A stretch of DNA of 57,895 nucleotides from an uncultured Candidatus Saccharibacteria bacterium (GTDB lineage Bacteria; Patescibacteriota; Minisyncoccia; Phycocordibacterales; DSPV01), in contig CAYGFK010000005.1 in NCBI GenBank assembly GCA_964349135.1, forward strand, positions 1 through 57,895, in the 5' to 3' direction. Shown here in pieces: positions 1 through 57,895 of this stretch. Within the stretch, counting starts at the first letter, position 1. Every line of letters begins with the position of its first letter. A program made the position numbers and the translations under genes. The notes under the pieces were generated by a model. That model made no database searches and was not told the origin of the DNA. It saw nothing but the letters and a program-made list of their open reading frames with translations.

Positions 1-1
1 A

Positions 2-763
2 GAAGTTGTATCTAATGGATATACAAGATTCCACGATAGGTTGATGTGGGCAAGAACTTATTTAAGCAAAGCTGGACTCGTATTAAATACGAGAAGAGGT
101 TTTATAAAAATTAGTGATAAGGGTCTTAAATTATTACAATCAAAATCTATAGAAAAAGAAGTCACCTTGGAAGACTTGGCAAAATATGAAGATTTCTTGG
201 ATTTTAAAAATAGTAAAAAAGAAGATGGTGGAAATTTAAAAAGTACAGAAATATCATCAGACACCCCACAGGACAAAATTGATCAAGGATTTAATGAAAT
301 TGAGAAATCACTCAAAGACGAACTTTTGAAGAAACTAAAGGAATCCAATCCGTATTATTTTGAGAAAATTATCTTGATACTTTTCAAAAAGATGGGCTAC
401 GGAGATTTTGAAGAAACTCCTAAGAGTGGAGATGGTGGTATTGATGGAATAATAAGCCAAGATAAACTCGGTCTAGATAGAATTTATACTCAAGCAAAAA
501 GATACACACAAAACAGTGTTGGTGAGAAAGAAATTAGAAATTTTATCGGCGCTATGAGTGGAGATGTGAATAAGGGAATCTTTGTGACAACATCAAGCTT
601 TGATCAATCTGCCATAAAAAAAGCCCATGATGATCACAATCATAAAATTATATTAATTGACGGTATAAGATTGGTAGATTTGATGATTAATTATGATATT
701 GGAGTACAGACAAAAACTACATATAAAATAAAGGAAATCGATGAGGAATTTTTTGTTGAATAA
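2..763 (+). CDS. mrr: Mrr-family type IV (modification-dependent) restriction endonuclease, 5'-truncated by the window edge
   Basis: The frame is open from position 2 (EVVSNGYTRFHDRLMWARTYLSKAGL, typical Mrr N-domain). The Mrr_cat motifs GDGGIDG, IYTQAKRY and KGIFVTTSSF...LIDG are present. Confidence 0.9.
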   Translation, partial: EVVSNGYTRFHDRLMWARTYLSKAGLVLNTRRGFIKISDKGLKLLQSKSIEKEVTLEDLAKYEDFLDFKNSKKEDGGNLKSTEISSDTPQDKIDQGFNEIEKSLKDELLKKLKESNPYYFEKIILILFKKMGYGDFEETPKSGDGGIDGIISQDKLGLDRIYTQAKRYTQNSVGEKEIRNFIGAMSGDVNKGIFVTTSSFDQSAIKKAHDDHNHKIILIDGIRLVDLMINYDIGVQTKTTYKIKEIDEEFFVE

Positions 764-769
764 ATCAAT

Positions 770-1855
770 ATGAGCAACCATAACCATGAGATTTTAATTA
801 CCAAACAAGATGTTGCTCCGTACATCTATTTTGTATGCTCAATGGCCCAGCGGGGCAGGATGTATGGAGGCCTTAGTGGAAAAAGTGATTATATTGGAGG
901 AGTGTTTGATCGTTGGATAAACATCATTCCTGAAAGTGTGATTTTTAATAAATATTTTCTCCCTAAAATAGCAGATAACCTTGAGGTTATTTCTGATTAT
1001 TATGAATATAATCCTAAAAAATCGGGTATTGCACCAGATGTTTTGGGTGTAAGAATTGGAACAAGGGCAATACCGTTTGTTGAGTATATGAATAAATGGC
1101 ACGCCCTAAATAATGCTCCGCAAATTGAAGTTAAATCATTCAAAAAAGCACAATATATGGTTAGCTTGAGAAATCAAGGTTATAACAATCAATATCTTGT
1201 GATGGTTGAAACAAATCTTGAAAGCGATTATTTACTGCCATTTTTTGAGAAAACTGTTGTTGGCGAAGATGTTTATAATAGATTAAAAATGGACGACAGT
1301 ATTTTTATAAAGGAGAATTTAGACAAAGATCTTTCATCAGTTACAAAGATTAAACGGGATAACACTGATTTAGGCTCTCTAAGACTCATTACAGTTTGTT
1401 TGGCAAGTGACTTTATGCAGTATTCTAATTTATGTAATGAAGGGGAAAGTCCTCTTTATATAACAAAAATAACTGAAACCCGGACGCCAAAAACACTACC
1501 ACGAACATTGCTTTTTTCAGATTTAGTAAAGAAAAATAGAAATAATCTGTATAGTTGGAAGAAAAATAAGCTAGATAAAAACAGAAAACACAAATTACTT
1601 GATGTTTATGTTGAAAATATAGATAAAATCAGATTCTTAAAGAATAGTAAAAGTTCAATTACGATTTATACAGAAAATAAGGCAAAAATAAATGACAAAG
1701 AATTAGAGGCCAATAAAACTTATATCATCAAGTTTCAACTATTAGATAGATCTGGATCAAAAAGCAGTGAATATTTTATGCACAAATCTATTATAGATAA
1801 AATCCCAAATAAGGAGGATATTATGCTTGATAATATAAAGCAATATATTAAATGA
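770..1855 (+). CDS. Putative type II restriction endonuclease (PD-(D/E)xK-like), 361 aa
   Basis: Contains APDVLG...QIEVKS (PD...ExK). AT-rich and convergent with a C5 methyltransferase. No specific family recognised. Confidence 0.55.
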   Translation: MSNHNHEILITKQDVAPYIYFVCSMAQRGRMYGGLSGKSDYIGGVFDRWINIIPESVIFNKYFLPKIADNLEVISDYYEYNPKKSGIAPDVLGVRIGTRAIPFVEYMNKWHALNNAPQIEVKSFKKAQYMVSLRNQGYNNQYLVMVETNLESDYLLPFFEKTVVGEDVYNRLKMDDSIFIKENLDKDLSSVTKIKRDNTDLGSLRLITVCLASDFMQYSNLCNEGESPLYITKITETRTPKTLPRTLLFSDLVKKNRNNLYSWKKNKLDKNRKHKLLDVYVENIDKIRFLKNSKSSITIYTENKAKINDKELEANKTYIIKFQLLDRSGSKSSEYFMHKSIIDKIPNKEDIMLDNIKQYIK

Positions 1856-1889
1856 TTTCTAATTCCTGTAAAATATAAAGATCGGGCAA

Positions 1890-3467
1890 CTATTCCATCG
1901 CCCTCATCATCTGCTTGGCCACAGCTTCGATAACTGGCACACTCACAGAATTTCCTGCTTGTTTATACAATGCGGAATCAGAAATCTTCGGTAGAATATA
2001 GTCCTTTGGGAAACCTTGAATTCTAAAACACTCTAAAGGAGTTAGTTTTCTTATTCCTTTTTTATCCTTGATAATTGGTACATTGTGCCCACCTGTTCCC
2101 ATATTTGCAGTTAATGTAGGGCAAACACCACTCTTATTTTCTCTGACATATTGTCTACGCCATTGATAAACTTTACCCTCCTCTTTTACTGAATTTTTTA
2201 GCTTTTCAAACAATGGCTTGCCATTGTAATAGTATTTTTCTGGCACATTTTTCTCTAACAAATCAGTTATTTTAGTATTTAGTTTTATTGGACTAGGAAA
2301 TTCAAATCTTTCTAAATAAAGTTTGTTTTTGAAACCCACGATGTAGATTCGTTCTCGGTTCTGGGGAATATTTCCGTATTCCATAGTATTCAAGACTTTA
2401 ATTTTTACATGATAGCCAAGGTCTTTTAATGCATCCTCAATAATCTTGAAAGTTTTACCACCGTCATGGCTTTTTAGGTTTTTTACATTCTCTAAGAGAA
2501 ATCCTTCTGGTTTTCTTGCCTCTAAGATACGAGCAATATCAAAAAAAAGGTTTCCTCTGCCTTTTTCATCATTAAATCCTTGTCTATACCCAGCAATAGA
2601 AAATGCCTGACAAGGAAAACCACCTAAAAGAAAATCAAAATTAGGCAAATCGTCGATACCAATTTTTCTTATATCCTCAACAACTAATTTTGAATCTTTA
2701 AAATTTAGATCGTAAGTATCTTTGCATTGTGGTTCAAAATCATTTGCAAAAACGGTCTTGAATCCTGCATTTTCAAAACCCATACGAATACCACCTACAC
2801 CAGCAAAAAGATCAATCGTTTTAAACCCGTGTTTCGTTTTCTTTTGCTCTACCTCCCTCGGTTCATTGTTCGGATTACTAATGACTTGAATAACAACGCC
2901 TCGGACTTCAACATCAGTTCTAAATAAGGGCTTCATGTTAGGATTTCTAGCTTCTAGCCTGTATCTATCTTTCTCGGTGTAGAGTTTTTTCAAAGTTGCT
3001 TCGTTGTCATCAATTATTGCGACAACAGTTTGCCCATTTTCTGCTGAGGTTTGGTGTTTTATGACAACAACATCACCATCAAAAATTCCATCCTTAACCA
3101 TAGAATCTCCCACGACACGAAGTGCGTAATAACCCTCTGCCGTTCTAATTTGTGGATTTATTACAGAAACGGAACCATCCCTTTCCTCAATCGCGGGAAG
3201 CGGATAACCGGCTTTGATACTTCCAAGTATTGGAATTTCAATTACCGATTTTATTTCTTTCTTTGGAGTTAAACTTCTAGCAGAATTTTCAGACTTAGAA
3301 AGATATCCCCTGACTTTTAGGGAATCAATGTGTTCGTGAATAGTGGAAACCGCCTTGAGTTTTAACTTCTTCCGTATTTCTTCTATGGTTGGAGATATGC
3401 CATTTTCGGCAAGATAAAGGCTTATGAAGTCGAATACCCGTTTCTGCTTTTTTGTGAGATTTGACAT
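1890..3467 (-). CDS. lexA: LexA repressor (HTH + S24 peptidase) fused to a DNA (cytosine-5) methyltransferase, 525 aa
   Basis: LexA HTH (LTKKQKRVFDFI...PTIEEI...STIHEHIDSL...ARSL), Ala-Gly cleavage site (IKAG), catalytic Ser (GDSM) and Lys (ATLKK). These are followed in frame by C5-MTase motifs DLFAGVGG, GGFPCQ, ENVKNL, QNRERIY, RKLTPLEC and QAGNSV. Start moved to ATG 3467. Confidence 0.92.
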   Translation of the reverse strand: MSNLTKKQKRVFDFISLYLAENGISPTIEEIRKKLKLKAVSTIHEHIDSLKVRGYLSKSENSARSLTPKKEIKSVIEIPILGSIKAGYPLPAIEERDGSVSVINPQIRTAEGYYALRVVGDSMVKDGIFDGDVVVIKHQTSAENGQTVVAIIDDNEATLKKLYTEKDRYRLEARNPNMKPLFRTDVEVRGVVIQVISNPNNEPREVEQKKTKHGFKTIDLFAGVGGIRMGFENAGFKTVFANDFEPQCKDTYDLNFKDSKLVVEDIRKIGIDDLPNFDFLLGGFPCQAFSIAGYRQGFNDEKGRGNLFFDIARILEARKPEGFLLENVKNLKSHDGGKTFKIIEDALKDLGYHVKIKVLNTMEYGNIPQNRERIYIVGFKNKLYLERFEFPSPIKLNTKITDLLEKNVPEKYYYNGKPLFEKLKNSVKEEGKVYQWRRQYVRENKSGVCPTLTANMGTGGHNVPIIKDKKGIRKLTPLECFRIQGFPKDYILPKISDSALYKQAGNSVSVPVIEAVAKQMMRAME

Positions 3468-3500
3468 ATTGCATTTAAAATCTGTTTTCGCTACAATTCT

Positions 3501-3523
3501 AGTATAACCGAATAAAAACCGAA
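3501..3523 (-). promoter_or_regulatory. Putative lexA-fusion promoter (-10 TATACT) with overlapping TTCGG-N6-TTCGG direct repeat (candidate LexA operator)
   Basis: On the + strand, AACCGAA occurs at 3506-3512 and 3517-3523 (11-bp period). AGTATA at 3501-3506 reads TATACT on the - strand. Confidence 0.55.
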
Positions 3524-3550
3524 ACTCCAAGCTAGGTTATCCACACAATT

Positions 3551-3943
3551 ATGGAAGCAAAACTAAAACACCTTGAATTCATACAAACAACCATAAACAG
3601 AATGGCAAATAATTCCTTCCTACTGAAGGGATGGGCAATAACAGTCGTTGGTGGTTTGTTCGCCTTTGGGTTTAAGGACTTAGATTGTAGCTACATATTT
3701 GTCTCACTTTCTATTCTATTTTTCTTTTGGATACTTGACGGATATTACCTGCATCAAGAAAAACTTTTTCGTGAGCTCTACGAGCGTACAGCAAAAAAGA
3801 AGGAGGATGAGATCGACCTCTCAATGAAAACTGACAAATGCGAAAATGGAGAGAGCTGGTTTGATTGTTCATGCTCGACAACCCTACTTGTATTCTATGG
3901 TGGATTATTGGTGGTTCATTTGATTATTATTTTAATTCTATAA
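3551..3943 (+). CDS. Small 3-TM membrane protein, putative effector paired with a TIR protein
   Basis: KHLEFIQ..INRMANNSFLLKGW motif, three hydrophobic segments and LDGYYL.QE.LFR.LY. Lies 9 bp upstream of the TIR gene. Confidence 0.75.
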   Translation: MEAKLKHLEFIQTTINRMANNSFLLKGWAITVVGGLFAFGFKDLDCSYIFVSLSILFFFWILDGYYLHQEKLFRELYERTAKKKEDEIDLSMKTDKCENGESWFDCSCSTTLLVFYGGLLVVHLIIILIL

Positions 3944-3952
3944 ATAAAATAT

Positions 3953-4621
3953 ATGGCAAGAAAAATTTTCATCAGCTACAAATATGGAGATTCAAGCGTT
4001 CAACCTATATCACGTCTCGAAGAAGATGGCACAACAACAGCGAGACATTATGTTGATGCTTTGCAAGCAAAGTTGGACGCGGAAGACCATATCAACAAAG
4101 GAGAAGATGATGGCGAGGACATGAGTGGATTTAAGGACGAAACAATAGAATCAAATTTGAGGGATAAAATCTTTGATAGCACTATCACAATTGTTTTACT
4201 TTCAAAAAATATGAAAGACCAGTATCTTGCCGAGGATGATCAGTGGATTCCGTGGGAGATTGCTTACTCTATGAAAGAAATGACTCGTGACGGTAGAACT
4301 AGTGGTACGAATGGAATGTTGGCTGTTGCCCTCCCAGACGAGACTGGAAGTTATTCGTACATAGTGAACCACTATCAATGTGTTACGAGTTGGAATATCG
4401 CCTCTCTGTTTAAGATTCTCGGTGGCAACATGTTCAATCGAAATGAGAAGAATCTTATTCGTTGCACAAGCTGTAATGGAACACACCATACGGGGCAAGA
4501 CCATTCATATATCCATCCAGTCAAATGGAGTGATTTCATCGCTAATATAAATGGACATCTCGATCATGTTACAAACCACCAAAATAATCTAGATCACTTT
4601 AAAATCGTAAAACAGGTTTAG
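3953..4621 (+). CDS. ThsB-like TIR domain protein (MTH538/DUF1863 type)
   Basis: RKIFISYKY, DSTITIVLLS, and WIPWEI with the candidate catalytic Glu, followed by NGMLAVALP. Confidence 0.85.
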   Translation: MARKIFISYKYGDSSVQPISRLEEDGTTTARHYVDALQAKLDAEDHINKGEDDGEDMSGFKDETIESNLRDKIFDSTITIVLLSKNMKDQYLAEDDQWIPWEIAYSMKEMTRDGRTSGTNGMLAVALPDETGSYSYIVNHYQCVTSWNIASLFKILGGNMFNRNEKNLIRCTSCNGTHHTGQDHSYIHPVKWSDFIANINGHLDHVTNHQNNLDHFKIVKQV

Positions 4622-4731
4622 GGAGTCCTGCCCGCGACCTTTCCGCCCTTCGTGGAAGGGCAAGCACTCAAGGCACTTCCGTTAAGGCGCTATATGCCAT
4701 ATCATTTATTTAAAACTGCTATACTTTTGGT

Positions 4732-5097
4732 ATGGCAAAACCACGGACCGTCAATGAGTACATAACACAAGCGCCAAAAGAGGCGCAAAAGAAATTGCGC
4801 GAAATGCGGACGTGTCTCAGAAGTGTCGCGCCAAAATCATCTGAGAGTCTGAAGTGGAGTATCCCAGCTTTCTTATACGAACGTATACTGTACACGTATG
4901 CCGGTTTCAAGCATCATATTGGTTTTTACCCGACACCTTCTGCTATACGAGCGTTTAAAAAAGAATTAGCCGACTACAGCACCGCAAAGGGCTCTATCCA
5001 GTTCCCGCTAGATAAACCTCTTCCGCTATCTCTCATCAAAAAAATCGCCAGGTTTCGTATCAAAGAATTCAAAGAGAAAGACGCGAAATGGATGTGA
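4732..5097 (+). CDS. DUF1801/YdhG-like protein
   Basis: TVNEYI...LREMR...ESLKWSIPAF...HIGFYP...KGSIQFPLDKPLP signature. Confidence 0.85.
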   Translation: MAKPRTVNEYITQAPKEAQKKLREMRTCLRSVAPKSSESLKWSIPAFLYERILYTYAGFKHHIGFYPTPSAIRAFKKELADYSTAKGSIQFPLDKPLPLSLIKKIARFRIKEFKEKDAKWM

Positions 5098-5171
5098 TGG
5101 AGGTAGAGCATTAAGAGTTGAAGGAGTCTTATCGAGCGTGTCGGAAATATGAAAATAGCTATAATACACTG

Positions 5172-5423
5172 ATGCCTACAAAGAGTCCCACTTCGCGTAT
5201 GCCACATACCATGCCCACAGATTTTCGAAGAGCTCTCACTGCCGACCGGAGAGCGTTCTCGGTGTGGGAAGACATCACGCCACTTGCGCGCAACGAATGG
5301 ATTTGTTGGATTATCTCCGCAAAACAGTCGACGACACGTATACGCCGGATTTCCGTAGGACTCTCAAAGCTCCGGAGCGGGATGCGTCGTCCTTGTTGCT
5401 GGGCAGGGTGTTCTCATCGATGA
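5172..5423 (+). CDS. YdeI/OmpD-associated (OmdA) family protein
   Basis: MP.DFRRAL...WEDITPLARNEWICWIISAKQ.TTR.RRI...RRPCCW. Start placed at ATG 5172. Confidence 0.8.
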   Translation: MPTKSPTSRMPHTMPTDFRRALTADRRAFSVWEDITPLARNEWICWIISAKQSTTRIRRISVGLSKLRSGMRRPCCWAGCSHR

Positions 5424-5448
5424 TTTGATTTGAGATAGCGAAATATAC

Positions 5449-5841
5449 ATGAGCGATGAAGAGTTTGAAAAAATCGTAGCAGACGAGCTCGATGCTTTAC
5501 CGGAGACGATACAGAAGCGTATTAAGAATGTCGCGGTGGTTATAGAACAGGAGCCGTCTCCTGAGGTGCGTAAACGGGAAGGTCTCGAAGGCGACGATAC
5601 ACTCCTTGGCTATTACCACGGCGTGCCACAGACGTCTCGGGGCGTGGATTACGGTGTCGGAGCATTTCTTCCCGATACCATTACCATTTTTAAGAATCCT
5701 GTTATTGAGGAGGCATTGGATAGCAATTGCAGTGTTAAAAAGGTTGTGTACGACACGCTCTGGCATGAATTTGCTCACTACTTCGGCATAGACGAGGAAG
5801 GGGTCCAGGAGAGGGAGCGTGAACGTAGAGAGAAACCTTAA
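5449..5841 (+). CDS. Zincin-like metallopeptidase (DUF1025 type)
   Basis: LLGYYHGVP, ITIFKNP and HEFAHYFG (HExxH). Confidence 0.85.
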   Translation: MSDEEFEKIVADELDALPETIQKRIKNVAVVIEQEPSPEVRKREGLEGDDTLLGYYHGVPQTSRGVDYGVGAFLPDTITIFKNPVIEEALDSNCSVKKVVYDTLWHEFAHYFGIDEEGVQERERERREKP

Positions 5842-5857
5842 CCATACGATTTACCAC

Positions 5858-6271
5858 ATGAAAAAAAGCGAATCAGCAGGCGGGGTTGTCGTCAACTCAT
5901 CGGGCGAGATACTCGTCGTCAATCAGCACGGCGATTCATGGTCGTTACCCAAAGGGCACCTAGACGCCGGTGAAGATGCTCTCACGGCCGCAAAACGGGA
6001 AATTGCCGAAGAGAGCGGGGTGACTCAGCTGGTGCTTGTAAAACCTCTGCCAAGCTATAAACGATTTCGTATCGCCCTTGGAGGCGGGGAAGATAAGAGT
6101 GAACTAAAAACTATCCATATGTTTCTCTTTAAAACGACTGAGGTCACGCTTTCTCCGCAGGACCCGGAAAATCCCGAAGCGAGATGGGTTTCAGCGGATG
6201 AGGTGGGGGATTTGCTTACCCATCCAAAAGACAAGGAATTTTTTAGTCGAATCCGTCTCGAACTGTCTTAG
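5858..6271 (+). CDS. NUDIX hydrolase
   Basis: Nudix box WSLPKGHLDAGEDALTAAKREIAEESG. Confidence 0.9.
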   Translation: MKKSESAGGVVVNSSGEILVVNQHGDSWSLPKGHLDAGEDALTAAKREIAEESGVTQLVLVKPLPSYKRFRIALGGGEDKSELKTIHMFLFKTTEVTLSPQDPENPEARWVSADEVGDLLTHPKDKEFFSRIRLELS

Positions 6272-6282
6272 CGGTCTGGGTA

Positions 6283-6312
6283 TTGACAGGTGGCACTATA
6301 TTGTGATATAAT
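6283..6312 (+). promoter_or_regulatory. Consensus sigma70 promoter
   Basis: TTGACA at 6283-6288, 18-bp spacer, and TG-n-TATAAT with the -10 at 6307-6312. Confidence 0.75.
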
Positions 6313-6332
6313 AGTAGCATAAAGGTGAAATC

Positions 6333-6488
6333 ATGAAAACGGCAACTTCTGATATGGTGGCTGATTTAGTGATTCGTTATTCGGCCGCAAGAGTTTGTTT
6401 TCATGCCGTTGCGTTCCTTCGCGGTAGAGAGTCTCGATTCCGAGCGTGGGCCGGTATCAAGCGAGAGTTTTTTAAACCCACACAGTGA
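6333..6488 (+). CDS. Small hypothetical protein, 51 aa (MKTATSDMVADLVIRYSAARVCFHAVAFLRGRESRFRAWAGIKREFFKPTQ)
   Basis: ATG preceded by AAGGTG, bounded by a consensus promoter and an intrinsic terminator. Below the ORF-track cut-off. Confidence 0.45.
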   Translation: MKTATSDMVADLVIRYSAARVCFHAVAFLRGRESRFRAWAGIKREFFKPTQ

Positions 6489-6496
6489 TTCAAATC

Positions 6497-6525
6497 AAAC
6501 CATCCGCCTCAGCGGATGGTTTTTT
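6497..6525 (+). terminator. Intrinsic terminator
   Basis: AAACCATCCGC-ctca-GCGGATGGTTT followed by a T-tract. Confidence 0.8.
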
Positions 6526-6622
6526 GTTATATTGCTTCGTCTGCAACTTGATGATAGATTTTATTGCGTCATCTGGCATTGAGTGCGGAATGATGGTTGG
6601 TTCTGTTTTGAAATCAAAATAT

Positions 6623-6695
6623 GCGCGGTTAGCTCAGTTGGTAGAGCATCTCATTGACGTTGAGAGGGCCGGGGGTTCGAGTCCCTCACCGCGCA
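6623..6695 (+). tRNA. tRNA-Val(GAC)
   Basis: GCGCGGT/ACCGCGC acceptor stem, anticodon arm TCTCA-TTGACGT-TGAGA, and TTCGA T-loop. CCA not encoded. Confidence 0.95.
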
Positions 6696-6746
6696 CAATA
6701 ATTCACGAGGACAGCTGGTAGCTGTCTGAGTGAAGTATCATTGCGA

Positions 6747-6893
6747 CGCGATGAGGGACTCGAAAGACGGAGGCCGCGAAGCCCCGCCATGGGCGGGTCG
6801 GCCGAGTCGGGGTCGCGACCTTTCGCGTAGCGAAAGAGTTGTGACCGAGTCCCGTTTATTTTATAGCGCGATGAGGGACTCGAAAGACGGAGG
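6747..6893 (+). repeat. Structured cassette (type A) flanked by inverted and direct copies of the tRNA-Val 3' end, plus a second truncated copy
   Basis: 6747-6764 is the reverse complement of tRNA 6676-6693 (17/18). Cassette spans 6765-6846, and CGAGTCCC at 6846-6853 repeats the tRNA. A 27-bp direct repeat lies at 6747-6773 and 6867-6893. Confidence 0.85.
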
Positions 6894-6896
6894 TCG

Positions 6897-7820
6897 TTAT
6901 TTTGTATGAATATGGAGGTAAATATCCTCAAGCGCTTTGACCGCGTCGCCTGCGGCGATATTGTTCTGGTGGTAGAGTCCGTCGGTGCAGTCTCCTGCGG
7001 CCCAGATACCCGTTACCGAGGTCATTTGAGTCCGAGGGTCTACTTTAATGTGTCCCCAGGTGTCGAGCTTAAGAAGGTCTTTGGCAAAGCCGGTTGCCGG
7101 GATAAGTCCAATCTCAACGAAAATGCCTCCAATCGGCATCTCTTTCTCTTCTCCAGTTTTAGTATTTTTATAAACGACGCTTTTGACAAATTTATCTCCC
7201 TTGACCTCAGTTACTTCCGTGTTTCTTTCAATACGGACTTTCTCGTTTTTCGAAAGTTTTTCGACGGTAACTGGGTCTGCACGGAATGAGTCACCACGTA
7301 TGAATATCGTCACTGATTTACAGTACGCGGCAAGCTGAGCGGCCGACTCAAGAGCGGCATTGCCTCCGCCAATCACCAGCGCATCTTGCCCCGCAAAGAG
7401 CGGGCCATCACAGGACGCACAGTAGGTAAGTCCTTTGTGCTCAAATATATCAGCCCCTTTTGCAGGCAACCGACGTCGGCTGGAACCGGTCGCGATGAGA
7501 ACCGTTTTCGTGTCGTACGCTCCCTTAGGGGTCGTGACAAGAAATCCTTCACCTTTCTTTTCGATATGGTCTACCAGTTCTCCTTGGTGAATTGAGACAG
7601 CATCGCTCGCATACGCTTCCAAGTGTTTTTTTAGATTCGTGGCAAGCTCGGGGCCTGAGATGGAGACGGTGCCAATCCAGTTCTGGATATCTTCTGAGAC
7701 AATGGATTGCCCTCCGAAATCTTTGGTCAGAAAGAGCGTTTTCAGTTTCTTTCTGGCGGCATAAACACCTGCGGCAACGCCTGCCGGTCCTGCGCCGATG
7801 ATGGTGAGGTCATAATGCAT
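6897..7820 (-). CDS. trxB: Thioredoxin reductase-like FAD-dependent oxidoreductase
   Basis: IIGAGPAG, YCASCDG (CxxC), VIGGGNAA and AAGD motifs. Start placed at ATG 7820. Confidence 0.88.
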   Translation of the reverse strand: MHYDLTIIGAGPAGVAAGVYAARKKLKTLFLTKDFGGQSIVSEDIQNWIGTVSISGPELATNLKKHLEAYASDAVSIHQGELVDHIEKKGEGFLVTTPKGAYDTKTVLIATGSSRRRLPAKGADIFEHKGLTYCASCDGPLFAGQDALVIGGGNAALESAAQLAAYCKSVTIFIRGDSFRADPVTVEKLSKNEKVRIERNTEVTEVKGDKFVKSVVYKNTKTGEEKEMPIGGIFVEIGLIPATGFAKDLLKLDTWGHIKVDPRTQMTSVTGIWAAGDCTDGLYHQNNIAAGDAVKALEDIYLHIHTK

Positions 7821-7860
7821 AGGGTATAGAATATAGGGTTTACCGTGTCGGGGCAAGTAG

Positions 7861-7897
7861 AAAAAGAAAGCGCCGTCCGCTATAGCGGACGGCGTTT
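7861..7897 (-). terminator. Intrinsic terminator after ftsZ
   Basis: GCGCCGTCCGC-tata-GCGGACGGCGT hairpin with a T-tract on the - strand. Confidence 0.75.
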
Positions 7898-7909
7898 CGT
7901 GTAATACTT

Positions 7910-9097
7910 CTATTTCTTTCTCCTGAGAAATGCCGGAACCGCACCCCAATCATCATCATCAGAAATAGGAACCGCTTTCTCTTCCTTTTTTACATCAACA
8001 GCCGGCTCCTCTTTTTTCTTCACCTCATCTTTCTTCTCCTCCTTGTTGCTACTTCCCATGAGTGTATTAAAGATAGTTGACCCGCTCTTCTTCTCATCGG
8101 CCGGTTCGGTCGCGGTAGAGAAGAGTCGGCGATGCATCGCGCTTTCCGGGAACCCTGAAGCAATTACGGTGATTTTCACTTCGTTCTTCTTGAGGCGGTC
8201 GTCTTTGACCGTACCAAAGATAACTTTCGCATCACTGTCGATTGATTCGGTGATGACCTTCGCTGCATCCTGAATCTCGAACATGGTAAGGTCTTCGCCA
8301 CCGGCGATTGAGAAGAGGACCCCTTTCGCGCCCTGGATAGAAAGGTCGAGGAGCGGGGAGTTGATAGCCATGCGAGCCGCTTCTTCGGCGCGTTTCTCTC
8401 CTGAGGCGATACCAATACCCATGAGTGCCGACCCTGCGTTTTCAAGAATGGATTTGATGTCCGCAAAATCAGTGTTGATGATGCCGGGAATCGTAATGAG
8501 GTCAGAGATGCCTTCGACGGCTTGTTTGAGAATGTCATCGCACATTGCAAAGGCACTGCGGGCCGTGGTCTCCTTTGAGACGTTGGCGAGGAGGCGGTCG
8601 TTCGGGATGACGACGGTTGCATCAACCGCTTTCTTTAGTTCATCGAGACCTTGTTCTGCATAGCGCGAGCGCTGTTGCCCTTCGAATGAGAACGGTTTTG
8701 TGACAATGGCGACGGTGAGTGCTCCAAGTTCTCGCGAGATTTTTGCGATAATCGGTGATGAACCGGTACAGGTGCCACCTCCCATACCACCCGCAATGAA
8801 AACCATATCCGCACCCCTAATGGCTTCTTGAATTTCTTCCTTATTTTCTTCAACGGCCCGCTTGCCGAGTTCCGGATTCATGCCGGTTCCAAGTCCGTGT
8901 GTGAGATTTTTGCCGATATGAATTTTTTTGCGCGCCAAAGAGTTTTGGAGGTCTTGGGCATCGGTGTTTATGGCGATAAACTCAACGCCACGCACCTTCG
9001 AGGTAATCATGTGATTGACAGCGTTTTTTCCCGAACCGCCAACGCCAAGGACTTTAATCCTTGCGAACGCTTCAACTTCTGGTTTTACTTGTGGCAT
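7910..9097 (-). CDS. ftsZ: Cell division protein FtsZ
   Basis: IKVLGVGGSG, GGMGGGTCTG tubulin signature and C-terminal VPAFLRRK. Confidence 0.98.
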   Translation of the reverse strand: MPQVKPEVEAFARIKVLGVGGSGKNAVNHMITSKVRGVEFIAINTDAQDLQNSLARKKIHIGKNLTHGLGTGMNPELGKRAVEENKEEIQEAIRGADMVFIAGGMGGGTCTGSSPIIAKISRELGALTVAIVTKPFSFEGQQRSRYAEQGLDELKKAVDATVVIPNDRLLANVSKETTARSAFAMCDDILKQAVEGISDLITIPGIINTDFADIKSILENAGSALMGIGIASGEKRAEEAARMAINSPLLDLSIQGAKGVLFSIAGGEDLTMFEIQDAAKVITESIDSDAKVIFGTVKDDRLKKNEVKITVIASGFPESAMHRRLFSTATEPADEKKSGSTIFNTLMGSSNKEEKKDEVKKKEEPAVDVKKEEKAVPISDDDDWGAVPAFLRRKK

Positions 9098-9260
9098 AGA
9101 TTTCGTGCGCACGGTTGGCATGAGCCGAACCGATACGCGATTTATAGCTTACGCACTACATAATGGGCGTTTGTCCGATATGATACTGCAATCGGACAAA
9201 AAGAAAAGAGTTGACCCGTGAGAAGAGTGTGTCTTAGTATTTCAATCGTAAAGGACGTTC

Positions 9261-10445
9261 CTAGGGAAGGAGCTGGCGCAAGAGGTTTTTAAGGCCACCC
9301 CCGGCCTTTTTCGCGATTCCGACTCCGAGCGTTTGCTCCTCGCTGTCCTGAGAAAGTCCTATACGGCAGAGCCCGTATACGACCGACCATGAAGCGTCCT
9401 TTATGGGTTCACGCATGTTTCCACCCCAGTTCATTGATGCTGTTCGGGAGGGAAGAGAAAGTGATGCTTTCGCAAGTTCTTCGAGGACGGCAATACCCGA
9501 ACCACCGCCAGTGAGGATAATACCTGCCGGTAGGAGACGATTGCGACCAATCTTTTTTAGGTGGGCTTCGATGAGGTCGAGTATGTCAGATAATCGGGCT
9601 TCAATAATATCGTCTAGTTTCTTTCTTGGGAATGTTGAGCCGGTGATGGCGCCGACCTTGATGCGCTCCGCTTCCTCAATCGGCACCTTGAGCCCGAGCG
9701 CGATGTCGTTGGTTATGTCATTTGAGCCGATGGGGAAGGTCTCGAGAGATATCGGAATATTATTTTCAAAGACGACGATTGAGACTGTTTCGGCGCCGAT
9801 GTTGGCGAGCACGCTCCCCGCAATTTTCTGCTGTTTAGTAAGAGTCACTAAACTTGCGGCGAGTGGTGCGGCCACCGGCATCAATACTTCAACGCCGGCT
9901 TCTTCGACAGCCTGTTCAAGGTCGTAGAGATGGTTTTCAAGCGTCGTCACAAAAAGCACTTTGGCCTCGATTTTGTTCGCCTTCATTCCCGAAGGATTTG
10001 TACCGAGGACGACGTTCCCGTCAATGCGATATTGAATAGGGATAGTGTGAATGATGCGCCGATTTACTGATGTTGCCTGCGGAATGTTGCTTCGCGCGGC
10101 TGCCATCGCATTTTCCATGTCGCGTTCAGTCACTTCAGAGTCGGCGCGAGATATGGCAGTGGTTCCGGTTGCCGTAGTCGAAGAAAGGCCTATGCCTCCG
10201 ACGGAGAGGTAGGCCTGTCTGATGCGGACCCCAGACGCTTTTTCTGCCTGTGCCAAGGCCCCCTTGAGCGCCCTTTGCACGTCGGCTTGATTGATGATGT
10301 AGCCATGGCGGAGCCCTTTTGATTCAGCAAAACCTGACCCGATGATTTTTATCAAGGTTCGTTCAGGCGTTCGGTCTTCTTCAGCTACCATGACCTTTGC
10401 CTGATAGGTTCCAATATCTATCCCAACGGATATTTTTCGTGCCAT
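9261..10445 (-). CDS. ftsA: Cell division protein FtsA
   Basis: VGIDIGT, NIGAETV, IILTGGGS actin-like motifs. Directly upstream of ftsZ. Confidence 0.95.
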   Translation of the reverse strand: MARKISVGIDIGTYQAKVMVAEEDRTPERTLIKIIGSGFAESKGLRHGYIINQADVQRALKGALAQAEKASGVRIRQAYLSVGGIGLSSTTATGTTAISRADSEVTERDMENAMAAARSNIPQATSVNRRIIHTIPIQYRIDGNVVLGTNPSGMKANKIEAKVLFVTTLENHLYDLEQAVEEAGVEVLMPVAAPLAASLVTLTKQQKIAGSVLANIGAETVSIVVFENNIPISLETFPIGSNDITNDIALGLKVPIEEAERIKVGAITGSTFPRKKLDDIIEARLSDILDLIEAHLKKIGRNRLLPAGIILTGGGSGIAVLEELAKASLSLPSRTASMNWGGNMREPIKDASWSVVYGLCRIGLSQDSEEQTLGVGIAKKAGGGLKNLLRQLLP

Positions 10446-10465
10446 GCGAAATGTAAGAGAGAAAT

Positions 10466-10849
10466 TTATACGTGCAAAAATTTTGCACCGATGCGTTTCT
10501 CCTTACCCTCCATTGTACTACCGTGTGTGTGCCCCTTCAAATGGAGTAATCCGTGGATAAACAACATGCCGATGAATTTTGTGTAGGGCAGACCGTATGA
10601 CCGGTGTTGTGCCCTGGCGACGGCGGGGGCGATGATGATGGAACCCATTCCCTTTTTAAGGGTAAATGATAAGACGTTTGTCGGCTTATCTTTCTTTCGG
10701 TGCGTTCGGTTTAGTTGTCGAGACTCTTTCGGAGTGACGAATACGAGCTCAAGCAAAAAGCGCTTTCCGAGGATAGCGCTTTTTATAGCCTTGAAGGGTA
10801 CGCGAGGCGTGCGGGCTTTTGTGGCGTTGATGAGGATAAGGTCTCGCAC
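10466..10849 (-). CDS. ybeY: rRNA maturation RNase YbeY
   Basis: LNRTHRKKDKPTNVLSF and IHGLLHLKGHTH. Confidence 0.93.
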   Translation of the reverse strand: MRDLILINATKARTPRVPFKAIKSAILGKRFLLELVFVTPKESRQLNRTHRKKDKPTNVLSFTLKKGMGSIIIAPAVARAQHRSYGLPYTKFIGMLFIHGLLHLKGHTHGSTMEGKEKRIGAKFLHV

Positions 10850-10863
10850 AGGGGCTCGAGAGA

Positions 10864-11106
10864 TTATTTGCGTACCATCTTATCAGGCATTTTTCCTGAT
10901 TTGATGAGTTGCTCAACTTCTTTTCGTCGCGCAATACGAGTGAGGGTCCGCTTTTTCCTTGTCAGGTGAGACTTATTTCGTTCTTTGTATCGGAGTGAGC
11001 GCACTCGTTTAACGATGCCAGAACCCTGTAGCATCTTGTTGAAGCGTCGTAGTGTTGAAAGCGAGTTTTCGGTCCCCGTCCTCTCTACATTGATATTTAC
11101 TGCCAT
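10864..11106 (-). CDS. rpsU: 30S ribosomal protein bS21-like
   Basis: Basic 80-aa protein with E...S.LRRF.K...SG...VR..RY pattern. Confidence 0.75.
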   Translation of the reverse strand: MAVNINVERTGTENSLSTLRRFNKMLQGSGIVKRVRSLRYKERNKSHLTRKKRTLTRIARRKEVEQLIKSGKMPDKMVRK

Positions 11107-11147
11107 AGGCCAGGCATTGTAACACGGGACACCGTCCTTATGCAAGG

Positions 11148-12395
11148 TTAGGCCTTCAACGCTTTCAGGTGGGCGGGGAGGTCTTGAAGGGATATCGTTT
11201 CCTGTGACCGTGTGGACATATCTCTGACGATAGCGTTTCCTTCAAGTGCTTCTTTCTGTCCGATGATGACCACATAGGGCACCTTCATATTTTCCGCCGT
11301 AGCAATTTGGCTTGAGAGCTTGTCTTTGGCGAGCGATTGGTGCACCGGGATTTTGGCGTGCCGAAGCGCTTCGATAACGTCCAACGATTTCCGTTTGGCG
11401 TCGAATCCGATTTGAATGAAATAGACCTGAGGCTTTTTCATCTTGTGCGACGCTTTCTTGTCTCCGCGTGTTTCTTTGAAAATGAGAGTGACGCCGGCCG
11501 CAGAGAGGTCGCGTTTCGACTCCATTTTCTTGGCGAAGCTTGTCATTCGATAGCCGAGGCCGAGCGTCACTTCAGGTTCGTCTTCTTTTCCGATTGCGTT
11601 GAGTGTTTTGATGAGGAAGATGGTGTGCGAGCAAACGCGACGATTCCCAAGCAGGTGATTGTCTATTTTGTAAGGAACATTCATTGACTCAATGTACTCA
11701 AGCACTTCGGTAAAATGCGCTCGGCTGGTTTCAGTAAGGGAGGAAACCGATTTCGGCGCCTGGTTGGCGAGTTCGACACATTTTTCGTGGGTACACTCAA
11801 GGGGAGCAAAAAGGTCTTTCTTGAGTGCCGTTCGACAATGGGTTTGTAGCATGTCAGCATGTTTTCGATAAAACTGATTCACTTCGCGTGTGAAGTGGGT
11901 AAGGGTATCTTTGTCACCGACAGAATTGATATCTATATAAAGGTCTTTGTAACCCTTTTCGCGAAGTATTTCGAGAGATGCCTTGATGAGTTCCGCTTCC
12001 GCGATACTCTTGGAGGTGCCGAGGATGTCGAGGTGTATCTGTTTATAAGCATTTTTGGGAGTTTTTCGTTGTCCTACCCGAGGAATAGGCCCTTCATAAT
12101 AGAGCATGGTGGCTTGGGCAGGATTGAGGAGTTTGCGTTCCTCGCATGTTCGAATGAGCGCTACTTTTTCTTCAGCGCAGATTCTCATTTCTGGGCAGTC
12201 GGCTTCCCCATAATTTTTCTCATGAGTCTCGGACTCCGTAATTTGTTTTGCAATCTTTACGTCTTGATTCGTGACCACCGGCGCTTCGATAGGCATGAAA
12301 TTATAGTAATAGGCGATTTCTGCCGCGCGGTTGAGTTTTTTGAGTAGGAGATAAGGCGACCTTGCGTTTTTGTTTTTGCGAGCCGTTGTTTTCAT
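11148..12395 (-). CDS. Divergent histidyl-tRNA synthetase paralogue with degenerate catalytic motifs and an intact anticodon-binding domain
   Basis: HisRS architecture (F.PIEAP, YYEGP, INSVGD) and C-terminal QIATAENMKVPYVVIIGQKE...VRDM. The RQFxQ, RGLDYY, GGRYD and GLER motifs are not conserved. Confidence 0.75.
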   Translation of the reverse strand: MKTTARKNKNARSPYLLLKKLNRAAEIAYYYNFMPIEAPVVTNQDVKIAKQITESETHEKNYGEADCPEMRICAEEKVALIRTCEERKLLNPAQATMLYYEGPIPRVGQRKTPKNAYKQIHLDILGTSKSIAEAELIKASLEILREKGYKDLYIDINSVGDKDTLTHFTREVNQFYRKHADMLQTHCRTALKKDLFAPLECTHEKCVELANQAPKSVSSLTETSRAHFTEVLEYIESMNVPYKIDNHLLGNRRVCSHTIFLIKTLNAIGKEDEPEVTLGLGYRMTSFAKKMESKRDLSAAGVTLIFKETRGDKKASHKMKKPQVYFIQIGFDAKRKSLDVIEALRHAKIPVHQSLAKDKLSSQIATAENMKVPYVVIIGQKEALEGNAIVRDMSTRSQETISLQDLPAHLKALKA

Positions 12396-12396
12396 A

Positions 12397-13005
12397 TTAC
12401 TCAGTGAGGGTGGCATTGATGGGAACTAATTCCATACCGGGTCTCCAGTCGATGCGCGAGATGGGAAAAAGTCTCACGATAGGTTTCCCGACGATGTCAG
12501 TTCGCGGGAGAGGTCCCCATCGTCGCGAGTCGGAACTTGCTGAGCGATTATCTCCGAGCACGTAATATTCGTCAGGACCGAGCGTGACCGTTAAGAAGTC
12601 ACTACTTTGATTTTTGACGAATGGTTCATCGAGCATGAATGGTTCCGAGCCGTCTGTGGGTGTGATTCTGATGCGTGCGCCTTCGAATTGTACGGTCTCG
12701 CCCGGAAGCCCCACGATACGTTTAATAAAATATTTCTGTGGCTCAAGGGGGTAGTGCAGGATGATAGTGTCGTGACGCTTGGGTTCGCTGAAACGGTACG
12801 AGAGCTCATCAACGATAAGGTATTCTCCATTGTGGAATGTCGGAATCATTGAGTCGCCAGAAACGATGAATGGTTGAGCAATAAAGGTTCTGATGATGAA
12901 TACGAAGGCAACCGCAACTACGACGAATCGGACGGTTTCAAGGAGTTCGGACTTTTTTTTCGTAGCTATCGGCGCGGCGACCGGTTCTGGATTCTGTTCA
13001 GTCAT
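12397..13005 (-). CDS. lepB: Signal peptidase I
   Basis: PFIVSGDSMIPT, YFIKRIVGLPGE, GDNRSASSDSR and an N-terminal TM. Confidence 0.95.
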   Translation of the reverse strand: MTEQNPEPVAAPIATKKKSELLETVRFVVVAVAFVFIIRTFIAQPFIVSGDSMIPTFHNGEYLIVDELSYRFSEPKRHDTIILHYPLEPQKYFIKRIVGLPGETVQFEGARIRITPTDGSEPFMLDEPFVKNQSSDFLTVTLGPDEYYVLGDNRSASSDSRRWGPLPRTDIVGKPIVRLFPISRIDWRPGMELVPINATLTE

Positions 13006-13105
13006 ATTTCACCCATTGTAATATACGTCTCGTTTGACTAAAAGTTTCTTTACGTGGCTTTGTGTTATGTTGCACGATGGAGTCCGTGATACTATTATTC
13101 TCGCT

Positions 13106-13696
13106 ATGAGTTACGTCATCGTTGGGTTGGGAAATCCCGGAGAGGAATACGAACACACCCGGCATAATACCGGACGCATCCTTGTCGAGGATTTTGCTCG
13201 CAGAATGAAATGTGATGCGTTTGAGCACGACAAGAAAGCGAACGCAGATACGGTCACGGGGAAGGTGAAGCGAGAAGCATTCACACTCGTGCTTCCCGAT
13301 ACGTTCATGAATAAATCGGGGAATGCGGTGGCACGGTACGTGAAATCGAAGAAGGCGGCTGAACAGCTTGTCGTTATTCATGACGACCTTGATTTGCCAC
13401 TTGGCCGAATCAAACTATCGTTCAATCGTGGCTCTGGCGGGCATCGCGGTGTCGAGTCGATTGTGCGTGCACTAAAGACAGAAGCGTTCGTGCGTCTACG
13501 CGTAGGTATCTCAAAAGATGCCGGAAAAGGGAGAGTAAAGAAACCTGTTGGCGAAGATGCGGTAGGGGATTTTATTCTCGGCGCATTCAAACCGGCTGAG
13601 GAGAAGGAATTTAAGAAAGTATCGAAACTCGTCTCCGAGGTGCTTGAGTTTATTGTCGAGGAAGGCCATCAGGCGGCCATGCAGGAGTTTAATTGA
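13106..13696 (+). CDS. pth: Peptidyl-tRNA hydrolase
   Basis: IVGLGNPG.EY..TRHN.G, FMNKSG, HDDLD and GGHRG. Confidence 0.96.
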   Translation: MSYVIVGLGNPGEEYEHTRHNTGRILVEDFARRMKCDAFEHDKKANADTVTGKVKREAFTLVLPDTFMNKSGNAVARYVKSKKAAEQLVVIHDDLDLPLGRIKLSFNRGSGGHRGVESIVRALKTEAFVRLRVGISKDAGKGRVKKPVGEDAVGDFILGAFKPAEEKEFKKVSKLVSEVLEFIVEEGHQAAMQEFN

Positions 13697-13725
13697 GTTT
13701 TCTTGTCTATATAAATAGCGCGTGT

Positions 13726-13761
13726 AAAAAAACCGTTCGCTGTGTGGCGAACGGTTTTTTT
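13726..13761. terminator. Bidirectional intrinsic terminator between pth and the S1 gene
   Basis: AAAAAAACCGTTCGC-tgtgtg-GCGAACGGTTTTTTT. Confidence 0.85.
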
Positions 13762-13848
13762 GTTTATTGCCTAGCGAGTGAGTGGAGAGAAAAAGGACTT
13801 TCTTTTTCTCTCCCGAACGAGCGACGGCAACAAAGGGTTTAATACCCT

Positions 13849-14979
13849 TTATTCTTTTGTGACGTACGAGAGCGTCATACGTTGTTCTTTTGGTTCAAAG
13901 ACCATAATCTTGAAATCGTAGGTCTTGCCGAGTTCGAGGGCCAAGCGGAGTTTGTCTTCACTGCCAAACTCACTGATATGCACGAGCCCCGCGACCCCTT
14001 CTTCGATTGAGGCCAGTGCGCCATGTTTGTTGTACTTGATGACCACGCCTTTCACCGTCTGGTCTTTAGCGTATTTTTCTCCGGCTGCAACCCACGGGTT
14101 TGGTTTCAAGGCCTTGATTGAGAGTGAGATTTTCCCATCTTTGATTTCGATGACGCGGACGCGTACCGAGTCGCCCATCTTGTAGCGATTGCGCGGGTCG
14201 TCGACGAGTGCCCAATCCATTTCAGAAATGTGCACCAATCCTTCGAGCCCCTCTTCAATCTTCACAAAGATACCGAAGTCAACGGCTCCCGTGACCACTC
14301 CTTCGAGCTCGTCACCGACGGCGTATTTCTCGACAATCTTTTCTTTTTCCTTCTCGTTCTGATTCTTCTCAGAGAAAATGAGCTTTCCTTCTTGTGGTGA
14401 TGCGGTGATGATGGAAACGGAAATCGGGTGACCGACAAGTTTCTTCAACTCTTCAAGAATTCGGTCTTTGTTACCGTCGGAAATGCGCGGATAGTGTTCA
14501 GGTTTGAGCTGGGATGCCGGAAGAAATCCCGGTATACCTTGCCATTCGAGAATGAGTCCTCCTTTATTCGCTTCTTTGACCGGAAGTTCAAGAATTTTCT
14601 TTTCTTTGATGGCAATTTCAGCTTCGCCCCAGATAAGTGCACGTCGAGCTTCTTTGAGCGAGAGTTCGATGTATCCTTCCGAATTATCCGTACTGACGAT
14701 TTTAGCCGCAATGACGTCCCCAACGTTGATTTTCTTGATGAGGTCTCTCGCGTTGATGTACTCGCGACCATAAATGATACCGGTGCCGAATGGAGGCAAG
14801 TCAACGTAAACCGCCCCTCGAGCGATTCCTAATATCTTTCCTTCTACGACTTCTCCGGTTTCTCTCGGAGAAGCGGACTTCGAGAGCATGCGCCCCATAA
14901 GGGTCTCATTTTCTCGGTCGGCGTCTGTCATGGCCTCTTTAGGCGTCTCCTGCACAGCCGTAAGATTCTGTTCTTCCAT
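13849..14979 (-). CDS. rpsA: 30S ribosomal protein S1-like (four S1 domains)
   Basis: Repeated S1 motifs (GFLPASQL, DFGIFV...EGLVHISE, AGLVHISE). Confidence 0.88.
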   Translation of the reverse strand: MEEQNLTAVQETPKEAMTDADRENETLMGRMLSKSASPRETGEVVEGKILGIARGAVYVDLPPFGTGIIYGREYINARDLIKKINVGDVIAAKIVSTDNSEGYIELSLKEARRALIWGEAEIAIKEKKILELPVKEANKGGLILEWQGIPGFLPASQLKPEHYPRISDGNKDRILEELKKLVGHPISVSIITASPQEGKLIFSEKNQNEKEKEKIVEKYAVGDELEGVVTGAVDFGIFVKIEEGLEGLVHISEMDWALVDDPRNRYKMGDSVRVRVIEIKDGKISLSIKALKPNPWVAAGEKYAKDQTVKGVVIKYNKHGALASIEEGVAGLVHISEFGSEDKLRLALELGKTYDFKIMVFEPKEQRMTLSYVTKE

Positions 14980-15196
14980 AATTATGTGAAGCAGATGTCC
15001 GGCGTCCTTTCGTGGTCTATCACGACGACGGGGTTATCCCTGCTCCTTATTTATTAGTAAACGTCTTTGGTATGCCTCTTTGCCTAAGCGAACTCAAGCG
15101 AAGAAGAGACGTGGGGAGTAGTATACCTTTTTTTCGTATGGTGTAAATAGTCCCTCGACTTGCTCGAGCCCCGTATTAGCTATACTCTTATAGTCT

Positions 15197-15838
15197 ATGA
15201 TTATTACGTATCACGGGGCAGAATCATTCAAAGTCCAGTATGGGGATGTGGTTTTGGCATTTAACCCGCTCTCTAAGAACTCTCAATTAAAAAATACTCG
15301 ATTTGGTGCCGATATCGCGCTTATTACGGCAAACCATATCGACCTTAACGGAGTCGATTCAGTCACGTTTGGCGGGAAAGAACCTTTTGTTATCTCTGGA
15401 CCAGGCGAATATGAATATAAGGGTGTGTTAGTGCACGGATTTTCGTCGACGACGTCGTATGGCGGTGAGGCAATGGGTAACACAATATACATGGTTACTC
15501 TCGAAGGCATCAATCTTTGTTTCTTGGGTGCGCTCGATAAAAAAGAACTTCCCAAGGAGGCGACTGAAGAGCTAGAGGGTATTGATATTCTTTTTGTCCC
15601 TGTCGGAGGTGACGGTGTGCTCTCTCCGGTAGATGCGTACGGGCTTGCCGTGTCGCTCGAGCCAAAAATTATTATACCGATGCATTATGGAGATGTCGGT
15701 GCCAAGAATGCGCTCAGCTTATTTCTCAAGGAAGGCGGGGTTGAAAAGAGTGCCGAAGAGATGGAGAAGTTGACGCTTAAGAAAAAAGATTTTGACGGTC
15801 GCGAAGGCGACATTATTGTACTGAAGCCATTAAATTGA
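15197..15838 (+). CDS. MBL-fold metallo-hydrolase (Lactamase_B_3-like)
   Basis: ITANHIDLN, GPGEYE, IDILFVPVGG and IIIPMHY. Confidence 0.85.
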   Translation: MIITYHGAESFKVQYGDVVLAFNPLSKNSQLKNTRFGADIALITANHIDLNGVDSVTFGGKEPFVISGPGEYEYKGVLVHGFSSTTSYGGEAMGNTIYMVTLEGINLCFLGALDKKELPKEATEELEGIDILFVPVGGDGVLSPVDAYGLAVSLEPKIIIPMHYGDVGAKNALSLFLKEGGVEKSAEEMEKLTLKKKDFDGREGDIIVLKPLN

Positions 15839-15851
15839 TTCGCCAAAACTC

Positions 15852-16151
15852 ATGCGACTTTTCGATTTTTTGGAGCGATTGCGCGAGGAGCCCGAATCAC
15901 ACCGACGGCGTACGGCATTTGTGGTAGCCCTTTCCGTTACGGGGCTTGTCGCTCTCGGGTGGTTCATGTCGTGGTCGGGAGGGTCCCGTGTGTCCTACAC
16001 GAGCACTGAGGCGACGTCGTCACCTCTTACGGTGCTCGCACAAACCCTGACGGAGGGTAGGGAAATGTTCCATGATTTATTCGGAGCTCTGGGAGAATCT
16101 CGGGATGTTTTCATTGCCCCAGACGCACCTCCCGAAGAATCAGAGAACTGA
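15852..16151 (+). CDS. Hypothetical single-TM protein
   Basis: 99-aa ORF with one hydrophobic segment. Fills the gap between the MBL gene and gyrA. Confidence 0.65.
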   Translation: MRLFDFLERLREEPESHRRRTAFVVALSVTGLVALGWFMSWSGGSRVSYTSTEATSSPLTVLAQTLTEGREMFHDLFGALGESRDVFIAPDAPPEESEN

Positions 16152-16195
16152 AATATCCTTTGTTTTTAGCGCTTTTTATGCTATACTAGACCAAT

Positions 16196-18637
16196 ATGGC
16201 GGATAAGAACGAGAAGCCGAAAAATGGGATTTTGACCCGTCCGATTACGCTTGAGATGAAGGAGTCATACTTGGATTACGCGATGTCCGTGATTACGGCT
16301 CGCGCGCTTCCTGATGTCCGAGACGGACTTAAGCCGGTTCACCGTCGCATTCTCTATTCAATGCATGAAATGGGTCTAACGTCTTCGGCGCGGTTCAGGA
16401 AATCTTCGGCCGTTGTCGGTGAAGTGCTTGGTAAATATCATCCGCACGGCGATATGGCCGTGTACGACGCGCTCGTAAAAATGGCTCAGGATTTTTCGAT
16501 GCGGTACCCGCTTATCTTCCCGCAAGGTAACTTCGGCTCTGTCGACGGCGACGGTGCGGCGGCTCCTCGATACACGGAAGCAAAAATGTCGCGCATTTCA
16601 GGTGAGCTCATCAAAGACCTTGAAAAGGAGACGGTTGCGTGGCGACCGAATTACGACGGGACACGAAAAGAGCCGATTGTACTACCTTCAACATTTCCCA
16701 ATTTGTTACTCAACGGAACGCTCGGTATTGCGGTTGGTATGGCAACCAATATCCCTCCGCACAACCTTCGCGAGGTCTCCGATGCGCTTATCTATCTTAT
16801 AGAGCATAACGACGCGACTACCGAGGACCTTCTTCAATTTGTGAAAGGCCCTGATTTTCCGACCGGAGGCATTGCGTACGGAAAGAAAGATATTAGCCAT
16901 GCGTACGCTAACGGCAAGGGTGGTGTGGTTGTTCGGGGCGAGGCGGAGATTGTCGAAACGAAGGCGGGAACATTTCAGATTGTTGTTTCGTCCATTCCGT
17001 ACCGCGTCAACAAATCAGACCTTATCATGGCGATTGCCGATTTGGTCCGTGAGAAGAAGCTTGATGGGGTTAAAGGACTCCGCGATGAATCCACGAAAGA
17101 TATCCGTATTGTTATTGACCTAAAGTCGGGTAGTCACCCTCAGTCAGTCCTGAATTATCTCTATAAACATACACAGCTCGAAGACACCTTCCACTATAAT
17201 TGTGTTGCGCTCGTTGACGGCGTTCCGCAAACGCTTTCACTCAAGCTTATGCTTGAGAATTTCCTAAAGCATCGCAAGGAGGTTATCAAGCGCCGGACAG
17301 AATTTGATTTACGTAAAGCGGAAGAGCGAGAGCACATTCTCCTCGGGCTGAAGAAGGCGCTTGACCATATCGACAAAATCATCAAGCTCATCAAGGCATC
17401 AAAAGATGTCACTGAGGCGCGCTTGAAGCTCATGAAGGAATTCAAGTTTTCCGAACTTCAGGCCAATGCGATTCTCGATATGCGACTTCAGAAGCTTGCC
17501 GGCCTTGAGCGAAAGAAGATTGAGGATGAATTGAAGTCTATTCAGGAAATCATCAACGACTTAAAAGATATTCTTGCGAAACCGAAGCGTATTCTCTCGC
17601 TTGTCAGAAGTGAGTTGAGTGACGGCGCGGCTAAGTACGGCGACGAGAGGAAGACGAAGGTGTTTGCCCACGAAGCGAAAGCTTTTTCAATTGAAGATAC
17701 CATTCCCGATGCAGAGAGCGTGCTGGTGCTTACGGCGGGCGGGTACGTCAAACGGACTGACCCGGAAGAGTACCGGAAACAGCGTCGCGGAGGCGTTGGT
17801 GTTGTCGACCTCGACACTAAAGAAGAGGACTTTGTTTCTATGTTCCTGACCGCTTCGACTCATTCCGACCTCTTATTCTTTACCGATAGAGGCAAAGCGT
17901 ATCAGATAAAAATGTATGAAATACCGGAAGCGCGCCGTGCCACGCGAGGCAAGTCAGTGATGAATTATCTCGCGCTTGCGGAAGGCGAGAAGGTGACCTC
18001 GATTTTACCTATGCCGAAGTCGTCTCGAGGAGCCGACCATGCTCTGATGATGGTTACGGCCGGAGGGACGGCAAAGAAGGTGGACGCGAAGAGTTTTGAG
18101 GACGTGCGTAGGTCCGGCATCATTGCGATAACGCTTTCAGATGGAGATTCTCTTGAGTCGGTTCAGTTTGTCGGCAAGGGTGACACGATGATTGTCGCGA
18201 CCTTAAAGGGGCAGTCGATACGTTTTAAAGAATCAGATATTCGCGTTATGGGCCGGAGTGCCGGAGGTGTGCGGGCCATCAAACTCAGGAAAGGAGATGC
18301 CGTTATCGGTTCTGACGTGGTGAAGAAAGATGACCAAAATGCTTTGTTTTTGGTGGTTTCCGAGAACGGGTATGGCAAGACCACGTCACTGAAGGAGTAT
18401 AAAATTCAGAAACGGGGCGGTTCAGGAATTAAGACTGCAAAGATTACTCCTAAGACCGGCGCACTCATCGGGTCGCGCGTTCTCTCGGAAGACCTTGAAA
18501 TCGTTGCGATTTCTAAAAAGAGCCAGGTTATTCGGCTCGATGCAAAAGAAATACCGGAGCTTGGTCGCCAAACGCAAGGAGTTCGTGTTATGAAACTCAG
18601 GACAGGAGACGCTCTCGCTTCAGTGACCTGTTTGTAA
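16196..18637 (+). CDS. gyrA: DNA gyrase subunit A
   Basis: [23 protein letters not shown] (catalytic Tyr), GyrA-box QRRGGVG and C-terminal pinwheel repeats. Confidence 0.98.
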
Positions 18638-18698
18638 AGTTGTACACACTGTTTTGTCTGTATACTGCTATAATGAAGGGAGCTCTTAAGAGCTCCCT

Positions 18699-19229
18699 AT
18701 GCCTTTTTCTGACCCTGTTTCAAATATCGCACAGTTTGAAATAGGAGCCGGAGACATCATCGCAGACCTCGGCGCTGGTTCCGGTTTCTATACACTTGCT
18801 GCGGCGCATGCGACCGGAAGCACCGGCAAGGTATATGCCGTTGAGGTCCAAAAGGACCTTTTGGATAGAATAAAGAATTCCGCAACAAGCGATGGACTGC
18901 ATAACGTAGAGATTATTTGGGGCGATATCGAGGAACATGGAGGAACGCGCCTCCGTGACTCGTCAGTTGATAAAGTTATCCTTTCAAACGTACTCTTCCA
19001 GGCAGATGAGAAAATGTCTGTCATCAACGAAATTATGCGTATCCTAAAACCAGCTGGAAAAACTCTTTTTATAGAGTGGTCCGATAGTTCGTCGGTGTCG
19101 GGGCCGGACCGCTCACACCTCATACCTGAACATGAAGCTCGTGCGTTGTTTGAACGCGCAGGCTTTTCCATCGCTCGAACGATTCAGGCGGGGAAGCATC
19201 ATTACGGGTTTATCGCAGAGAAACCATGA
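18699..19229 (+). CDS. Class I SAM-dependent methyltransferase
   Basis: IADLGAGSG motif I, VYAVEV, VDKVILSN and LKPAGK. Confidence 0.85.
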   Translation: MPFSDPVSNIAQFEIGAGDIIADLGAGSGFYTLAAAHATGSTGKVYAVEVQKDLLDRIKNSATSDGLHNVEIIWGDIEEHGGTRLRDSSVDKVILSNVLFQADEKMSVINEIMRILKPAGKTLFIEWSDSSSVSGPDRSHLIPEHEARALFERAGFSIARTIQAGKHHYGFIAEKP

Positions 19230-20515
19230 GGAATATAAGCATGTTTCAACTGGTAGTTCTCGGCGTATTCTTCATTTTCTTTTTAGGAGGCATATTAGTT
19301 GTGGCTATCTACAGTTCGCGGGGGTCACAGAATGCTATTCAACCGATATCGGTAGTTGTGTGGGGCTCATTGAACGGTGGTCAAATGCGGCAGGCAATTG
19401 AACGTCTTGAGTCAGAGCGGAAGATACAAATTACCTATGTTCAGAAGAATGAGTCGGTTTTTGATTCCGGATTAGCCGAAGCCATTGTCACCGGAGAGGG
19501 GCCGGATATTATTCTCCTCCGACAAGACGCGCTTCCGGCGAATATTCAGAAAATTTCATATGTACCCTACGACCTGTATTCCCGACGGGAATTCCAGGAC
19601 ACGTTTGTCGAGAGCGGAGAAATATTCCTTTCTTCGCTCGGTGCCTATGCTATTCCGTTTGTTATTGACCCGCTCGTAATGTATTGGAACCGCGACTTAT
19701 TTTCGCAGAAAGCACTCACCAACCCGCCTCAATATTGGGATGAGGTGTTCGCGCTTGCGGGACAACTAACCACCTTTGATGCAAATGGGGGTGTGCTTCA
19801 AAGTGCCGTTGCGCTTGGCGCGTATGACAACGTCAAGAATGCCAAAGAAATTATTTCTACACTTTTCTTACAAGGCGGGATTTCGATTACTGAATGGAAT
19901 CAGGCGCGTACCGTCGTTACCTCCTCGCTTTCACGCGACCTCTATGCTGCCGCCGACGCGTTATCGTTTTACATGCAGTTTGCCGATGCGCGAAAGAGCG
20001 TGCGTTCATGGACTCGTGCGCTTCCGGATTCCGAGACCATGTTTCTCTCAAACCGTCTGGCCGTCTACTTTGGGTTCGCCTCTGAGGTGAATGGGTTGCA
20101 GTCACGGAGCCCAAATCTCAATTTCGATGTTGCCCTCATTCCGCAATCAAGAAGCAAAGCTCCGGAATCAGTGACGCTCGGTCGGACGTATGCGTTTGCG
20201 GTGCTCAATAGCGCGGAAGACAAACTCGGTGCGTTTGAGGCGGTCAAGGCGCTCACCTCAAAAGGTGTTGTGGAGCAGTTCTCATCGATTTCAGGCATTC
20301 CTCCGGCTCGCAGGGATATTAGTGCCCCGTCAGGAGACCCGTTTCAGTCGGTGTTTTATCGCTCGTCGATTATTTCAGAAGCATGGCTTGACCCAAGGAG
20401 AGATGAGACAGGGTTTATCTTCAAAGATATGATTGATTCAGTCGCCTCCGGTTTTTCGACGCCCCTTGACGCAGTCGGCAAAGCGGAACAACAGCTTAGA
20501 TTTGTAAATCAATGA
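19226..20515 (+). CDS. Extracellular solute-binding protein (family 1, sugar-binding-like) with N-terminal anchor
   Basis: GEGPDI, IPFVIDPLVMYWNRDLF...PPQYWDE, F.SNRLAVYFG. No permease or ATPase nearby. Confidence 0.8.
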   Translation: MRNISMFQLVVLGVFFIFFLGGILVVAIYSSRGSQNAIQPISVVVWGSLNGGQMRQAIERLESERKIQITYVQKNESVFDSGLAEAIVTGEGPDIILLRQDALPANIQKISYVPYDLYSRREFQDTFVESGEIFLSSLGAYAIPFVIDPLVMYWNRDLFSQKALTNPPQYWDEVFALAGQLTTFDANGGVLQSAVALGAYDNVKNAKEIISTLFLQGGISITEWNQARTVVTSSLSRDLYAAADALSFYMQFADARKSVRSWTRALPDSETMFLSNRLAVYFGFASEVNGLQSRSPNLNFDVALIPQSRSKAPESVTLGRTYAFAVLNSAEDKLGAFEAVKALTSKGVVEQFSSISGIPPARRDISAPSGDPFQSVFYRSSIISEAWLDPRRDETGFIFKDMIDSVASGFSTPLDAVGKAEQQLRFVNQ

Positions 20516-20937
20516 GAAAAACTAAAATAATTCGTGGCGTACTTTTCATTTCGGTCCTTATGATAGCCAGCACGCCTTTTCTTGTCGGCGCTCAACCGTC
20601 GCAGATTGTACCGGGAGATTGCAATACAACCATTGGCGAGAACGGTACCTTTACTGACCCGTGTGGGTGGACTCATTTTGTACAACTTGCAAACAATATT
20701 TTGCAATTTCTAGTCTACCTTTCGGTCCCCATCGCCGCCGTTGCTTTTGTGTACGCTGGCTGGCTCTATTTGTCGTCTCAGGGTAATCCGGGGCAGATCA
20801 GCCGTGCACATGGCATCTTTCTTAATGTTGCCATAGGGCTTATTATTGTCTTAGTGTCGTGGCTTGTGGTTGACCTCATTCTAACGTCACTGGCTACCCC
20901 TGGAAGTTATCTTGATATTTTAAGTCCGGGTAATTGA
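20512..20937 (+). CDS. TrbC/VirB2-like pilin (CPR type)
   Basis: Signal-like N-terminus, C..C loop, then TM-YAGWLYLSSQGNP...A-TM. Confidence 0.75.
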   Translation: MRKTKIIRGVLFISVLMIASTPFLVGAQPSQIVPGDCNTTIGENGTFTDPCGWTHFVQLANNILQFLVYLSVPIAAVAFVYAGWLYLSSQGNPGQISRAHGIFLNVAIGLIIVLVSWLVVDLILTSLATPGSYLDILSPGN

Positions 20938-20949
20938 TAATTTTTTGTG

Positions 20950-22059
20950 ATGTATCGGCTAACGAAACCAATAAGTGTCAGTGTTTCAGGAATATTCGTT
21001 ATTTCTTCATTATTACTACCGCTAGTTGCGGGGGCTCAGTCTTGTGAAATTGGAGGGAATTGTTTTATTCCCGTCGAAGCCACATGCTCTGTTTCTCCCA
21101 CAAGCGCTCCGACGTTTGGTGATGTCACTTGGACGGTGACCAGTGTTACTGGTGGGGTGGTTACTGGTTCCACTAATGCAGTGAGCCCATTTGGGTATAG
21201 TTATAACTGGTCTGGCTCAGATAACTTGAGCGGTATTACAGAGTCAGTGACATGGCAGTACGCTACGCCGGGAAGCAAATCAGGTACGGTAACAGTATCA
21301 GCAAATAACACTTCCATTACGGGTCTTCAAGCTACGGTTTTTTGTGGTTCTACGGGCATTTATGCCGTTCCACAGTGCAGTGACGGATTTGACAATGATA
21401 GTATCGAGGGTGTTGATGCTGCTGACCCGGATTGTACGGGTGCCTCAGATAATTCAGAGACGATGGTGCCTCTAAACGGTTCTTGCTCAGTGACACCTTC
21501 ATGTGGTGTCGCCGACACGACGACGTTTACGTGGAACGCCAGTGCAACGGGGGGTCGGGGTAATTATGAATTTAATTGGCTGGATGGTGGCAATCTCGTA
21601 GGCCAAGGTACTTCATTTGCTCAGAGTTACAGTATTCAAGGTACAAAGACTTTGTATATGGCGGTAGTTTCAGACGGATTCGATGAGGTCTCTACCTGTT
21701 CGGTGCAGGTGGTTGCAAGTCAGAATTTGTGCAGTGGTGGCGGTGGAAATACCGGTCCGCCTCCGGATTCTGGAGGAGGAACGGTTTCAGTCGGAACTAT
21801 TCAAAACCCTCTGTCGATAAATAGTATCAACGAATTTTTAGCTAAAGTACTCGGGTTACTGGTTCAACTTCTTGTACCGATTATCGTTCTGTTCTACGTC
21901 GTTACCGGCCTTATGTTTGTCACGGCCCGAGGGAAACCCGAGAAATTGGCGCTCGCTCGGAAAGCGTTCCTATACACAACTGTCGGTGCGGCCATCGTGC
22001 TTGGTGCGTGGGTCTTGGCAGAAGTTATCAGTAATACGATAGACGCTATTCAAGGTTAA
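20950..22059 (+). CDS. Secreted PKD/Ig-like and Cys-rich domains fused to a C-terminal TrbC/VirB2-like pilin module
   Basis: Two PKD-like units (YSYNWSG...YATPGSK; YEFNW...YSIQGTK), a CSDGFDND...ADPDC motif, and terminal G.MFVTARGKPEKL..ARK..TM pilin segment. Confidence 0.7.
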   Translation: MYRLTKPISVSVSGIFVISSLLLPLVAGAQSCEIGGNCFIPVEATCSVSPTSAPTFGDVTWTVTSVTGGVVTGSTNAVSPFGYSYNWSGSDNLSGITESVTWQYATPGSKSGTVTVSANNTSITGLQATVFCGSTGIYAVPQCSDGFDNDSIEGVDAADPDCTGASDNSETMVPLNGSCSVTPSCGVADTTTFTWNASATGGRGNYEFNWLDGGNLVGQGTSFAQSYSIQGTKTLYMAVVSDGFDEVSTCSVQVVASQNLCSGGGGNTGPPPDSGGGTVSVGTIQNPLSINSINEFLAKVLGLLVQLLVPIIVLFYVVTGLMFVTARGKPEKLALARKAFLYTTVGAAIVLGAWVLAEVISNTIDAIQG

Positions 22060-22061
22060 GT

Positions 22062-22415
22062 ATGAAGAAGCATATTTTGGCAACAGGGGTAATAGCGCTC
22101 ATTTTCCCTTTTATTTCCTTGGCACAGACAAGATTCGATTCAGTTGTCGGGACTATTTTAGTTTTTCTAAACCAGGCAGGCCTTGTGCTCATAGGAGCAG
22201 GTGTCGTGTTTGTGGCGTATGGAATATTTAGATATTTGTCGGCGGGAGGTGACCCGGTGAAGCGTGCGCAAGGAGGGTCTGTTCTCTTCTGGGGAATTAT
22301 TGCTCTTGCAATCATGGTTTCGTTCTGGGGACTCGTCAATATTTTACTCTACAGTCTCTTTGGTGGTGTAGGGTCTAATTTCCAGTTAAATCCAGGCCTT
22401 TTCAATCCTCAGTAG
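22062..22415 (+). CDS. TrbC/VirB2-like pilin
   Basis: TM-GIFRYLSAGGDP...G...WGIIAL..MVSFWGLVNIL. Confidence 0.78.
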   Translation: MKKHILATGVIALIFPFISLAQTRFDSVVGTILVFLNQAGLVLIGAGVVFVAYGIFRYLSAGGDPVKRAQGGSVLFWGIIALAIMVSFWGLVNILLYSLFGGVGSNFQLNPGLFNPQ

Positions 22416-22551
22416 AGGTCTTAAGGGGAATGTTTTTTGTCCTCGGATATCCACAGCAGGATTACTAGGAGACTTGATTCATGATATTCTTATCACTGAG
22501 TTAAAAGTTATCAGGTCGTTTATTAGCACTATTATTAGTTTCTTTTTTGCA

Positions 22552-22938
22552 ATGAAAAAAGCAATAATCGCGAGTAGCTTACTTCTGCCGGCGGTATCAT
22601 TCGCCCAGAATTACGATGTTGGTTCACTTCAGGGTATCGTTGATGCTATCCAGGGCATCTTGAACCTTATCTTCCCAGTTCTTCTCGCCATCGCAGTGTT
22701 TGTCATCGCCTGGGGTATTTTCAAGTTCATCTTGAATGCCGGTGATGAAGAGGCTCGCAAGTCGGGACGAAGCTTCATCCTTTGGGGCGTTGTAGGAGTT
22801 TTCCTCATGCTCTCAATTTGGGGCTTGGTGAACATTCTTGTGGGAACATTCTCACTCGATAACACCGCAATCACTCCTCCGGAACTTCTTCCGGGTGCGG
22901 GTACAGGTGGAGCTCCTGGAGCTGGTGGTGGTATATAG
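22552..22938 (+). CDS. TrbC/VirB2-like pilin
   Basis: TM-GIFKFILNAGDEE.RK.GR..ILWGVVG..MLSIWGLVNIL. Start placed at ATG 22552. Confidence 0.78.
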   Translation: MKKAIIASSLLLPAVSFAQNYDVGSLQGIVDAIQGILNLIFPVLLAIAVFVIAWGIFKFILNAGDEEARKSGRSFILWGVVGVFLMLSIWGLVNILVGTFSLDNTAITPPELLPGAGTGGAPGAGGGI

Positions 22939-22963
22939 AGTATCGTAGCAGTGCCATCTTCTC

Positions 22964-23203
22964 ATGATTCTCGAGAGAATTCTCCAGTATGTAGTAAACC
23001 CACTGATCTATCTACTTATCGGTATCGCGGTCGTGGTGTTTCTCTGGGGAGTCGTCGAGTTTATCATCAAGTCTGATGACCCATCAGGCAGGATAGAAGG
23101 ACAAAAGCACTTGCTATGGGGGATTGTTGGGTTAGCTATCGCCTTCGGCGTATTTGGGATACTCAACGTCATCCAAAACACTCTATTAGGCCTTCTTAGT
23201 TAA
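22964..23203 (+). CDS. Short TrbC/VirB2-like pilin
   Basis: FLWGVVEFI...GQKHLLWGIVGLAI. Confidence 0.7.
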   Translation: MILERILQYVVNPLIYLLIGIAVVVFLWGVVEFIIKSDDPSGRIEGQKHLLWGIVGLAIAFGVFGILNVIQNTLLGLLS

Positions 23204-23222
23204 ACTGAAAGAACGCTTATAC

Positions 23223-23295
23223 AAAAACACCCGCTTCGGCGGGTGTTTTTGGTATAAAAAAGCAGGGAATCGTGAGATTCCCTGCGTGTTTTTTT
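23223..23295. terminator. Two back-to-back intrinsic terminators between convergent genes
   Basis: AAAAACACCCGC-ttcg-GCGGGTGTTTTT and GCAGGGAATC-gtga-GATTCCCTGC with A/T tracts. Confidence 0.8.
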
Positions 23296-23298
23296 GCG

Positions 23299-24495
23299 CT
23301 AACGTTTTCCGCGCGCGACGATGGCTAACGGAGATGATTCGGTTCCGTTGTTCCAGTCAATGAACCCACTGTAGCTATGTGGCGCAACTTTCCGGACTTT
23401 CCATGTCCCGTGCTGTGGCCGACCAGGTGTCCTCCACGTGCCTACAGACTCAGTCTGGTTCCACGAGAACTCCATAGCTCCTCGGGTGCCATTGTCGACG
23501 TAGAACACTTTGAGGGCAATGTGCTCGTCATCCATCGCTGTCACAAAGGTCTCGTACTTCTGGTTTTTCATATAGAGGTCCCAGGTGAGATTGGTCAGTG
23601 ACTGCGGTGTGGGAGTGTGGGCAATCTGCGGTCGCTCACTCTTCACCTTTTCGTTGATGACCGATGTCGTGATGAAGAAGATGATGAGCATGAGAACGAT
23701 TGATATCTTACGGACCGTTCGGTGTTCGCCCATGGTCACGATGCCAAGCACCGGGACGATAAGTCCTGTGAGCCACCACACGGCTTGCGTACCTCGGATA
23801 TCCTCGAATATGTTCCTGTTGGTATGAATTCCGACCCAGGTGAGGATGCCGAAGATAACTCCGGCAGTGAGGCCACTATAGAGTACGAATCTCCACGCTC
23901 CTTTCCCAATGACTGCCCACTGTATCATCCGACGTGCGGAGAAGAGGGCAACAGCAAGCGCAATGACGACAAGCGTAATGACGGTGTACTTAACAATTCC
24001 GGAGCCACTCTGCTCTGCGACAAAGCTCCAAAGCATGGCGACTGATTCGGTGAAGCGTCCGTGGAATCTCCACGCCACGAGCGCGAGCGCTACGAGTAAG
24101 ACGGTCCACAAAGCAGTAGACCACCGTATCCTTTCTGTAACGGCCCGCCGTTTTGCGATAAGTAACATGAAGCCCGTAAGACTGCAAAGTATTACCGCAG
24201 TCCATGTTATCGCAGGTGAAGCGGACATTCTACCGAGCATCGGCACGGACACGACAAGGAGATACACGGTGATGGTAGCTCCCACGGCGATGACGAGTAA
24301 TTTCACGAGAGGAGAGAGGTCCCCCCATCGAGCGAGTTTTCTTACGGCTCCAACAAGCCATGGTATTAGCTTCATGGCGAAGCGTTTAAGGAATAGCAAT
24401 GTCGGTATGACAGCGCGTCTCATGACGATAGACGCGAAGGCGATGATGTGTGTCAAAAGCTTGGCACACATAGCGAGTATGGTTTTTGAGTTCAT
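23299..24495 (-). CDS. Hypothetical multi-pass membrane protein with C-terminal soluble beta-rich domain
   Basis: 398 aa with about 8-9 hydrophobic segments. Has its own promoter and RBS. Confidence 0.75.
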   Translation of the reverse strand: MNSKTILAMCAKLLTHIIAFASIVMRRAVIPTLLFLKRFAMKLIPWLVGAVRKLARWGDLSPLVKLLVIAVGATITVYLLVVSVPMLGRMSASPAITWTAVILCSLTGFMLLIAKRRAVTERIRWSTALWTVLLVALALVAWRFHGRFTESVAMLWSFVAEQSGSGIVKYTVITLVVIALAVALFSARRMIQWAVIGKGAWRFVLYSGLTAGVIFGILTWVGIHTNRNIFEDIRGTQAVWWLTGLIVPVLGIVTMGEHRTVRKISIVLMLIIFFITTSVINEKVKSERPQIAHTPTPQSLTNLTWDLYMKNQKYETFVTAMDDEHIALKVFYVDNGTRGAMEFSWNQTESVGTWRTPGRPQHGTWKVRKVAPHSYSGFIDWNNGTESSPLAIVARGKR

Positions 24496-24518
24496 GTAAA
24501 AGGTCCTTTCTAAGGGGA

Positions 24519-24547
24519 ATTATAGCATTTTTATCAGCACGTGTCAA
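24519..24547 (-). promoter_or_regulatory. Perfect sigma70 promoter
   Basis: On the - strand: TTGACA (24547-24542), 17 bp, TATAAT (24524-24519). Confidence 0.85.
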
Positions 24548-24551
24548 ATAG

Positions 24552-24581
24552 AAAAACCGGCTAAGCATTGCTTAGCCGGTT
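24552..24581 (-). terminator. Intrinsic terminator after the SPFH gene
   Basis: AACCGGCTAAGC-att-GCTTAGCCGGTT with a T-tract on the - strand. Confidence 0.75.
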
Positions 24582-24592
24582 GTGTGCCCCTC

Positions 24593-25912
24593 CTAGGTAG
24601 AGCGAGGGGGATTTTGTGGTGGCGTGTCTGAGCGCGCCGGGACCGTGACGAGTGAAGGCGCCCCGCCTTCGACATAGGTCGTAATGCTACTTTCCTTCAA
24701 TGCGCTGATACGGTCAACACCGAGTTGCGCCTGTAGGATTGCTTCACTACCTCCCACGGCATCAAACTGTGCCTTAAGAGCATCGGCTCGTCCTTGGCCT
24801 TCCTCAATTCGAGCTCTTCTCTCAAAGGAGGCTTGTGCTAGGCGGGCCTCGCCTTGGCGAACCGCGACTTCTTTTGCTCGTAGTGCCTTCAATACATCTT
24901 CGGCCTCCTTGATGGGGATGATGTCTTGTACCCATGCATTTCGGATCCAGACGCCGAACTCCTCGATAGTGCCTCGAGGGGCTTTGTCAGTGTGAGCGTT
25001 CAGCTTGCTGAAGACACGGAGATAAAACTTCTCATCCCCGTATCCTGACTTGATGAAGCGAACAAACTGCCTCATGGTCATACTTCTGCAGAAGTCGACG
25101 ATGGCACTTCTGATAGTCGCAGACAGGTTAGCAAACATGTTGTCCGGCTGATACACAAACACCGGCCGGTACGGCATGATGACCTGCAGAATGCTTTGCA
25201 CGACGATGTCCGCTTGAAAGAAGTCAGCAAATTCGACTCCTTTGACGATGATGGGGCGGGGGAATTGCCAGAGAAATCCGGTTGCGTTCAGGAGAGGGTC
25301 CTCGGTGACAATCACTTCTGCCGCCGCTTCTCCTTCCGAGCGACTGCCGGTAAGCGAGGTAGACTCGCGGAGTTTAATCCTCGGGATTTCATCGAAGCGA
25401 TGAAGTCTTCGGTACGGGTATATGAGACTGACCCAGTAGAAACCAAATCGCCCCTCAAGGATGCCGGGGGAATATTTCTTTCTCCGCTCTTCTCGCTCGA
25501 GGGCTATTTTATCCCGTACTTCTTCCGTCTGCTTTCCGAACCATTCTTGATTCAGGGGAGGATTGATTGGAAGAATCGCATCAATGACGGGTACTGACAT
25601 TGGCCGAACCGACATTTTAGGAAGTCGTAAGACATCAGGTTCCTCGTTTGCCGTTTTAGGCAATGAGATTTCGTCGAATTCCGAATCGCTGATATCGGCG
25701 ACGTCAATTTCAAACCCCCCGTTTCCTTGGTGGAAGTAGTAACCTTCCACATTGACGAGAGTTCGTATTGGCCTCTCTCCCGAGAGCACGAATTCCATGG
25801 TGCCGGGCTCCGTGAAGCTGGCGTGGCGTTTTGACTTGGCGGCGTCAATGAGGAGCAGTGCGACAAATGCGCATGTTCCGACAAGACACAGCCCCACAAT
25901 GAGGTAGTTCAT
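24593..25912 (-). CDS. SPFH/Band-7 domain membrane protein
   Basis: N-terminal TM, then ATIRSAIVDFCRSMT, EEFGVWIRNAWVQDI, followed by an Ala/Glu-rich coiled coil (ARIEEGQGRADA). Confidence 0.7.
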   Translation of the reverse strand: MNYLIVGLCLVGTCAFVALLLIDAAKSKRHASFTEPGTMEFVLSGERPIRTLVNVEGYYFHQGNGGFEIDVADISDSEFDEISLPKTANEEPDVLRLPKMSVRPMSVPVIDAILPINPPLNQEWFGKQTEEVRDKIALEREERRKKYSPGILEGRFGFYWVSLIYPYRRLHRFDEIPRIKLRESTSLTGSRSEGEAAAEVIVTEDPLLNATGFLWQFPRPIIVKGVEFADFFQADIVVQSILQVIMPYRPVFVYQPDNMFANLSATIRSAIVDFCRSMTMRQFVRFIKSGYGDEKFYLRVFSKLNAHTDKAPRGTIEEFGVWIRNAWVQDIIPIKEAEDVLKALRAKEVAVRQGEARLAQASFERRARIEEGQGRADALKAQFDAVGGSEAILQAQLGVDRISALKESSITTYVEGGAPSLVTVPARSDTPPQNPPRST

Positions 25913-26039
25913 ATTCTGCCTTTCTGTATGAGGTTTTGGTTGAATTCAAGACGGGCTATAGGTAGGCACGTCAACGTTCTAATCTGCGTCGCAGACTATC
26001 ATAAAATAGGAGCTTAGTCAAGTCTTCCTATCCTATATT

Positions 26040-26654
26040 CTAGTAGAGGAAGGGAATAATTTTCCAGGGAGTATGCTCTACGTATGAGCGATAGGTTTCG
26101 TCTTGAGCAAGAAAAGTTTCTTCCCGCTTGATACGGGATACCATCAGGGGAAAGAAGCTCATCATGAGGAATGCGTTCCAAACGGTTGGGTGGCTGAGAT
26201 AGTAGCCACCATAGAGCAGAATGTAGCTTGCGTAGATTGGGTGCCGGACGTAGACGAACATTCCTCTCGTCTTAATATCTCTGAGTGCCGGGGCGAGACT
26301 GATACTGGTGCCGAGTGACGCATAGGCCCACGTAAGGAGTAAGGCGCCAAGTATATTGAGGAGTGTTCCTTGGAAGAGGTCGTTGTGCTGGTCAGGTCGG
26401 AAGAGTATCGGGACGACAAGCATCATGATAGAGACAAGCCAGTCTGATGGTTTGAGAGAGAACGCTCTCGCTTCTTTTCGAATAACGAATGAGATGACGA
26501 GGATGCTTTCAGCGACGGTGAGGACAAGAGCACTTATACTTCCGTAGGTGAAAAAGGCCCGAATATTTGTGTACGCCAACCAGCCAAGCAATCCGGCGAG
26601 GATAAGGTTTCCTGCAAGGTGGCCGATTTTCCTAAGTGTCTTATTTTCAGTCAT
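26040..26654 (-). CDS. Isoprenylcysteine carboxylmethyltransferase/PEMT family membrane protein
   Basis: TRGMFVYVRHPIYASY...RIKREETFL...Y..Y...TPWKIIP. Confidence 0.85.
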   Translation of the reverse strand: MTENKTLRKIGHLAGNLILAGLLGWLAYTNIRAFFTYGSISALVLTVAESILVISFVIRKEARAFSLKPSDWLVSIMMLVVPILFRPDQHNDLFQGTLLNILGALLLTWAYASLGTSISLAPALRDIKTRGMFVYVRHPIYASYILLYGGYYLSHPTVWNAFLMMSFFPLMVSRIKREETFLAQDETYRSYVEHTPWKIIPFLY

Positions 26655-26660
26655 AAAATA

Positions 26661-26741
26661 TGGGCGGGAGAGGACTTGAACCTCCATGCCTCGCGGCACT
26701 AGCTCCTAAGGCTAGCGTGTCTGCCATTTCACCACCCGCCC
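26661..26741 (-). tRNA. tRNA-Leu(TAG)
   Basis: GGGCGGG acceptor stem, CTAGC-CTTAGGA-GCTAG anticodon arm and a long variable arm. Confidence 0.93.
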
Positions 26742-26802
26742 GAACCCTAACGCAACTGGAGCAGTCCAGTTGCTCTGGACGAACAACTTGCTCCGCTACG
26801 TG

Positions 26803-26876
26803 TCCGCCCAGTAGGATTCGAACCTACGACCATTCGCTTAAGAGGCGACTGCTCTACCAACTGAGCTATGGGCGGA
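26803..26876 (-). tRNA. tRNA-Lys(CTT)
   Basis: CCGCCCA/TGGGCGG acceptor stem, loop CTCTTAA, and GTAGG-TTCGAAT-CCTAC T-arm. Confidence 0.93.
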
Positions 26877-26976
26877 AATATTGACCTAGAAAATAGTACA
26901 GAATAAATGACGTTTACACAAACCGTTCGACAAATCGAATGAAGATGAGGATGGAATTTAAACTCAATTTACAAAA

Positions 26977-27058
26977 TGCCCGGGGAGAGACTCGAACTCT
27001 CATTCCTTACGGAATCCGATCTTAAGTCGGACGCGGATACCAATTTCGCCACCCGGGC
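26977..27058 (-). tRNA. tRNA-Leu(TAA)
   Basis: TCCGA-CTTAAGA-TCGGA anticodon arm and a long variable arm. Confidence 0.93.
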
Positions 27059-27166
27059 GCTTGTATACTCTACCACTTTTCTTTTTATTATAAAGAAGAA
27101 TCCTCGGGCGTTAGCAGAGGGATGCGGTCGATTCCCTGCGGAAGCGATACCATCGCTTCCTACCGA

Positions 27167-27289
27167 GCTTGAAGGCACGGGCGGGAATCTCGGCTACCGC
27201 CGCGGGTGGTTCTCGATTTCACTCCGTTCAATAACGAGAACCCTTTCGATTCCCGCACGCACGCAAGCTGTTGCGTGCTCTGTGCTTGA
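27167..27289 (-). repeat. Structured cassette (type B) with inverted and direct copies of the tRNA-Cys 3' end
   Basis: 23-bp exact repeat at 27167-27189 and 27284-27306. A 12-bp inverted copy lies at 27245-27256 and the cassette spans about 27190-27246. Confidence 0.85.
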
Positions 27290-27361
27290 AGGCACGGGCG
27301 GGAATCGAACCCGCGCATGGCGGTTTTGCAGACCGCAGCGTTACCACTTCGCCACCGTGCC
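27290..27361 (-). tRNA. tRNA-Cys(GCA)
   Basis: GCGGT-CTGCAAA-ACCGC anticodon arm and U73 discriminator. Confidence 0.95.
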
Positions 27362-27365
27362 AAAT

Positions 27366-27695
27366 TTATTCTCTTGAGAGCTCGTCAATTCGTTGGCGAT
27401 TCTTTTCGCCATCATCGAGTTTTATATTGAGGAATGGAGTTGCTGAACCGAGCCGTGCATGCTCTTTGATGTAAGACCTGATACTGGAAGCATGTCTCTT
27501 CAGAAGTGCGAGAGCCTTCTCTTCTTCCGTTTGCGGAAACACGCTCAAGAGGATGGTAGCATACTTCCGGTCATCTGACAGTAGGACGTTGGTGACGGTG
27601 ATAAGTGATTGCCTTCCGCTCTCTCGGGCAATGTACTCGGCGATAAGTTTCTGAATGAGCGAAACGCTCCGGTCGTGCTTGTAGTCAGCTTTCAT
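27366..27695 (-). CDS. rbfA: Ribosome-binding factor A
   Basis: ITVTNVLLSDDRKYATI...PFLNIKLD. Directly downstream of infB. Confidence 0.9.
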   Translation of the reverse strand: MKADYKHDRSVSLIQKLIAEYIARESGRQSLITVTNVLLSDDRKYATILLSVFPQTEEEKALALLKRHASSIRSYIKEHARLGSATPFLNIKLDDGEKNRQRIDELSRE

Positions 27696-27700
27696 ACGTA

Positions 27701-29218
27701 TTACTTGATGGTGGTTGTGTATACCGAGATTCTGTCTCCTTCGGCAGGTTCAATGGAAAGCTCAAGCATGGCGCCGAATTCTTTTCCTTTACTAATTTCA
27801 TCTGCTTTCAGTTTCTGTTGCTGGAGACCTTTTATTTTTCCTCGGCCGACTTCTTCGTCTCTGCGTAAGAGTTTTAGCGAAGCTCCTGTCTTAAGCAGTC
27901 CCGCATCAACGCGCCCGCCGATGACGAATTTCCCTTTTTCCGAATTAAATACTTTCAGAATTTTTGCATTGCCCATTTCCTCTTCGACTTCAATTCGAGG
28001 ACGTCGACGTTCAGCTTCTTCTTGAAGCCATTCGGAAAGTCTATAAATGATATCGAAATTTTTAATCGTGATTTCGAGTCGTTCACTTCCTGCTTTGGCC
28101 TGCGCATCAGTTCGCACATTGAAGCCAATTATGACAGGTTCCTTTCCGACGCGTGCGGTTTTCACGTCACTTTCCGTGATAGTTCCAACTCCGGCGTGAA
28201 GTATTCTGAAAATAACATTTTCAACGGTGATTTTCTTTATTTCGTGCTGAATAGCGTCGAGTGACCCCACGGTATCAGTACGTATGATGAGCGGGATAAC
28301 GACACGCTTTTCATCTTCGGATTCTGCCTGTTGAATAGGTTTCTTTATGTGCGGTGCGGTCGGTTGATAGTCGCTAGCGGCCTTTTCAGCTTCTTTTTTG
28401 TTTGCGACTTCGCGAAATAATTCTCCGACAACAGGTACCTGATTCCACCCAACGAGACGAACCGGACTTCCGGCGCGTGCCTGTTCAATGAGGTCACCTT
28501 TGTAATTTTCAATACTTCGGATTGGTGAGAAGGCGACACCTGAGACAACGTAATGTCCTTGAGTGAGTGTGCCGTCTTTAATGACGAGCGATGCCGTTGT
28601 CCCTCGTTTCTGGTCGAGATGTGCCTCAATGACGATGCCTTCAGCGGGCTTAGAGAGGTCGCAGGTAAGGTCTTGTAGTTCCGCCATAAGTGAAAGCATT
28701 TCTAATAGTTCAGAGACCCCTTGCCCGGTTGTTGCGGAGCAGGCCACGAAAGGGATATCGCCCCCATATCCTTCAATATAGATTTCATTCTCGGCGAGGT
28801 TGGCTTTGGTCTGTTCAAGATTAGCGCTCGGTTTATCTATCTTATTGATGGCGATGATGAAGGGAATATTACTTTCTTTAATGCAGGAAAGTGCCTCAAG
28901 TGTTTGTGGTTTAACTCCGTCTTCGCCCGAGACAACGAGTACGGCGAGGTCTGCCGCACGTGCACCGCGCTCTCTGATAGTACAAAAGGCTTCGTGGCCC
29001 GGGGTGTCGAGAAAGGTGAGGGCGTGTGTCACCCCACTCTTGTCGGTTATCTGTGCTTCGTAGGCGCTGACGTGCTGGGTGATACCCCCAGCTTCTTTGT
29101 CGGTCGTGTTTTCCTTTCTGATGTAGTCGAGAAGGGTCGATTTGCCATGGTCAACATGCCCAAGTACGACAATGACGGGAGCACGGCGAGTTTTCTGTTG
29201 TTTCGTTTGGGTAGGCAT
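27701..29218 (-). CDS. infB: Translation initiation factor IF-2 (short form lacking the N-terminal extension)
   Basis: [33 protein letters not shown] and NKID. Confidence 0.97.
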
Positions 29219-29250
29219 ATGTTTGATGGAGACGTGGAAGCAGAGACATG

Positions 29251-29721
29251 TTATTTCTTCATCTCACCCGTCGCTTTGTCGAGCGCACCGCGCTCTTCTT
29301 TGGTTAGTTCGAACGGTGAATTAAATTCAGCAATAGGTTTTGCATAGACACTTACAAAGTCTCGGGAATATATCGTAGAGATAACCACTCCTTCTCCTTG
29401 CTCGTTGACGAAGGCGCTTGCAAAGCTCTGATTTCCTCCGCCACCGATTCCTTTGAATGCTTGGAACCGGACGGTGCCGACACCCTGCACTGAGCGCTTC
29501 AGACGTTTTTCGACGCCGGTCAGATAGTGTTCGACGTGTCCTCGGAACAATGTCAGCGCGCGTATCTCTTTCTCAAGCGAGCCGATACTTTCTCCGAGCG
29601 TTTCAGCTTTGCCTCCTCTCAGGAATCGGGATACTTTGCGGTCAAGGACAATAAGCCAGATTACTAAGGCGACGGTTATCGCCATGAGCACGTAAACCAC
29701 GTATTCCAAAGGAAAAACCAT
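29251..29721 (-). CDS. DUF4446-like membrane protein
   Basis: N-terminal TM, coiled coil, VRFQAF...GGNQSFASAF...GVVISTIYSR. Confidence 0.75.
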   Translation of the reverse strand: MVFPLEYVVYVLMAITVALVIWLIVLDRKVSRFLRGGKAETLGESIGSLEKEIRALTLFRGHVEHYLTGVEKRLKRSVQGVGTVRFQAFKGIGGGGNQSFASAFVNEQGEGVVISTIYSRDFVSVYAKPIAEFNSPFELTKEERGALDKATGEMKK

Positions 29722-29818
29722 AACAGGGACGATTATACAATAAAAACACTGTATTTACCACGGTATTGCTTTTTAAGAGCCGTCGAGTAATATTTTATGT
29801 ATGACAAGAGGATTTGCC

Positions 29819-29927
29819 ATGATTATTGCGATTATCATTGAGCCGCAGAGCGGTGGAGGTCTTACTTGTGTCTAAATAAAACGAACGTTTTGATACAAGC
29901 CAGCTCTCCACCGAGAGCTGGCTTTTC
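29819..29927 (+). promoter_or_regulatory. Putative Ile-responsive transcription attenuator (leader peptide MIIAIIIEPQSGGGLTCV + antiterminator + terminator)
   Basis: Leader ORF 29819-29875 has 5 Ile codons among codons 2-7. CGGTGGAG (29851-29858) is complementary to CTCCACCG (29906-29913) in the terminator AGCCAGCTCTC-cacc-GAGAGCTGGCT-TTT. Confidence 0.7.
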
Positions 29928-29977
29928 TTCCGAGAACGGAAGGTATTAGTTCTTTACCATAAGAGAAAGGATGCAGT

Positions 29978-30331
29978 ATGTATGCCGAAGTGAATTATTG
30001 GTCGGTAACGCTCTATGCGTGCAATCGAGATGAGGAACTGGCTTCCTTGAAACGTCTCCTGGTGTTATGTCGTGAGCTTTGTATCGTGGCAGGTTCGCAA
30101 TATCTCCATGACCCTTATTGGATTTCAGGTGTTGATGCGGAAGAGAGAAAAAAGGAATACCTCTCGTTTGCACCTTCGCTCTGGCTTGCACACTGTGATG
30201 AGGAAGATGCGCGAAGTCTTCTTTCGCTCATGGGTATTAGTGCCGATTCGGTATCGTTTACACCCATTGAATCTGCGGTGAATCATGAGTCAAAGACTCC
30301 TTCTTGTGTGTCATACCCCCGTCTTGAGTGA
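29978..30331 (+). CDS. Hypothetical protein, 117 aa, downstream of the Ile attenuator
   Basis: AGGA 6 nt upstream of the ATG, followed by the terminator at 30315-30342. Confidence 0.65.
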   Translation: MYAEVNYWSVTLYACNRDEELASLKRLLVLCRELCIVAGSQYLHDPYWISGVDAEERKKEYLSFAPSLWLAHCDEEDARSLLSLMGISADSVSFTPIESAVNHESKTPSCVSYPRLE

Positions 30332-30342
30332 CGGGGGTTTTT
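30315..30342 (+). terminator. Intrinsic terminator
   Basis: ACCCCCGTC-ttgagt-GACGGGGGT-TTTT. Confidence 0.8.
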
Positions 30343-30378
30343 CTTGCGCGTACGATTTGCGTGTCCTATAGTGTGCGC

Positions 30379-31557
30379 ATGGCAACACGTACCTATCTCG
30401 ATTTTGCTACTACGACCCCACTTGATGCGCGCGTTGAGCGGGCAATGAAGCCGTATTGGACGAAGTCGTTTGGTAATCCAAGCTCGCTTCATGCTGAGGG
30501 GGTCTTGGCAAAGGAATCTCTCGAATCAGCGCGTCGCGACGTGGCCAACGCCATACAAGCGCATCCGCACGAAATCATATTTACCGGAAGTGGAACCGAA
30601 GCAAACAATCTTGCAATTTTGGGATGTGTTCGTGCCCATCTTACTCGCGGTACGAAGCCGGAGGCGCTTCATGCACTCGTTTCTTCAATTGAACACTCAT
30701 CGGTGAGAGAGTGTTTTGAAGAACTCGCGCGGCTCGGGGTTCGTGTTGAGACTATTCCTGTTTCTTCACAGGGAATCGTTTCTCTCGAATCCATCGAGAA
30801 GTTGTTAAAGCCGGAAACCGTACTTATCTCGGTGATGTATGCGAATAATGAAATTGGTACGATACAACCCATTCGAAAAATAGCATCGATAGTGAGAAAG
30901 AGATATGACGGGAATACAAAACCGGCACTTCATGTCGATGCGTGCCAAGCGCCACTATACCTTTCTGTGTTACAGAGTTATCTTGGCGCCGACCTCGTCT
31001 CGTTTGATGCGCATAAGATGTATGGTCCTAAAGGTGTTGGTGCGCTTTACGTCCGAGAGGGAACGAAACTCACCCCGATTCTTTTTGGAGGCGGACAGGA
31101 GAGAGGGAGACGTCCGGGAACTGAGAATATTCCGCTTGTCATAGGATTTGCCAAAGCGCTTGAACTTGCGGTATCAGGGAGAGAAAAAGAATCAAAGCGA
31201 ATTACTCTTCTTCGAGATATGTTTTTTAATGAACTCATGAAAGTGATTCCGTCGGCAGTGGTGAACGGGGATGCGCACGAAAGACTTCCTAACAATGTCA
31301 ATATTGCAATCACAGGTCTTGATGCGGAATTTGCATGCGTGCAACTCGATACGCGAGGCATTTCATGTTCGGCAAAAAGCGCTTGTCTCGAAGGAGTAAA
31401 GGATTCGTTTGTTATTTCGGCCCTCGGGAAGGGGAATGATGCGTCCCGTTCCTCATTGCGTTTCAGTTTAGGGAGAAGCACGACCCGAAGCGATGTGAGG
31501 CGCGCGGTTCGGGCGCTCTCTGAGGTGGCACATGAACAGCTCGCCGGTCGTTTTTGA
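30379..31557 (+). CDS. iscS: Cysteine desulfurase (IscS/NifS group I)
   Basis: YLDFATTTP, FTGSGTEANN, DAHKMYGPKG (PLP Lys) and SAKSAC (catalytic Cys). Confidence 0.92.
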   Translation: MATRTYLDFATTTPLDARVERAMKPYWTKSFGNPSSLHAEGVLAKESLESARRDVANAIQAHPHEIIFTGSGTEANNLAILGCVRAHLTRGTKPEALHALVSSIEHSSVRECFEELARLGVRVETIPVSSQGIVSLESIEKLLKPETVLISVMYANNEIGTIQPIRKIASIVRKRYDGNTKPALHVDACQAPLYLSVLQSYLGADLVSFDAHKMYGPKGVGALYVREGTKLTPILFGGGQERGRRPGTENIPLVIGFAKALELAVSGREKESKRITLLRDMFFNELMKVIPSAVVNGDAHERLPNNVNIAITGLDAEFACVQLDTRGISCSAKSACLEGVKDSFVISALGKGNDASRSSLRFSLGRSTTRSDVRRAVRALSEVAHEQLAGRF

Positions 31558-31591
31558 TTGTGTTTTAGGTTCGATTTGATACTATGTGCGT

Positions 31592-32422
31592 ATGGAAGAC
31601 CTCACGAAGCAACAGGTAATACTTATGGCGCTTCTCGTTAGCTTTGTCACTTCAATTGCGACAGGCATTGTTACCGTGTCTCTCATGGACCAGGCACCCG
31701 CAAGTGTGACACAAACCATCAATCGAGTTGTTGAGCGGACCATCGAGACCGTTGTACAGGCTCCAACACAGGCTTCAGTCGTTACCAAAGAAACAGTCGT
31801 AGTAAAAGAGGACGACCTGGTGGTGGCCGCGATAGAGGAAAATACCGGAAACGTAGTGCGATTTCTTGCTTCAAAGGAAGGTAGTGATGTTATTGCACTC
31901 GGACTTCTCATTTCGTCAGACGGGTTGATTGCTGTTGATATCGGACAAGGGCTTTCCGGTTCGTCCTATGTGGTAAAGATTGGCGGTAACGTTTATGACT
32001 CTGAAAGAGTATTTAAGACAAGCGACGTGGTGTTGTTCCAGGTTGTTACTGAAGATGGTCATTCGTTCCCGCACGCACGGCTCGCTGATTCAGATAAATT
32101 GAAACTCGGGCAGACACTTGTGTTTATCGGGGGTCTAAATGAAAATCGTGTAGAGACAAGTCTCATCTCAAGCGTTCAATACGAGAAAGTAGATGAAAAA
32201 TCTGCAAGTTCGACGCCACCTCTTATCCCGAAAGTGGTAGGTATCTCAGCAGATTTAGACTTTTCTTCTTCGTCGGGAGGGATTCTCTCAAATCTATCTT
32301 CGGAAATCATTGCTTTTGGCGTCGAACGCTCATCTGGATTCGTCCCGAGCAATACCATCAGTGTGGCTCTCGCAGGATATAAAGCATCTCTCTCAAGTAC
32401 GACACCCCGCATTTTCGAGTAA
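31592..32422 (+). CDS. Membrane-anchored trypsin-like (S1C) protein, catalytic His apparently absent
   Basis: N-terminal TM, GLLISSDG, SDVVLF, KLGQTLVFIG and SSSGG. Confidence 0.6.
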   Translation: MEDLTKQQVILMALLVSFVTSIATGIVTVSLMDQAPASVTQTINRVVERTIETVVQAPTQASVVTKETVVVKEDDLVVAAIEENTGNVVRFLASKEGSDVIALGLLISSDGLIAVDIGQGLSGSSYVVKIGGNVYDSERVFKTSDVVLFQVVTEDGHSFPHARLADSDKLKLGQTLVFIGGLNENRVETSLISSVQYEKVDEKSASSTPPLIPKVVGISADLDFSSSSGGILSNLSSEIIAFGVERSSGFVPSNTISVALAGYKASLSSTTPRIFE

Positions 32423-32473
32423 TTGACATCGTAATATTATTGTGTTATTAAAGTGGTTTATTGAAAGTGAACC

Positions 32474-35161
32474 ATGCCCCCATTCCAAAATTTCACAACT
32501 AAAGCCAAGGAAGCGATTCGACGTGCTCATGAGCTCGCTATAGAGCGTGGCCAGAACCACGTCAATCCACTCCATTTACTTATTGCACTGTTACTCCAGG
32601 AAGACAGTGTTGTTTTGTCGATGCTTGAAAAGCTTGAAATTGACACTTCACTGTTGACGGAATCGTTGGCTGAAAGCATTGAATCACCTGAATCATCAGC
32701 GGTACTTTCTCCTTCGTATCAGGTGTATCTCACCCCTGAGCTCGCCCAGACCATCGAAATTTCCGCCAAGGTTGCACGTTCGATGAAAGATGAATTCATA
32801 TCGGTTGAGCATCTTTTCTTGGCGATGTTTGAGGTGCCTGGTCAGGCACGAGAACTGTTAGCTCGTTTTCGCATCGAAAAAGATACGGTTGTTCGCGTGC
32901 TCGATGAACTGCGCAATTCAAAGATTACCGATGTGAATCAGCCGAAACGATACCGCCTCATCGGAAAGTACACCCGTAGTCTTACGAAACTTGCTTCAGA
33001 GAATAAGCTTGACCCAGTCATTGGCCGAGAACAGGAAATTACGCGTATCATCCAGATTTTGTCGCGTCGCACAAAAAACAATCCGATTCTTATCGGTGAA
33101 GCAGGCGTTGGAAAAACGGCCATTGTCGAAGGTCTTGCTCAGCGTATTGCATCAGGTGACGTCCCTGAATCTCTCAAGGATAAAGAACTTGTCTCGCTCG
33201 ACCTTGGCCTTCTTATTGCCGGAACAAAATATCGAGGTGAGTTTGAAGAGCGTCTCAAGAACATCATGAAAGAAATCGAGCGTGCCGAAGGCAGATTTAT
33301 TCTCTTTATAGATGAGATTCACACTATTGTGGGAGCTGGAGCGGCTGAAGGTTCGATGGATGCATCAAACATGCTCAAGCCGGCACTCTCCCGTGGAGAA
33401 CTTCGAGCCATCGGAGCAACGACATTGCGTGAGTATCAGAAACATATCGAAAAAGACCCGGCTCTTACGCGTCGGTTCCAGCCCGTATTTGTTTCAGAGC
33501 CTTCCGTCGAGGATGCGATAACTATTTTGCGAGGTCTGAAAGAGAAGTATGAGTTGTATCATGGTGTGCACGTGACCGATGCGGCCATTGTCGCAGCGGT
33601 GAATTTTTCGTCCCGGTATATCACTGACCGATTTCTTCCCGATAAAGCAGTTGACCTTATCGATGAATCAGCCTCGTCGTTGAAAATTGCACTGCAGAGC
33701 AAACCCCCTGTATTGGAAGAGACTGACCAGAAAATCACGAAACTTGAGATTGAGAAAGAGGCACTTAAGAAAGAGTCTGCAAATTCAAAGAAGGTGAAAG
33801 AGCGGATTAAATCGATTGAAAAAGAAATCGCAGATTTAAAAGATGAGGTAAAGGAAATCGAGCTCAGGTGGAAGAATGAGAAGGAAACACTTTCCGCTAT
33901 GAAGGAGATTAAGAAGACGCTTGAAGAATTGCGTCTCGAAGCCGATTCTGCGGTATTGCATGGAGACCTTGTCCGGGCGGCTGAGATACGCTACGGAAAA
34001 GTCCCCGTTCTTGAAAAAGAACTTGAAACAAAGATGCGACGCCTGAAGCGTCTGCAGGGTTCCCGACGACTTCTCAAGGAGGACATCACAGAGAATGATA
34101 TTGCAGGTGTTGTTTCTCGCTGGACCGGTATTCCAATAAATCGAATGCTTGAAGCTGAAGCGGAGAAATTGGTGCGTATGGAAGAGGAACTTCAGAGTCG
34201 CGTTGTCGGACAGAATGATGCGGTGGCCCGTATCGCGAATGCCGTCCGTCGGTCGCGTGCTGGCGTTTCAGACCCGAACCGTCCGATAGGCTCGTTTATT
34301 TTCCTTGGGCCGACCGGAGTCGGGAAGACCGAACTCACGAAAGCGCTCGCTGAATTCATGTTTAACGATGAGAAATCGCTTATTCGCGTCGATATGTCCG
34401 AGTTCATGGAGAAGCACTCTGTATCCAAACTCATCGGTGCGCCTCCCGGCTATGTTGGGTTCGATGAAGGCAGTTCGTTTACGGAAACCGTACGTCATCG
34501 TCCGTACTCGGTTATTCTTTTTGACGAGATAGAAAAAGCGCATCCCGAAGTCTTCAACGTACTTCTGCAGATTCTCGATAACGGTCGTTTAACGGACGCG
34601 AAGGGGCGAGTGGTCAACTTTAAAAATACCGTTATCGTGCTGACGTCGAATATCGGCGCGCAGTTTATCGATAAAATGGAACGCATTGGCTTCGTGGCCG
34701 ACCCCAACGACCAGGCAGCGTATTCTGAAGTTAAAGAGAAGGTGATGAGTGCGCTCAAAGACCATTTCAGTCCGGAGTTCCTGAATCGTCTCGATGAAAT
34801 TATTCTCTTCGACATTCTTTCACCACAGGCAATTCGCACTATCGTTGACCTTCAAATTACGCAGGTAAGAAATCGGCTTACCGATAAAGAGATTACACTT
34901 TCACTTGCCCCTGAAGTTCTCGAATATCTGGCAAAAGAGGGATATAACCCCCAATACGGCGCTCGACCGCTTAAGCGTGTCATTCAAACGAAGCTTTTGA
35001 ATACGGTTGCGTCCCTCATGATTTCGAAGGGTATTGTACGGGGCGGTTCAATTGTTGTATCACTCAAAGATGGTGAGCTTGTATTCGACGTCAAAAAGGG
35101 GAGAAAAGGAGCCATTCTCGAAGAATCTCCCATTGAAGAGCCGACAAAGATGGCAAGCTAG
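32474..35161 (+). CDS. clpB: Chaperone ClpB
   Basis: Clp N repeats, [14 protein letters not shown]-domain coiled coil, GPTGVGKT and FDEIEKAH. Confidence 0.95.
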
Positions 35162-35277
35162 ACACGCCGCCCAATGGGCGGCGTGTTCATTGACTCTTGT
35201 CGCGTTTACGATTACCCTCGTATGAGACTAGCTCAGGCTAGGACGTACAACCTCAACCACAAAGAAAGGACCGTGTT

Positions 35278-35769
35278 ATGGAAGCATTACATGAATGCGC
35301 TCAGGAGTCAGAAACCACCGTCTCGCAACACGTTCAAAAAACGAAGGCGAAAAAACCGCTTGCACACGCACTTCGAATCGCGGGAATCAAACCTCTCGAT
35401 TTCTGGGGGGTGAAGAGTGAGCAGATGCTCATGAAGGTCAGATACTGCAGTCAGCGAGTGAACTATCTTGGTAGTACGCTCGCACATCTCCATGCGTTTG
35501 ATTTTGCGCACAGTTTCAACTCCGCTCTGCACCTTGTCGGATGGGTCTCGTTTTCATACGAAGAATACCTGTTCATGGGACAGAATACACGGAAGGCTGA
35601 ACGGGCAGGTATCTTCTATTCAGCGGTTCCGCAGGCAGTGGTCATGATTGCTCGGGAAGTTCGTCAACGGGTTCCTGGGGCGGTACTCACGGTCGAAGCA
35701 TTTCTCGACGACCCGTATCTTCGAGTCCAACTCGATAATGAGGATTACTACCTCGCGTACTGGCAGTGA
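35278..35769 (+). CDS. Hypothetical protein, 163 aa
   Basis: RBS AAAGGA. Bounded by hairpins at 35162-35186 and 35783-35813. Confidence 0.7.
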   Translation: MEALHECAQESETTVSQHVQKTKAKKPLAHALRIAGIKPLDFWGVKSEQMLMKVRYCSQRVNYLGSTLAHLHAFDFAHSFNSALHLVGWVSFSYEEYLFMGQNTRKAERAGIFYSAVPQAVVMIAREVRQRVPGAVLTVEAFLDDPYLRVQLDNEDYYLAYWQ

Positions 35770-35782
35770 GATTTATTCTCCC

Positions 35783-35813
35783 AACCCGCACTTAGGTGCG
35801 GGTTTCTTTTTTT
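35783..35813 (+). terminator. Intrinsic terminator
   Basis: AACCCGCAC-ttag-GTGCGGGTT followed by a T-tract. Confidence 0.8.
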
Positions 35814-35871
35814 GGTGAGAAGTTGCGATGCGACTGACAATTCGCTATTATCTATCGGCAACCACACAGAC

Positions 35872-35955
35872 GCGCAGGTGGCGGAGTGGTCAATCGCAAC
35901 AGACTGTAAATCTGTCGGCCAATGGCCTACGAAGGTTCGAATCCTTCCCTGCGCA
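35872..35955 (+). tRNA. tRNA-Tyr(GTA)
   Basis: ACAGA-CTGTAAA-TCTGT anticodon arm and a long variable arm. Confidence 0.95.
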
Positions 35956-36158
35956 ATAAAACAAAGGAGGCGGGATGCGAAAGCGTCCCGCCCCTCTTGT
36001 TTTAACGCGGGGAAGGATTCGAAAGACGGAGGCGCGAAGCCCCGCTGAAAGCGGGTTGCCGAGTCGGGGTCGCGACCGCCGAAGGCGAGTCGTGACCGAA
36101 TCTATAGGTTCCCTGCGCAATAAAACAAAGGAGGCGGGATGCGAAAGCGTCCCGCCCC
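35945..36158 (+). repeat. 50-bp direct repeat (tRNA-Tyr 3' end + hairpin) enclosing an inverted tRNA copy and a type A cassette
   Basis: 35945-35994 is identical to 36109-36158. 36006-36023 is the reverse complement of 35936-35953 (17/18). Cassette spans 36024-36097. Confidence 0.9.
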
Positions 36159-36187
36159 CTTTGTTTAGGGGTATTTTTAGGCCTGTG

Positions 36188-36805
36188 TTAAAACAGTGGG
36201 TCTTGAAAATCTTTCTTTACCGGTCGGATGTCCTCTAGGGATGTCTCTGGAATTGGATTTTTGATGTCGTTTACAGTGTCCGGAAGTGTACTAAAACTCG
36301 CCTCGAATCCCTTCATCATTGTTGGATTCCGAAGTGCGGCAGCGGGATGAAAAAGAGGTACGATAGTGCGCCCGTCTACCGTAAATACTTTTCCTTGGTC
36401 GCGAGTGATTTTTGCTTCAGGGAGGAAATAATTCATTGAAAAACGCCCAAGCGTTGCGATGATAGTGGGATTGATAATTTCGATTTGTCGCGTGAGATAA
36501 GGTTTATAGGCCTCAATCTCTTCGGGTAATGGGTCGCGGTTATCGGGCGGGCGCCGTTTGACGATGTTGGTGATGTATACGTCTGTACGCTTCCAACCGA
36601 TTCGTTCTATGTGTTTATCCAGAAGTTTTCCTGCACGACCCACAAACGGACGTTTCTGCTCGTCCTCAGTTTGTCCTGGCGCTTCGCCGATAAATAGCAC
36701 ATCACAATCGGGATTTCCTTCGCCGAAGACCAGATTAGTCTCAAGTGGAAGACTTGCTTTATGCATCTCTTCCGAGAGTGCTTCAAGTCGTTGCATCTTA
36801 TCCAT
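36188..36805 (-). CDS. Uracil-DNA glycosylase, family 4
   Basis: FIGEAPG..ED.QKRPFVGRAG, ITNIVK.RPP.NR.P and FHPAAALR. Confidence 0.93.
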   Translation of the reverse strand: MDKMQRLEALSEEMHKASLPLETNLVFGEGNPDCDVLFIGEAPGQTEDEQKRPFVGRAGKLLDKHIERIGWKRTDVYITNIVKRRPPDNRDPLPEEIEAYKPYLTRQIEIINPTIIATLGRFSMNYFLPEAKITRDQGKVFTVDGRTIVPLFHPAAALRNPTMMKGFEASFSTLPDTVNDIKNPIPETSLEDIRPVKKDFQDPLF

Positions 36806-36861
36806 TCCGGTATTATACCCCGCTGGTTTCTTTTTGGCCTGATTCGGCTATACTTTTGGCT

Positions 36862-38031
36862 ATGACAAAGGGCAAGAGTGGCGGATATGGAGGATTTCAG
36901 AATAGTGGCTTACGCACATGGATTGAAGTTGACCGAGACGCCATTCGGTTTAATTATCGCATCTTCCGCTCGCTCATCAGTAAAAAGACTCGCTTGATGG
37001 CGGTGGTTAAATCAAACGCCTACGGACACGATATGCTCCAGTTTGCAAAAGAGGTAGAGGGCCTCGGGGCTGATTTTATTGGAGTTGACTCACTCGTTGA
37101 GGGGGTGACACTACGAAATGCCGGTGTTCGCGTTCCTATCCTTGTACTTGGTTACACCATGCCGGAGCGCCTTCACGAGGCAAGTCAGTATGATATTAGC
37201 GTTTCGCTCTCCACTATGGAGCATCTCAAAGCGCTAATTCGCACTAAACTTGAGAAGCCACTTTCCATACATTTGAAAGTCGATACCGGGATGCATCGTC
37301 AAGGATTTCTCTCGTCGGATATCCCGCGTGTCATTACCGTATTGCGCTCGCCCTCGTTCAAGAAAAGAGCTCGACTTGAGGGTCTGTTTACGCATTTTGC
37401 TTCCGCGAAGAATCCGGCTTTTCCCGCGTACACAAAACTCCAACTTACCGAGTTTGCCCGTTGGCGTGACGCTCTTACAAGGGCAGGATTCTCGTTCTTG
37501 TCTCATGCTTCAGCGACAGGAGGAACCCTGCTTTTCCCGGAAGCACATTTCGATATGGTTCGTGTTGGTATTGGTTTGTACGGTCTCTGGCCATCAGTAG
37601 AGACTGAGAGTTTTTTAAGAGATAAACTTACATTCAAACCGGCGCTTGTGTGGAAGACGGTTATTTCAGAGTTTAAGACTTTGTCTGCGGGTTCGAAGGT
37701 TGGATATGATTGTACTGAAACACTTGAGAAGAAGTCGGTCGTGGCCGTATGCCCTGTGGGTTATTGGCACGGATTTTCTCGTAAACTCTCAAGTATTGCT
37801 CGTGTCCTTGTGCGCGGTGTTCCGTGTCGTGTCGTAGGGCGTGTTTCTATGGACATGATTTCTATAGACATTAGTTCTGTCCCAAATCCTCACGTGGCCG
37901 ATGAAGTAATTCTTATCGGTACGAGTGCAACACGTTCTGTCACTGCAGAAGATATGGCACGTCTTGATGAGACGTCTGTTTATGAGACGATAACCCGTAT
38001 CAATCCGCTTATCCGTCGGATTTACCGGTAA
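36862..38031 (+). CDS. alr: Alanine racemase
   Basis: AVVKSNAYGH (PLP Lys), HLKVDTGMHRQG, VGYWHG and GRVSMD. Confidence 0.96.
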   Translation: MTKGKSGGYGGFQNSGLRTWIEVDRDAIRFNYRIFRSLISKKTRLMAVVKSNAYGHDMLQFAKEVEGLGADFIGVDSLVEGVTLRNAGVRVPILVLGYTMPERLHEASQYDISVSLSTMEHLKALIRTKLEKPLSIHLKVDTGMHRQGFLSSDIPRVITVLRSPSFKKRARLEGLFTHFASAKNPAFPAYTKLQLTEFARWRDALTRAGFSFLSHASATGGTLLFPEAHFDMVRVGIGLYGLWPSVETESFLRDKLTFKPALVWKTVISEFKTLSAGSKVGYDCTETLEKKSVVAVCPVGYWHGFSRKLSSIARVLVRGVPCRVVGRVSMDMISIDISSVPNPHVADEVILIGTSATRSVTAEDMARLDETSVYETITRINPLIRRIYR

Positions 38032-38085
38032 ATTGCGCTTCAGTGCGTTTTAGGGTATAGTCTCAGAACACGTAATTTAAACGAT

Positions 38086-38244
38086 ATGTCACAGGATAGA
38101 CTCATAAAACTGGCGTGCTCAAAGTGCAAGCGAGTCGGCTACTGGTCAAGTAAGAATAAGAGGAAAGTAGAGCGCAAAATCGAAGGCGCGAAGTATTGTA
38201 AGTGGTGCAAGAAACGCACGCCACATAAAGAGACGAAGAAGTAA
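38086..38244 (+). CDS. rpmG: 50S ribosomal protein L33 (Zn-ribbon form), 52 aa
   Basis: MSQDRLIKLACSKCK...KYCKWCKKRTPHKETKK. Lies upstream of tRNA-Trp. Confidence 0.93.
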   Translation: MSQDRLIKLACSKCKRVGYWSSKNKRKVERKIEGAKYCKWCKKRTPHKETKK

Positions 38245-38252
38245 TTTTTTCT

Positions 38253-38396
38253 GAAATAATTCTCAAGAACACGGATAAACGGCGCCTGCGCGCCGTTTTC
38301 CTACGCTCGGTTCGCGACGGTCAAGAGCCCTCGCATTGCTCGGGTCATTGACAGGCCTTGCTCGCTCGCCTCCGCGATGTTCTTGAGAATTATTTC
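38253..38396. repeat. 144-bp element bounded by a perfect 19-bp inverted repeat, with internal hairpins
   Basis: GAAATAATTCTCAAGAACA at 38253-38271 and its reverse complement at 38378-38396. Confidence 0.8.
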
Positions 38397-38456
38397 GGGG
38401 CATGGGGTAGGAGCAAGCTGGTAGATTGCTTTTTGTTGATGTAGGATAAAGTTCGA

Positions 38457-38528
38457 GGGCCTGTAGTTTCAATGGTAAAACATCGGTCTCCAAAACCGAG
38501 GTTCCCAGTTCGAGTCTGGGCGGGCCCG
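38457..38528 (+). tRNA. tRNA-Trp(CCA)
   Basis: TCGGT-CTCCAAA-ACCGA anticodon arm. Confidence 0.93.
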
Positions 38529-38631
38529 TAGATAATAACTATGACTCTGCTATTTGAAATAGAGAAAATTAAAGGAGAAGTCTTACAGATTGTTGTTTTT
38601 GACGTTATCTTAGACTTAAAGCACTAAAAAT

Positions 38632-39792
38632 GTGGAACCGCTTGCATCACAACTACGGCCGAAGACGCTTAAGGAGTTTATTGGCCAGGAACATCTGGTC
38701 GGTAAGGGTAAACCACTTCGCACGGCGATAGAGAAGAAGCACCTATTTTCATTTATTTTATGGGGACCGCCCGGAGTGGGGAAGACGACACTTGCCAAGA
38801 TTTACGCACAGGCGCTTGAGGCCAAGCTCTATGAACTGTCTGCCGTTTCAGCGGGTAAGGACGATATCAAACGGATTATCGAGGAGTCAACACTTCTCGA
38901 TGACCGTCCTCGAGTTTTGTTTCTCGACGAGATACACCGATTCAACAAAGCACAGCAGGATTTTCTCCTGCCGTATGTCGAGTCGGGTAAACTCACGCTC
39001 ATTGGAGCGACAACTGAAAATCCATCATTCGAGGTCATTTCCGCACTCCTCTCGCGTTGTCGCGTCTTTGTTTTAAAATCCCTCTCAGAGAGTGAAATTG
39101 TTTCTATTGCGAAGCGAAGTAAGGTAAAGCTCGATGCAAAAGCGCTTGCATGGCTGGCCGAGGTTGCAAACGGAGACGCGCGTACCGCATTGACGATTCT
39201 TGAGAATACACTTCGGTTGTATAAGAAGGTGGACGTAAAGACGCTCACGGAGACCCTGCAACACGCATTTCTTCGGTTTGATAAAAAAGGTGATGAGCAC
39301 TATGACACCGTCTCGGCGTATATTAAAAGTATGCGAGCGGGAGACGCTGATGCGGCGATGTACTATCTTGCTCGGATGCTTGAAGGAGGAGAAGACCCGA
39401 AATTCATTGCACGTCGTATGGTCATTTTTGCATCGGAAGACGTGGGGCTCGGACAGTCCACGGCGCTTGTTGTGGCAAACGAAGTCTTTCAGGCGGTAGA
39501 TTCTATCGGTATGCCGGAGGCCGCAATTACTCTCGCACACGGCACCGCATATCTTTCGCTCGCGAAGAAGGATAGGAGTTCGTATGATGCCCTTCGTTCC
39601 GCCCAAGAGGATGTACGCAAGTTTGGTAATATCCCGATACCTCTCAAAATCAGGAACGCTCCTACAAAACTCATGAAAGAGCTCGGATATGGCACAGGGT
39701 ACGAGAAGTATGATACGGAGAGCTATCTCCCCGATAAGCTCAAAGGAAGACGATATTTTAAGAAACAGGTGGAAAACAAAAAGCGCAAATAA
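38632..39792 (+). CDS. rarA: Replication-associated recombination protein A (RarA/MgsA)
   Basis: LRPKTL.EFIGQ, WGPPGVGKTT, LDEIHRFNK.QQD, ATTENPSF and IKSMR. Confidence 0.95.
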   Translation: MEPLASQLRPKTLKEFIGQEHLVGKGKPLRTAIEKKHLFSFILWGPPGVGKTTLAKIYAQALEAKLYELSAVSAGKDDIKRIIEESTLLDDRPRVLFLDEIHRFNKAQQDFLLPYVESGKLTLIGATTENPSFEVISALLSRCRVFVLKSLSESEIVSIAKRSKVKLDAKALAWLAEVANGDARTALTILENTLRLYKKVDVKTLTETLQHAFLRFDKKGDEHYDTVSAYIKSMRAGDADAAMYYLARMLEGGEDPKFIARRMVIFASEDVGLGQSTALVVANEVFQAVDSIGMPEAAITLAHGTAYLSLAKKDRSSYDALRSAQEDVRKFGNIPIPLKIRNAPTKLMKELGYGTGYEKYDTESYLPDKLKGRRYFKKQVENKKRK

Positions 39793-39823
39793 CCAAGCGA
39801 GGCGTATAATCTAAGTATACGCT

Positions 39824-41395
39824 ATGGAAACAGCGCTCCTTGTTCATAATATTGTTTTTGTCGCTGATGCGGTTATTTTGATTGCGCTCATCACGATTAT
39901 TCTTCGTGCACCTAAGACGACCGCTAGTGTCACGCTCGCACTCGGGCTTTCAGCCGTTGTCGTGTTTTGTGTCTCGCACGTTATTGGCGTAAGTCTCAAC
40001 GACCCTGAACTGTCTCGTCTCGTTCTCATGGCGAATGTCAGTACCATCCTCATTACCGCGTTCGTTAATCACAGTGTCTTCGCTATTCTTGGAAAAGAGA
40101 AAACGCACCAATTCGGCATTGTGGCAGTGTACATACTTTCTGTTTTTCTTCTTGCTATGTATACATTTTTTCCAGATACCTTCCTCGCACTATCCGTGCC
40201 GAAACTGTATTTCCCTAATTATTATGTGGCAGGGTCTCTGCACTGGGTTATGCGTCTTGCCTTCAACCTTATTGTTCCGCTTTACTTCATCTTCCACCTC
40301 TACCGGACGTACCGAAAGGCCGACTATTCCCTGAAGAACAGACTTCGCTACTTATGGGTTGCGTTTTTTCTGGGCTACAGTGTCGGAGGTCTCCCTATTC
40401 TTTTAATTTACGATATCCCGTTTAATCCGGTGTGGGGCGCGTTGTTTGTGCCGTTCTTCGCCATTCCGTTTACGTATACCGTTGTGCGTTACGAGCTGTT
40501 GGATATAAAACTTGTCGCGAGGCGAGCTCTTCTCTACACAGGCCTTGTTCTTGGACTCGGATGGATATTGAGTTCGCTTATCTACATTCAGAACAGTCTC
40601 GTTGTACTGTATCCGGACTTTCCGCAATGGATACTGCCTTTTGTGTCGGCACTTGTGACCGTTGTCGTCGGTATTCTTGTTTGGCGCGCGATACGTCAGA
40701 CAGATATCTTGAAATATGAATTCGTGACAGTCGTGAGCCATAAGTTCCGCACGCCCCTGACCTACATCAAATGGTCCCTTGCAAATTTGCGTAAGAAGGG
40801 TGGTGGCGAGTCCGCCCAGAAAGACCTTGATACTATTGAGCATGCTTCCGAGACGCTCAATCGTCTTACTGACGTTCTTGCCGGCGTGGGGGACACCGAA
40901 GAGCTCTCGGTGTATTACACCGAAATTCTTTCACTCGAGCCACTTTTGCGCTCTATCGTCAATACGGTGAAAAGGGATGCGGAATCGAAAGGTGTTTCAC
41001 TGCGTGTTCATATCGAGCACCACGTACCCTCGGTGCGCGTGAATAGTAAACGGATTGAGTCCGTGTTCGAGATAGTGATTGCTAACGCTATTACCTACAC
41101 TCCTCGAGGCGGTGCCGTGCACATCTCCCTTACGGGAGGAGGTCATGGAGAGAGTGCGATTGTTACCGTAGAGGATAATGGCATAGGCATTACCAAACAG
41201 GAACTACAGGGCATCTTCCAAAAGTTCTTTAGGAGTGGTCGTGCGCGGGAAGTGTACACTGAAGGATTTGGTATCGGTCTCTATCTCTCTAAGGTTATTA
41301 TTGAGCGTCATGGTGGTAAGATACGCGTGCATTCCGGAGGGGAAGGAAAGGGAACGGTCGTCGTTATTACGCTACCGGTGGCGGTGAAGTACTAA
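39824..41395 (+). CDS. Membrane sensor histidine kinase (about 9 TM + HisKA + HATPase)
   Basis: H-box SHKFRTPL, N-box NAITYT, G1 DNGIGI, F-box and G2 GFGIGL. Confidence 0.9.
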   Translation: METALLVHNIVFVADAVILIALITIILRAPKTTASVTLALGLSAVVVFCVSHVIGVSLNDPELSRLVLMANVSTILITAFVNHSVFAILGKEKTHQFGIVAVYILSVFLLAMYTFFPDTFLALSVPKLYFPNYYVAGSLHWVMRLAFNLIVPLYFIFHLYRTYRKADYSLKNRLRYLWVAFFLGYSVGGLPILLIYDIPFNPVWGALFVPFFAIPFTYTVVRYELLDIKLVARRALLYTGLVLGLGWILSSLIYIQNSLVVLYPDFPQWILPFVSALVTVVVGILVWRAIRQTDILKYEFVTVVSHKFRTPLTYIKWSLANLRKKGGGESAQKDLDTIEHASETLNRLTDVLAGVGDTEELSVYYTEILSLEPLLRSIVNTVKRDAESKGVSLRVHIEHHVPSVRVNSKRIESVFEIVIANAITYTPRGGAVHISLTGGGHGESAIVTVEDNGIGITKQELQGIFQKFFRSGRAREVYTEGFGIGLYLSKVIIERHGGKIRVHSGGEGKGTVVVITLPVAVKY

Positions 41396-42302
41396 GCCAC
41401 TGTCGAACGAGTTTTTTTGCGTCCGTAGGGTCGTCAATCCAACGGATTGATTTGTCTCGATTAAACCAGGTTAGTTGTCGTTTGGCATATCGATAGATTT
41501 CACGTTCAAGACGTTCTTCAAATTCCTTTCTCGAAAGAGTTCCTTGGAGGTAGTACGAAAGACAGCGATACTCAAGCCCGAGTACCTCCATTCGTTTCCA
41601 TGAGAGTCCGTGCTCATGGAGACGGCGCGCCTCGCTTAGCATTCCTCGCTTGAGGCGCGATTTGAGTCGCGCGTGAATTCGTTTCCTGAGTGTTTCCATT
41701 GAAAATTGTATGCCGATTTTTATCGGGTTATAGCACGAGGTTTTGGAGAGCCTCGGGACTTTTCCGAATACGTTTGTAATCTCTAGTGCTCGGATGAGTC
41801 GTCGTTTGTTGAAAGCGTCTATGGTCGACGCTCGTTCAAGGTCCTCTTTCTGGAGTCTCTCTAAGAGTTCTCGAGCTGTTTTACGCTCGAGCGTAGCGCG
41901 TAATTTTTTATTTGGGGGCACTTCAGGAAGGACAATGCCGTTTATAAGCGCATCAATATAAAAACCGGTTCCTCCGCATATAATAGGAAGTTTCCCACGG
42001 CGCTCAATCTCTTTAATCGCGCGTTTCGCCAGTGCTATAAAACGAGTTACTGAAAATTGTCTGCGTGGGTCAGCAACATCAAGGAGATGATGTCGGACAC
42101 CTTTCATCTCGTGTTTCGAGACCTTTCCTGTGCCGATGGTGAGCCCGCGATAGACTTGACGCGAATCGGCTGAAATTACCTCTCCGTTGAATGCGCGAGC
42201 AAGCTCAACAGCCAAGTCGCTTTTGCCTGATGCGGTTGGGCCAAGAACCACGACAACCTGAGGCCGTGATTCTTGGCTTCGCGCTACTCTCACTACGCTC
42301 AT
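41367..42302 (-). CDS. miaA: tRNA dimethylallyltransferase
   Basis: LGPTASGKS, ISADSRQVY, GGTGFY and YAKRQLTWF. Confidence 0.96.
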   Translation of the reverse strand: MSVVRVARSQESRPQVVVVLGPTASGKSDLAVELARAFNGEVISADSRQVYRGLTIGTGKVSKHEMKGVRHHLLDVADPRRQFSVTRFIALAKRAIKEIERRGKLPIICGGTGFYIDALINGIVLPEVPPNKKLRATLERKTARELLERLQKEDLERASTIDAFNKRRLIRALEITNVFGKVPRLSKTSCYNPIKIGIQFSMETLRKRIHARLKSRLKRGMLSEARRLHEHGLSWKRMEVLGLEYRCLSYYLQGTLSRKEFEERLEREIYRYAKRQLTWFNRDKSIRWIDDPTDAKKLVRQWLSTSPPPVA

Positions 42303-42435
42303 ATGCCGGGAGAGATATCGGCTACCACGTAGCCAGGTGTTTTTCGACCTCGCCGACTCGGTAACGAAAAACCTTTCGATTCTCTCACGCCGTGAAGCAG
42401 TTCACGGCTTCCCGTCAATTTCGCTTTGCTCATAA
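42303..42435 (-). repeat. Structured cassette (type B) with inverted and direct copies of the tRNA-Leu(CAA) 3' end
   Basis: 13-bp repeat at 42303-42315 and 42435-42447. Inverted TTCGATTCTCTC at 42375-42386. Cassette spans about 42318-42376. Confidence 0.8.
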
Positions 42436-42517
42436 TGCCGGGAGAGAGAATCGAACTCTCATGGATTGCTCCACACGATTTTGAGTCGTGCGCGTCTACC
42501 AATTCCGCCATCCCGGC
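42436..42517 (-). tRNA. tRNA-Leu(CAA)
   Basis: CACGA-CTCAAAA-TCGTG anticodon arm and a long variable arm. Confidence 0.94.
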
Positions 42518-42600
42518 CCTGTTCACAACTAAATTATCACCAAAACGGGTTTTGCTCAAACATCCTATGATGATAAGATATCGTTATAACTATTGAGACC

Positions 42601-43599
42601 ATGTCGCATTTCTACGGTGATGCCATATTTTGGCTTGAAGTAGGTAAGATAAAACCAAATCCATATCAGCCACGTCAGGAGTTTGACGAGGCGCGTCTTC
42701 GTGATTTAGCCGAATCTATACGCACGTATGGCGTACTTCAACCTCTCGTGGTGACTCGCAAAGAAGTGCAACGTCCGGACGGGAGTTTATTTGTGGAATA
42801 TGAGCTTGTTTCCGGAGAACGGCGCTTGCGCGCATCGAAACTTGCCGGTATTGCGCAGGTCCCGGCTATCATTCGCAATGATACCGATGATTCAAAGATT
42901 AAACTTGAGCTTGCTATCATCGAAAACCTTCAGCGAGAAGACCTTAATCCTGTGGACCGTGCGAAAGCATTTCAACGCCTTGCTGACGAGTTTTCTTACA
43001 AACATACGGAGATTGCACAGAAGATAGGGAAGAGCCGAGAGTATGTTTCAAATACCCTCCGTATCCTCGCACTACCTGAAGAAATTCTAATTGCTCTTGC
43101 GGCAAAACGTATTTCTGAAGGACACACCCGCCCCATTTTGATGTTGTCGGACCGGCCTGAAGAACAAATGACTCTCTTTAAGGAGGTGATTATGAGACGG
43201 ATGACCGTGCGCGAGGCCGAAGGTATTGCACGTCGCATTGCTTTCGATAAAGTTCGTAAGAAGGACCGAGCCGTGGACCCTGAGATTGTTGAGATGGAGG
43301 AGAAGCTCTCAGAGACCCTTGGAACCCGCGTGCAGATTGAGCGTAAGGAAAAGGGAGGCAAAATACACATTGATTTCTTTTCGCCCGAAGACCTTGCGCA
43401 GATAATTACGATGATAGAAGAGCGTCGTCATGTGCTTGCGCAGAGTCAGGGAGTAATTCCTCCGGAGCGTTCCGCGGAAGAAATCGCGGGTGAGGTTGCT
43501 CAAACTATTGCACAGGAACAGGAGGCGCCGATTGACGATTCGACCGAGCAAGACAATGAAGGGGACAATCTTTACTCCATTCGGGATTTCTCAGTTTAA
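42601..43599 (+). CDS. parB: ParB/Spo0J family partition protein
   Basis: PNPYQPR..F, GVLQPLVV, SGERRLRA, IENLQREDL and an HTH. No parA adjacent. Confidence 0.92.
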   Translation: MSHFYGDAIFWLEVGKIKPNPYQPRQEFDEARLRDLAESIRTYGVLQPLVVTRKEVQRPDGSLFVEYELVSGERRLRASKLAGIAQVPAIIRNDTDDSKIKLELAIIENLQREDLNPVDRAKAFQRLADEFSYKHTEIAQKIGKSREYVSNTLRILALPEEILIALAAKRISEGHTRPILMLSDRPEEQMTLFKEVIMRRMTVREAEGIARRIAFDKVRKKDRAVDPEIVEMEEKLSETLGTRVQIERKEKGGKIHIDFFSPEDLAQIITMIEERRHVLAQSQGVIPPERSAEEIAGEVAQTIAQEQEAPIDDSTEQDNEGDNLYSIRDFSV

Positions 43600-43601
43600 A
43601 T

Positions 43602-43630
43602 AAAAACGGCCCGTAAAGCGGGCCGTTTTT
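43602..43630. terminator. Bidirectional terminator between parB and topA
   Basis: AAAAACGGCCCG-taaag-CGGGCCGTTTTT. Confidence 0.85.
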
Positions 43631-43643
43631 CTATTCCTTCTTT

Positions 43644-43905
43644 TTTCGTCCCGGCTGATGCATATCGCACGCTTTGTTTGAACAGCGTTCGGGAATGGTT
43701 TTCGGTCACACCTCTCACGTTCGCCGTCGCGAACGTTCGGGTGCGACCCCGGCTCGCGGTTTTTGCTTCTGCAAAAACATCGCTCCGCCTTACGAAAACC
43801 TATGCGTACACCGTGAAGACAGTGTACTACTTCTCCACTTTCTTTCGTCCCGGCTGATGCATGTCGCACGCTTTGTTTGAACAGCGTTCGGGAATGGTTT
43901 TCGTA
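43644..43905 (-). repeat. 61-bp duplication of the topA 3' end enclosing a type A-like cassette and a 10-bp inverted target copy
   Basis: 43644-43704 vs 43843-43903 (60/61 identical). TACGAAAACC at 43791-43800 is the reverse complement of 43896-43905. Cassette spans 43705-43792. Confidence 0.9.
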
Positions 43906-46010
43906 CCTTCCATCATGAGACTGCCACAGAGTTGGCAGGTACGTCCGGTCGGCCGGGCTTTGATAGCGAATCGACACTTCGGATAGTTTGAACAGGAGAA
44001 GAATGGGCCAAAGCGTCCGCGACGTTCAACAATTTCTCCCGTTTTACACTCAGGACAGGTAACGCCGGTCTTTGCTTTTTCCTCCTCTTCAGCACTCTTT
44101 TTGATGAATTTACACTTAGGATAGTTTGCACAGGCGACGAATCGTCCGAAGCGCCCATCTCGCTCAATGAGCTTACCCCCGTCTTTCGGGCAAATTTCCC
44201 CGGTCTCCTTCGGCCCCGCAAGCTCAACACCGTCTATGGTGCGCGCGCCTGTACATTCGGGGAACTTTGCGCACGACATAAATTTTCCGGCTTTTGAGAG
44301 CTTGATTATCATTGGTCCACCACATTTAGGACATTTCCACTGTGGGTCAGCGTCGCCAAGATTGGTAATCTTTTCGGCAGTTTTTGATTTCTCTTTCACT
44401 TCTTTGAGGAACGGTTTGTAGAAATCTGAAAGTGTTTTCTCGTATTTACGTTTGCCTAGCGCAATTTCATCGAGCTCGTCTTCCATTCGAGCGGTGAATG
44501 AGTCGCCGATATATTCGTTGAAATTATTCTCAAGGAATCCGGAGACAACCATGCCGGTATCGGTCGGTTGGAGTGAACGCCCTTCTTTGGTGACATATTC
44601 TCGGCTTACGAGAGTTTCGATGATGGAGGCATAGGTTGACGGGCGACCGATACCGCGTTTCTCGAGCTCTTTAATAAGGCCAGCTTCGGTATATCGAGGT
44701 GGTGGTTGCGTCTGTTTTTCTTCAGTGTGTATTTCGTGGAGCGAGAGTTTTTCGCCTTCGGAGAGCTTGGGCAATTCAGTATCTTCTCCGCGCGCTTCCG
44801 GGTCGGCAAGTAGCCATCCCGGGAAAATAACTCGAGAACCGGTTACGGCAAAATCTGGTATGGGATTTTCTTCGACATTGGCAACGACTTTGGTACGAAG
44901 CGTCTTTGCGTCCGGCATTTGGCTCGCAACGGTTCTCTGCCAAATGAGTCGATATACCTTCTTTTGGTCGTCCGTTGTCCCGACGGCAGTCTTTGAAAGG
45001 TCGGTCGGGCGTATGGCTTCATGGGCTTCTTGCGCATTCTTTACCTTTTTTGAGTAGGTGCGTAGTGAGACAAATTCTTTTCCGAATTTTTTAGTGATGG
45101 TATCGGCCACCATATGTTTTGCAACCTCAGCGAGGTTTGTGCTGTCGGTACGCATGTAGGTGATGTGTCCCGCTTCGTAGAGTTTTTGTGCCGCACGCAT
45201 GGTGCGTCCGGGAGAGAAACCAAGACGAGAACTTGCCGTTTGTTGTAGGGTAGAGGTGATGAACGGTGCCTTGGGTGACCGGGCAACTTCCGTTTCAGTT
45301 ATTTTTTTGATTGACCAAGAGCCTTTTTTTGCTTCTGTAACAATTCGGTCTACTTCAACACGTTCTCGGGGCTCTTCGGCGCACGTGAACGTGAGCGTAC
45401 CTTGTGTGGCGTTTGTAAGGTCGGCTGTGATAGACCAGAATGTTTCAGGTTTAAAACTTTCGATTTCACGCTCTCGTACGGCGAGAATGCGAAGGGCTGG
45501 GGATTGTACGCGTCCGGCTGATAGCCCGTATCGCACCTTCTTCCAGATGAGGCCGGAAAGGTCGTAGCCGACGAGTCGGTCGAGCACGCGACGCGCTTCT
45601 TGTGCGCGACGAAGGTTTTCATCTATCTTTCGCGGATTTTTAAGCGCTTCTATGACGGCCTCTTTAGTAATCTCATGATAAACCGCCCGTGAGATGGGGA
45701 TTTTGATTTTCTTCTCTTTTAGGATTTCGGCGAGGTGCCAGGCAATTGCTTCGCCTTCACGGTCGGGGTCGGTTGCGAGAATAATCTCACTGGCCTTTTT
45801 TGCCGCCGAGGTAATGTCCGAGACCACTTTCTCTTTTGCTTTTACGATTTCGTAATGCGGGATAAAACCACCTGCGATATCAATCGCATTTTTGTTCGAT
45901 TTCGGGAGGTCTCGGATGTGACCGACAGACGCTTTCACAATGTATTCTTTCCCGAGGTATTTAGAAATCGTCTTTGATTTTGCAGGCGACTCTACTATAA
46001 GGAGTTTCAT
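43827..46010 (-). CDS. topA: DNA topoisomerase I (type IA) with C-terminal Zn ribbons
   Basis: LLIVESPAK, ATDPDREGE, GRVQS, HITYMRTD (catalytic Tyr) and four C4 Zn fingers. Confidence 0.98.
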   Translation of the reverse strand: MKLLIVESPAKSKTISKYLGKEYIVKASVGHIRDLPKSNKNAIDIAGGFIPHYEIVKAKEKVVSDITSAAKKASEIILATDPDREGEAIAWHLAEILKEKKIKIPISRAVYHEITKEAVIEALKNPRKIDENLRRAQEARRVLDRLVGYDLSGLIWKKVRYGLSAGRVQSPALRILAVREREIESFKPETFWSITADLTNATQGTLTFTCAEEPRERVEVDRIVTEAKKGSWSIKKITETEVARSPKAPFITSTLQQTASSRLGFSPGRTMRAAQKLYEAGHITYMRTDSTNLAEVAKHMVADTITKKFGKEFVSLRTYSKKVKNAQEAHEAIRPTDLSKTAVGTTDDQKKVYRLIWQRTVASQMPDAKTLRTKVVANVEENPIPDFAVTGSRVIFPGWLLADPEARGEDTELPKLSEGEKLSLHEIHTEEKQTQPPPRYTEAGLIKELEKRGIGRPSTYASIIETLVSREYVTKEGRSLQPTDTGMVVSGFLENNFNEYIGDSFTARMEDELDEIALGKRKYEKTLSDFYKPFLKEVKEKSKTAEKITNLGDADPQWKCPKCGGPMIIKLSKAGKFMSCAKFPECTGARTIDGVELAGPKETGEICPKDGGKLIERDGRFGRFVACANYPKCKFIKKSAEEEEKAKTGVTCPECKTGEIVERRGRFGPFFSCSNYPKCRFAIKARPTGRTCQLCGSLMMEGTKTIPERCSNKACDMHQPGRKKVEK

Positions 46011-46059
46011 TAGGCGTAAGTATTACATGAACCTGAAAAAAATGGCAACTGTTGAATAA

Positions 46060-46223
46060 AAAAATAACGCTGCTGTATGTCCATACAGCAGCGTCGATGC
46101 AGAGTACAAACGTCGCATGCGAGCCCGCCTGTTGCGGGCGGACAGCGGTCGTCCCGACGTAAGCCTGGTGGCGTCTTCAATCTATAGCCGGCTCGTTATC
46201 AGTTGTTTTCTCCGCAAAGTCTA
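46060..46223 (-). ncRNA. Candidate ~160-nt structured small RNA between dprA and topA
   Basis: On the - strand: TTGACA (46257-46252), 16 bp, TATGAT (46235-46230). Several hairpins, a strong terminator at 46060-46094 and no convincing ORF. Confidence 0.4.
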
Positions 46224-46253
46224 AGAGATATCATACCCACTTTTACCTGTTTG

Positions 46254-47123
46254 TCAAGTAAGGCGTATTTCCCCGAGACTTTCTGATATAAACCCTTTTA
46301 TTTCGAGCACTGAAATGGCGGCATTCACTTCGCTGGCGCTCAGTCCGGACGTTCTAATCAGGTCGTCACGGGATTTCGGTTCGCGCAAAAGTTCGATAAT
46401 GTGACGTTCTGGCTCAGAGCATAATGCGTAATTTCTCGGTACGTTGCGTTTTGATAGTTCGTCTTGTATGCCAAGAGCGTCTCGAAGTTCTGCAGGAGAA
46501 GTGATTGGAGTTGCGCCGAGTCTGATGAGCATATGTGGTCCCGCAGAACCTGCGTTAAAAATAGACCCGGGTACGGTGAATACGTCACGGTTATATTCAG
46601 TCGCGAGCCGAGAGGTAATGAGTGTGCCGGAGCGCTGTTCAGCTTCAATAACGAGGACTGCGTGCGACATGCCGGCCATAATGCGATTTCGTTTTGGAAA
46701 TGAATACGGCGTTGCTCGGAATCCGGGTTCGAATTCGGAGAGAAGAGCGCCTCCATGCTCGAGAATAGAGCGAGCGAGTGGAACGTGTGAGGCAGGGTAA
46801 AGCGTTTCCCATGATAACCCTGAACCCGGCACGGCAATTGTTTTTAATCCGGCGCGCATCGCGGCTTTGTGTGCGATTGAATCAATGCCGAGCGCAAGAC
46901 CGCTTACGATAATCACCGGATAACCGCTAAGGCCCGCGATAAGTTGTTCGCAGACTTCACGTCCGTAGCTCGAGTATTTTCGTGAACCGACAACGGCAAG
47001 TAGGGTATAGTCGTCCCACGCAGGCAATTCACCCCTCCTTGTCAGCGTTGAGGGAGGGTCAGGTATTTCACTCAGGAGTGGTGGAAACTCGTTTGGTGTT
47101 AGTGTGTGTATGTCGTCAGACAT
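46254..47123 (-). CDS. dprA: DNA-processing protein DprA
   Basis: AVVGSRK.S.YG, IVSGLALGID..AH, FPKRNRI, SGTLITS and VPGSIF. Confidence 0.96.
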   Translation of the reverse strand: MSDDIHTLTPNEFPPLLSEIPDPPSTLTRRGELPAWDDYTLLAVVGSRKYSSYGREVCEQLIAGLSGYPVIIVSGLALGIDSIAHKAAMRAGLKTIAVPGSGLSWETLYPASHVPLARSILEHGGALLSEFEPGFRATPYSFPKRNRIMAGMSHAVLVIEAEQRSGTLITSRLATEYNRDVFTVPGSIFNAGSAGPHMLIRLGATPITSPAELRDALGIQDELSKRNVPRNYALCSEPERHIIELLREPKSRDDLIRTSGLSASEVNAAISVLEIKGFISESLGEIRLT

Positions 47124-47180
47124 TCATGTGCAGAGCGTTTTCGCTCGAAAATATCTTGTGTTATCATTGTCGTACGGTTT

Positions 47181-48452
47181 ATGCTTGATATCAAGTTTAT
47201 CCGAGAGAATAAAGAAATTGTTGACCTCGCCGCAAAAAAGAAGCGGATGAAATTTGACGTTCATGCGCTTATAAAATCAGATGATGAGCGTCGTACCCTT
47301 CTGCAAGGAATTGAAGCGAAACGTGCCGAGCAAAATGAGTTTTCAGGGCAAATTGTGGCTATGCCTCATGGCGAAGGCAAGGAAGCACTGCTTGGTAAGA
47401 TGAAGACTCTAAAGGGAGAACTCCAAGAAGAAGAAAAGAAGTTGGATGAGGTCATGAAGAAGTGGAGGAAGCTGATGCTTGATGTCCCGAACATCCCCGA
47501 TATGTCAGTTCCTGATGGCGCTAGTGATGCGGAAAATCAGGAGCTTCGTACGTGGGGCGCGAAACCGGTATTTTCGTTTGAACCAAAGAGTCATATTCAG
47601 CTTGCCGAGTCGCTTGACCTCGCTGATTTTGCGCGCGGAGCCGAAGTAAGCGGTTTTAGAGGTTATTTTCTTAAGAATGAGGGGGCACTACTTACGTTCG
47701 CGCTTTGGCAGTTTGTCACGCAGTTTTTTCGAGAGAAGCGTTATATGCCGATGATTGTACCGTCACTCGTGCGTCAACAGACACTGCTTGGCACCGGATA
47801 TTTACCACAGGGAGAAGAAGACCTCTATCACACCCAGGACAAAGAATATCTTGCGGGGACTGCCGAAGTTGCAACGATGTCGTACTATGCGGACCGTGTG
47901 TTTGAGAAGGGTGAGTTGCCACAGAAAGTTATTGCGTTTTCCGATTCATTTCGTCGTGAGGCGGGAAGCTACGGTAAGGATACCAAAGGACTTATGCGCG
48001 TCCATGAGTTCTATAAATTTGAACAAATTATTCTCTGTGAGGCGAGCCACGAGACAAGCGTTGCATTCCATGAGGAGCTTTTGAGGAATGCGGAGGCCTT
48101 GATGCAGGCGCTTGAAATCCCGTATCATGTTGTCGTCAATTGTTCAGGTGACCTGGGCCAAGGACAGGTAAAGAAATATGATATCGAAGCGTGGATTCCG
48201 TCAGAGGGTAGATACCGTGAGACGCACTCATGCTCGTATTTCCATGATTTCCAGACAAGGCGTTTAAATATCAAATACAAGGATGCCGACGGAAAGATGC
48301 GTTTTGCGCACTCGCTCAACAACACCGCACTTGCGATGCCACGCATTTTGATTCCACTTATTGAGAATAATCAACAAGCTGACGGTTCGATAAAAGTTCC
48401 GAAAGTGCTCGTGCCATTTGTCGGTACTGATACCATTCACGCGAAGCGATAG
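47181..48452 (+). CDS. serS: Seryl-tRNA synthetase
   Basis: MLDIKFIREN, coiled-coil arm, TAEV, FRREAG..G.D..GL.RVHEF.K.E and HSLNNTALA.PR. Confidence 0.97.
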   Translation: MLDIKFIRENKEIVDLAAKKKRMKFDVHALIKSDDERRTLLQGIEAKRAEQNEFSGQIVAMPHGEGKEALLGKMKTLKGELQEEEKKLDEVMKKWRKLMLDVPNIPDMSVPDGASDAENQELRTWGAKPVFSFEPKSHIQLAESLDLADFARGAEVSGFRGYFLKNEGALLTFALWQFVTQFFREKRYMPMIVPSLVRQQTLLGTGYLPQGEEDLYHTQDKEYLAGTAEVATMSYYADRVFEKGELPQKVIAFSDSFRREAGSYGKDTKGLMRVHEFYKFEQIILCEASHETSVAFHEELLRNAEALMQALEIPYHVVVNCSGDLGQGQVKKYDIEAWIPSEGRYRETHSCSYFHDFQTRRLNIKYKDADGKMRFAHSLNNTALAMPRILIPLIENNQQADGSIKVPKVLVPFVGTDTIHAKR

Positions 48453-48456
48453 AGCC

Positions 48457-49299
48457 ATGGGTACATTTTTGATGCACGAACGACCCCGCTTCTCTCGCGT
48501 CGTGCGAAGGAGGTGGAAGCACCGCTTTGTCTATGCATTGTTGATTGTGGTCATGTCAGTATCTTTTATAGGTTTGCTCGGGTTTTTGTCACATCGAGAT
48601 GGATATCTCATTGTTGAAATACAATCGAAAGGTAATACGCTTCTGCCTGGGGCGGATATCGCGTCTGAGACGAAAGAGTTTCTTGCGGGTTCGTATCTAG
48701 CTCTCTTTCCAAAAAATAATATATTTCTCCTGAGGAAGGGGGCTCTTATCGCCGCACTTCAGTCCGCGTTTCCGGTTATTGAGTCGGCTGATGTAAAGAA
48801 ACTCTCATTCACGTCAATTGCGATAGAGGTTAGAGAGAGGGAGCCGTATGCCCTTTGGTGCTCTCTTCAGGTAGATATCGGGCACCCTTGTTTTTTTGTT
48901 GACCGGAATGGGCTCCTGTTTTACGAAGCCCCGATATTTTCCGAGCAGGTGTATCTGACATTTTCGGAAAACGGAGGTCGAATACTTTCGGTGGGCGAGC
49001 ATGTCTTTACGGAGACTCGATTTAGTGAGTTTTTCTTCTTTATTCAATCGCTCGACACACTTGGTTTGAATGTAAAAGAGATTCGCATCGAGCCGGGTGC
49101 CGGTGACCTTGAAGACTATGCGCTTGTTCTTGGGCAAGGCACAGAGCTTTTTATTAGCAATAGTCTTGAGCTCGACCGGACACTTGAAAACATTACTGAT
49201 TTTTTTAGCGACCAAACTCTCATGTCTTCGCGGGACGCTTTTCTTGAGGGTATTTCGTACATCGATTTTAGGTTTGGCAATAAGGTCTACTATAAGTGA
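48457..49299 (+). CDS. FtsQ/DivIB-like cell division protein
   Basis: Basic N-tail, one TM, POTRA-like segment, and C-terminal YIDFRFGNKVYYK. Confidence 0.75.
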   Translation: MGTFLMHERPRFSRVVRRRWKHRFVYALLIVVMSVSFIGLLGFLSHRDGYLIVEIQSKGNTLLPGADIASETKEFLAGSYLALFPKNNIFLLRKGALIAALQSAFPVIESADVKKLSFTSIAIEVREREPYALWCSLQVDIGHPCFFVDRNGLLFYEAPIFSEQVYLTFSENGGRILSVGEHVFTETRFSEFFFFIQSLDTLGLNVKEIRIEPGAGDLEDYALVLGQGTELFISNSLELDRTLENITDFFSDQTLMSSRDAFLEGISYIDFRFGNKVYYK

Positions 49300-49354
49300 G
49301 TAATGTCCACGCCAAACCCTCTAGAGGAGTTTTGGACGAGGTATAATACATGGT

Positions 49355-49750
49355 ATGCATGTAGCATCAATTCTACCGAGTTATGTCATGTGGCATTACT
49401 CGATTGCGTTTCGGGATATTACCCGAGTGTGGACGAATTTTCTCTGGTTTTTCTTTAACTTTTTTTCGCTTGGCCTGCTTGCCAAATCACTCTTTGCACC
49501 ATGGCGTCGGATACGAGAGGAGAAGGGGCGAGGTTTCAGTATCGAGAGAATTGCTGAAGCAATCGTTACCAATACCGTCATGCGTCTGGTTGGTTTTGTG
49601 ATGCGTCTCGTTATACTCATTATCGGTACAGCCGTCTTTCTTATCGTATTTTGGGTAGGGATGGTCTTTTACCTGGTCTGGGCGCTTTATCCGGTAGTCA
49701 CGGTCGTTTCATTCGTGTACGGATTATCAACACTGACCGGACTTGTATGA
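49355..49750 (+). CDS. Small membrane protein translationally coupled to the Clp-like ATPase
   Basis: Stop overlaps the ATG at 49747 (ATGA). Has hydrophobic C-terminal segments. Confidence 0.75.
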   Translation: MHVASILPSYVMWHYSIAFRDITRVWTNFLWFFFNFFSLGLLAKSLFAPWRRIREEKGRGFSIERIAEAIVTNTVMRLVGFVMRLVILIIGTAVFLIVFWVGMVFYLVWALYPVVTVVSFVYGLSTLTGLV

Positions 49751-52254
49751 CCTTGTTCGATATTGAAAATCAGTCGAAGAGGTTTTATCCGGTGCTGGCG
49801 CTCGATACATTTTTCTCACGTTCACTCAGGGCTCATCTCATTAAGATTTTATTAGTCGTGCTCGCGTTCTCTGGTGCCGTTACGATACTTGCGTGCATTC
49901 CGTATATCTATACTCTTTTAATAACGTACGCATCGGGATTTGAAGACATACTCGCTCTTTTTGAAGGCACATTTTTTATCGTGCTCGCGTTCTTTCTTCC
50001 ACTATTTTCGATTCATACATTCTCGAACTCTCTTTATTACAGCGGGTTTGATAAGGTACTTACCGAGCACACGGAGAAAGGAAAGAGTCGGGTGTCGTTT
50101 TCAGTCGCCGCACTTTGCTTTGGCATGGATGCGCAAGACGTGACAAGGAGCTTTCTTCAGTTTTCGTACGGACATTTGATTTTGACTCGTGCAGGACTTG
50201 AACCCAATGAAATTGAACTCTTTCTTAAGAATCGGGCTTCGCCATTGCCCGCAGAGAAATTACTCATCGACCTATCTCGAGAAGAAGGGGTGGTGCATCT
50301 CTCGGATATTGCGCTTGCGATTTTCCATCAGGATAAAGAGTTTTCCGATTTTCTTTTTCATCGCGGTATCCAGGAGAAAAATTTTGCTGATGCCTCGCTT
50401 TGGGTGGCGCGTGATATTGCTCGGTTTAAGAAATATTCAAGATGGTGGTCTCGCGACCGGCTCGGTCGTGTTGAAGGCATTGCGAAAGATTGGTCGTACG
50501 GTACCGCATTTCGGCTCAGACGCTACTCGATTGAATTGACCGCGCTTGAATTCGCCCCACTTTCTACCAAACCAAAATATATTCAGGATGATGTTGAGCG
50601 TCTTGAGGCGACGCTTGCACGGACGCGCGTGGCGAACGCGATGCTTGTTGGTGTAACGGGGGGGAGCCGGAACGATGTGCTACGAGGTTTTTCATCTTTG
50701 GTGCAGGAAGGAAAAGCATTTCCCTCACTTGAGCATAAGAAGATTTACCTATTCGATTCGCAACGTCTTATATCGGAAGCGGGCAATAAGGCGAAACTTG
50801 AATCCGAGTTTACCAAACTTCTTGATGAAGCACTTGATGCACAGAATGTCATTATCGTTATCGACGAATTTGCGAGTTTTATTGAAAGTGCAACGAAAGT
50901 TGGGGTGAGTGTTGAGAGTATCCTGACACCGTATCTAAGAAGTCCGAAAATCCAGTTTATCTGTTTATCGAACCCTGAGATGTATCACCAGTATATCGAA
51001 CCAAATGCCGGACTTAAGGAACATTTTGAGACCGTGCTTTTAAAGGAGGGAGAGGACCTCGACATCATTCAGACTCTCCAAGATGAAGCGTCAACTCTTG
51101 AGGCTCAGCTTGGCGTTATCATTCCGCAGTCGACACTTACGCTCGTTGCGGAAAGTGCGGACCGTTATATTGTCGATGGCATTATGCCCGATAAGGCGAT
51201 AAGTCTTTTACATGAAGTGGCGACAAAATCTGCTCAAGAAAAACGGCCGCATGTTGGCAGGGGAGAAGTGCTCGCACTTATTCGGACGAAAACGGGTATT
51301 CCAACCGGCGCCGTGTCGGACGAAGAGCGAGATAAACTTATGAAGCTTGAAGAAGTCTTGCATCAGCGGGTTATTGGTCAAGACGAAGCCATTATGGCAA
51401 TTGCTGGTGCGATGCGACGGGCGCGCGCCGGAGTAACCAATCCGAATCGTCCAATCGGTTCTTTTCTCTTTATGGGTCCAACGGGTGTCGGAAAGACTGA
51501 AACGACGAAAGCGCTTGCTGAGGCATTCTTCGGCGATGAAGATAAAATTCTTCGTTTTGATATGTCAGAGTACAAGGCACATGATGCACTTTCGAAACTT
51601 ATCGGCGCGTTCGGGTCAAGTGCGCCCGGCGTGTTGACCACGATGCTCCGTGAGAAGCCGTATGGAGTTCTGCTCCTTGATGAGTTTGAGAAGACAACTA
51701 AAGATGTGATGGACCTCTTTCTGCAGATTCTTGATGAGGGGATGTTTGCGGATATGCGCGGAAAGAAAGTGAATGCTCGCAACCTTATTATTATTGCCAC
51801 CTCAAACGCGGGAAGCGACCTCATTTATGCAACCGTAAAACAAGGAGAAAATCTTGCCGCGAAGAAAGATACAATTATTGATTCAGTCATTGCACAAGGC
51901 GTGTTTAAACCCGAGCTCATGAACCGATTCGACGGTGTTATTCTCTTTCAACCTATCGATGATGTTCGACTTCGCGAGATTGCCAAACTCATGCTGGAGC
52001 GTTTCCGTTCCCGTCTCAAGTCACGAAGTATAGATTTGGTGGTGACCGATGAACTCATCAACTTTCTTATGCGGTATGGTGCCGACCCAAAATTTGGTGC
52101 GCGTCCGATGAATCGAGCCATTCAAGATGTTGTTGAACAAATTATTGCAGACAAGATTATTAAGGGCGAAGTTGGGCAAGGGCAGAAAATTGAGCTTACG
52201 AAAGATGATTTAGCTCGGAAGAGCTTGACACCACCGCCACCTGTGGTAGGATAG
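49747..52254 (+). CDS. Membrane-anchored Clp/Hsp100-like AAA+ ATPase (first AAA module degenerate)
   Basis: Two N-terminal TMs. Module 1 has GVTGGSRN in place of Walker A. Module 2 is intact ([32 protein letters not shown]). Confidence 0.88.
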   Translation: MTLFDIENQSKRFYPVLALDTFFSRSLRAHLIKILLVVLAFSGAVTILACIPYIYTLLITYASGFEDILALFEGTFFIVLAFFLPLFSIHTFSNSLYYSGFDKVLTEHTEKGKSRVSFSVAALCFGMDAQDVTRSFLQFSYGHLILTRAGLEPNEIELFLKNRASPLPAEKLLIDLSREEGVVHLSDIALAIFHQDKEFSDFLFHRGIQEKNFADASLWVARDIARFKKYSRWWSRDRLGRVEGIAKDWSYGTAFRLRRYSIELTALEFAPLSTKPKYIQDDVERLEATLARTRVANAMLVGVTGGSRNDVLRGFSSLVQEGKAFPSLEHKKIYLFDSQRLISEAGNKAKLESEFTKLLDEALDAQNVIIVIDEFASFIESATKVGVSVESILTPYLRSPKIQFICLSNPEMYHQYIEPNAGLKEHFETVLLKEGEDLDIIQTLQDEASTLEAQLGVIIPQSTLTLVAESADRYIVDGIMPDKAISLLHEVATKSAQEKRPHVGRGEVLALIRTKTGIPTGAVSDEERDKLMKLEEVLHQRVIGQDEAIMAIAGAMRRARAGVTNPNRPIGSFLFMGPTGVGKTETTKALAEAFFGDEDKILRFDMSEYKAHDALSKLIGAFGSSAPGVLTTMLREKPYGVLLLDEFEKTTKDVMDLFLQILDEGMFADMRGKKVNARNLIIIATSNAGSDLIYATVKQGENLAAKKDTIIDSVIAQGVFKPELMNRFDGVILFQPIDDVRLREIAKLMLERFRSRLKSRSIDLVVTDELINFLMRYGADPKFGARPMNRAIQDVVEQIIADKIIKGEVGQGQKIELTKDDLARKSLTPPPPVVG

Positions 52255-52265
52255 GGGCCGACAAT

Positions 52266-52376
52266 ATGCATAGACAGTGGTTTAATTTTTTCTTTTTTGC
52301 AGACTCTCGTTGAGAGCCAGTTTTTGTTGTTAAATCGATTGACACCATAAACGGACTCTCAACAGAGTCCGTTTTT
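52266..52376 (+). promoter_or_regulatory. Putative Phe/Trp-responsive transcription attenuator (leader MHRQWFNFFFFADSR)
   Basis: Leader ORF 52266-52313. GTTGAGAG (52309-52316) is complementary to CTCTCAAC (52356-52363) in the terminator AAACGGACTCT-caac-AGAGTCCGTTT-TT. Upstream promoter TTGACA (52225-52230), 16 bp, TGnTAGGAT. Confidence 0.8.
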
Positions 52377-52428
52377 AGTTCTTTCACAAGGTGTATGTCT
52401 AGTCAAACCCTCAACAATAGGAGAACCT

Positions 52429-53586
52429 ATGGTAGTTACAATGGAACCAGGAGTGCCCGCAAATGGCGAATCAGTCGCGGCTGTGGTGAGAAAAGCTCAA
52501 GAATACGGTCTTAACCCGGATGTAAAGACCGAAAAAGGTAAGAAGTACGTACTGACCCAAGTATTCTTACGTGATGGCTCGAAGACGTTAAGCGCCTCTG
52601 TCCCGGAACATATTTTCCGTGGATTGCCGGACGTGAATGCGGTCGTTCGAGTGACGCCACCTCGGGTCAGTGTATTCCACCGAGGAAACGGCGACCATCA
52701 TAAGGTCGATGTCGGTGGCGGTATGATTGGCACCGGACTTCCATGTTTGCTCGTTGCCGGACCATGCACGGTCGATACAAACATAAACGCCATTGCAGAA
52801 GGTCTTGCTAAGCAAGGTATTCGTCGATTGCGTGGTGGATGTTGGAAGCCTCGTTCGTCGCCATATTCATTTCCCGGTTTTGGGGAGAAATCGGTCCAGT
52901 GGCTACTCCGTGCCGCTAAGGAACACAACATGTCATCAGTATTTACTGAGGTAATGGAGTCGTCGCATATCGATGTTATCCGTCGCATCAAGCGAAAGGT
53001 CCGATACCATGGAACCGTAGTGCTGTGGGTTGGTGCTCGGACGGCGAATCCGATTCTATTGCGTGCCCTTGGTGCGCAATTAGAATTTCCGGTTATGGTG
53101 AAGAATTCACTCGACGCACTGGGTGTGGACGACCTCTTCGAGCGTGCAGAATGGGTACTTTCGGGAAATATTACGTGGGGAGAGAATGGTGACCTTGACC
53201 CAAAACGAAGTCTCCGTTCCGCCAATCACCACGTCATTTTGTGCCTTCGTGGTACAAGACAAACCGATAGGCGAAGTCCGTGGCGGTTTAATCCGAATCA
53301 TCACTGGACGGAACTTGTCCAGAGTCAGTCGTGGGCGCCAGTTGCCATCGACCCGTCGCACAGCGCAGGCAATCGCGACTTAGTGTATCGCAACATAAAG
53401 ACGGCATTGTCGTTTAGTCCGTCACTCTTGATTGTCGAAGGGGGATATCCTGCTAAAGGATTCCCCGGTCCTTATGGACAAGGATTTTGCGACGTCTCTC
53501 AAATGGTACCCGCTGAGCATATGTGCCATGTATCCGAATTGGTGACGGCACATAATGTTGAGAAGTATCGTAAGGAAACGTTCTGA
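52429..53586 (+). CDS. aroF: DAHP synthase, type I-beta, with N-terminal ACT-like regulatory domain (divergent)
   Basis: N-terminal ferredoxin-like domain, VAGPC, RGGCWKPRSSPYSF.G, VGAR, DPSHSAG, VEG and CD (four candidate metal ligands C/H/E/D). Confidence 0.82.
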   Translation: MVVTMEPGVPANGESVAAVVRKAQEYGLNPDVKTEKGKKYVLTQVFLRDGSKTLSASVPEHIFRGLPDVNAVVRVTPPRVSVFHRGNGDHHKVDVGGGMIGTGLPCLLVAGPCTVDTNINAIAEGLAKQGIRRLRGGCWKPRSSPYSFPGFGEKSVQWLLRAAKEHNMSSVFTEVMESSHIDVIRRIKRKVRYHGTVVLWVGARTANPILLRALGAQLEFPVMVKNSLDALGVDDLFERAEWVLSGNITWGENGDLDPKRSLRSANHHVILCLRGTRQTDRRSPWRFNPNHHWTELVQSQSWAPVAIDPSHSAGNRDLVYRNIKTALSFSPSLLIVEGGYPAKGFPGPYGQGFCDVSQMVPAEHMCHVSELVTAHNVEKYRKETF

Positions 53587-53596
53587 ACACATACAC

Positions 53597-53635
53597 AGCC
53601 GCCCGTTGCGCACGCAACGAGGCGGCTTTTCTTTT
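53597..53635 (+). terminator. Intrinsic terminator
   Basis: AGCCGCC-CGTTGC..GCAACG-AGGCGGCT followed by a T-tract. Confidence 0.8.
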
Positions 53636-53663
53636 AACCAAACGCTTGGTATCGTTCCTTTGT

Positions 53664-54626
53664 ATGAGAGATTTTTGGAAACAACTCAAGAAACCCTTTT
53701 TTGTGCTTGCGCCAATGGCGGACGTAACCGACTCCGTATTCCGGGAGATTATTGCAAAGTATGGGAAGCCACACGTCTTTGTCACCGAGTTTACCTCTGC
53801 CGATGGGCTTATGAGCGCCGGAAGGGAGAAGCTTATGCATAATCTTCGTTTTACTCAGGGTGAACGTCCTATCATCGCTCAGTTTTTTAGTGCAAAACCT
53901 GAACAGATAAAAGGGGCATCAGCACTTGCGCGCGAACGTGGGTTCGACGGTGTTGATATCAATATGGGATGCCCTGACCGCGCCGTGGTGAAGCAGGGTG
54001 CCGGAGGTGCGCTCATCAGGACGCCGAAACTTGCGCGCGAGCTTATTCGCGCAGCGAAAGAAGGCGCGGTTGATATACCTGTTTCGGTGAAGACGCGTCT
54101 CGGTTTCAATAAAGATACGCTTGAAGAGTGGCTCCCCGAACTTCTGGCGGAGCATCCCGCTGTTGTTACTATTCATGCGCGAACGGTCAAAGAACTTTCA
54201 AAAGTCCCGGCTCGTTGGGAACGCATTCGTGATGCGGTCGCTATTCGCGACTCACTAGGAAGTGAGACGCTTATTGTGGGGAATGGCGATGTCGCCAATC
54301 TTGCAGATGCGCGTCGCAAGGCAGAAGAGACGGGGGCAGACGGTGTAATGCTTGGTCGCGCTATCTTTGGAAACCCGTGGCTATTTTCTGAGTCAGGGAA
54401 TGCGCCAAATGAGCATGAAAAGCTCCGCGTGCTCGTAGAACACGCAAATCTTTTCGAGACTTATTTTAAAGATATCAAAAGTTTCGCGGTGATGAAGAAG
54501 CATTTTAAGGCGTACGTAAACGGGTTTGATGGCGCTCGGGATTTGCGCATCGTACTGATGGAAGGGGATGATACGGCGGAATCCGTGCGTCGGAAGATAC
54601 ATGAATTTCTTGACAGCAGAAAATAA
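53664..54626 (+). CDS. dus: tRNA-dihydrouridine synthase (DusB-like)
   Basis: LAPMADVTD, DINMGCP, PVSVKTRLG, TIHART, GNGDV and GVMLGRA. Confidence 0.93.
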   Translation: MRDFWKQLKKPFFVLAPMADVTDSVFREIIAKYGKPHVFVTEFTSADGLMSAGREKLMHNLRFTQGERPIIAQFFSAKPEQIKGASALARERGFDGVDINMGCPDRAVVKQGAGGALIRTPKLARELIRAAKEGAVDIPVSVKTRLGFNKDTLEEWLPELLAEHPAVVTIHARTVKELSKVPARWERIRDAVAIRDSLGSETLIVGNGDVANLADARRKAEETGADGVMLGRAIFGNPWLFSESGNAPNEHEKLRVLVEHANLFETYFKDIKSFAVMKKHFKAYVNGFDGARDLRIVLMEGDDTAESVRRKIHEFLDSRK

Positions 54627-54776
54627 GACTGGTAATCTCTTTAACTAGGCAACCTGCTCGACCGCGGGTTGAGAACCGCAGTTAACGCTAACGCTTGTAG
54701 CTATGACTGCAATCACATCTGGCCTTGTGCGCCTCGGGACGTAGGATCCCGCCAGGTTCCACATACGGTCAATGCT

Positions 54777-54819
54777 GGAGAGGAAGGGTTCCCCATTTCA
54801 TATCCTTCCTCTCCTTTTT
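54777..54819 (+). terminator. Terminator-like hairpin
   Basis: GGAGAGGAAGG (54777-54787) pairs with CCTTCCTCTCC (54804-54814), followed by TTTTT. Confidence 0.65.
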
Positions 54820-54944
54820 GTTTCCTGCAATTCGTTTTTTTCTTCACTTTGTTCATCTTATTTCTATACACTTTATTTCTGTAAATATAATTGGTCATTT
54901 CTATAATATAGAGTTGGCACTTATTCACCTATTCATCTACTCAT

Positions 54945-54994
54945 TCCCCATATGTCTTTAACAACGCTATAGCGTTGTTAAAGACATATGGGGA
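54945..54994. repeat. Perfect 50-bp palindrome with no spacer
   Basis: TCCCCATATGTCTTTAACAACGCTA|TAGCGTTGTTAAAGACATATGGGGA equals its own reverse complement. Confidence 0.95.
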
Positions 54995-55086
54995 GTTACA
55001 GCCTGTTTAGTAGCTTCTCGTACCTTTATATAGAGGCAAATCTTTCTTCCGTGATTTCTTTTATATGGGAATGGTATACTACTGCC

Positions 55087-56127
55087 ATGAAAAATGCCGA
55101 GACGGCGCTTTACCGGAAATATCGACCCCAGAAGTTTTCTGAAGTCTTGGGGCAGGAGCATGTTACAAAGGTGCTTGAAGGGGCCATCTCGCTTGGCCGT
55201 GTTTCGCATGCCTATTTGTTTGCGGGCTCTCGGGGGACGGGTAAAACCAGCGTTGCGCGTATTCTTGCGCGTTCGATTGGTACCACCTCAAATGACGTGT
55301 ATGAGATAGATGCGGCGTCAAATACCGGCGTCGATGACATTCGTACGCTCAATGAATCTGTTTCGGTTCTCCCACTCGAATCTGATTACAAAGTCTACAT
55401 TATAGATGAGGTGCACATGCTCTCGAAATCGGCGTTCAATGCGCTTCTGAAAACACTCGAAGAACCGCCACGACACGTCATTTTTATACTGGCGACCACG
55501 GAAATGGAAAAGCTCCCGGATACCGTTGTATCACGCTGTCAGACGTTTTCGTTTCGTCGACCAACGCAGGACACACTTTCAGGTGTGGTAATGCAGGCGG
55601 TAAAGAAAGAAGGATTTTCGCTAGAGAAACCTAGTGCGGACCTTATCGCACTGTTGGCGGACGGTAGTTTCCGCGATGCGCTCGGTATTCTTCAGAAAGT
55701 CATTAGTTCATCGGGCGATAAAAAGATTTCTGTCGAAGAGGTAGAAATTGTCACCGGTTCTCCTCGTGGAGAGTCTATCAACCGCATCATTTCCGCTATT
55801 GAGACAGGGAAGACTGAAGAGGCGTTAGGTGTGCTTGAAGGTGTACGAAAGGAGAACGTTGATATGCGTGTGCTTGCAAAACTGCTTTTGCGAAAACTTC
55901 GCTTCATTCTACTACTTCGTCACGCACCTCGTCTCAAGGAGATGATTGGGAACGAACTATCAGCAGAAGATTTCGCCTTCGTATCTGCGCGCGCGGGCGA
56001 CCCCAATTCACGTATTAGTGAAGAGACACTCATCGAATTTCTTGATGCCTATGAAAAAACAGCTCGGGCGTATATTCCCGAACTACCTCTTGAGCTTGCG
56101 TTCATTAAATTACTTTCAAAAGCTTAG
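55087..56127 (+). CDS. dnaX: DNA polymerase III subunit gamma/tau (short form)
   Basis: ALYRKYRPQ.F.EV.GQEHV, GSRGTGKTS, IDEVHML, NALLKTLEEPP and SRC. No Zn module and no C-terminal tau domains. Confidence 0.95.
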   Translation: MKNAETALYRKYRPQKFSEVLGQEHVTKVLEGAISLGRVSHAYLFAGSRGTGKTSVARILARSIGTTSNDVYEIDAASNTGVDDIRTLNESVSVLPLESDYKVYIIDEVHMLSKSAFNALLKTLEEPPRHVIFILATTEMEKLPDTVVSRCQTFSFRRPTQDTLSGVVMQAVKKEGFSLEKPSADLIALLADGSFRDALGILQKVISSSGDKKISVEEVEIVTGSPRGESINRIISAIETGKTEEALGVLEGVRKENVDMRVLAKLLLRKLRFILLLRHAPRLKEMIGNELSAEDFAFVSARAGDPNSRISEETLIEFLDAYEKTARAYIPELPLELAFIKLLSKA

Positions 56128-56792
56128 ATTCCTTCAGCGCGGAGAATGGTGAGTATCGTCTGGAGACAGACGACAGCATCGTAGAGGACGATGAAGGGTC
56201 CTGAATGAGTTTTGCAGAAATGCGCGTAGTCCATATCGGTTTGTTCCTGATTCAGTCCGTATTTGACGGATTTATGCGATTGGAATCGCCCCGTGAGGCC
56301 CGCTTTGAGAATACGTTTCGCATGGAGTCCTCCCTCGATACTATTTTTGTATTCGACGGGGTTAGTCGGACGCGGGCCAACGAGCGTCATGCGACCGATA
56401 AGTACAAGAAAAAGTTGCGGGAACTCATCAAGGTATACTTGCCGTAAGGCCAAACCAGTCGGTGTGAAATTTCGAAAATCTTGCTCAAGTTCTTTTGTAT
56501 GGATAGTGCCGTTTTTTCGTGCATTCGAAATGCTAGAGAGTTTAAAGGTGCGTAATTTATAGAACGTGAATGGTTCTCCTTGCGAAATACGGGTTTCTGT
56601 ATAGAGGAGTGGTCCCCGTGTTGATGGCATGAATAGGCGCTCTAGGAGAATAGCGATGAGGAAGAGTGTTATGACAGGGGAGAGCGCTACAATAATGCTT
56701 GCGCTCGCGATAACGTCAAACGCCCTTTTCCAGGGCGAGAGAGGGATAATCTCTAGTTGTTCGGCCATAAGGGTATGAAGTGATAGTGGCAT
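56124..56792 (-). CDS. Sugar transferase (Bac_transf/phosphoglycosyltransferase family)
   Basis: KRAFDV, YKLRTF, LDEFPQLF.VL.GRMTLVGPRP. Exact start uncertain. Confidence 0.88.
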   Translation of the reverse strand: MPLSLHTLMAEQLEIIPLSPWKRAFDVIASASIIVALSPVITLFLIAILLERLFMPSTRGPLLYTETRISQGEPFTFYKLRTFKLSSISNARKNGTIHTKELEQDFRNFTPTGLALRQVYLDEFPQLFLVLIGRMTLVGPRPTNPVEYKNSIEGGLHAKRILKAGLTGRFQSHKSVKYGLNQEQTDMDYAHFCKTHSGPFIVLYDAVVCLQTILTILRAEGI

Positions 56793-56820
56793 TTTTTTCT
56801 CGATACCGCAATCGAGCAAA

Positions 56821-56860
56821 GAAAAAGCCGTTCATTCGCGATGGCGAATGAACGGCTTTT
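56821..56860 (-). terminator. Intrinsic terminator
   Basis: AAAAGCCGTTCATTCGC-gatg-GCGAATGAACGGCTTTT. Confidence 0.8.
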
Positions 56861-56871
56861 GATGCGACCGG

Positions 56872-57201
56872 TTACGGCGCTATGAGGGCCAGAACGGCGA
56901 CGACGAGAAACGATAGCCCCATAAATATAATCATCCCGGTGATGAGTATTCTGAGCGGGTGCCCGCGCTCTTCTTTTTCAACGGTGTGCCTGTGGATTAT
57001 GGCTCGGTCCAATCGAGCGGCATGTTCTTTGTTCCAGCTTAGTTGAGACACACGCACGGCCTCGTCGTAGTCCTTTCTTGCCCGTTCAACTTCTTGGAGG
57101 GCACTAGGTCTTGATTTGATGAAGAAACGGAGTTGTTTGGTTCCAAAGAAGATAGCGGCTCCACCGAAGAGGCCGAGTATAATGGCAGATATAGGGTCCA
57201 T
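56872..57201 (-). CDS. Hypothetical two-TM protein
   Basis: TM, helical linker, TM. Bounded by terminators on both sides. Confidence 0.65.
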   Translation of the reverse strand: MDPISAIILGLFGGAAIFFGTKQLRFFIKSRPSALQEVERARKDYDEAVRVSQLSWNKEHAARLDRAIIHRHTVEKEERGHPLRILITGMIIFMGLSFLVVAVLALIAP

Positions 57202-57280
57202 AACGTTCCTTTTGTTGAGGTTCAATTCGGACTCACACTACAATATCATCGCAAATAGTCAAGACCTTGTGTTGGAAAAG

Positions 57281-57318
57281 AAAAAACCGTCCGTTCGTTG
57301 AGGCGAATGGACGGTTTT
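57281..57318 (-). terminator. Intrinsic terminator
   Basis: AAAACCGTCCGTTCG-ttgagg-CGAATGGACGGTTTT. Confidence 0.75.
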
Positions 57319-57323
57319 AAAGT

Positions 57324-57893
57324 TTATTTCAGGAGCGCATTGAGCTTCGCGCGTGTTTTAGGCCCAATGAGTCCGTAGGCGTTCGGGTCGGATGTCAGGT
57401 TGTAGTGCTTCTGGAACTCTGTTACTGCCCGTTTGGTCGCCGGTCCGAAATAATTTGTTTCTTTTCCTGCTGAACCGGAGCCAGTCGTTGAGACGGTGAA
57501 GCCGAGTCGGTTGAGGAGCTGTTGGAGTATTTTTACTTCAGGATGCGAGATGCCGGGATAAAGAGGGACGGTAAAGCTTCCTGAAATCGAGACGGTCGAC
57601 GTAGGTTTATTTTGCGTCTCCGCGGGTACTTCTATCGTGCCTCCGTACAGTGAAATACTCACGGCATTAATGACGTCTTGGCTTGCACCGAAGGCGCGCA
57701 AGAGATTGAGGATAGATTCGATTTGCGCATCGGAGAGCGATGAACGAGGAATTACTTTAGTTATCATACCTGACGAAGAAGTCTGGTTTATGGTTGATAC
57801 GGTTGAGGTAGAACTTGAAAGCACGATACCGCTTGTGGTACTTGCCGTTGTGTTTGTTGTAATCGGGGGGATATAGATGGCTCCGCCGCCACC
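57324..57893 (-). CDS. C-terminal part of a surface protein with a PG_binding_1 domain (5'-truncated by the window edge)
   Basis: The frame is open to the window end. Thr/Ser-rich linker, then LYPG....EVKILQQLLN...G...YFGPATKRAV..FQ...G..GPKTRAKLN. Confidence 0.85.
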   Translation of the reverse strand, partial: GGGGAIYIPPITTNTTASTTSGIVLSSSTSTVSTINQTSSSGMITKVIPRSSLSDAQIESILNLLRAFGASQDVINAVSISLYGGTIEVPAETQNKPTSTVSISGSFTVPLYPGISHPEVKILQQLLNRLGFTVSTTGSGSAGKETNYFGPATKRAVTEFQKHYNLTSDPNAYGLIGPKTRAKLNALLK

Positions 57894-57895
57894 TC

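Follow-up and report, generated by a model that had tools for sequence, protein, structure and literature searches.

A short cassette that replaces the 3' end of topA: a probable mobile unit with a target-complementary guide in an ultra-small bacterium

Why does topA, the gene for DNA topoisomerase I, have two alternative 3' ends in this genome, and what is the structured cassette that lies between them? The original prediction, made from the letters alone, had proposed that a cassette also found behind tRNA genes had entered a protein gene and rebuilt its 3' end, which was taken to favour mobility over a function in tRNA processing. We followed up this proposal in the whole stretch of 57,895 nucleotides (the window), in the genome from which it comes (G000; 711 kb, scored 100% complete) and in related genomes of the same order.

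The two ends of topA

The topA open reading frame occupies positions 43827..46010 on the minus strand. In its product of 727 aa, Pfam recognizes the domains Toprim, Topoisom_bac and Zn_ribbon_Top1, the last of them three times. Its translated C terminus is ...HQPGRKKVEK, followed by the stop codon, which confirms the predicted active end ...QPGRKKVEK; the last 25 codons are supplied by the element. The left junction, or insertion point, lies between A43904 and C43903 (43903..43904, minus strand) and splits the Thr codon ACG in GGT A/CG AAA ACC (in the sites given here and below, a slash marks the insertion point). A 64-nt direct repeat begins at C43903, and its two copies (43840-43903 and 43641-43704) are 97% identical with a spacing of 199. 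The element unit at topA corresponds to bases 43903-43705 of the minus strand (199 nt). It contains no homing endonuclease open reading frame, its content being a replacement gene end and non-coding structure only.

The element is arranged in the following order: a replacement gene end (c1), a hairpin (H0), a guide of 10-13 nt and a three-way-junction core ending in GTGAC. At topA all of these parts are on the minus strand. The element-borne gene end c1 (43827..43903; 77 nt including the stop codon at 43829-43827) begins with CGAAAACC, encodes T-KTIPERCSNKACDMHQPGRKKVEK before the stop and ends in KKVEK. The H0 hairpin, TACACTGT-CTTC-ACGGTGTA (43807..43826), is a conserved module of the element. 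The guide, or anti-target segment, GGTTTTCGTA (43791..43800; inverted repeat I3) is complementary to TA/CGAAAACC, reaching 2 nt past the junction; read from 43800 to 43791, it is an exact inverted copy of TACGAAAACC at 43896-43905. The core (43705..43790; 86 nt) folds as a three-way junction, is recognized by the covariance models R1 and R2 described below and has its GTGAC end at 43709-43705. Its helix P2 is formed by GGC and GCC and carries a variable hairpin, hp1, while P3 is formed by GGTCGCACC and GGTGTGACC and carries a second variable hairpin, hp2.

Immediately beyond the core lies the displaced native gene end, c2 (43631..43704, minus strand), which also begins with CGAAAACC, ends in KKKE with its stop codon at 43633-43631 and is now untranslated. 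It reads KTIPERCSNKACDMHQPGRKKKE and a stop in frame, and one silent C/T change (GAC against GAT) separates it from c1. A native bidirectional terminator, a perfect 12-bp inverted repeat (43602..43630; I2), abuts c2 and is common to topA, via c2, and to the convergent parB gene (stop at 43599; assigned as parB by its Pfam domains). The unit is thus flanked by a direct repeat of the 3' end of its target, and the gene is restored. The window sequence bears out the downstream copy that had been described, KTIPERCSNKACDMHQPGRKKKE with one silent change and then a terminator, and the small hairpin, inverted segment and cassette that had been placed between the two copies are all present (43826-43807, 43800-43791 and 43790-43705).

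We then looked into which of the two ends is the original one by comparing the 3' ends of topA among relatives, as had been proposed. The c2 copy is contiguous with the native terminator and the end of parB, and the same layout of a stop followed by a terminator is found in the same-genus genome G001, where the site is empty. The tail of c1 (..KVEK and stop; GTGGAGAAGTAG) recurs in the elements of G004 and G005 of the same genus; the H0 hairpin that follows it recurs in G004, and only part of it is kept in G005. The c2 tails vary between species as native tails do. Furthermore, damage (truncation, frameshift or mutation of an invariant zinc-ribbon cysteine) was confined to c2, in nine genomes (G164, G251, G056, G204, G197, G364, G236, G002 and G153), and c1 was always intact. 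It is c1 that provides the final pair of cysteines in the terminal zinc ribbon, together with the stop codon. The position next to the native terminator, the decay restricted to c2 and the c1 tail shared among elements indicate that c2 is the displaced original and that the element gives the working end; because c1 replaces the displaced native end, the insertion leaves topA intact. Both corresponding claims, that the downstream copy is the original gene end and that the insertion rebuilt the 3' end, are therefore supported. Intron-like splicing of c2 onto topA was rejected as a general function, since c2 is truncated or frameshifted in several genomes and c1 never is.

A collapsed or mis-joined repeat in the assembly could in principle give two gene ends of this kind. 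The position of the junction codon, however, was identical in the 22 genomes that we analysed in detail and in 23 junction-pattern matches. Because the same architecture at the same codon, with lineage-specific sequences, recurs in more than 25 independently assembled genomes, an assembly artefact is very unlikely, and we consider its probability negligible.

A structured cassette family and its recurrence at topA

Of the 13 copies of the cassette family in G000, 11 are located immediately downstream of tRNA genes; the remaining two are the topA copy and one within a duplicated segment. Two of the sibling copies in the window, both on the plus strand, are found behind tRNA-Val(GAC) (6755..6853; R1, 86.9 bits) and behind tRNA-Tyr (36014..36104; R1, 72.6 bits), and the latter is flanked by a 58-nt direct repeat (D4) that consists of the tRNA 3' end and its terminator. 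The topA core can be aligned with both elements. In the tRNA-Val and tRNA-Tyr copies, an inverted copy of the target lies 5' of the core and a direct copy lies right after GTGAC, and the topA copy has the same layout, with its inverted target 5' of the core and its direct copy, CGAAAACC..., starting at 43704.

To avoid circularity, we built the covariance model R2 from nine tRNA-linked copies only, leaving the topA copy out. R2 detected the topA copy with 63.8 bits (E = 1.3e-16, whole window, filters off), and the next match in the window outside the family had an E value above 0.04; the corresponding E value for R1 was 6.5e-22. The fold of the topA core was significant against shuffled sequences (z = -7.3), with all helices paired. 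These results indicate that the homology claimed between the topA cassette and the tRNA copies is not due to chance. The topA copy also matches the core consensus, A-NNN-CGGAG, hp1, CGAG-N'N'N'-GGGGTCG, hp2, GTGAC. In the three-way junction, P1 is the guide paired with the site copy; the 3-bp helix P2, which bears the variable hairpin hp1, shows covariation in all copies; and P3 has a near-invariant base, GGUCG with UGACC, that includes a conserved G.U pair and carries the variable hairpin hp2.

Across 63 copies from about 25 genomes, 95.8% of the cells in the pairing scheme were paired, and double-sided changes were observed in 27 of 27 pairs. The covariation score was 0.68, whereas shuffles gave 0.20 and slid controls no more than 0.145; the alignment was fitted to the model and so somewhat favours pairing. 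Pairs of the G.T type outnumbered A.C pairs in the cores by 128 to 18, which indicates that the folding strand is the sense strand of the host gene, either as RNA or as single-stranded DNA. Of 25 topA-linked elements, 23 had the H0-type hairpin (9 bp with a 4-nt loop), which showed compensatory changes, and an H0 hairpin also precedes a different cassette behind tRNA-Cys in the same window. A scan of the window with Rfam 15 at the gathering score returned tRNAs only and no cassette family, and a scan of 43590-43920 at E <= 10 returned terminator-type noise only, with no RtT or intron match. We found no published description of the cassette family in the literature that we searched.

Of 61 related genomes from the order, 53 carried the family, at 1-46 copies each, and 8 had no copy. 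The top count of 46 was reached in G047, a 0.8-Mb genome. In the two relatives that we sampled for position (G047 and G019), almost all copies followed a co-oriented tRNA or tmRNA gene at a distance of 30-100 nt, and the sole non-tRNA case in this sample (L042) was again topA, at the same codon. We also searched the genomes of the order with a strict junction pattern, TGAC/CRAARACNATHCCNGA, in which the cassette end is joined to the TKTIPE codons. This pattern was matched in 22 of the 401 genomes, representing 18 of 223 genera (reversed control, 0). Among 15 further same-genus genomes missed by the strict pattern, 6 with a topA insert were found by eye; the 22 occupied sites among 401 genomes are a lower bound, and the total is at least 28 genomes from many families.

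Within the genus of G000, the topA insert was present in G002 and G004 and, in a rearranged version, in G005. The sites of the congeners G001 and G003 were empty, the stop codon being followed by ordinary downstream sequence, and empty topA sites were also found in G010, G017, G217, G220, G230, G271, G291, G321, G377 and others. Unit length at most of the approximately 28 independent topA loci was about 190-230 nt; a few were enlarged by insertions or nesting, and in G109 two units were stacked in tandem.

The site in topA, GGTA/CGAAAACC, is similar to the T-loop site of tRNA genes, GGTT/CGAATCC, and across genomes the two can be written as GGNA/CNAARAC and GGTT/CRAATCC, respectively. The claim that the element is not tRNA-specific, which was taken to favour mobility, is supported by the recurrence at the same topA codon in 22 of 401 genomes and by the empty sites of the congeners G001 and G003. 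It can be refined, in that the topA target is, by its sequence, T-loop-like rather than arbitrary. Judged in the same way, topA looks like a T-loop-like off-target that has turned into a stable niche. The cassette may have a residual RNA function.

The guide and the origin of the spare gene end

Next, we looked into how closely the guide follows the site in which the element resides. We located the guide segment by its best match, its position being fixed by the adjacent start of the conserved P2. In all 25 topA insertions, the guide was reverse-complementary to the resident site over positions -2 to +9 or +11, and contiguous guide:site matches of 9-13 were present in 23 of the 25. The match followed every synonymous wobble position of the topA site, with covariation at four wobble positions: four pair types occurred at +2 and at +8, and A or G occurred at +5. 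At position -2, the guide:site pairs were C:G in 17 cases, G:C in 5 and U:A in 3. The covariation score between guide and site was not reached by shuffled data (0 of 500 as high).

Where c1 and c2 differ, the guide matches c1 and not c2, which indicates that the guide, c1 and the core are inherited together as one unit (43903-43705 in this genome). Position -2 falls outside the 199-nt unit, and its perfect match is therefore unexplained by simple site-specific insertion; it is compatible with a pairing requirement beside the cut, with co-conversion of upstream bases in repair-type homing or with a later correction inside the hairpin. In six of the seven old insertions in which c2 has decayed (G164, G251, G056, G204, G197 and G364; not G236), the guide:site helix was still intact, which argues that it is maintained in the integrated state. 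The topA copies are informative in this respect, as their synonymous wobble reveals a base-by-base tracking by the guide that the invariant T-loops of tRNA genes cannot show; the same applies to a spare end that comes from other genomes.

We compared c1 and c2 over their 19 shared codons (57 nt). In five genomes (G000, G047, G140, G106 and G026), the two copies were near-identical, with 0-1 differences (98-100%). In 12 other pairs, 9-21 of the 57 nucleotides differed and only 0-4 of the 19 amino acids did, and these diverged pairs included switches of serine codons between TCA and AGC and of arginine codons between CGT and AGA. The pooled pN/pS of c1 against c2 was 0.10, compared with 0.19 between functional topA genes of different genomes. 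In a simulation of neutral decay, the observed conservation of amino acids was reached in 0 of 20,000 runs for each diverged pair. The low pN/pS and the simulation together indicate that an in-place duplicate with one untranslated copy cannot give this pattern, and the coding type of the divergence implies that one of the copies evolved within another functional topA. These comparisons indicate that, in 12 related genomes, the diverged c1 is a horizontally acquired replacement end. In the tandem locus of G109, the middle copy of the gene end was the outlier, as one would predict for units that each bring a gene end of their own. The differences between c1 and c2 were not adenine-specific, and we rejected a template/variable repeat pair of a diversity-generating retroelement (DGR).

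The copy in G000, whose c1 and c2 are 98% identical over these codons, is compatible, when its sequence is taken alone, with a recent arrival, an in-place duplication or a gene conversion. The representatives of species in the same genus are about 70-80% identical, which is too diverged to tell a native from a foreign copy.

Partners, relatives and competing explanations

An element that encodes no protein could be served by an enzyme from elsewhere, and we searched the related genomes for candidates. The reverse transcriptase domain RVT_1 was absent from G000, from G047 with its 46 copies, and from G019 and G041; with no RVT_1 and no Rfam intron match, a reverse transcriptase partner or a group II intron was rejected. 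The DEDD domain of IS110 transposases (PF01548) was found in 3 of 61 genomes and was absent from G000, where the neighbours of the cassette are topA and parB. The TnpB marker PF07282 had no match in G000 and exceeded the cutoff in 1 of 61 genomes. Large serine recombinases were present but bore no relation to the copy number of the cassette; one serine-integrase match lies near the tmRNA gene of G000 (contig C2). An Xer-like tyrosine recombinase was encoded by one gene in 57 of 61 genomes, cassette-free ones included, and the PF00589 matches look like one housekeeping Xer per genome. Because this gene is nearly everywhere, it cannot discriminate the genomes that carry the cassette.

On a different contig, G000 has a gene for a RAYT-like protein of the Y1 HUH type (226 aa), flanked by a palindrome of its own, ATCTGGACTT-NNN-AAGTCCAGAT; this palindrome occurs six times in the genome and is unrelated to the cassette. 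Genes of this type were present in 40 of 61 relatives, and none was detected at E <= 0.001 in G019, G041, G056 and G140; the genomes in which it was undetected include several that are rich in cassettes and one with a fresh-looking topA insertion. A Y1 or RAYT-like partner, although attractive, is therefore doubtful, as it has REP-like palindromes of its own and no clear link to the presence of the cassette or to the youth of insertions. A phage or viral carrier was rejected: the strict pattern had 0 matches in phage and viral sequences, and a loose pattern had 77, of which one was confirmed by the model and seems to be host DNA with tandem cassettes. A BLAST search of GenBank phages returned no match to the cassette. 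We regard it as an evenly balanced matter whether the partner is of a known recombinase or nuclease type, in which case the element would be a non-autonomous variant.

We also compared the cassette with known systems. The mORF elements of fungal mitochondria, described in Allomyces atp6 and in Glomus atp6, atp9, cox2 and nad3, owe their homing to an endonuclease of the LAGLIDADG or GIY-YIG type that they themselves encode; their inserted and native C termini have 63.5% nucleotide and 91% amino acid identity, which was read as horizontal transfer (PMC3630166). As in these elements, the topA cassette has a functional inserted C terminus upstream and a displaced native one downstream, and the host gene works. 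Coding-type divergence of the two ends is seen in the 12 related genomes, and the pair of G000, at 98% identity, cannot show it either way. In contrast to mORF elements, the cassette has no open reading frame; in its place are a three-way junction and a guide, and the genes that the cassette mainly targets are those for tRNAs.

Integrative elements at the T-loops of tRNA and tmRNA genes, and the CIMEs, derivatives of them without genes, carry the 3' part of their target, form direct repeats, have their crossover in the T-loop and stack in tandem. The cassette similarly restores its gene, has a T-loop-like crossover and stacks in tandem, but it is only about 200 nt long and has no integrase, contains an internal inverted copy of the site and shows single-strand covariation. 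Moreover, one cassette family serves many tRNA genes and topA, with the arms matched in each copy, unlike integrative elements. In E. coli, RtT RNA (Rfam RF00391) resembles the cassette in that its repeats lie downstream of tRNA genes and include a copy of the tRNA 3' end; for such tRNA-linked repeats we know of no described target in topA or another protein gene and of no described inverted guide.

Other systems resemble the structured part of the element. IS200/IS605 and REP/RAYT elements depend on single-strand transposition by HUH Y1 proteins, with folded ends and a cleavage site set by a short internal guide; in such systems, a single gene acting in trans serves multicopy hairpin elements that are not autonomous themselves. 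The strand-specific fold, the short guide and the multicopy state of the cassette are similar, and G000 has a RAYT-like gene; however, IS200/IS605 elements have no replacement gene end, and the palindromes of the RAYT-like gene in G000 are unrelated. In integron attC sites (defined by R''-L''/L'-R' boxes with extrahelical bases and by an IntI integrase with its attI platform) and the attP(+) hairpin of CTX phage, structure is conserved over sequence and inverted segments fold to mimic a duplex target; the CTX phage uses the host XerCD recombinase and no element-encoded enzyme. The cassette differs from these in its target, which is T-loop-like and not dif or attI. The bridge (seek) RNAs of IS110/IS1111 and the omega-RNAs of TnpB are structured non-coding domains with a target-complementary sequence that sets the insertion site, and the cassette likewise joins a structured core to a target-complementary segment, but its fold is different and the partner proteins were essentially absent (3 of 61 and 1 of 61 genomes). 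Each test against a known family that we ran failed on a defining feature.

The explanation that we prefer is that the cassette is probably a mobile unit without a protein gene that replaces the end of its host gene, combines a structured core with a target-complementary guide and spreads horizontally, with topA as a recurrent niche. In this reading the element has entered the T-loop-like site GGTA/CGAAAACC within the last zinc-ribbon codons of topA, and the displaced native end c2 stays downstream with the native terminator and decays. Spread between genomes would resemble that of a homing or integrative element, with c1 brought from the donor. The guide may position the cut at the A/C step of the target, either on folded single-stranded DNA or by flagging the site to a nuclease, and the reaction could be finished by an enzyme supplied in trans, host-encoded or other. 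Alternatively, the element could be copied from incoming donor DNA during repair, a process in which bases directly upstream of the junction would be co-converted as well.

The same observations can be read in other ways. If only the core arrived and both the guide and the direct copy were written from the resident gene by local duplication (through a staggered cut or copy-back synthesis), the insertion would be self-templated in place. This would account for the near-identity of c1 and c2 in G000 and in G047, G140, G106 and G026, and for a guide that fits the resident gene in 25 of 25 genomes, including at position -2, which is not part of the unit. We nevertheless consider it unlikely, given the 12 genomes with 9-21 differences per 57 nt at a pN/pS of about 0.1, the guide that tracks c1 over c2 where they differ, the middle copy of the G109 tandem that is the most divergent, and the tail after c1 (..VEK, stop and H0), which is conserved among elements and not copied from the local gene end. 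A non-mobile, cis-acting structured RNA is distinctly unlikely; such a 3' trailer or 3'-UTR would serve processing, stability or termination and would have arisen by local duplication at each gene and been kept by selection. The fold on the sense strand, always co-oriented with the host gene, is in line with such an RNA, and the helix preserved in six of seven decayed-c2 insertions suggests selection in the integrated state. Presence and absence, however, differ among congeners, the distribution is patchy with 8 of 61 relatives lacking any copy, copies stack in tandem and the spare gene end, by its divergence, looks foreign. Moreover, the cassette is usually separated from its tRNA by an intrinsic terminator and would thus be poorly transcribed, which argues against an RNA role.

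The cassette could also be the scar of a larger integrase-borne island or prophage, with attL and attR left side by side after deletion of the cargo, as in a CIME. Integrative elements at tRNA genes have as their hallmark a gene-restoring direct repeat of the 3' end of the target, and such a repeat is found at topA; in addition, a tyrosine recombinase is encoded in nearly every genome, and G000 has the serine-integrase match near its tmRNA gene. Such an origin is nonetheless quite improbable: the unit is compact, with the same order of H0, guide and core at most of the approximately 28 topA loci, the core has a single-strand covariation that is unexpected for duplex att arms, copy number follows no integrase family that we tested, and no phage copy was confirmed by the covariance model.

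It is possible, if doubtful, that the unit represents a new class of mobile element whose address is held in nucleic acid, with the guide of 10-13 nt pairing to the target across the cut and the conserved three-way junction acting either as the catalytic part (a ribozyme or its DNA equivalent) or as a handle for a ubiquitous host enzyme. Swapping the guide and the carried gene end would then retarget the element, for example from tRNA T-loops to an essential protein gene, and the unit would amount to a natural, minimal and programmable system for replacing gene ends. If the preferred explanation holds, ultra-small bacteria harbour a very abundant mobile element of about 200 nt, with up to 46 copies per 0.8-Mb genome, that invades essential genes harmlessly because it carries a spare gene end and that picks its site through a short complementary segment while encoding no protein. 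This bears on the exchange of DNA in CPR genomes, which are poor in classical transposons, and on how base pairing may choose a site without a dedicated encoded enzyme; its possible use as a small programmable insertion tool becomes a testable question.

The cores themselves tend to group by target gene. In a tree of the cores from which the P1 columns had been removed, the topA label required 12 changes, compared with 19.6 when labels were shuffled (0 of 500 as low), in an alignment that is short. On the same short alignment, the topA-linked cores were clustered and not monophyletic, and the topA core of G000 was sister to that of G002, apart from the tRNA-linked cores of G000 itself. These two cores belonged to a clade of seven topA-linked cores that included those of G216, G047, G109, G204 and G117, from four other families. 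Although their cores are sisters, the c1 copies of G000 and G002 share only about 70% identity, which suggests, as far as these sequences can be read, a long residence of the topA insertion in the genus.

Tandem units and altered cassettes at topA 3′ ends

The 3′ end of topA in a related genome of the order (G109; locus L083, contig C12) carried two complete stacked units in the order c1-unit-c2a-unit-c2b, where c1 is the replacement gene end and c2 the displaced native end. Divergence was greatest in the middle gene-end copy, and each guide, the inverted target copy within a unit, matched the gene-end copy neighboring it on the left.

The topA ends of two genomes of the same genus were also altered. 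In G004 (locus L027), hairpin hp2 of the cassette contained an additional insertion of ~150 nt. In G005 (locus L030), the ..KKV tail was retained, with TAG replacing GAG; unrelated sequence stood in place of the core, and the start of the second gene-end copy was shifted 9 nt upstream.

Cassettes at tRNA genes

The tRNA-Tyr cassette was flanked on both sides by a 58-nt direct repeat (97%; window positions 35945 to 36002 and 36109 to 36166) spanning the tRNA 3′ end and the complete intrinsic terminator, so that each tRNA-Tyr gene-end copy has its own terminator. The tRNA-Val cassette was followed by a 30-nt repeat of its own 5′ part (6867 to 6896) comprising the inverted tRNA-Val arm and AAGACGGAGG; this looks like a truncated tandem unit. 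At locus L007 (own genome, contig C2, about 68560 to 68900), an intact tRNA-Ile(TAT) and a cassette both lay within the anticodon arm of a second tRNA-Ile, which was split and differed in sequence from the intact gene. In this case the element brings an entire replacement gene.

A second cassette type was present on the minus strand of the window (27168 to 27281) behind tRNA-Cys (27290 to 27361), and its layout matched that of the main family: an H0 hairpin (AGCACGCAACAGCTTGCGTGCG) and an inverted T-arm copy (TGCGGGAATCGAA), with the 3′ end of tRNA-Cys then repeated directly over 23 nt. Its core was shorter and unlike the main-family core, and it matched R1, the covariance model of that core family, with an E value of only 0.26.

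A viral-contig match and a RAYT-like gene

Among viral contigs, the sole match confirmed by the covariance model was in IMG/VR contig IMGVR_UViG_3300033463_005745 (locus L110, 2850 to 3319). It consisted of cassettes arrayed in tandem where the retrieved stretch ends, and no tRNA gene was found in that stretch. The match looks more like host sequence than like a copy carried by a phage.

A single RAYT-like HUH Y1 protein of 226 aa, with the motifs HVLNRG, NHYHLL and YIHLNP, was encoded outside the window, on contig C12 of the own genome (locus L185, 1466 to 2146, minus strand). The perfect palindrome ATCTGGACTT-NNN-AAGTCCAGAT lay on either side of its gene and once more within the coding sequence; the genome held six copies, four of them on contig C12. 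In this CPR genome, gene and palindromes together look like a small system of the REP-RAYT type.

Follow-up and report, generated by a model that had tools for sequence, protein, structure and literature searches.

Why does a Saccharibacterium keep a DAHP synthase gene behind a short Phe-rich reading frame and a terminator hairpin, and what is the product of the enzyme for? The locus that raises this question lies in a stretch of 57,895 nucleotides from an uncultured Candidatus Saccharibacteria bacterium, here called the window, whose genome (G000) measures 711 kb and is estimated to be 100% complete. To our knowledge, gene regulation in CPR/Patescibacteria has hardly been explored. We regard the locus as very probably a working ribosome-mediated (leader-peptide) transcription attenuator that couples DAHP synthase expression to the supply of charged tRNA-Phe, with a smaller contribution proposed for Trp and, in relatives, for Tyr. 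Overall, this attenuator reading is strongly supported.

All features of the locus lie on the + strand. Its 5′ neighbour is a ClpB/ClpA-like AAA+ gene (49651..52254), with a stop codon at 52252-54. A sigma-70-like promoter at 52225..52252, consisting of TTGACA (52225-30), 16 nt and TG-TAGGAT (52247-52), has 10 of 12 consensus matches and overlaps the last codons and the stop of this clp-like gene, while the promoter scan by itself is not significant (4 sites versus 1.9 expected). The leader ORF MHRQWFNFFFFADSR* (52266..52313; ATG at 52266, TGA at 52311-13) comprises 15 codons, of which five encode Phe and one Trp. Its regulatory codons are W at 52278-80, F at 52281-83 and FFFF at 52287-98. TGA is taken as a stop here because clp, the DAHP synthase gene, dus and dnaX are all full-length under table 11. 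There is no Shine-Dalgarno sequence before the leader ATG, and the 5′ UTR would be ~6 nt long if the predicted promoter is used.

Segment 1 (GACTCTC, 52302..52308) can form a weak local hairpin with 52312-52318, where GAGAG occupies 52312-16. Segment 2, the 5′ strand of the antiterminator (GUUGAGAGCC-A-GUUU, 52309..52323), is defined by folding and covariation (columns 130-144 of alignment A2; A3) and begins two bases before the leader stop codon. Its core, GTTGAGAGCC (52309-18), is complementary to GG-A-CTCTCAAC (52353-63). Segment 3 (AAACGGACUCU-CAAC, 52349..52363; core CTCTCAAC, 52356-63), likewise defined by folding and covariation, comprises the 5′ arm and loop of the terminator and is the common partner of segment 2 in the antiterminator and of segment 4 in the terminator. 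The intrinsic terminator (52349..52376; −15.4 kcal/mol) has an 11-bp stem and a CAAC loop followed by UUUUU; its sequence is AAACGGACTCT-CAAC-AGAGTCCGTTT (52349-74), and the T run (T5) ends at 52376. Comparison of relatives reveals a conserved AGTTCTTTC motif (52377..52385) immediately 3′ of the U tract. Further downstream, the Shine-Dalgarno sequence AGGAG (52419..52423), read from the sequence, serves the type I-beta DAHP synthase-like gene (52429..53586), which encodes 385 aa with an N-terminal ferredoxin-like regulatory domain. An earlier note on this DNA had described the promoter overlapping the end of the Clp gene, the 15-codon leader with five Phe and one Trp, segments 1, 2 and 3, and the 3:4 terminator with its U-tract; every one of these parts was recovered.

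From this layout we infer how stalling, the coupling of ribosome and polymerase, and the response in vivo would operate. Transcription would begin a few bases 5′ of the leader ATG, or enter from clp by read-through. With ample aromatic aminoacyl-tRNAs, the ribosome would reach the UGA at 52311 and cover segment 2 (52309-52323), upon which the terminator (52349-52376) would form and the transcript would stop at the U tract. If Phe-tRNA were scarce, the ribosome would stall on the W-F-N-FFFF codons (52278-52298) and leave segment 2 free to pair with the 5′ arm and loop of the terminator. Once this 14-bp antiterminator had formed, RNA polymerase would continue into the DAHP synthase gene. Translation of the leader is proposed by analogy with the Shine-Dalgarno-less leader peptides of Corynebacterium, since translation of such peptides in the absence of a ribosome-binding site is described for Corynebacterium glutamicum (PMC11802643; Mentz et al., 2013, PMC4046766).

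The energetics agree with a switch of this kind. A region of 181 nt folds with z = −3.1 (0/200 shuffles as good), and its minimum-energy fold contains a long helix of 52309-23 with 52349-63 and no terminator. The 2:3 helix can therefore compete with the 3:4 helix, the antiterminator being the minimum-energy fold. This effect depends on the native upstream strand, which abolishes the terminator in the minimum-energy fold: when the 40 nt 5′ of the terminator were shuffled, the terminator persisted in 1000/1000 folds, so that 0/1000 shuffled strands abolished it. We also folded the RNA that a ribosome would leave free, letting it cover, in line with the usual footprint, 12 or 15 nt beyond the A site (+12 or +15). 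When the A site holds any codon from F6 to F11, the +12 footprint yields the antiterminator (−22.9 to −32.7 kcal/mol). A ribosome with the leader stop codon in its A site hides segment 2, and the terminator fold results (−18.7 kcal/mol). The earlier note had proposed folding both conformations, and when segment 2 is free the antiterminator (−22.9 kcal/mol) beats the best terminator-keeping structure (−18.7 kcal/mol). At +15 nt, the footprint extends into the start of segment 2 as soon as the ribosome is on the last Phe codon. These models suggest a workable blocking geometry, in which a ribosome at the end of the ORF would cover segment 2 and a stalled ribosome would free it.

Within its own genome the combination is unique. 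The 711-kb genome contains 5871 ATG ORFs of 10-45 aa, of which 33 have at least five aromatics in an 8-residue window and four have at least six; MHRQWFNFFFFADSR has six aromatic residues in its best 8-residue window. Among the 33 aromatic-rich ORFs of the whole genome, only MHRQWFNFFFFADSR also has a terminator at most 110 nt away.

The element is conserved among close relatives. Four same-genus genomes (G001, G002, G004, G005), whose Clp and Dus are 59-68% identical to those of the window, carry a homologous leader with an F/Y/W run after clp (MNQKFFSFYFFFWDSR, MVRQNVSFYFFFFEDSR, MQQKFYNFFSFFWTPNSRVDF and MNRKFFSFHFFFWGLPPRADSCC). In these genomes clp and dus share a strand and are separated by 0.6-3.7 kb of variable sequence, which opens with promoter, leader and switch in 4/4. 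The promoters of the relatives read TTGAC(A/T/C), and the −10-like hexamer ends only ~6-13 nt before the leader ATG, which suggests that the 5′ UTR is very short and has no Shine-Dalgarno sequence. Behind two of the four leaders lies a type I-alpha (AroG-like) DAHP synthase, and behind the other two a 77-85-aa ORF of no assigned family; this small ORF behind the attenuator is conserved in the relatives without the synthase. The sequence clp, leader, DAHP synthase also occurs in G001, G004, G020 and G026, all of the same taxonomic order. Other families of the order show the arrangement clp, leader and I-alpha DAHP synthase (G020, G026) or leader and I-alpha synthase (G040).

Beyond the genus, the picture is similar at the loci of the I-beta subfamily in other CPR. 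The earlier note had looked to conserved Phe runs upstream of orthologous CPR genes, and among the 33 distinct I-beta loci with enough upstream sequence, 19 have an F/Y/W leader and a terminator. Homologous leaders occur in many genomes beyond the four of the same genus. At most of the remaining loci the gene lies directly behind another gene, often prephenate dehydratase. A ribosome placed at the first aromatic codon removes the terminator from the minimum-energy fold in 11/15 I-beta leader loci with a detected terminator; placed at the stop codon, it leaves the terminator intact in 14/15 of them.

A covariance model of the element (R1; match cut-off E <= 1e-3, the E-values being rough after a shortened calibration) matches 59/401 genomes of the order (~15%), and ~30 of the 59 matches are strong and full-length (57-114 bits). 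R1 matched none of 400 further genomes sampled evenly over the phylum. Given this silence outside the order, the F/Y/W leaders of other CPR orders (L004, L006, L010, L013, L015 and L095) would be either too divergent for the model or of independent origin. Of 20 R1 matches inspected, 18 have an F/Y/W leader, and the genes behind the 20 are six I-alpha and four I-beta DAHP synthases and ten short ORFs (71-114 aa). The gene directly 3′ of the attenuator always points the same way, and DAHP synthase is the most frequent one.

Covariation supports both main helices in alignments of 11 (A2) and 14 (A3) leaders. In the terminator helix 95.9-96.8% of cells are paired and 6-8 of 11 pairs have changed on both sides (A2/A3); in the antiterminator helix 90.1-92.2% of cells are paired and 9 of 13-14 pairs have changed on both sides (A2/A3). 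The controls for these two helices were 500 column shuffles, none of which (0/500) matches the pairing or covariation score of either helix, and a partner strand slid by 1-3 columns, which lowers pairing to 17-63%. One relative is especially informative. In G005 segment 2 is GCCCAGAGCC, as against GUUGAGAGCC in the window, and the terminator loop is GGGC instead of CAAC; its GCCC pairs with GGGC. This covariation of loop bases with segment 2 can be accounted for by the antiterminator alone. Covarying stems of the kind that the earlier note had asked of aligned upstream regions were found, then, for the terminator and the antiterminator alike, and its pheL/trpL-type attenuation layout is upheld by the conserved leaders, terminators and antiterminators together with the compensatory changes in both helices.

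The 1:2 hairpin behaves differently. Its cells are paired in 59% of cases versus 54% in shuffles, three of its six pairs have changed on both sides, which is not above controls, and it is common only to the window and its two nearest relatives; we therefore rejected it as a conserved part of the element. Of the mutually exclusive pairings in the earlier note, 2:3 and 3:4 both covary and stand, and 1:2 falls away as a conserved feature. Because this hairpin is weak (−4.7 kcal/mol in the window) and not conserved, the conserved core reduces to a switch of two helices, with the ribosome itself as the block to the antiterminator. In distant members the leader frame runs 5-9 codons through segment 2, so that the translating ribosome would act as the anti-antiterminator.

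What the leaders have in common as coding sequence is very little apart from their aromatic codons. All 41 leaders have an ATG-initiated frame with an F/Y/W run that lies 10-25 nt 5′ of segment 2, and this run is their only conserved coding feature. They are 15-44 aa long, their C-terminal halves are not conserved as protein, and the position of the stop codon varies, from within segment 2 to 5-9 codons past it, with the RNA pairing retained. F, Y and W interchange freely among them. In the densest 10-residue window the residue totals over the 41 leaders are F 182, Y 47 and W 26; Y is present in 38/41 leaders and W in 27/41. The earlier note had spoken of Phe/Trp sensing, and both codons are indeed present. 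To judge from these sequences, we amend the claim: the leaders probably sense all three aromatic amino acids, Tyr included. Such a mixture fits an enzyme common to all three.

The resemblance to known attenuators is one of layout. In the E. coli trp leader, as here, the position of the ribosome selects a 2:3 antiterminator or a 3:4 terminator, and the stop codon adjoins segment 2. There the 1:2 hairpin pauses the polymerase and gives termination without translation. In the family described here a 1:2 hairpin, which is a feature of the classical E. coli layout and not of the whole attenuator class, occurs only in the window and its two nearest relatives, and it is weak. At −4.7 kcal/mol it would not prevent an untranslated leader from reading through, on energy alone, where trpL would terminate. 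E. coli pheL-pheA likewise has a Phe-dominated leader of ~15 codons followed by alternative antiterminator and terminator helices. It regulates chorismate mutase/prephenate dehydratase, whereas the window element precedes DAHP synthase, and the window family differs further in having no conserved 1:2 hairpin and no Shine-Dalgarno sequence and in mixing in Trp and Tyr codons.

The closest functional precedent is C. glutamicum aroR-aroF. As reported via PMC11802643, aroR (Phe-Tyr-Phe) precedes aroF, and read-through rises under Phe limitation (Neshat et al., 2014). On that account, both systems place a leader peptide containing aromatic codons before the gene for a DAHP synthase. C. glutamicum differs in that the host has a complete shikimate pathway. 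The CPR leaders have 5-9 aromatic codons, and their family precedes two DAHP synthase types as well as small ORFs; the likeness to aroR-aroF is again drawn from layout. Cultivated Saccharibacteria live on Actinobacteria, which makes a host origin of the module conceivable.

When 51800-52800 was scanned against Rfam, the best match was RF01859 Phe_leader (20.7 bits, E = 1.1) over the full model length. At 20.7 bits against a gathering threshold of 55, membership in Phe_leader was rejected. No T-box or riboswitch matched in the same interval even at E up to 10, and two miRNA matches in the permissive scan were set aside as spurious. The element is thus an RNA family absent from Rfam with a known mechanism, classical trpL/pheL leader-peptide attenuation. 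Our literature search returned no paper on attenuation, leader peptides or DAHP synthase in CPR, Patescibacteria or Saccharibacteria, and as far as the literature searched shows, this is the first attenuator RNA family documented for CPR. It provides covariation-supported evidence that CPR use coupled transcription-translation attenuation to sense charged tRNA.

The gene behind the switch encodes a protein of 385 aa that matches DAHP_synth_1 (PF00793, 89.6 bits) and aligns over residues 1-337 with the Thermotoga maritima DAHP synthase, a span that takes in that enzyme's N-terminal ferredoxin-like regulatory domain. Structural-reference alignments to 4GRS and 1RZM show that it has in common with the T. 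maritima type I-beta enzyme (PDB 1RZM, 1VR6, 4GRS) residues matching the motifs GPC, KPRS and DPSH, which the subfamily conserves together with an invariant Glu (337) and Asp (355); it differs by an insertion of ~20 residues. The metal- and PEP-binding residues C113, K140, R142, H311, E337 and D355 are invariant across 38 subfamily members. The NCBIfam cut-offs for DAHP synthase were not reached (NF006421, 148.9 versus 335 bits; TIGR01361, 125 versus 268). On this sequence evidence, the protein belongs to a divergent type I-beta DAHP synthase subfamily with predicted activity. Some 70 protein clusters are 37-63% identical to it, while the next canonical enzymes are only ~30% identical, and the subfamily is almost confined to CPR/Patescibacteria assemblies. 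In other CPR its gene often adjoins prephenate dehydratase or dehydrogenase.

None of 60 relatives of the window's genome yielded a homologue when searched with the I-beta protein. We considered a lone horizontally acquired gene and rejected it, since a Pfam-based search and synteny show that what lies behind this leader in relatives is the I-alpha type or different cargo. I-alpha and I-beta are distantly related types of DAHP synthase, and the presence of both downstream of one leader family argues that DAHP synthesis is itself selected and regulated. The function under selection, we conclude, is DAHP synthesis controlled by the aromatic amino acids.

The pathway that would use DAHP is harder to find. 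In G000 no DHQ synthase, chorismate synthase or prephenate dehydratase (PF01761, PF01264, PF00800) was found, whereas the same searches were positive in 11-14 of 14 control genomes; calling the synthase an orphan rests on these three enzymes. Chorismate synthase was found in none of 15 other genomes carrying the I-beta subfamily (0/15). DHQ synthase, which consumes DAHP, was absent from 28 of 31 other DAHP-synthase-bearing CPR genomes and had a match in three. The earlier note had called the reaction the first step of aromatic amino acid synthesis. The gene is indeed DAHP synthase-like, and 'first step' is an ill-fitting description for a genome without DHQ synthase, chorismate synthase and prephenate dehydratase. 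A regulated enzyme without an obvious downstream pathway in its genome is a point against the attenuator reading, as are the missing Shine-Dalgarno sequence and short 5′ UTR of the leader, the weak and unconserved 1:2 hairpin, and the reach of the +15-nt footprint into segment 2. The puzzle extends to the family as a whole, since genomes of 0.6-1.2 Mb retain an aromatic-controlled DAHP synthase, mostly without a detectable DAHP-using enzyme.

Several other explanations of the locus have to be weighed against attenuation. The hairpin could be the plain intrinsic terminator of clp, with the F-rich ORF and the complementary strand there by chance. It lies 95 nt after the clp stop, clp needs a terminator, and the promoter scan is not significant; yet the covariation of the antiterminator already contradicts this explanation, and against it stand also the shuffled upstream strands, of which 0/1000 disrupt the terminator, and the single occurrence of such an ORF and terminator in the genome. 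Leader and switch are also found at loci that do not follow clp, after pheA (L006) and after a tRNA (L015), and we consider a chance arrangement exceedingly improbable. The terminator may additionally stop read-through from clp, which is compatible with the attenuator reading. A functional hydrophobic peptide, for example a membrane peptide or toxin, whose transcript the RNA structures only end, would account for peptides that are aromatic, hydrophobic and kept as ORFs. Its probability is next to negligible given leaders of such varied length (15-44 aa), whose C-terminal halves follow the RNA pairing and not the protein, whose stop shifts from within segment 2 to 5-9 codons past it, and in which F, Y and W are exchanged at will, and given a fixed position directly before a same-orientation gene that is most often a DAHP synthase.

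Alternatively, the switch might be real and be operated by a protein, by uncharged tRNA in a T-box-like manner or by a small ligand, with the ORF incidental or secondary. The conserved extra motif AGTTCTTT after the terminator, a Trp_repressor-family gene beside the element in one relative and the lack of conservation of the 1:2 hairpin would suit such an operator. It is nevertheless very unlikely, because 41/41 leaders keep the ATG frame with its F/Y/W run 10-25 nt before segment 2, the stop position moves while the RNA pairing stays, Rfam gives Phe_leader as the best match and no T-box or riboswitch, and G000 is without a TrpR-like gene. The missing enzymes bring up yet another explanation, an inherited relic, intact in sequence and of no physiological use since the pathway went. 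Two observations favour it: G000 is without DHQ synthase, chorismate synthase and prephenate dehydratase, and the DAHP synthase has been lost from behind the leader in two same-genus relatives. Genomes of 0.6-1.2 Mb shed unused DNA, yet in many genomes of this size the element has undergone compensatory evolution. Leader, both helices and the DAHP synthase ORF with its invariant metal- and PEP-binding residues are intact, and the attenuator still fronts a conserved small ORF in the relatives without the synthase, which leaves scarcely any probability for a relic.

If the locus is an attenuator, the destination of DAHP can be considered separately. A tentative idea, which we rate as rather unlikely, is that DAHP feeds no shikimate pathway of the cell's own and is passed to a host or partner under aromatic starvation, or enters a non-canonical route. 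Handed over, DAHP would bypass the feedback-controlled first step of the host and so provide more host Phe, Tyr and Trp for uptake by the symbiont. If this were true, the attenuator would be a starvation sensor driving metabolic exchange between the CPR cell and its host. The locus opens the question, for Saccharibacteria-host pairs, of which metabolites episymbionts make, for whom, and on which starvation signal.

Some smaller observations concern the surroundings of the terminator. Two sibling elements with non-aromatic leaders occur in the same genome. The Trp_repressor-family gene adjoins the attenuator in G001, and there is none resembling TrpR in G000, so that a role of the AGTTCTTT motif as a TrpR-type operator is unsupported. 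A general role of AGTTCTTT in sequestering the Shine-Dalgarno sequence was considered: the pairing works in the window, L218 and L219 and fails in L216 and L232. Elsewhere in G000, T runs are seldom followed by the motif, and we rejected it as a general terminator feature on that ground. It is conserved directly 3′ of the terminator, and in the same window it also follows an Ile-leader terminator.

The terminator of the aromatic attenuator, the element comprising the Phe/Tyr/Trp leader, antiterminator and terminator upstream of the DAHP synthase gene, is followed 0–60 nt past its U tract by a conserved motif, (A/T)AGTTCTTTGAA. This motif is found at 52377–52385 in the window and in the loci L213–L232 and L168–L171 from other genomes, is specific to these attenuators, and usually has a second small hairpin in front of it, GC-rich and variable in sequence. 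At some loci, it is able to pair with the downstream Shine-Dalgarno sequence (SD).

The covariance model of the attenuator family (R1) has a second match in the window's own genome, outside the window, at positions 8882–9205 of contig C6 (45 bits, E 6e-7). This element retains the segment-2 (antiterminator 5′ strand) and terminator backbone of the Phe element (TTCGAGAGCTGATTTTTG ... AAACGAGCTCTCGAAAAGAGCTCGTTTT), and its leader, MTYMITKKLSSVVVAIDALFES, is non-aromatic. Downstream of the leader and terminator are ATAGTTCATC, an SD, a 42-aa acidic ORF (MQDRITEAEDAEV...) and a further terminator. Within the window, the stretch 29819–29955 contains an Ile-rich leader, MIIAIIIEPQSGGGLTCV, and the terminator CCAGCTCTC-CACC-GAGAGCTGG, a part of which (CTCCACCG) is complementary to AGCGGTGGAG. 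The Ile-leader element is tied to the Phe element by the TAGTTCTTT motif at 29947–29955, since the same motif follows the terminator in both.

Within the genus, the interval between clp and dus is a variable slot of 0.6–3.7 kb, and its cargo differs per species (52255–53645 in the window versus L168–L171). The slot of the relative G001 contains a Trp_repressor-family gene oriented divergently to the leader (L168:1356–1778), as well as a 292-aa ORF that returned no hits in a Pfam search. In genomes with no DAHP synthase behind the aromatic attenuator, the position is taken by a family of 77–97-aa proteins (L171:3748–4002, L170:2437–2667, and in L221 and L232 the ORFs that follow the leaders) with the motif ...G.KV.L...F..G.G..YP.G..G..., for which neither a Pfam match nor a homologue in the window's own genome was found.

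In other CPR, the gene most often found next to the I-beta DAHP synthase encodes prephenate dehydratase (L002/L006:1854–2669, L011:689–2221, and ten other loci), in some cases fused to a prephenate dehydrogenase domain. Despite this, a check of 15 genomes turned up no chorismate synthase; the aromatic pathway appears to be retained in its first and last steps, with the middle missing. In a number of loci lacking a leader, the I-beta DAHP synthase gene is immediately preceded by conserved ORFs of ~290 aa (L017:1594–2469 and seven other loci; L085:291–1142 and two others), which have no Pfam match whatsoever and are candidate partners of the enzyme.

The 867-aa Clp-like protein upstream of the leader (49651–52254) scored 409 bits versus 1232, far under the ClpB and ClpA equivalog cut-offs. 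Its Pfam matches comprise only the second AAA module, the lid and the D2-small domain, and its first nucleotide-binding domain looks divergent.
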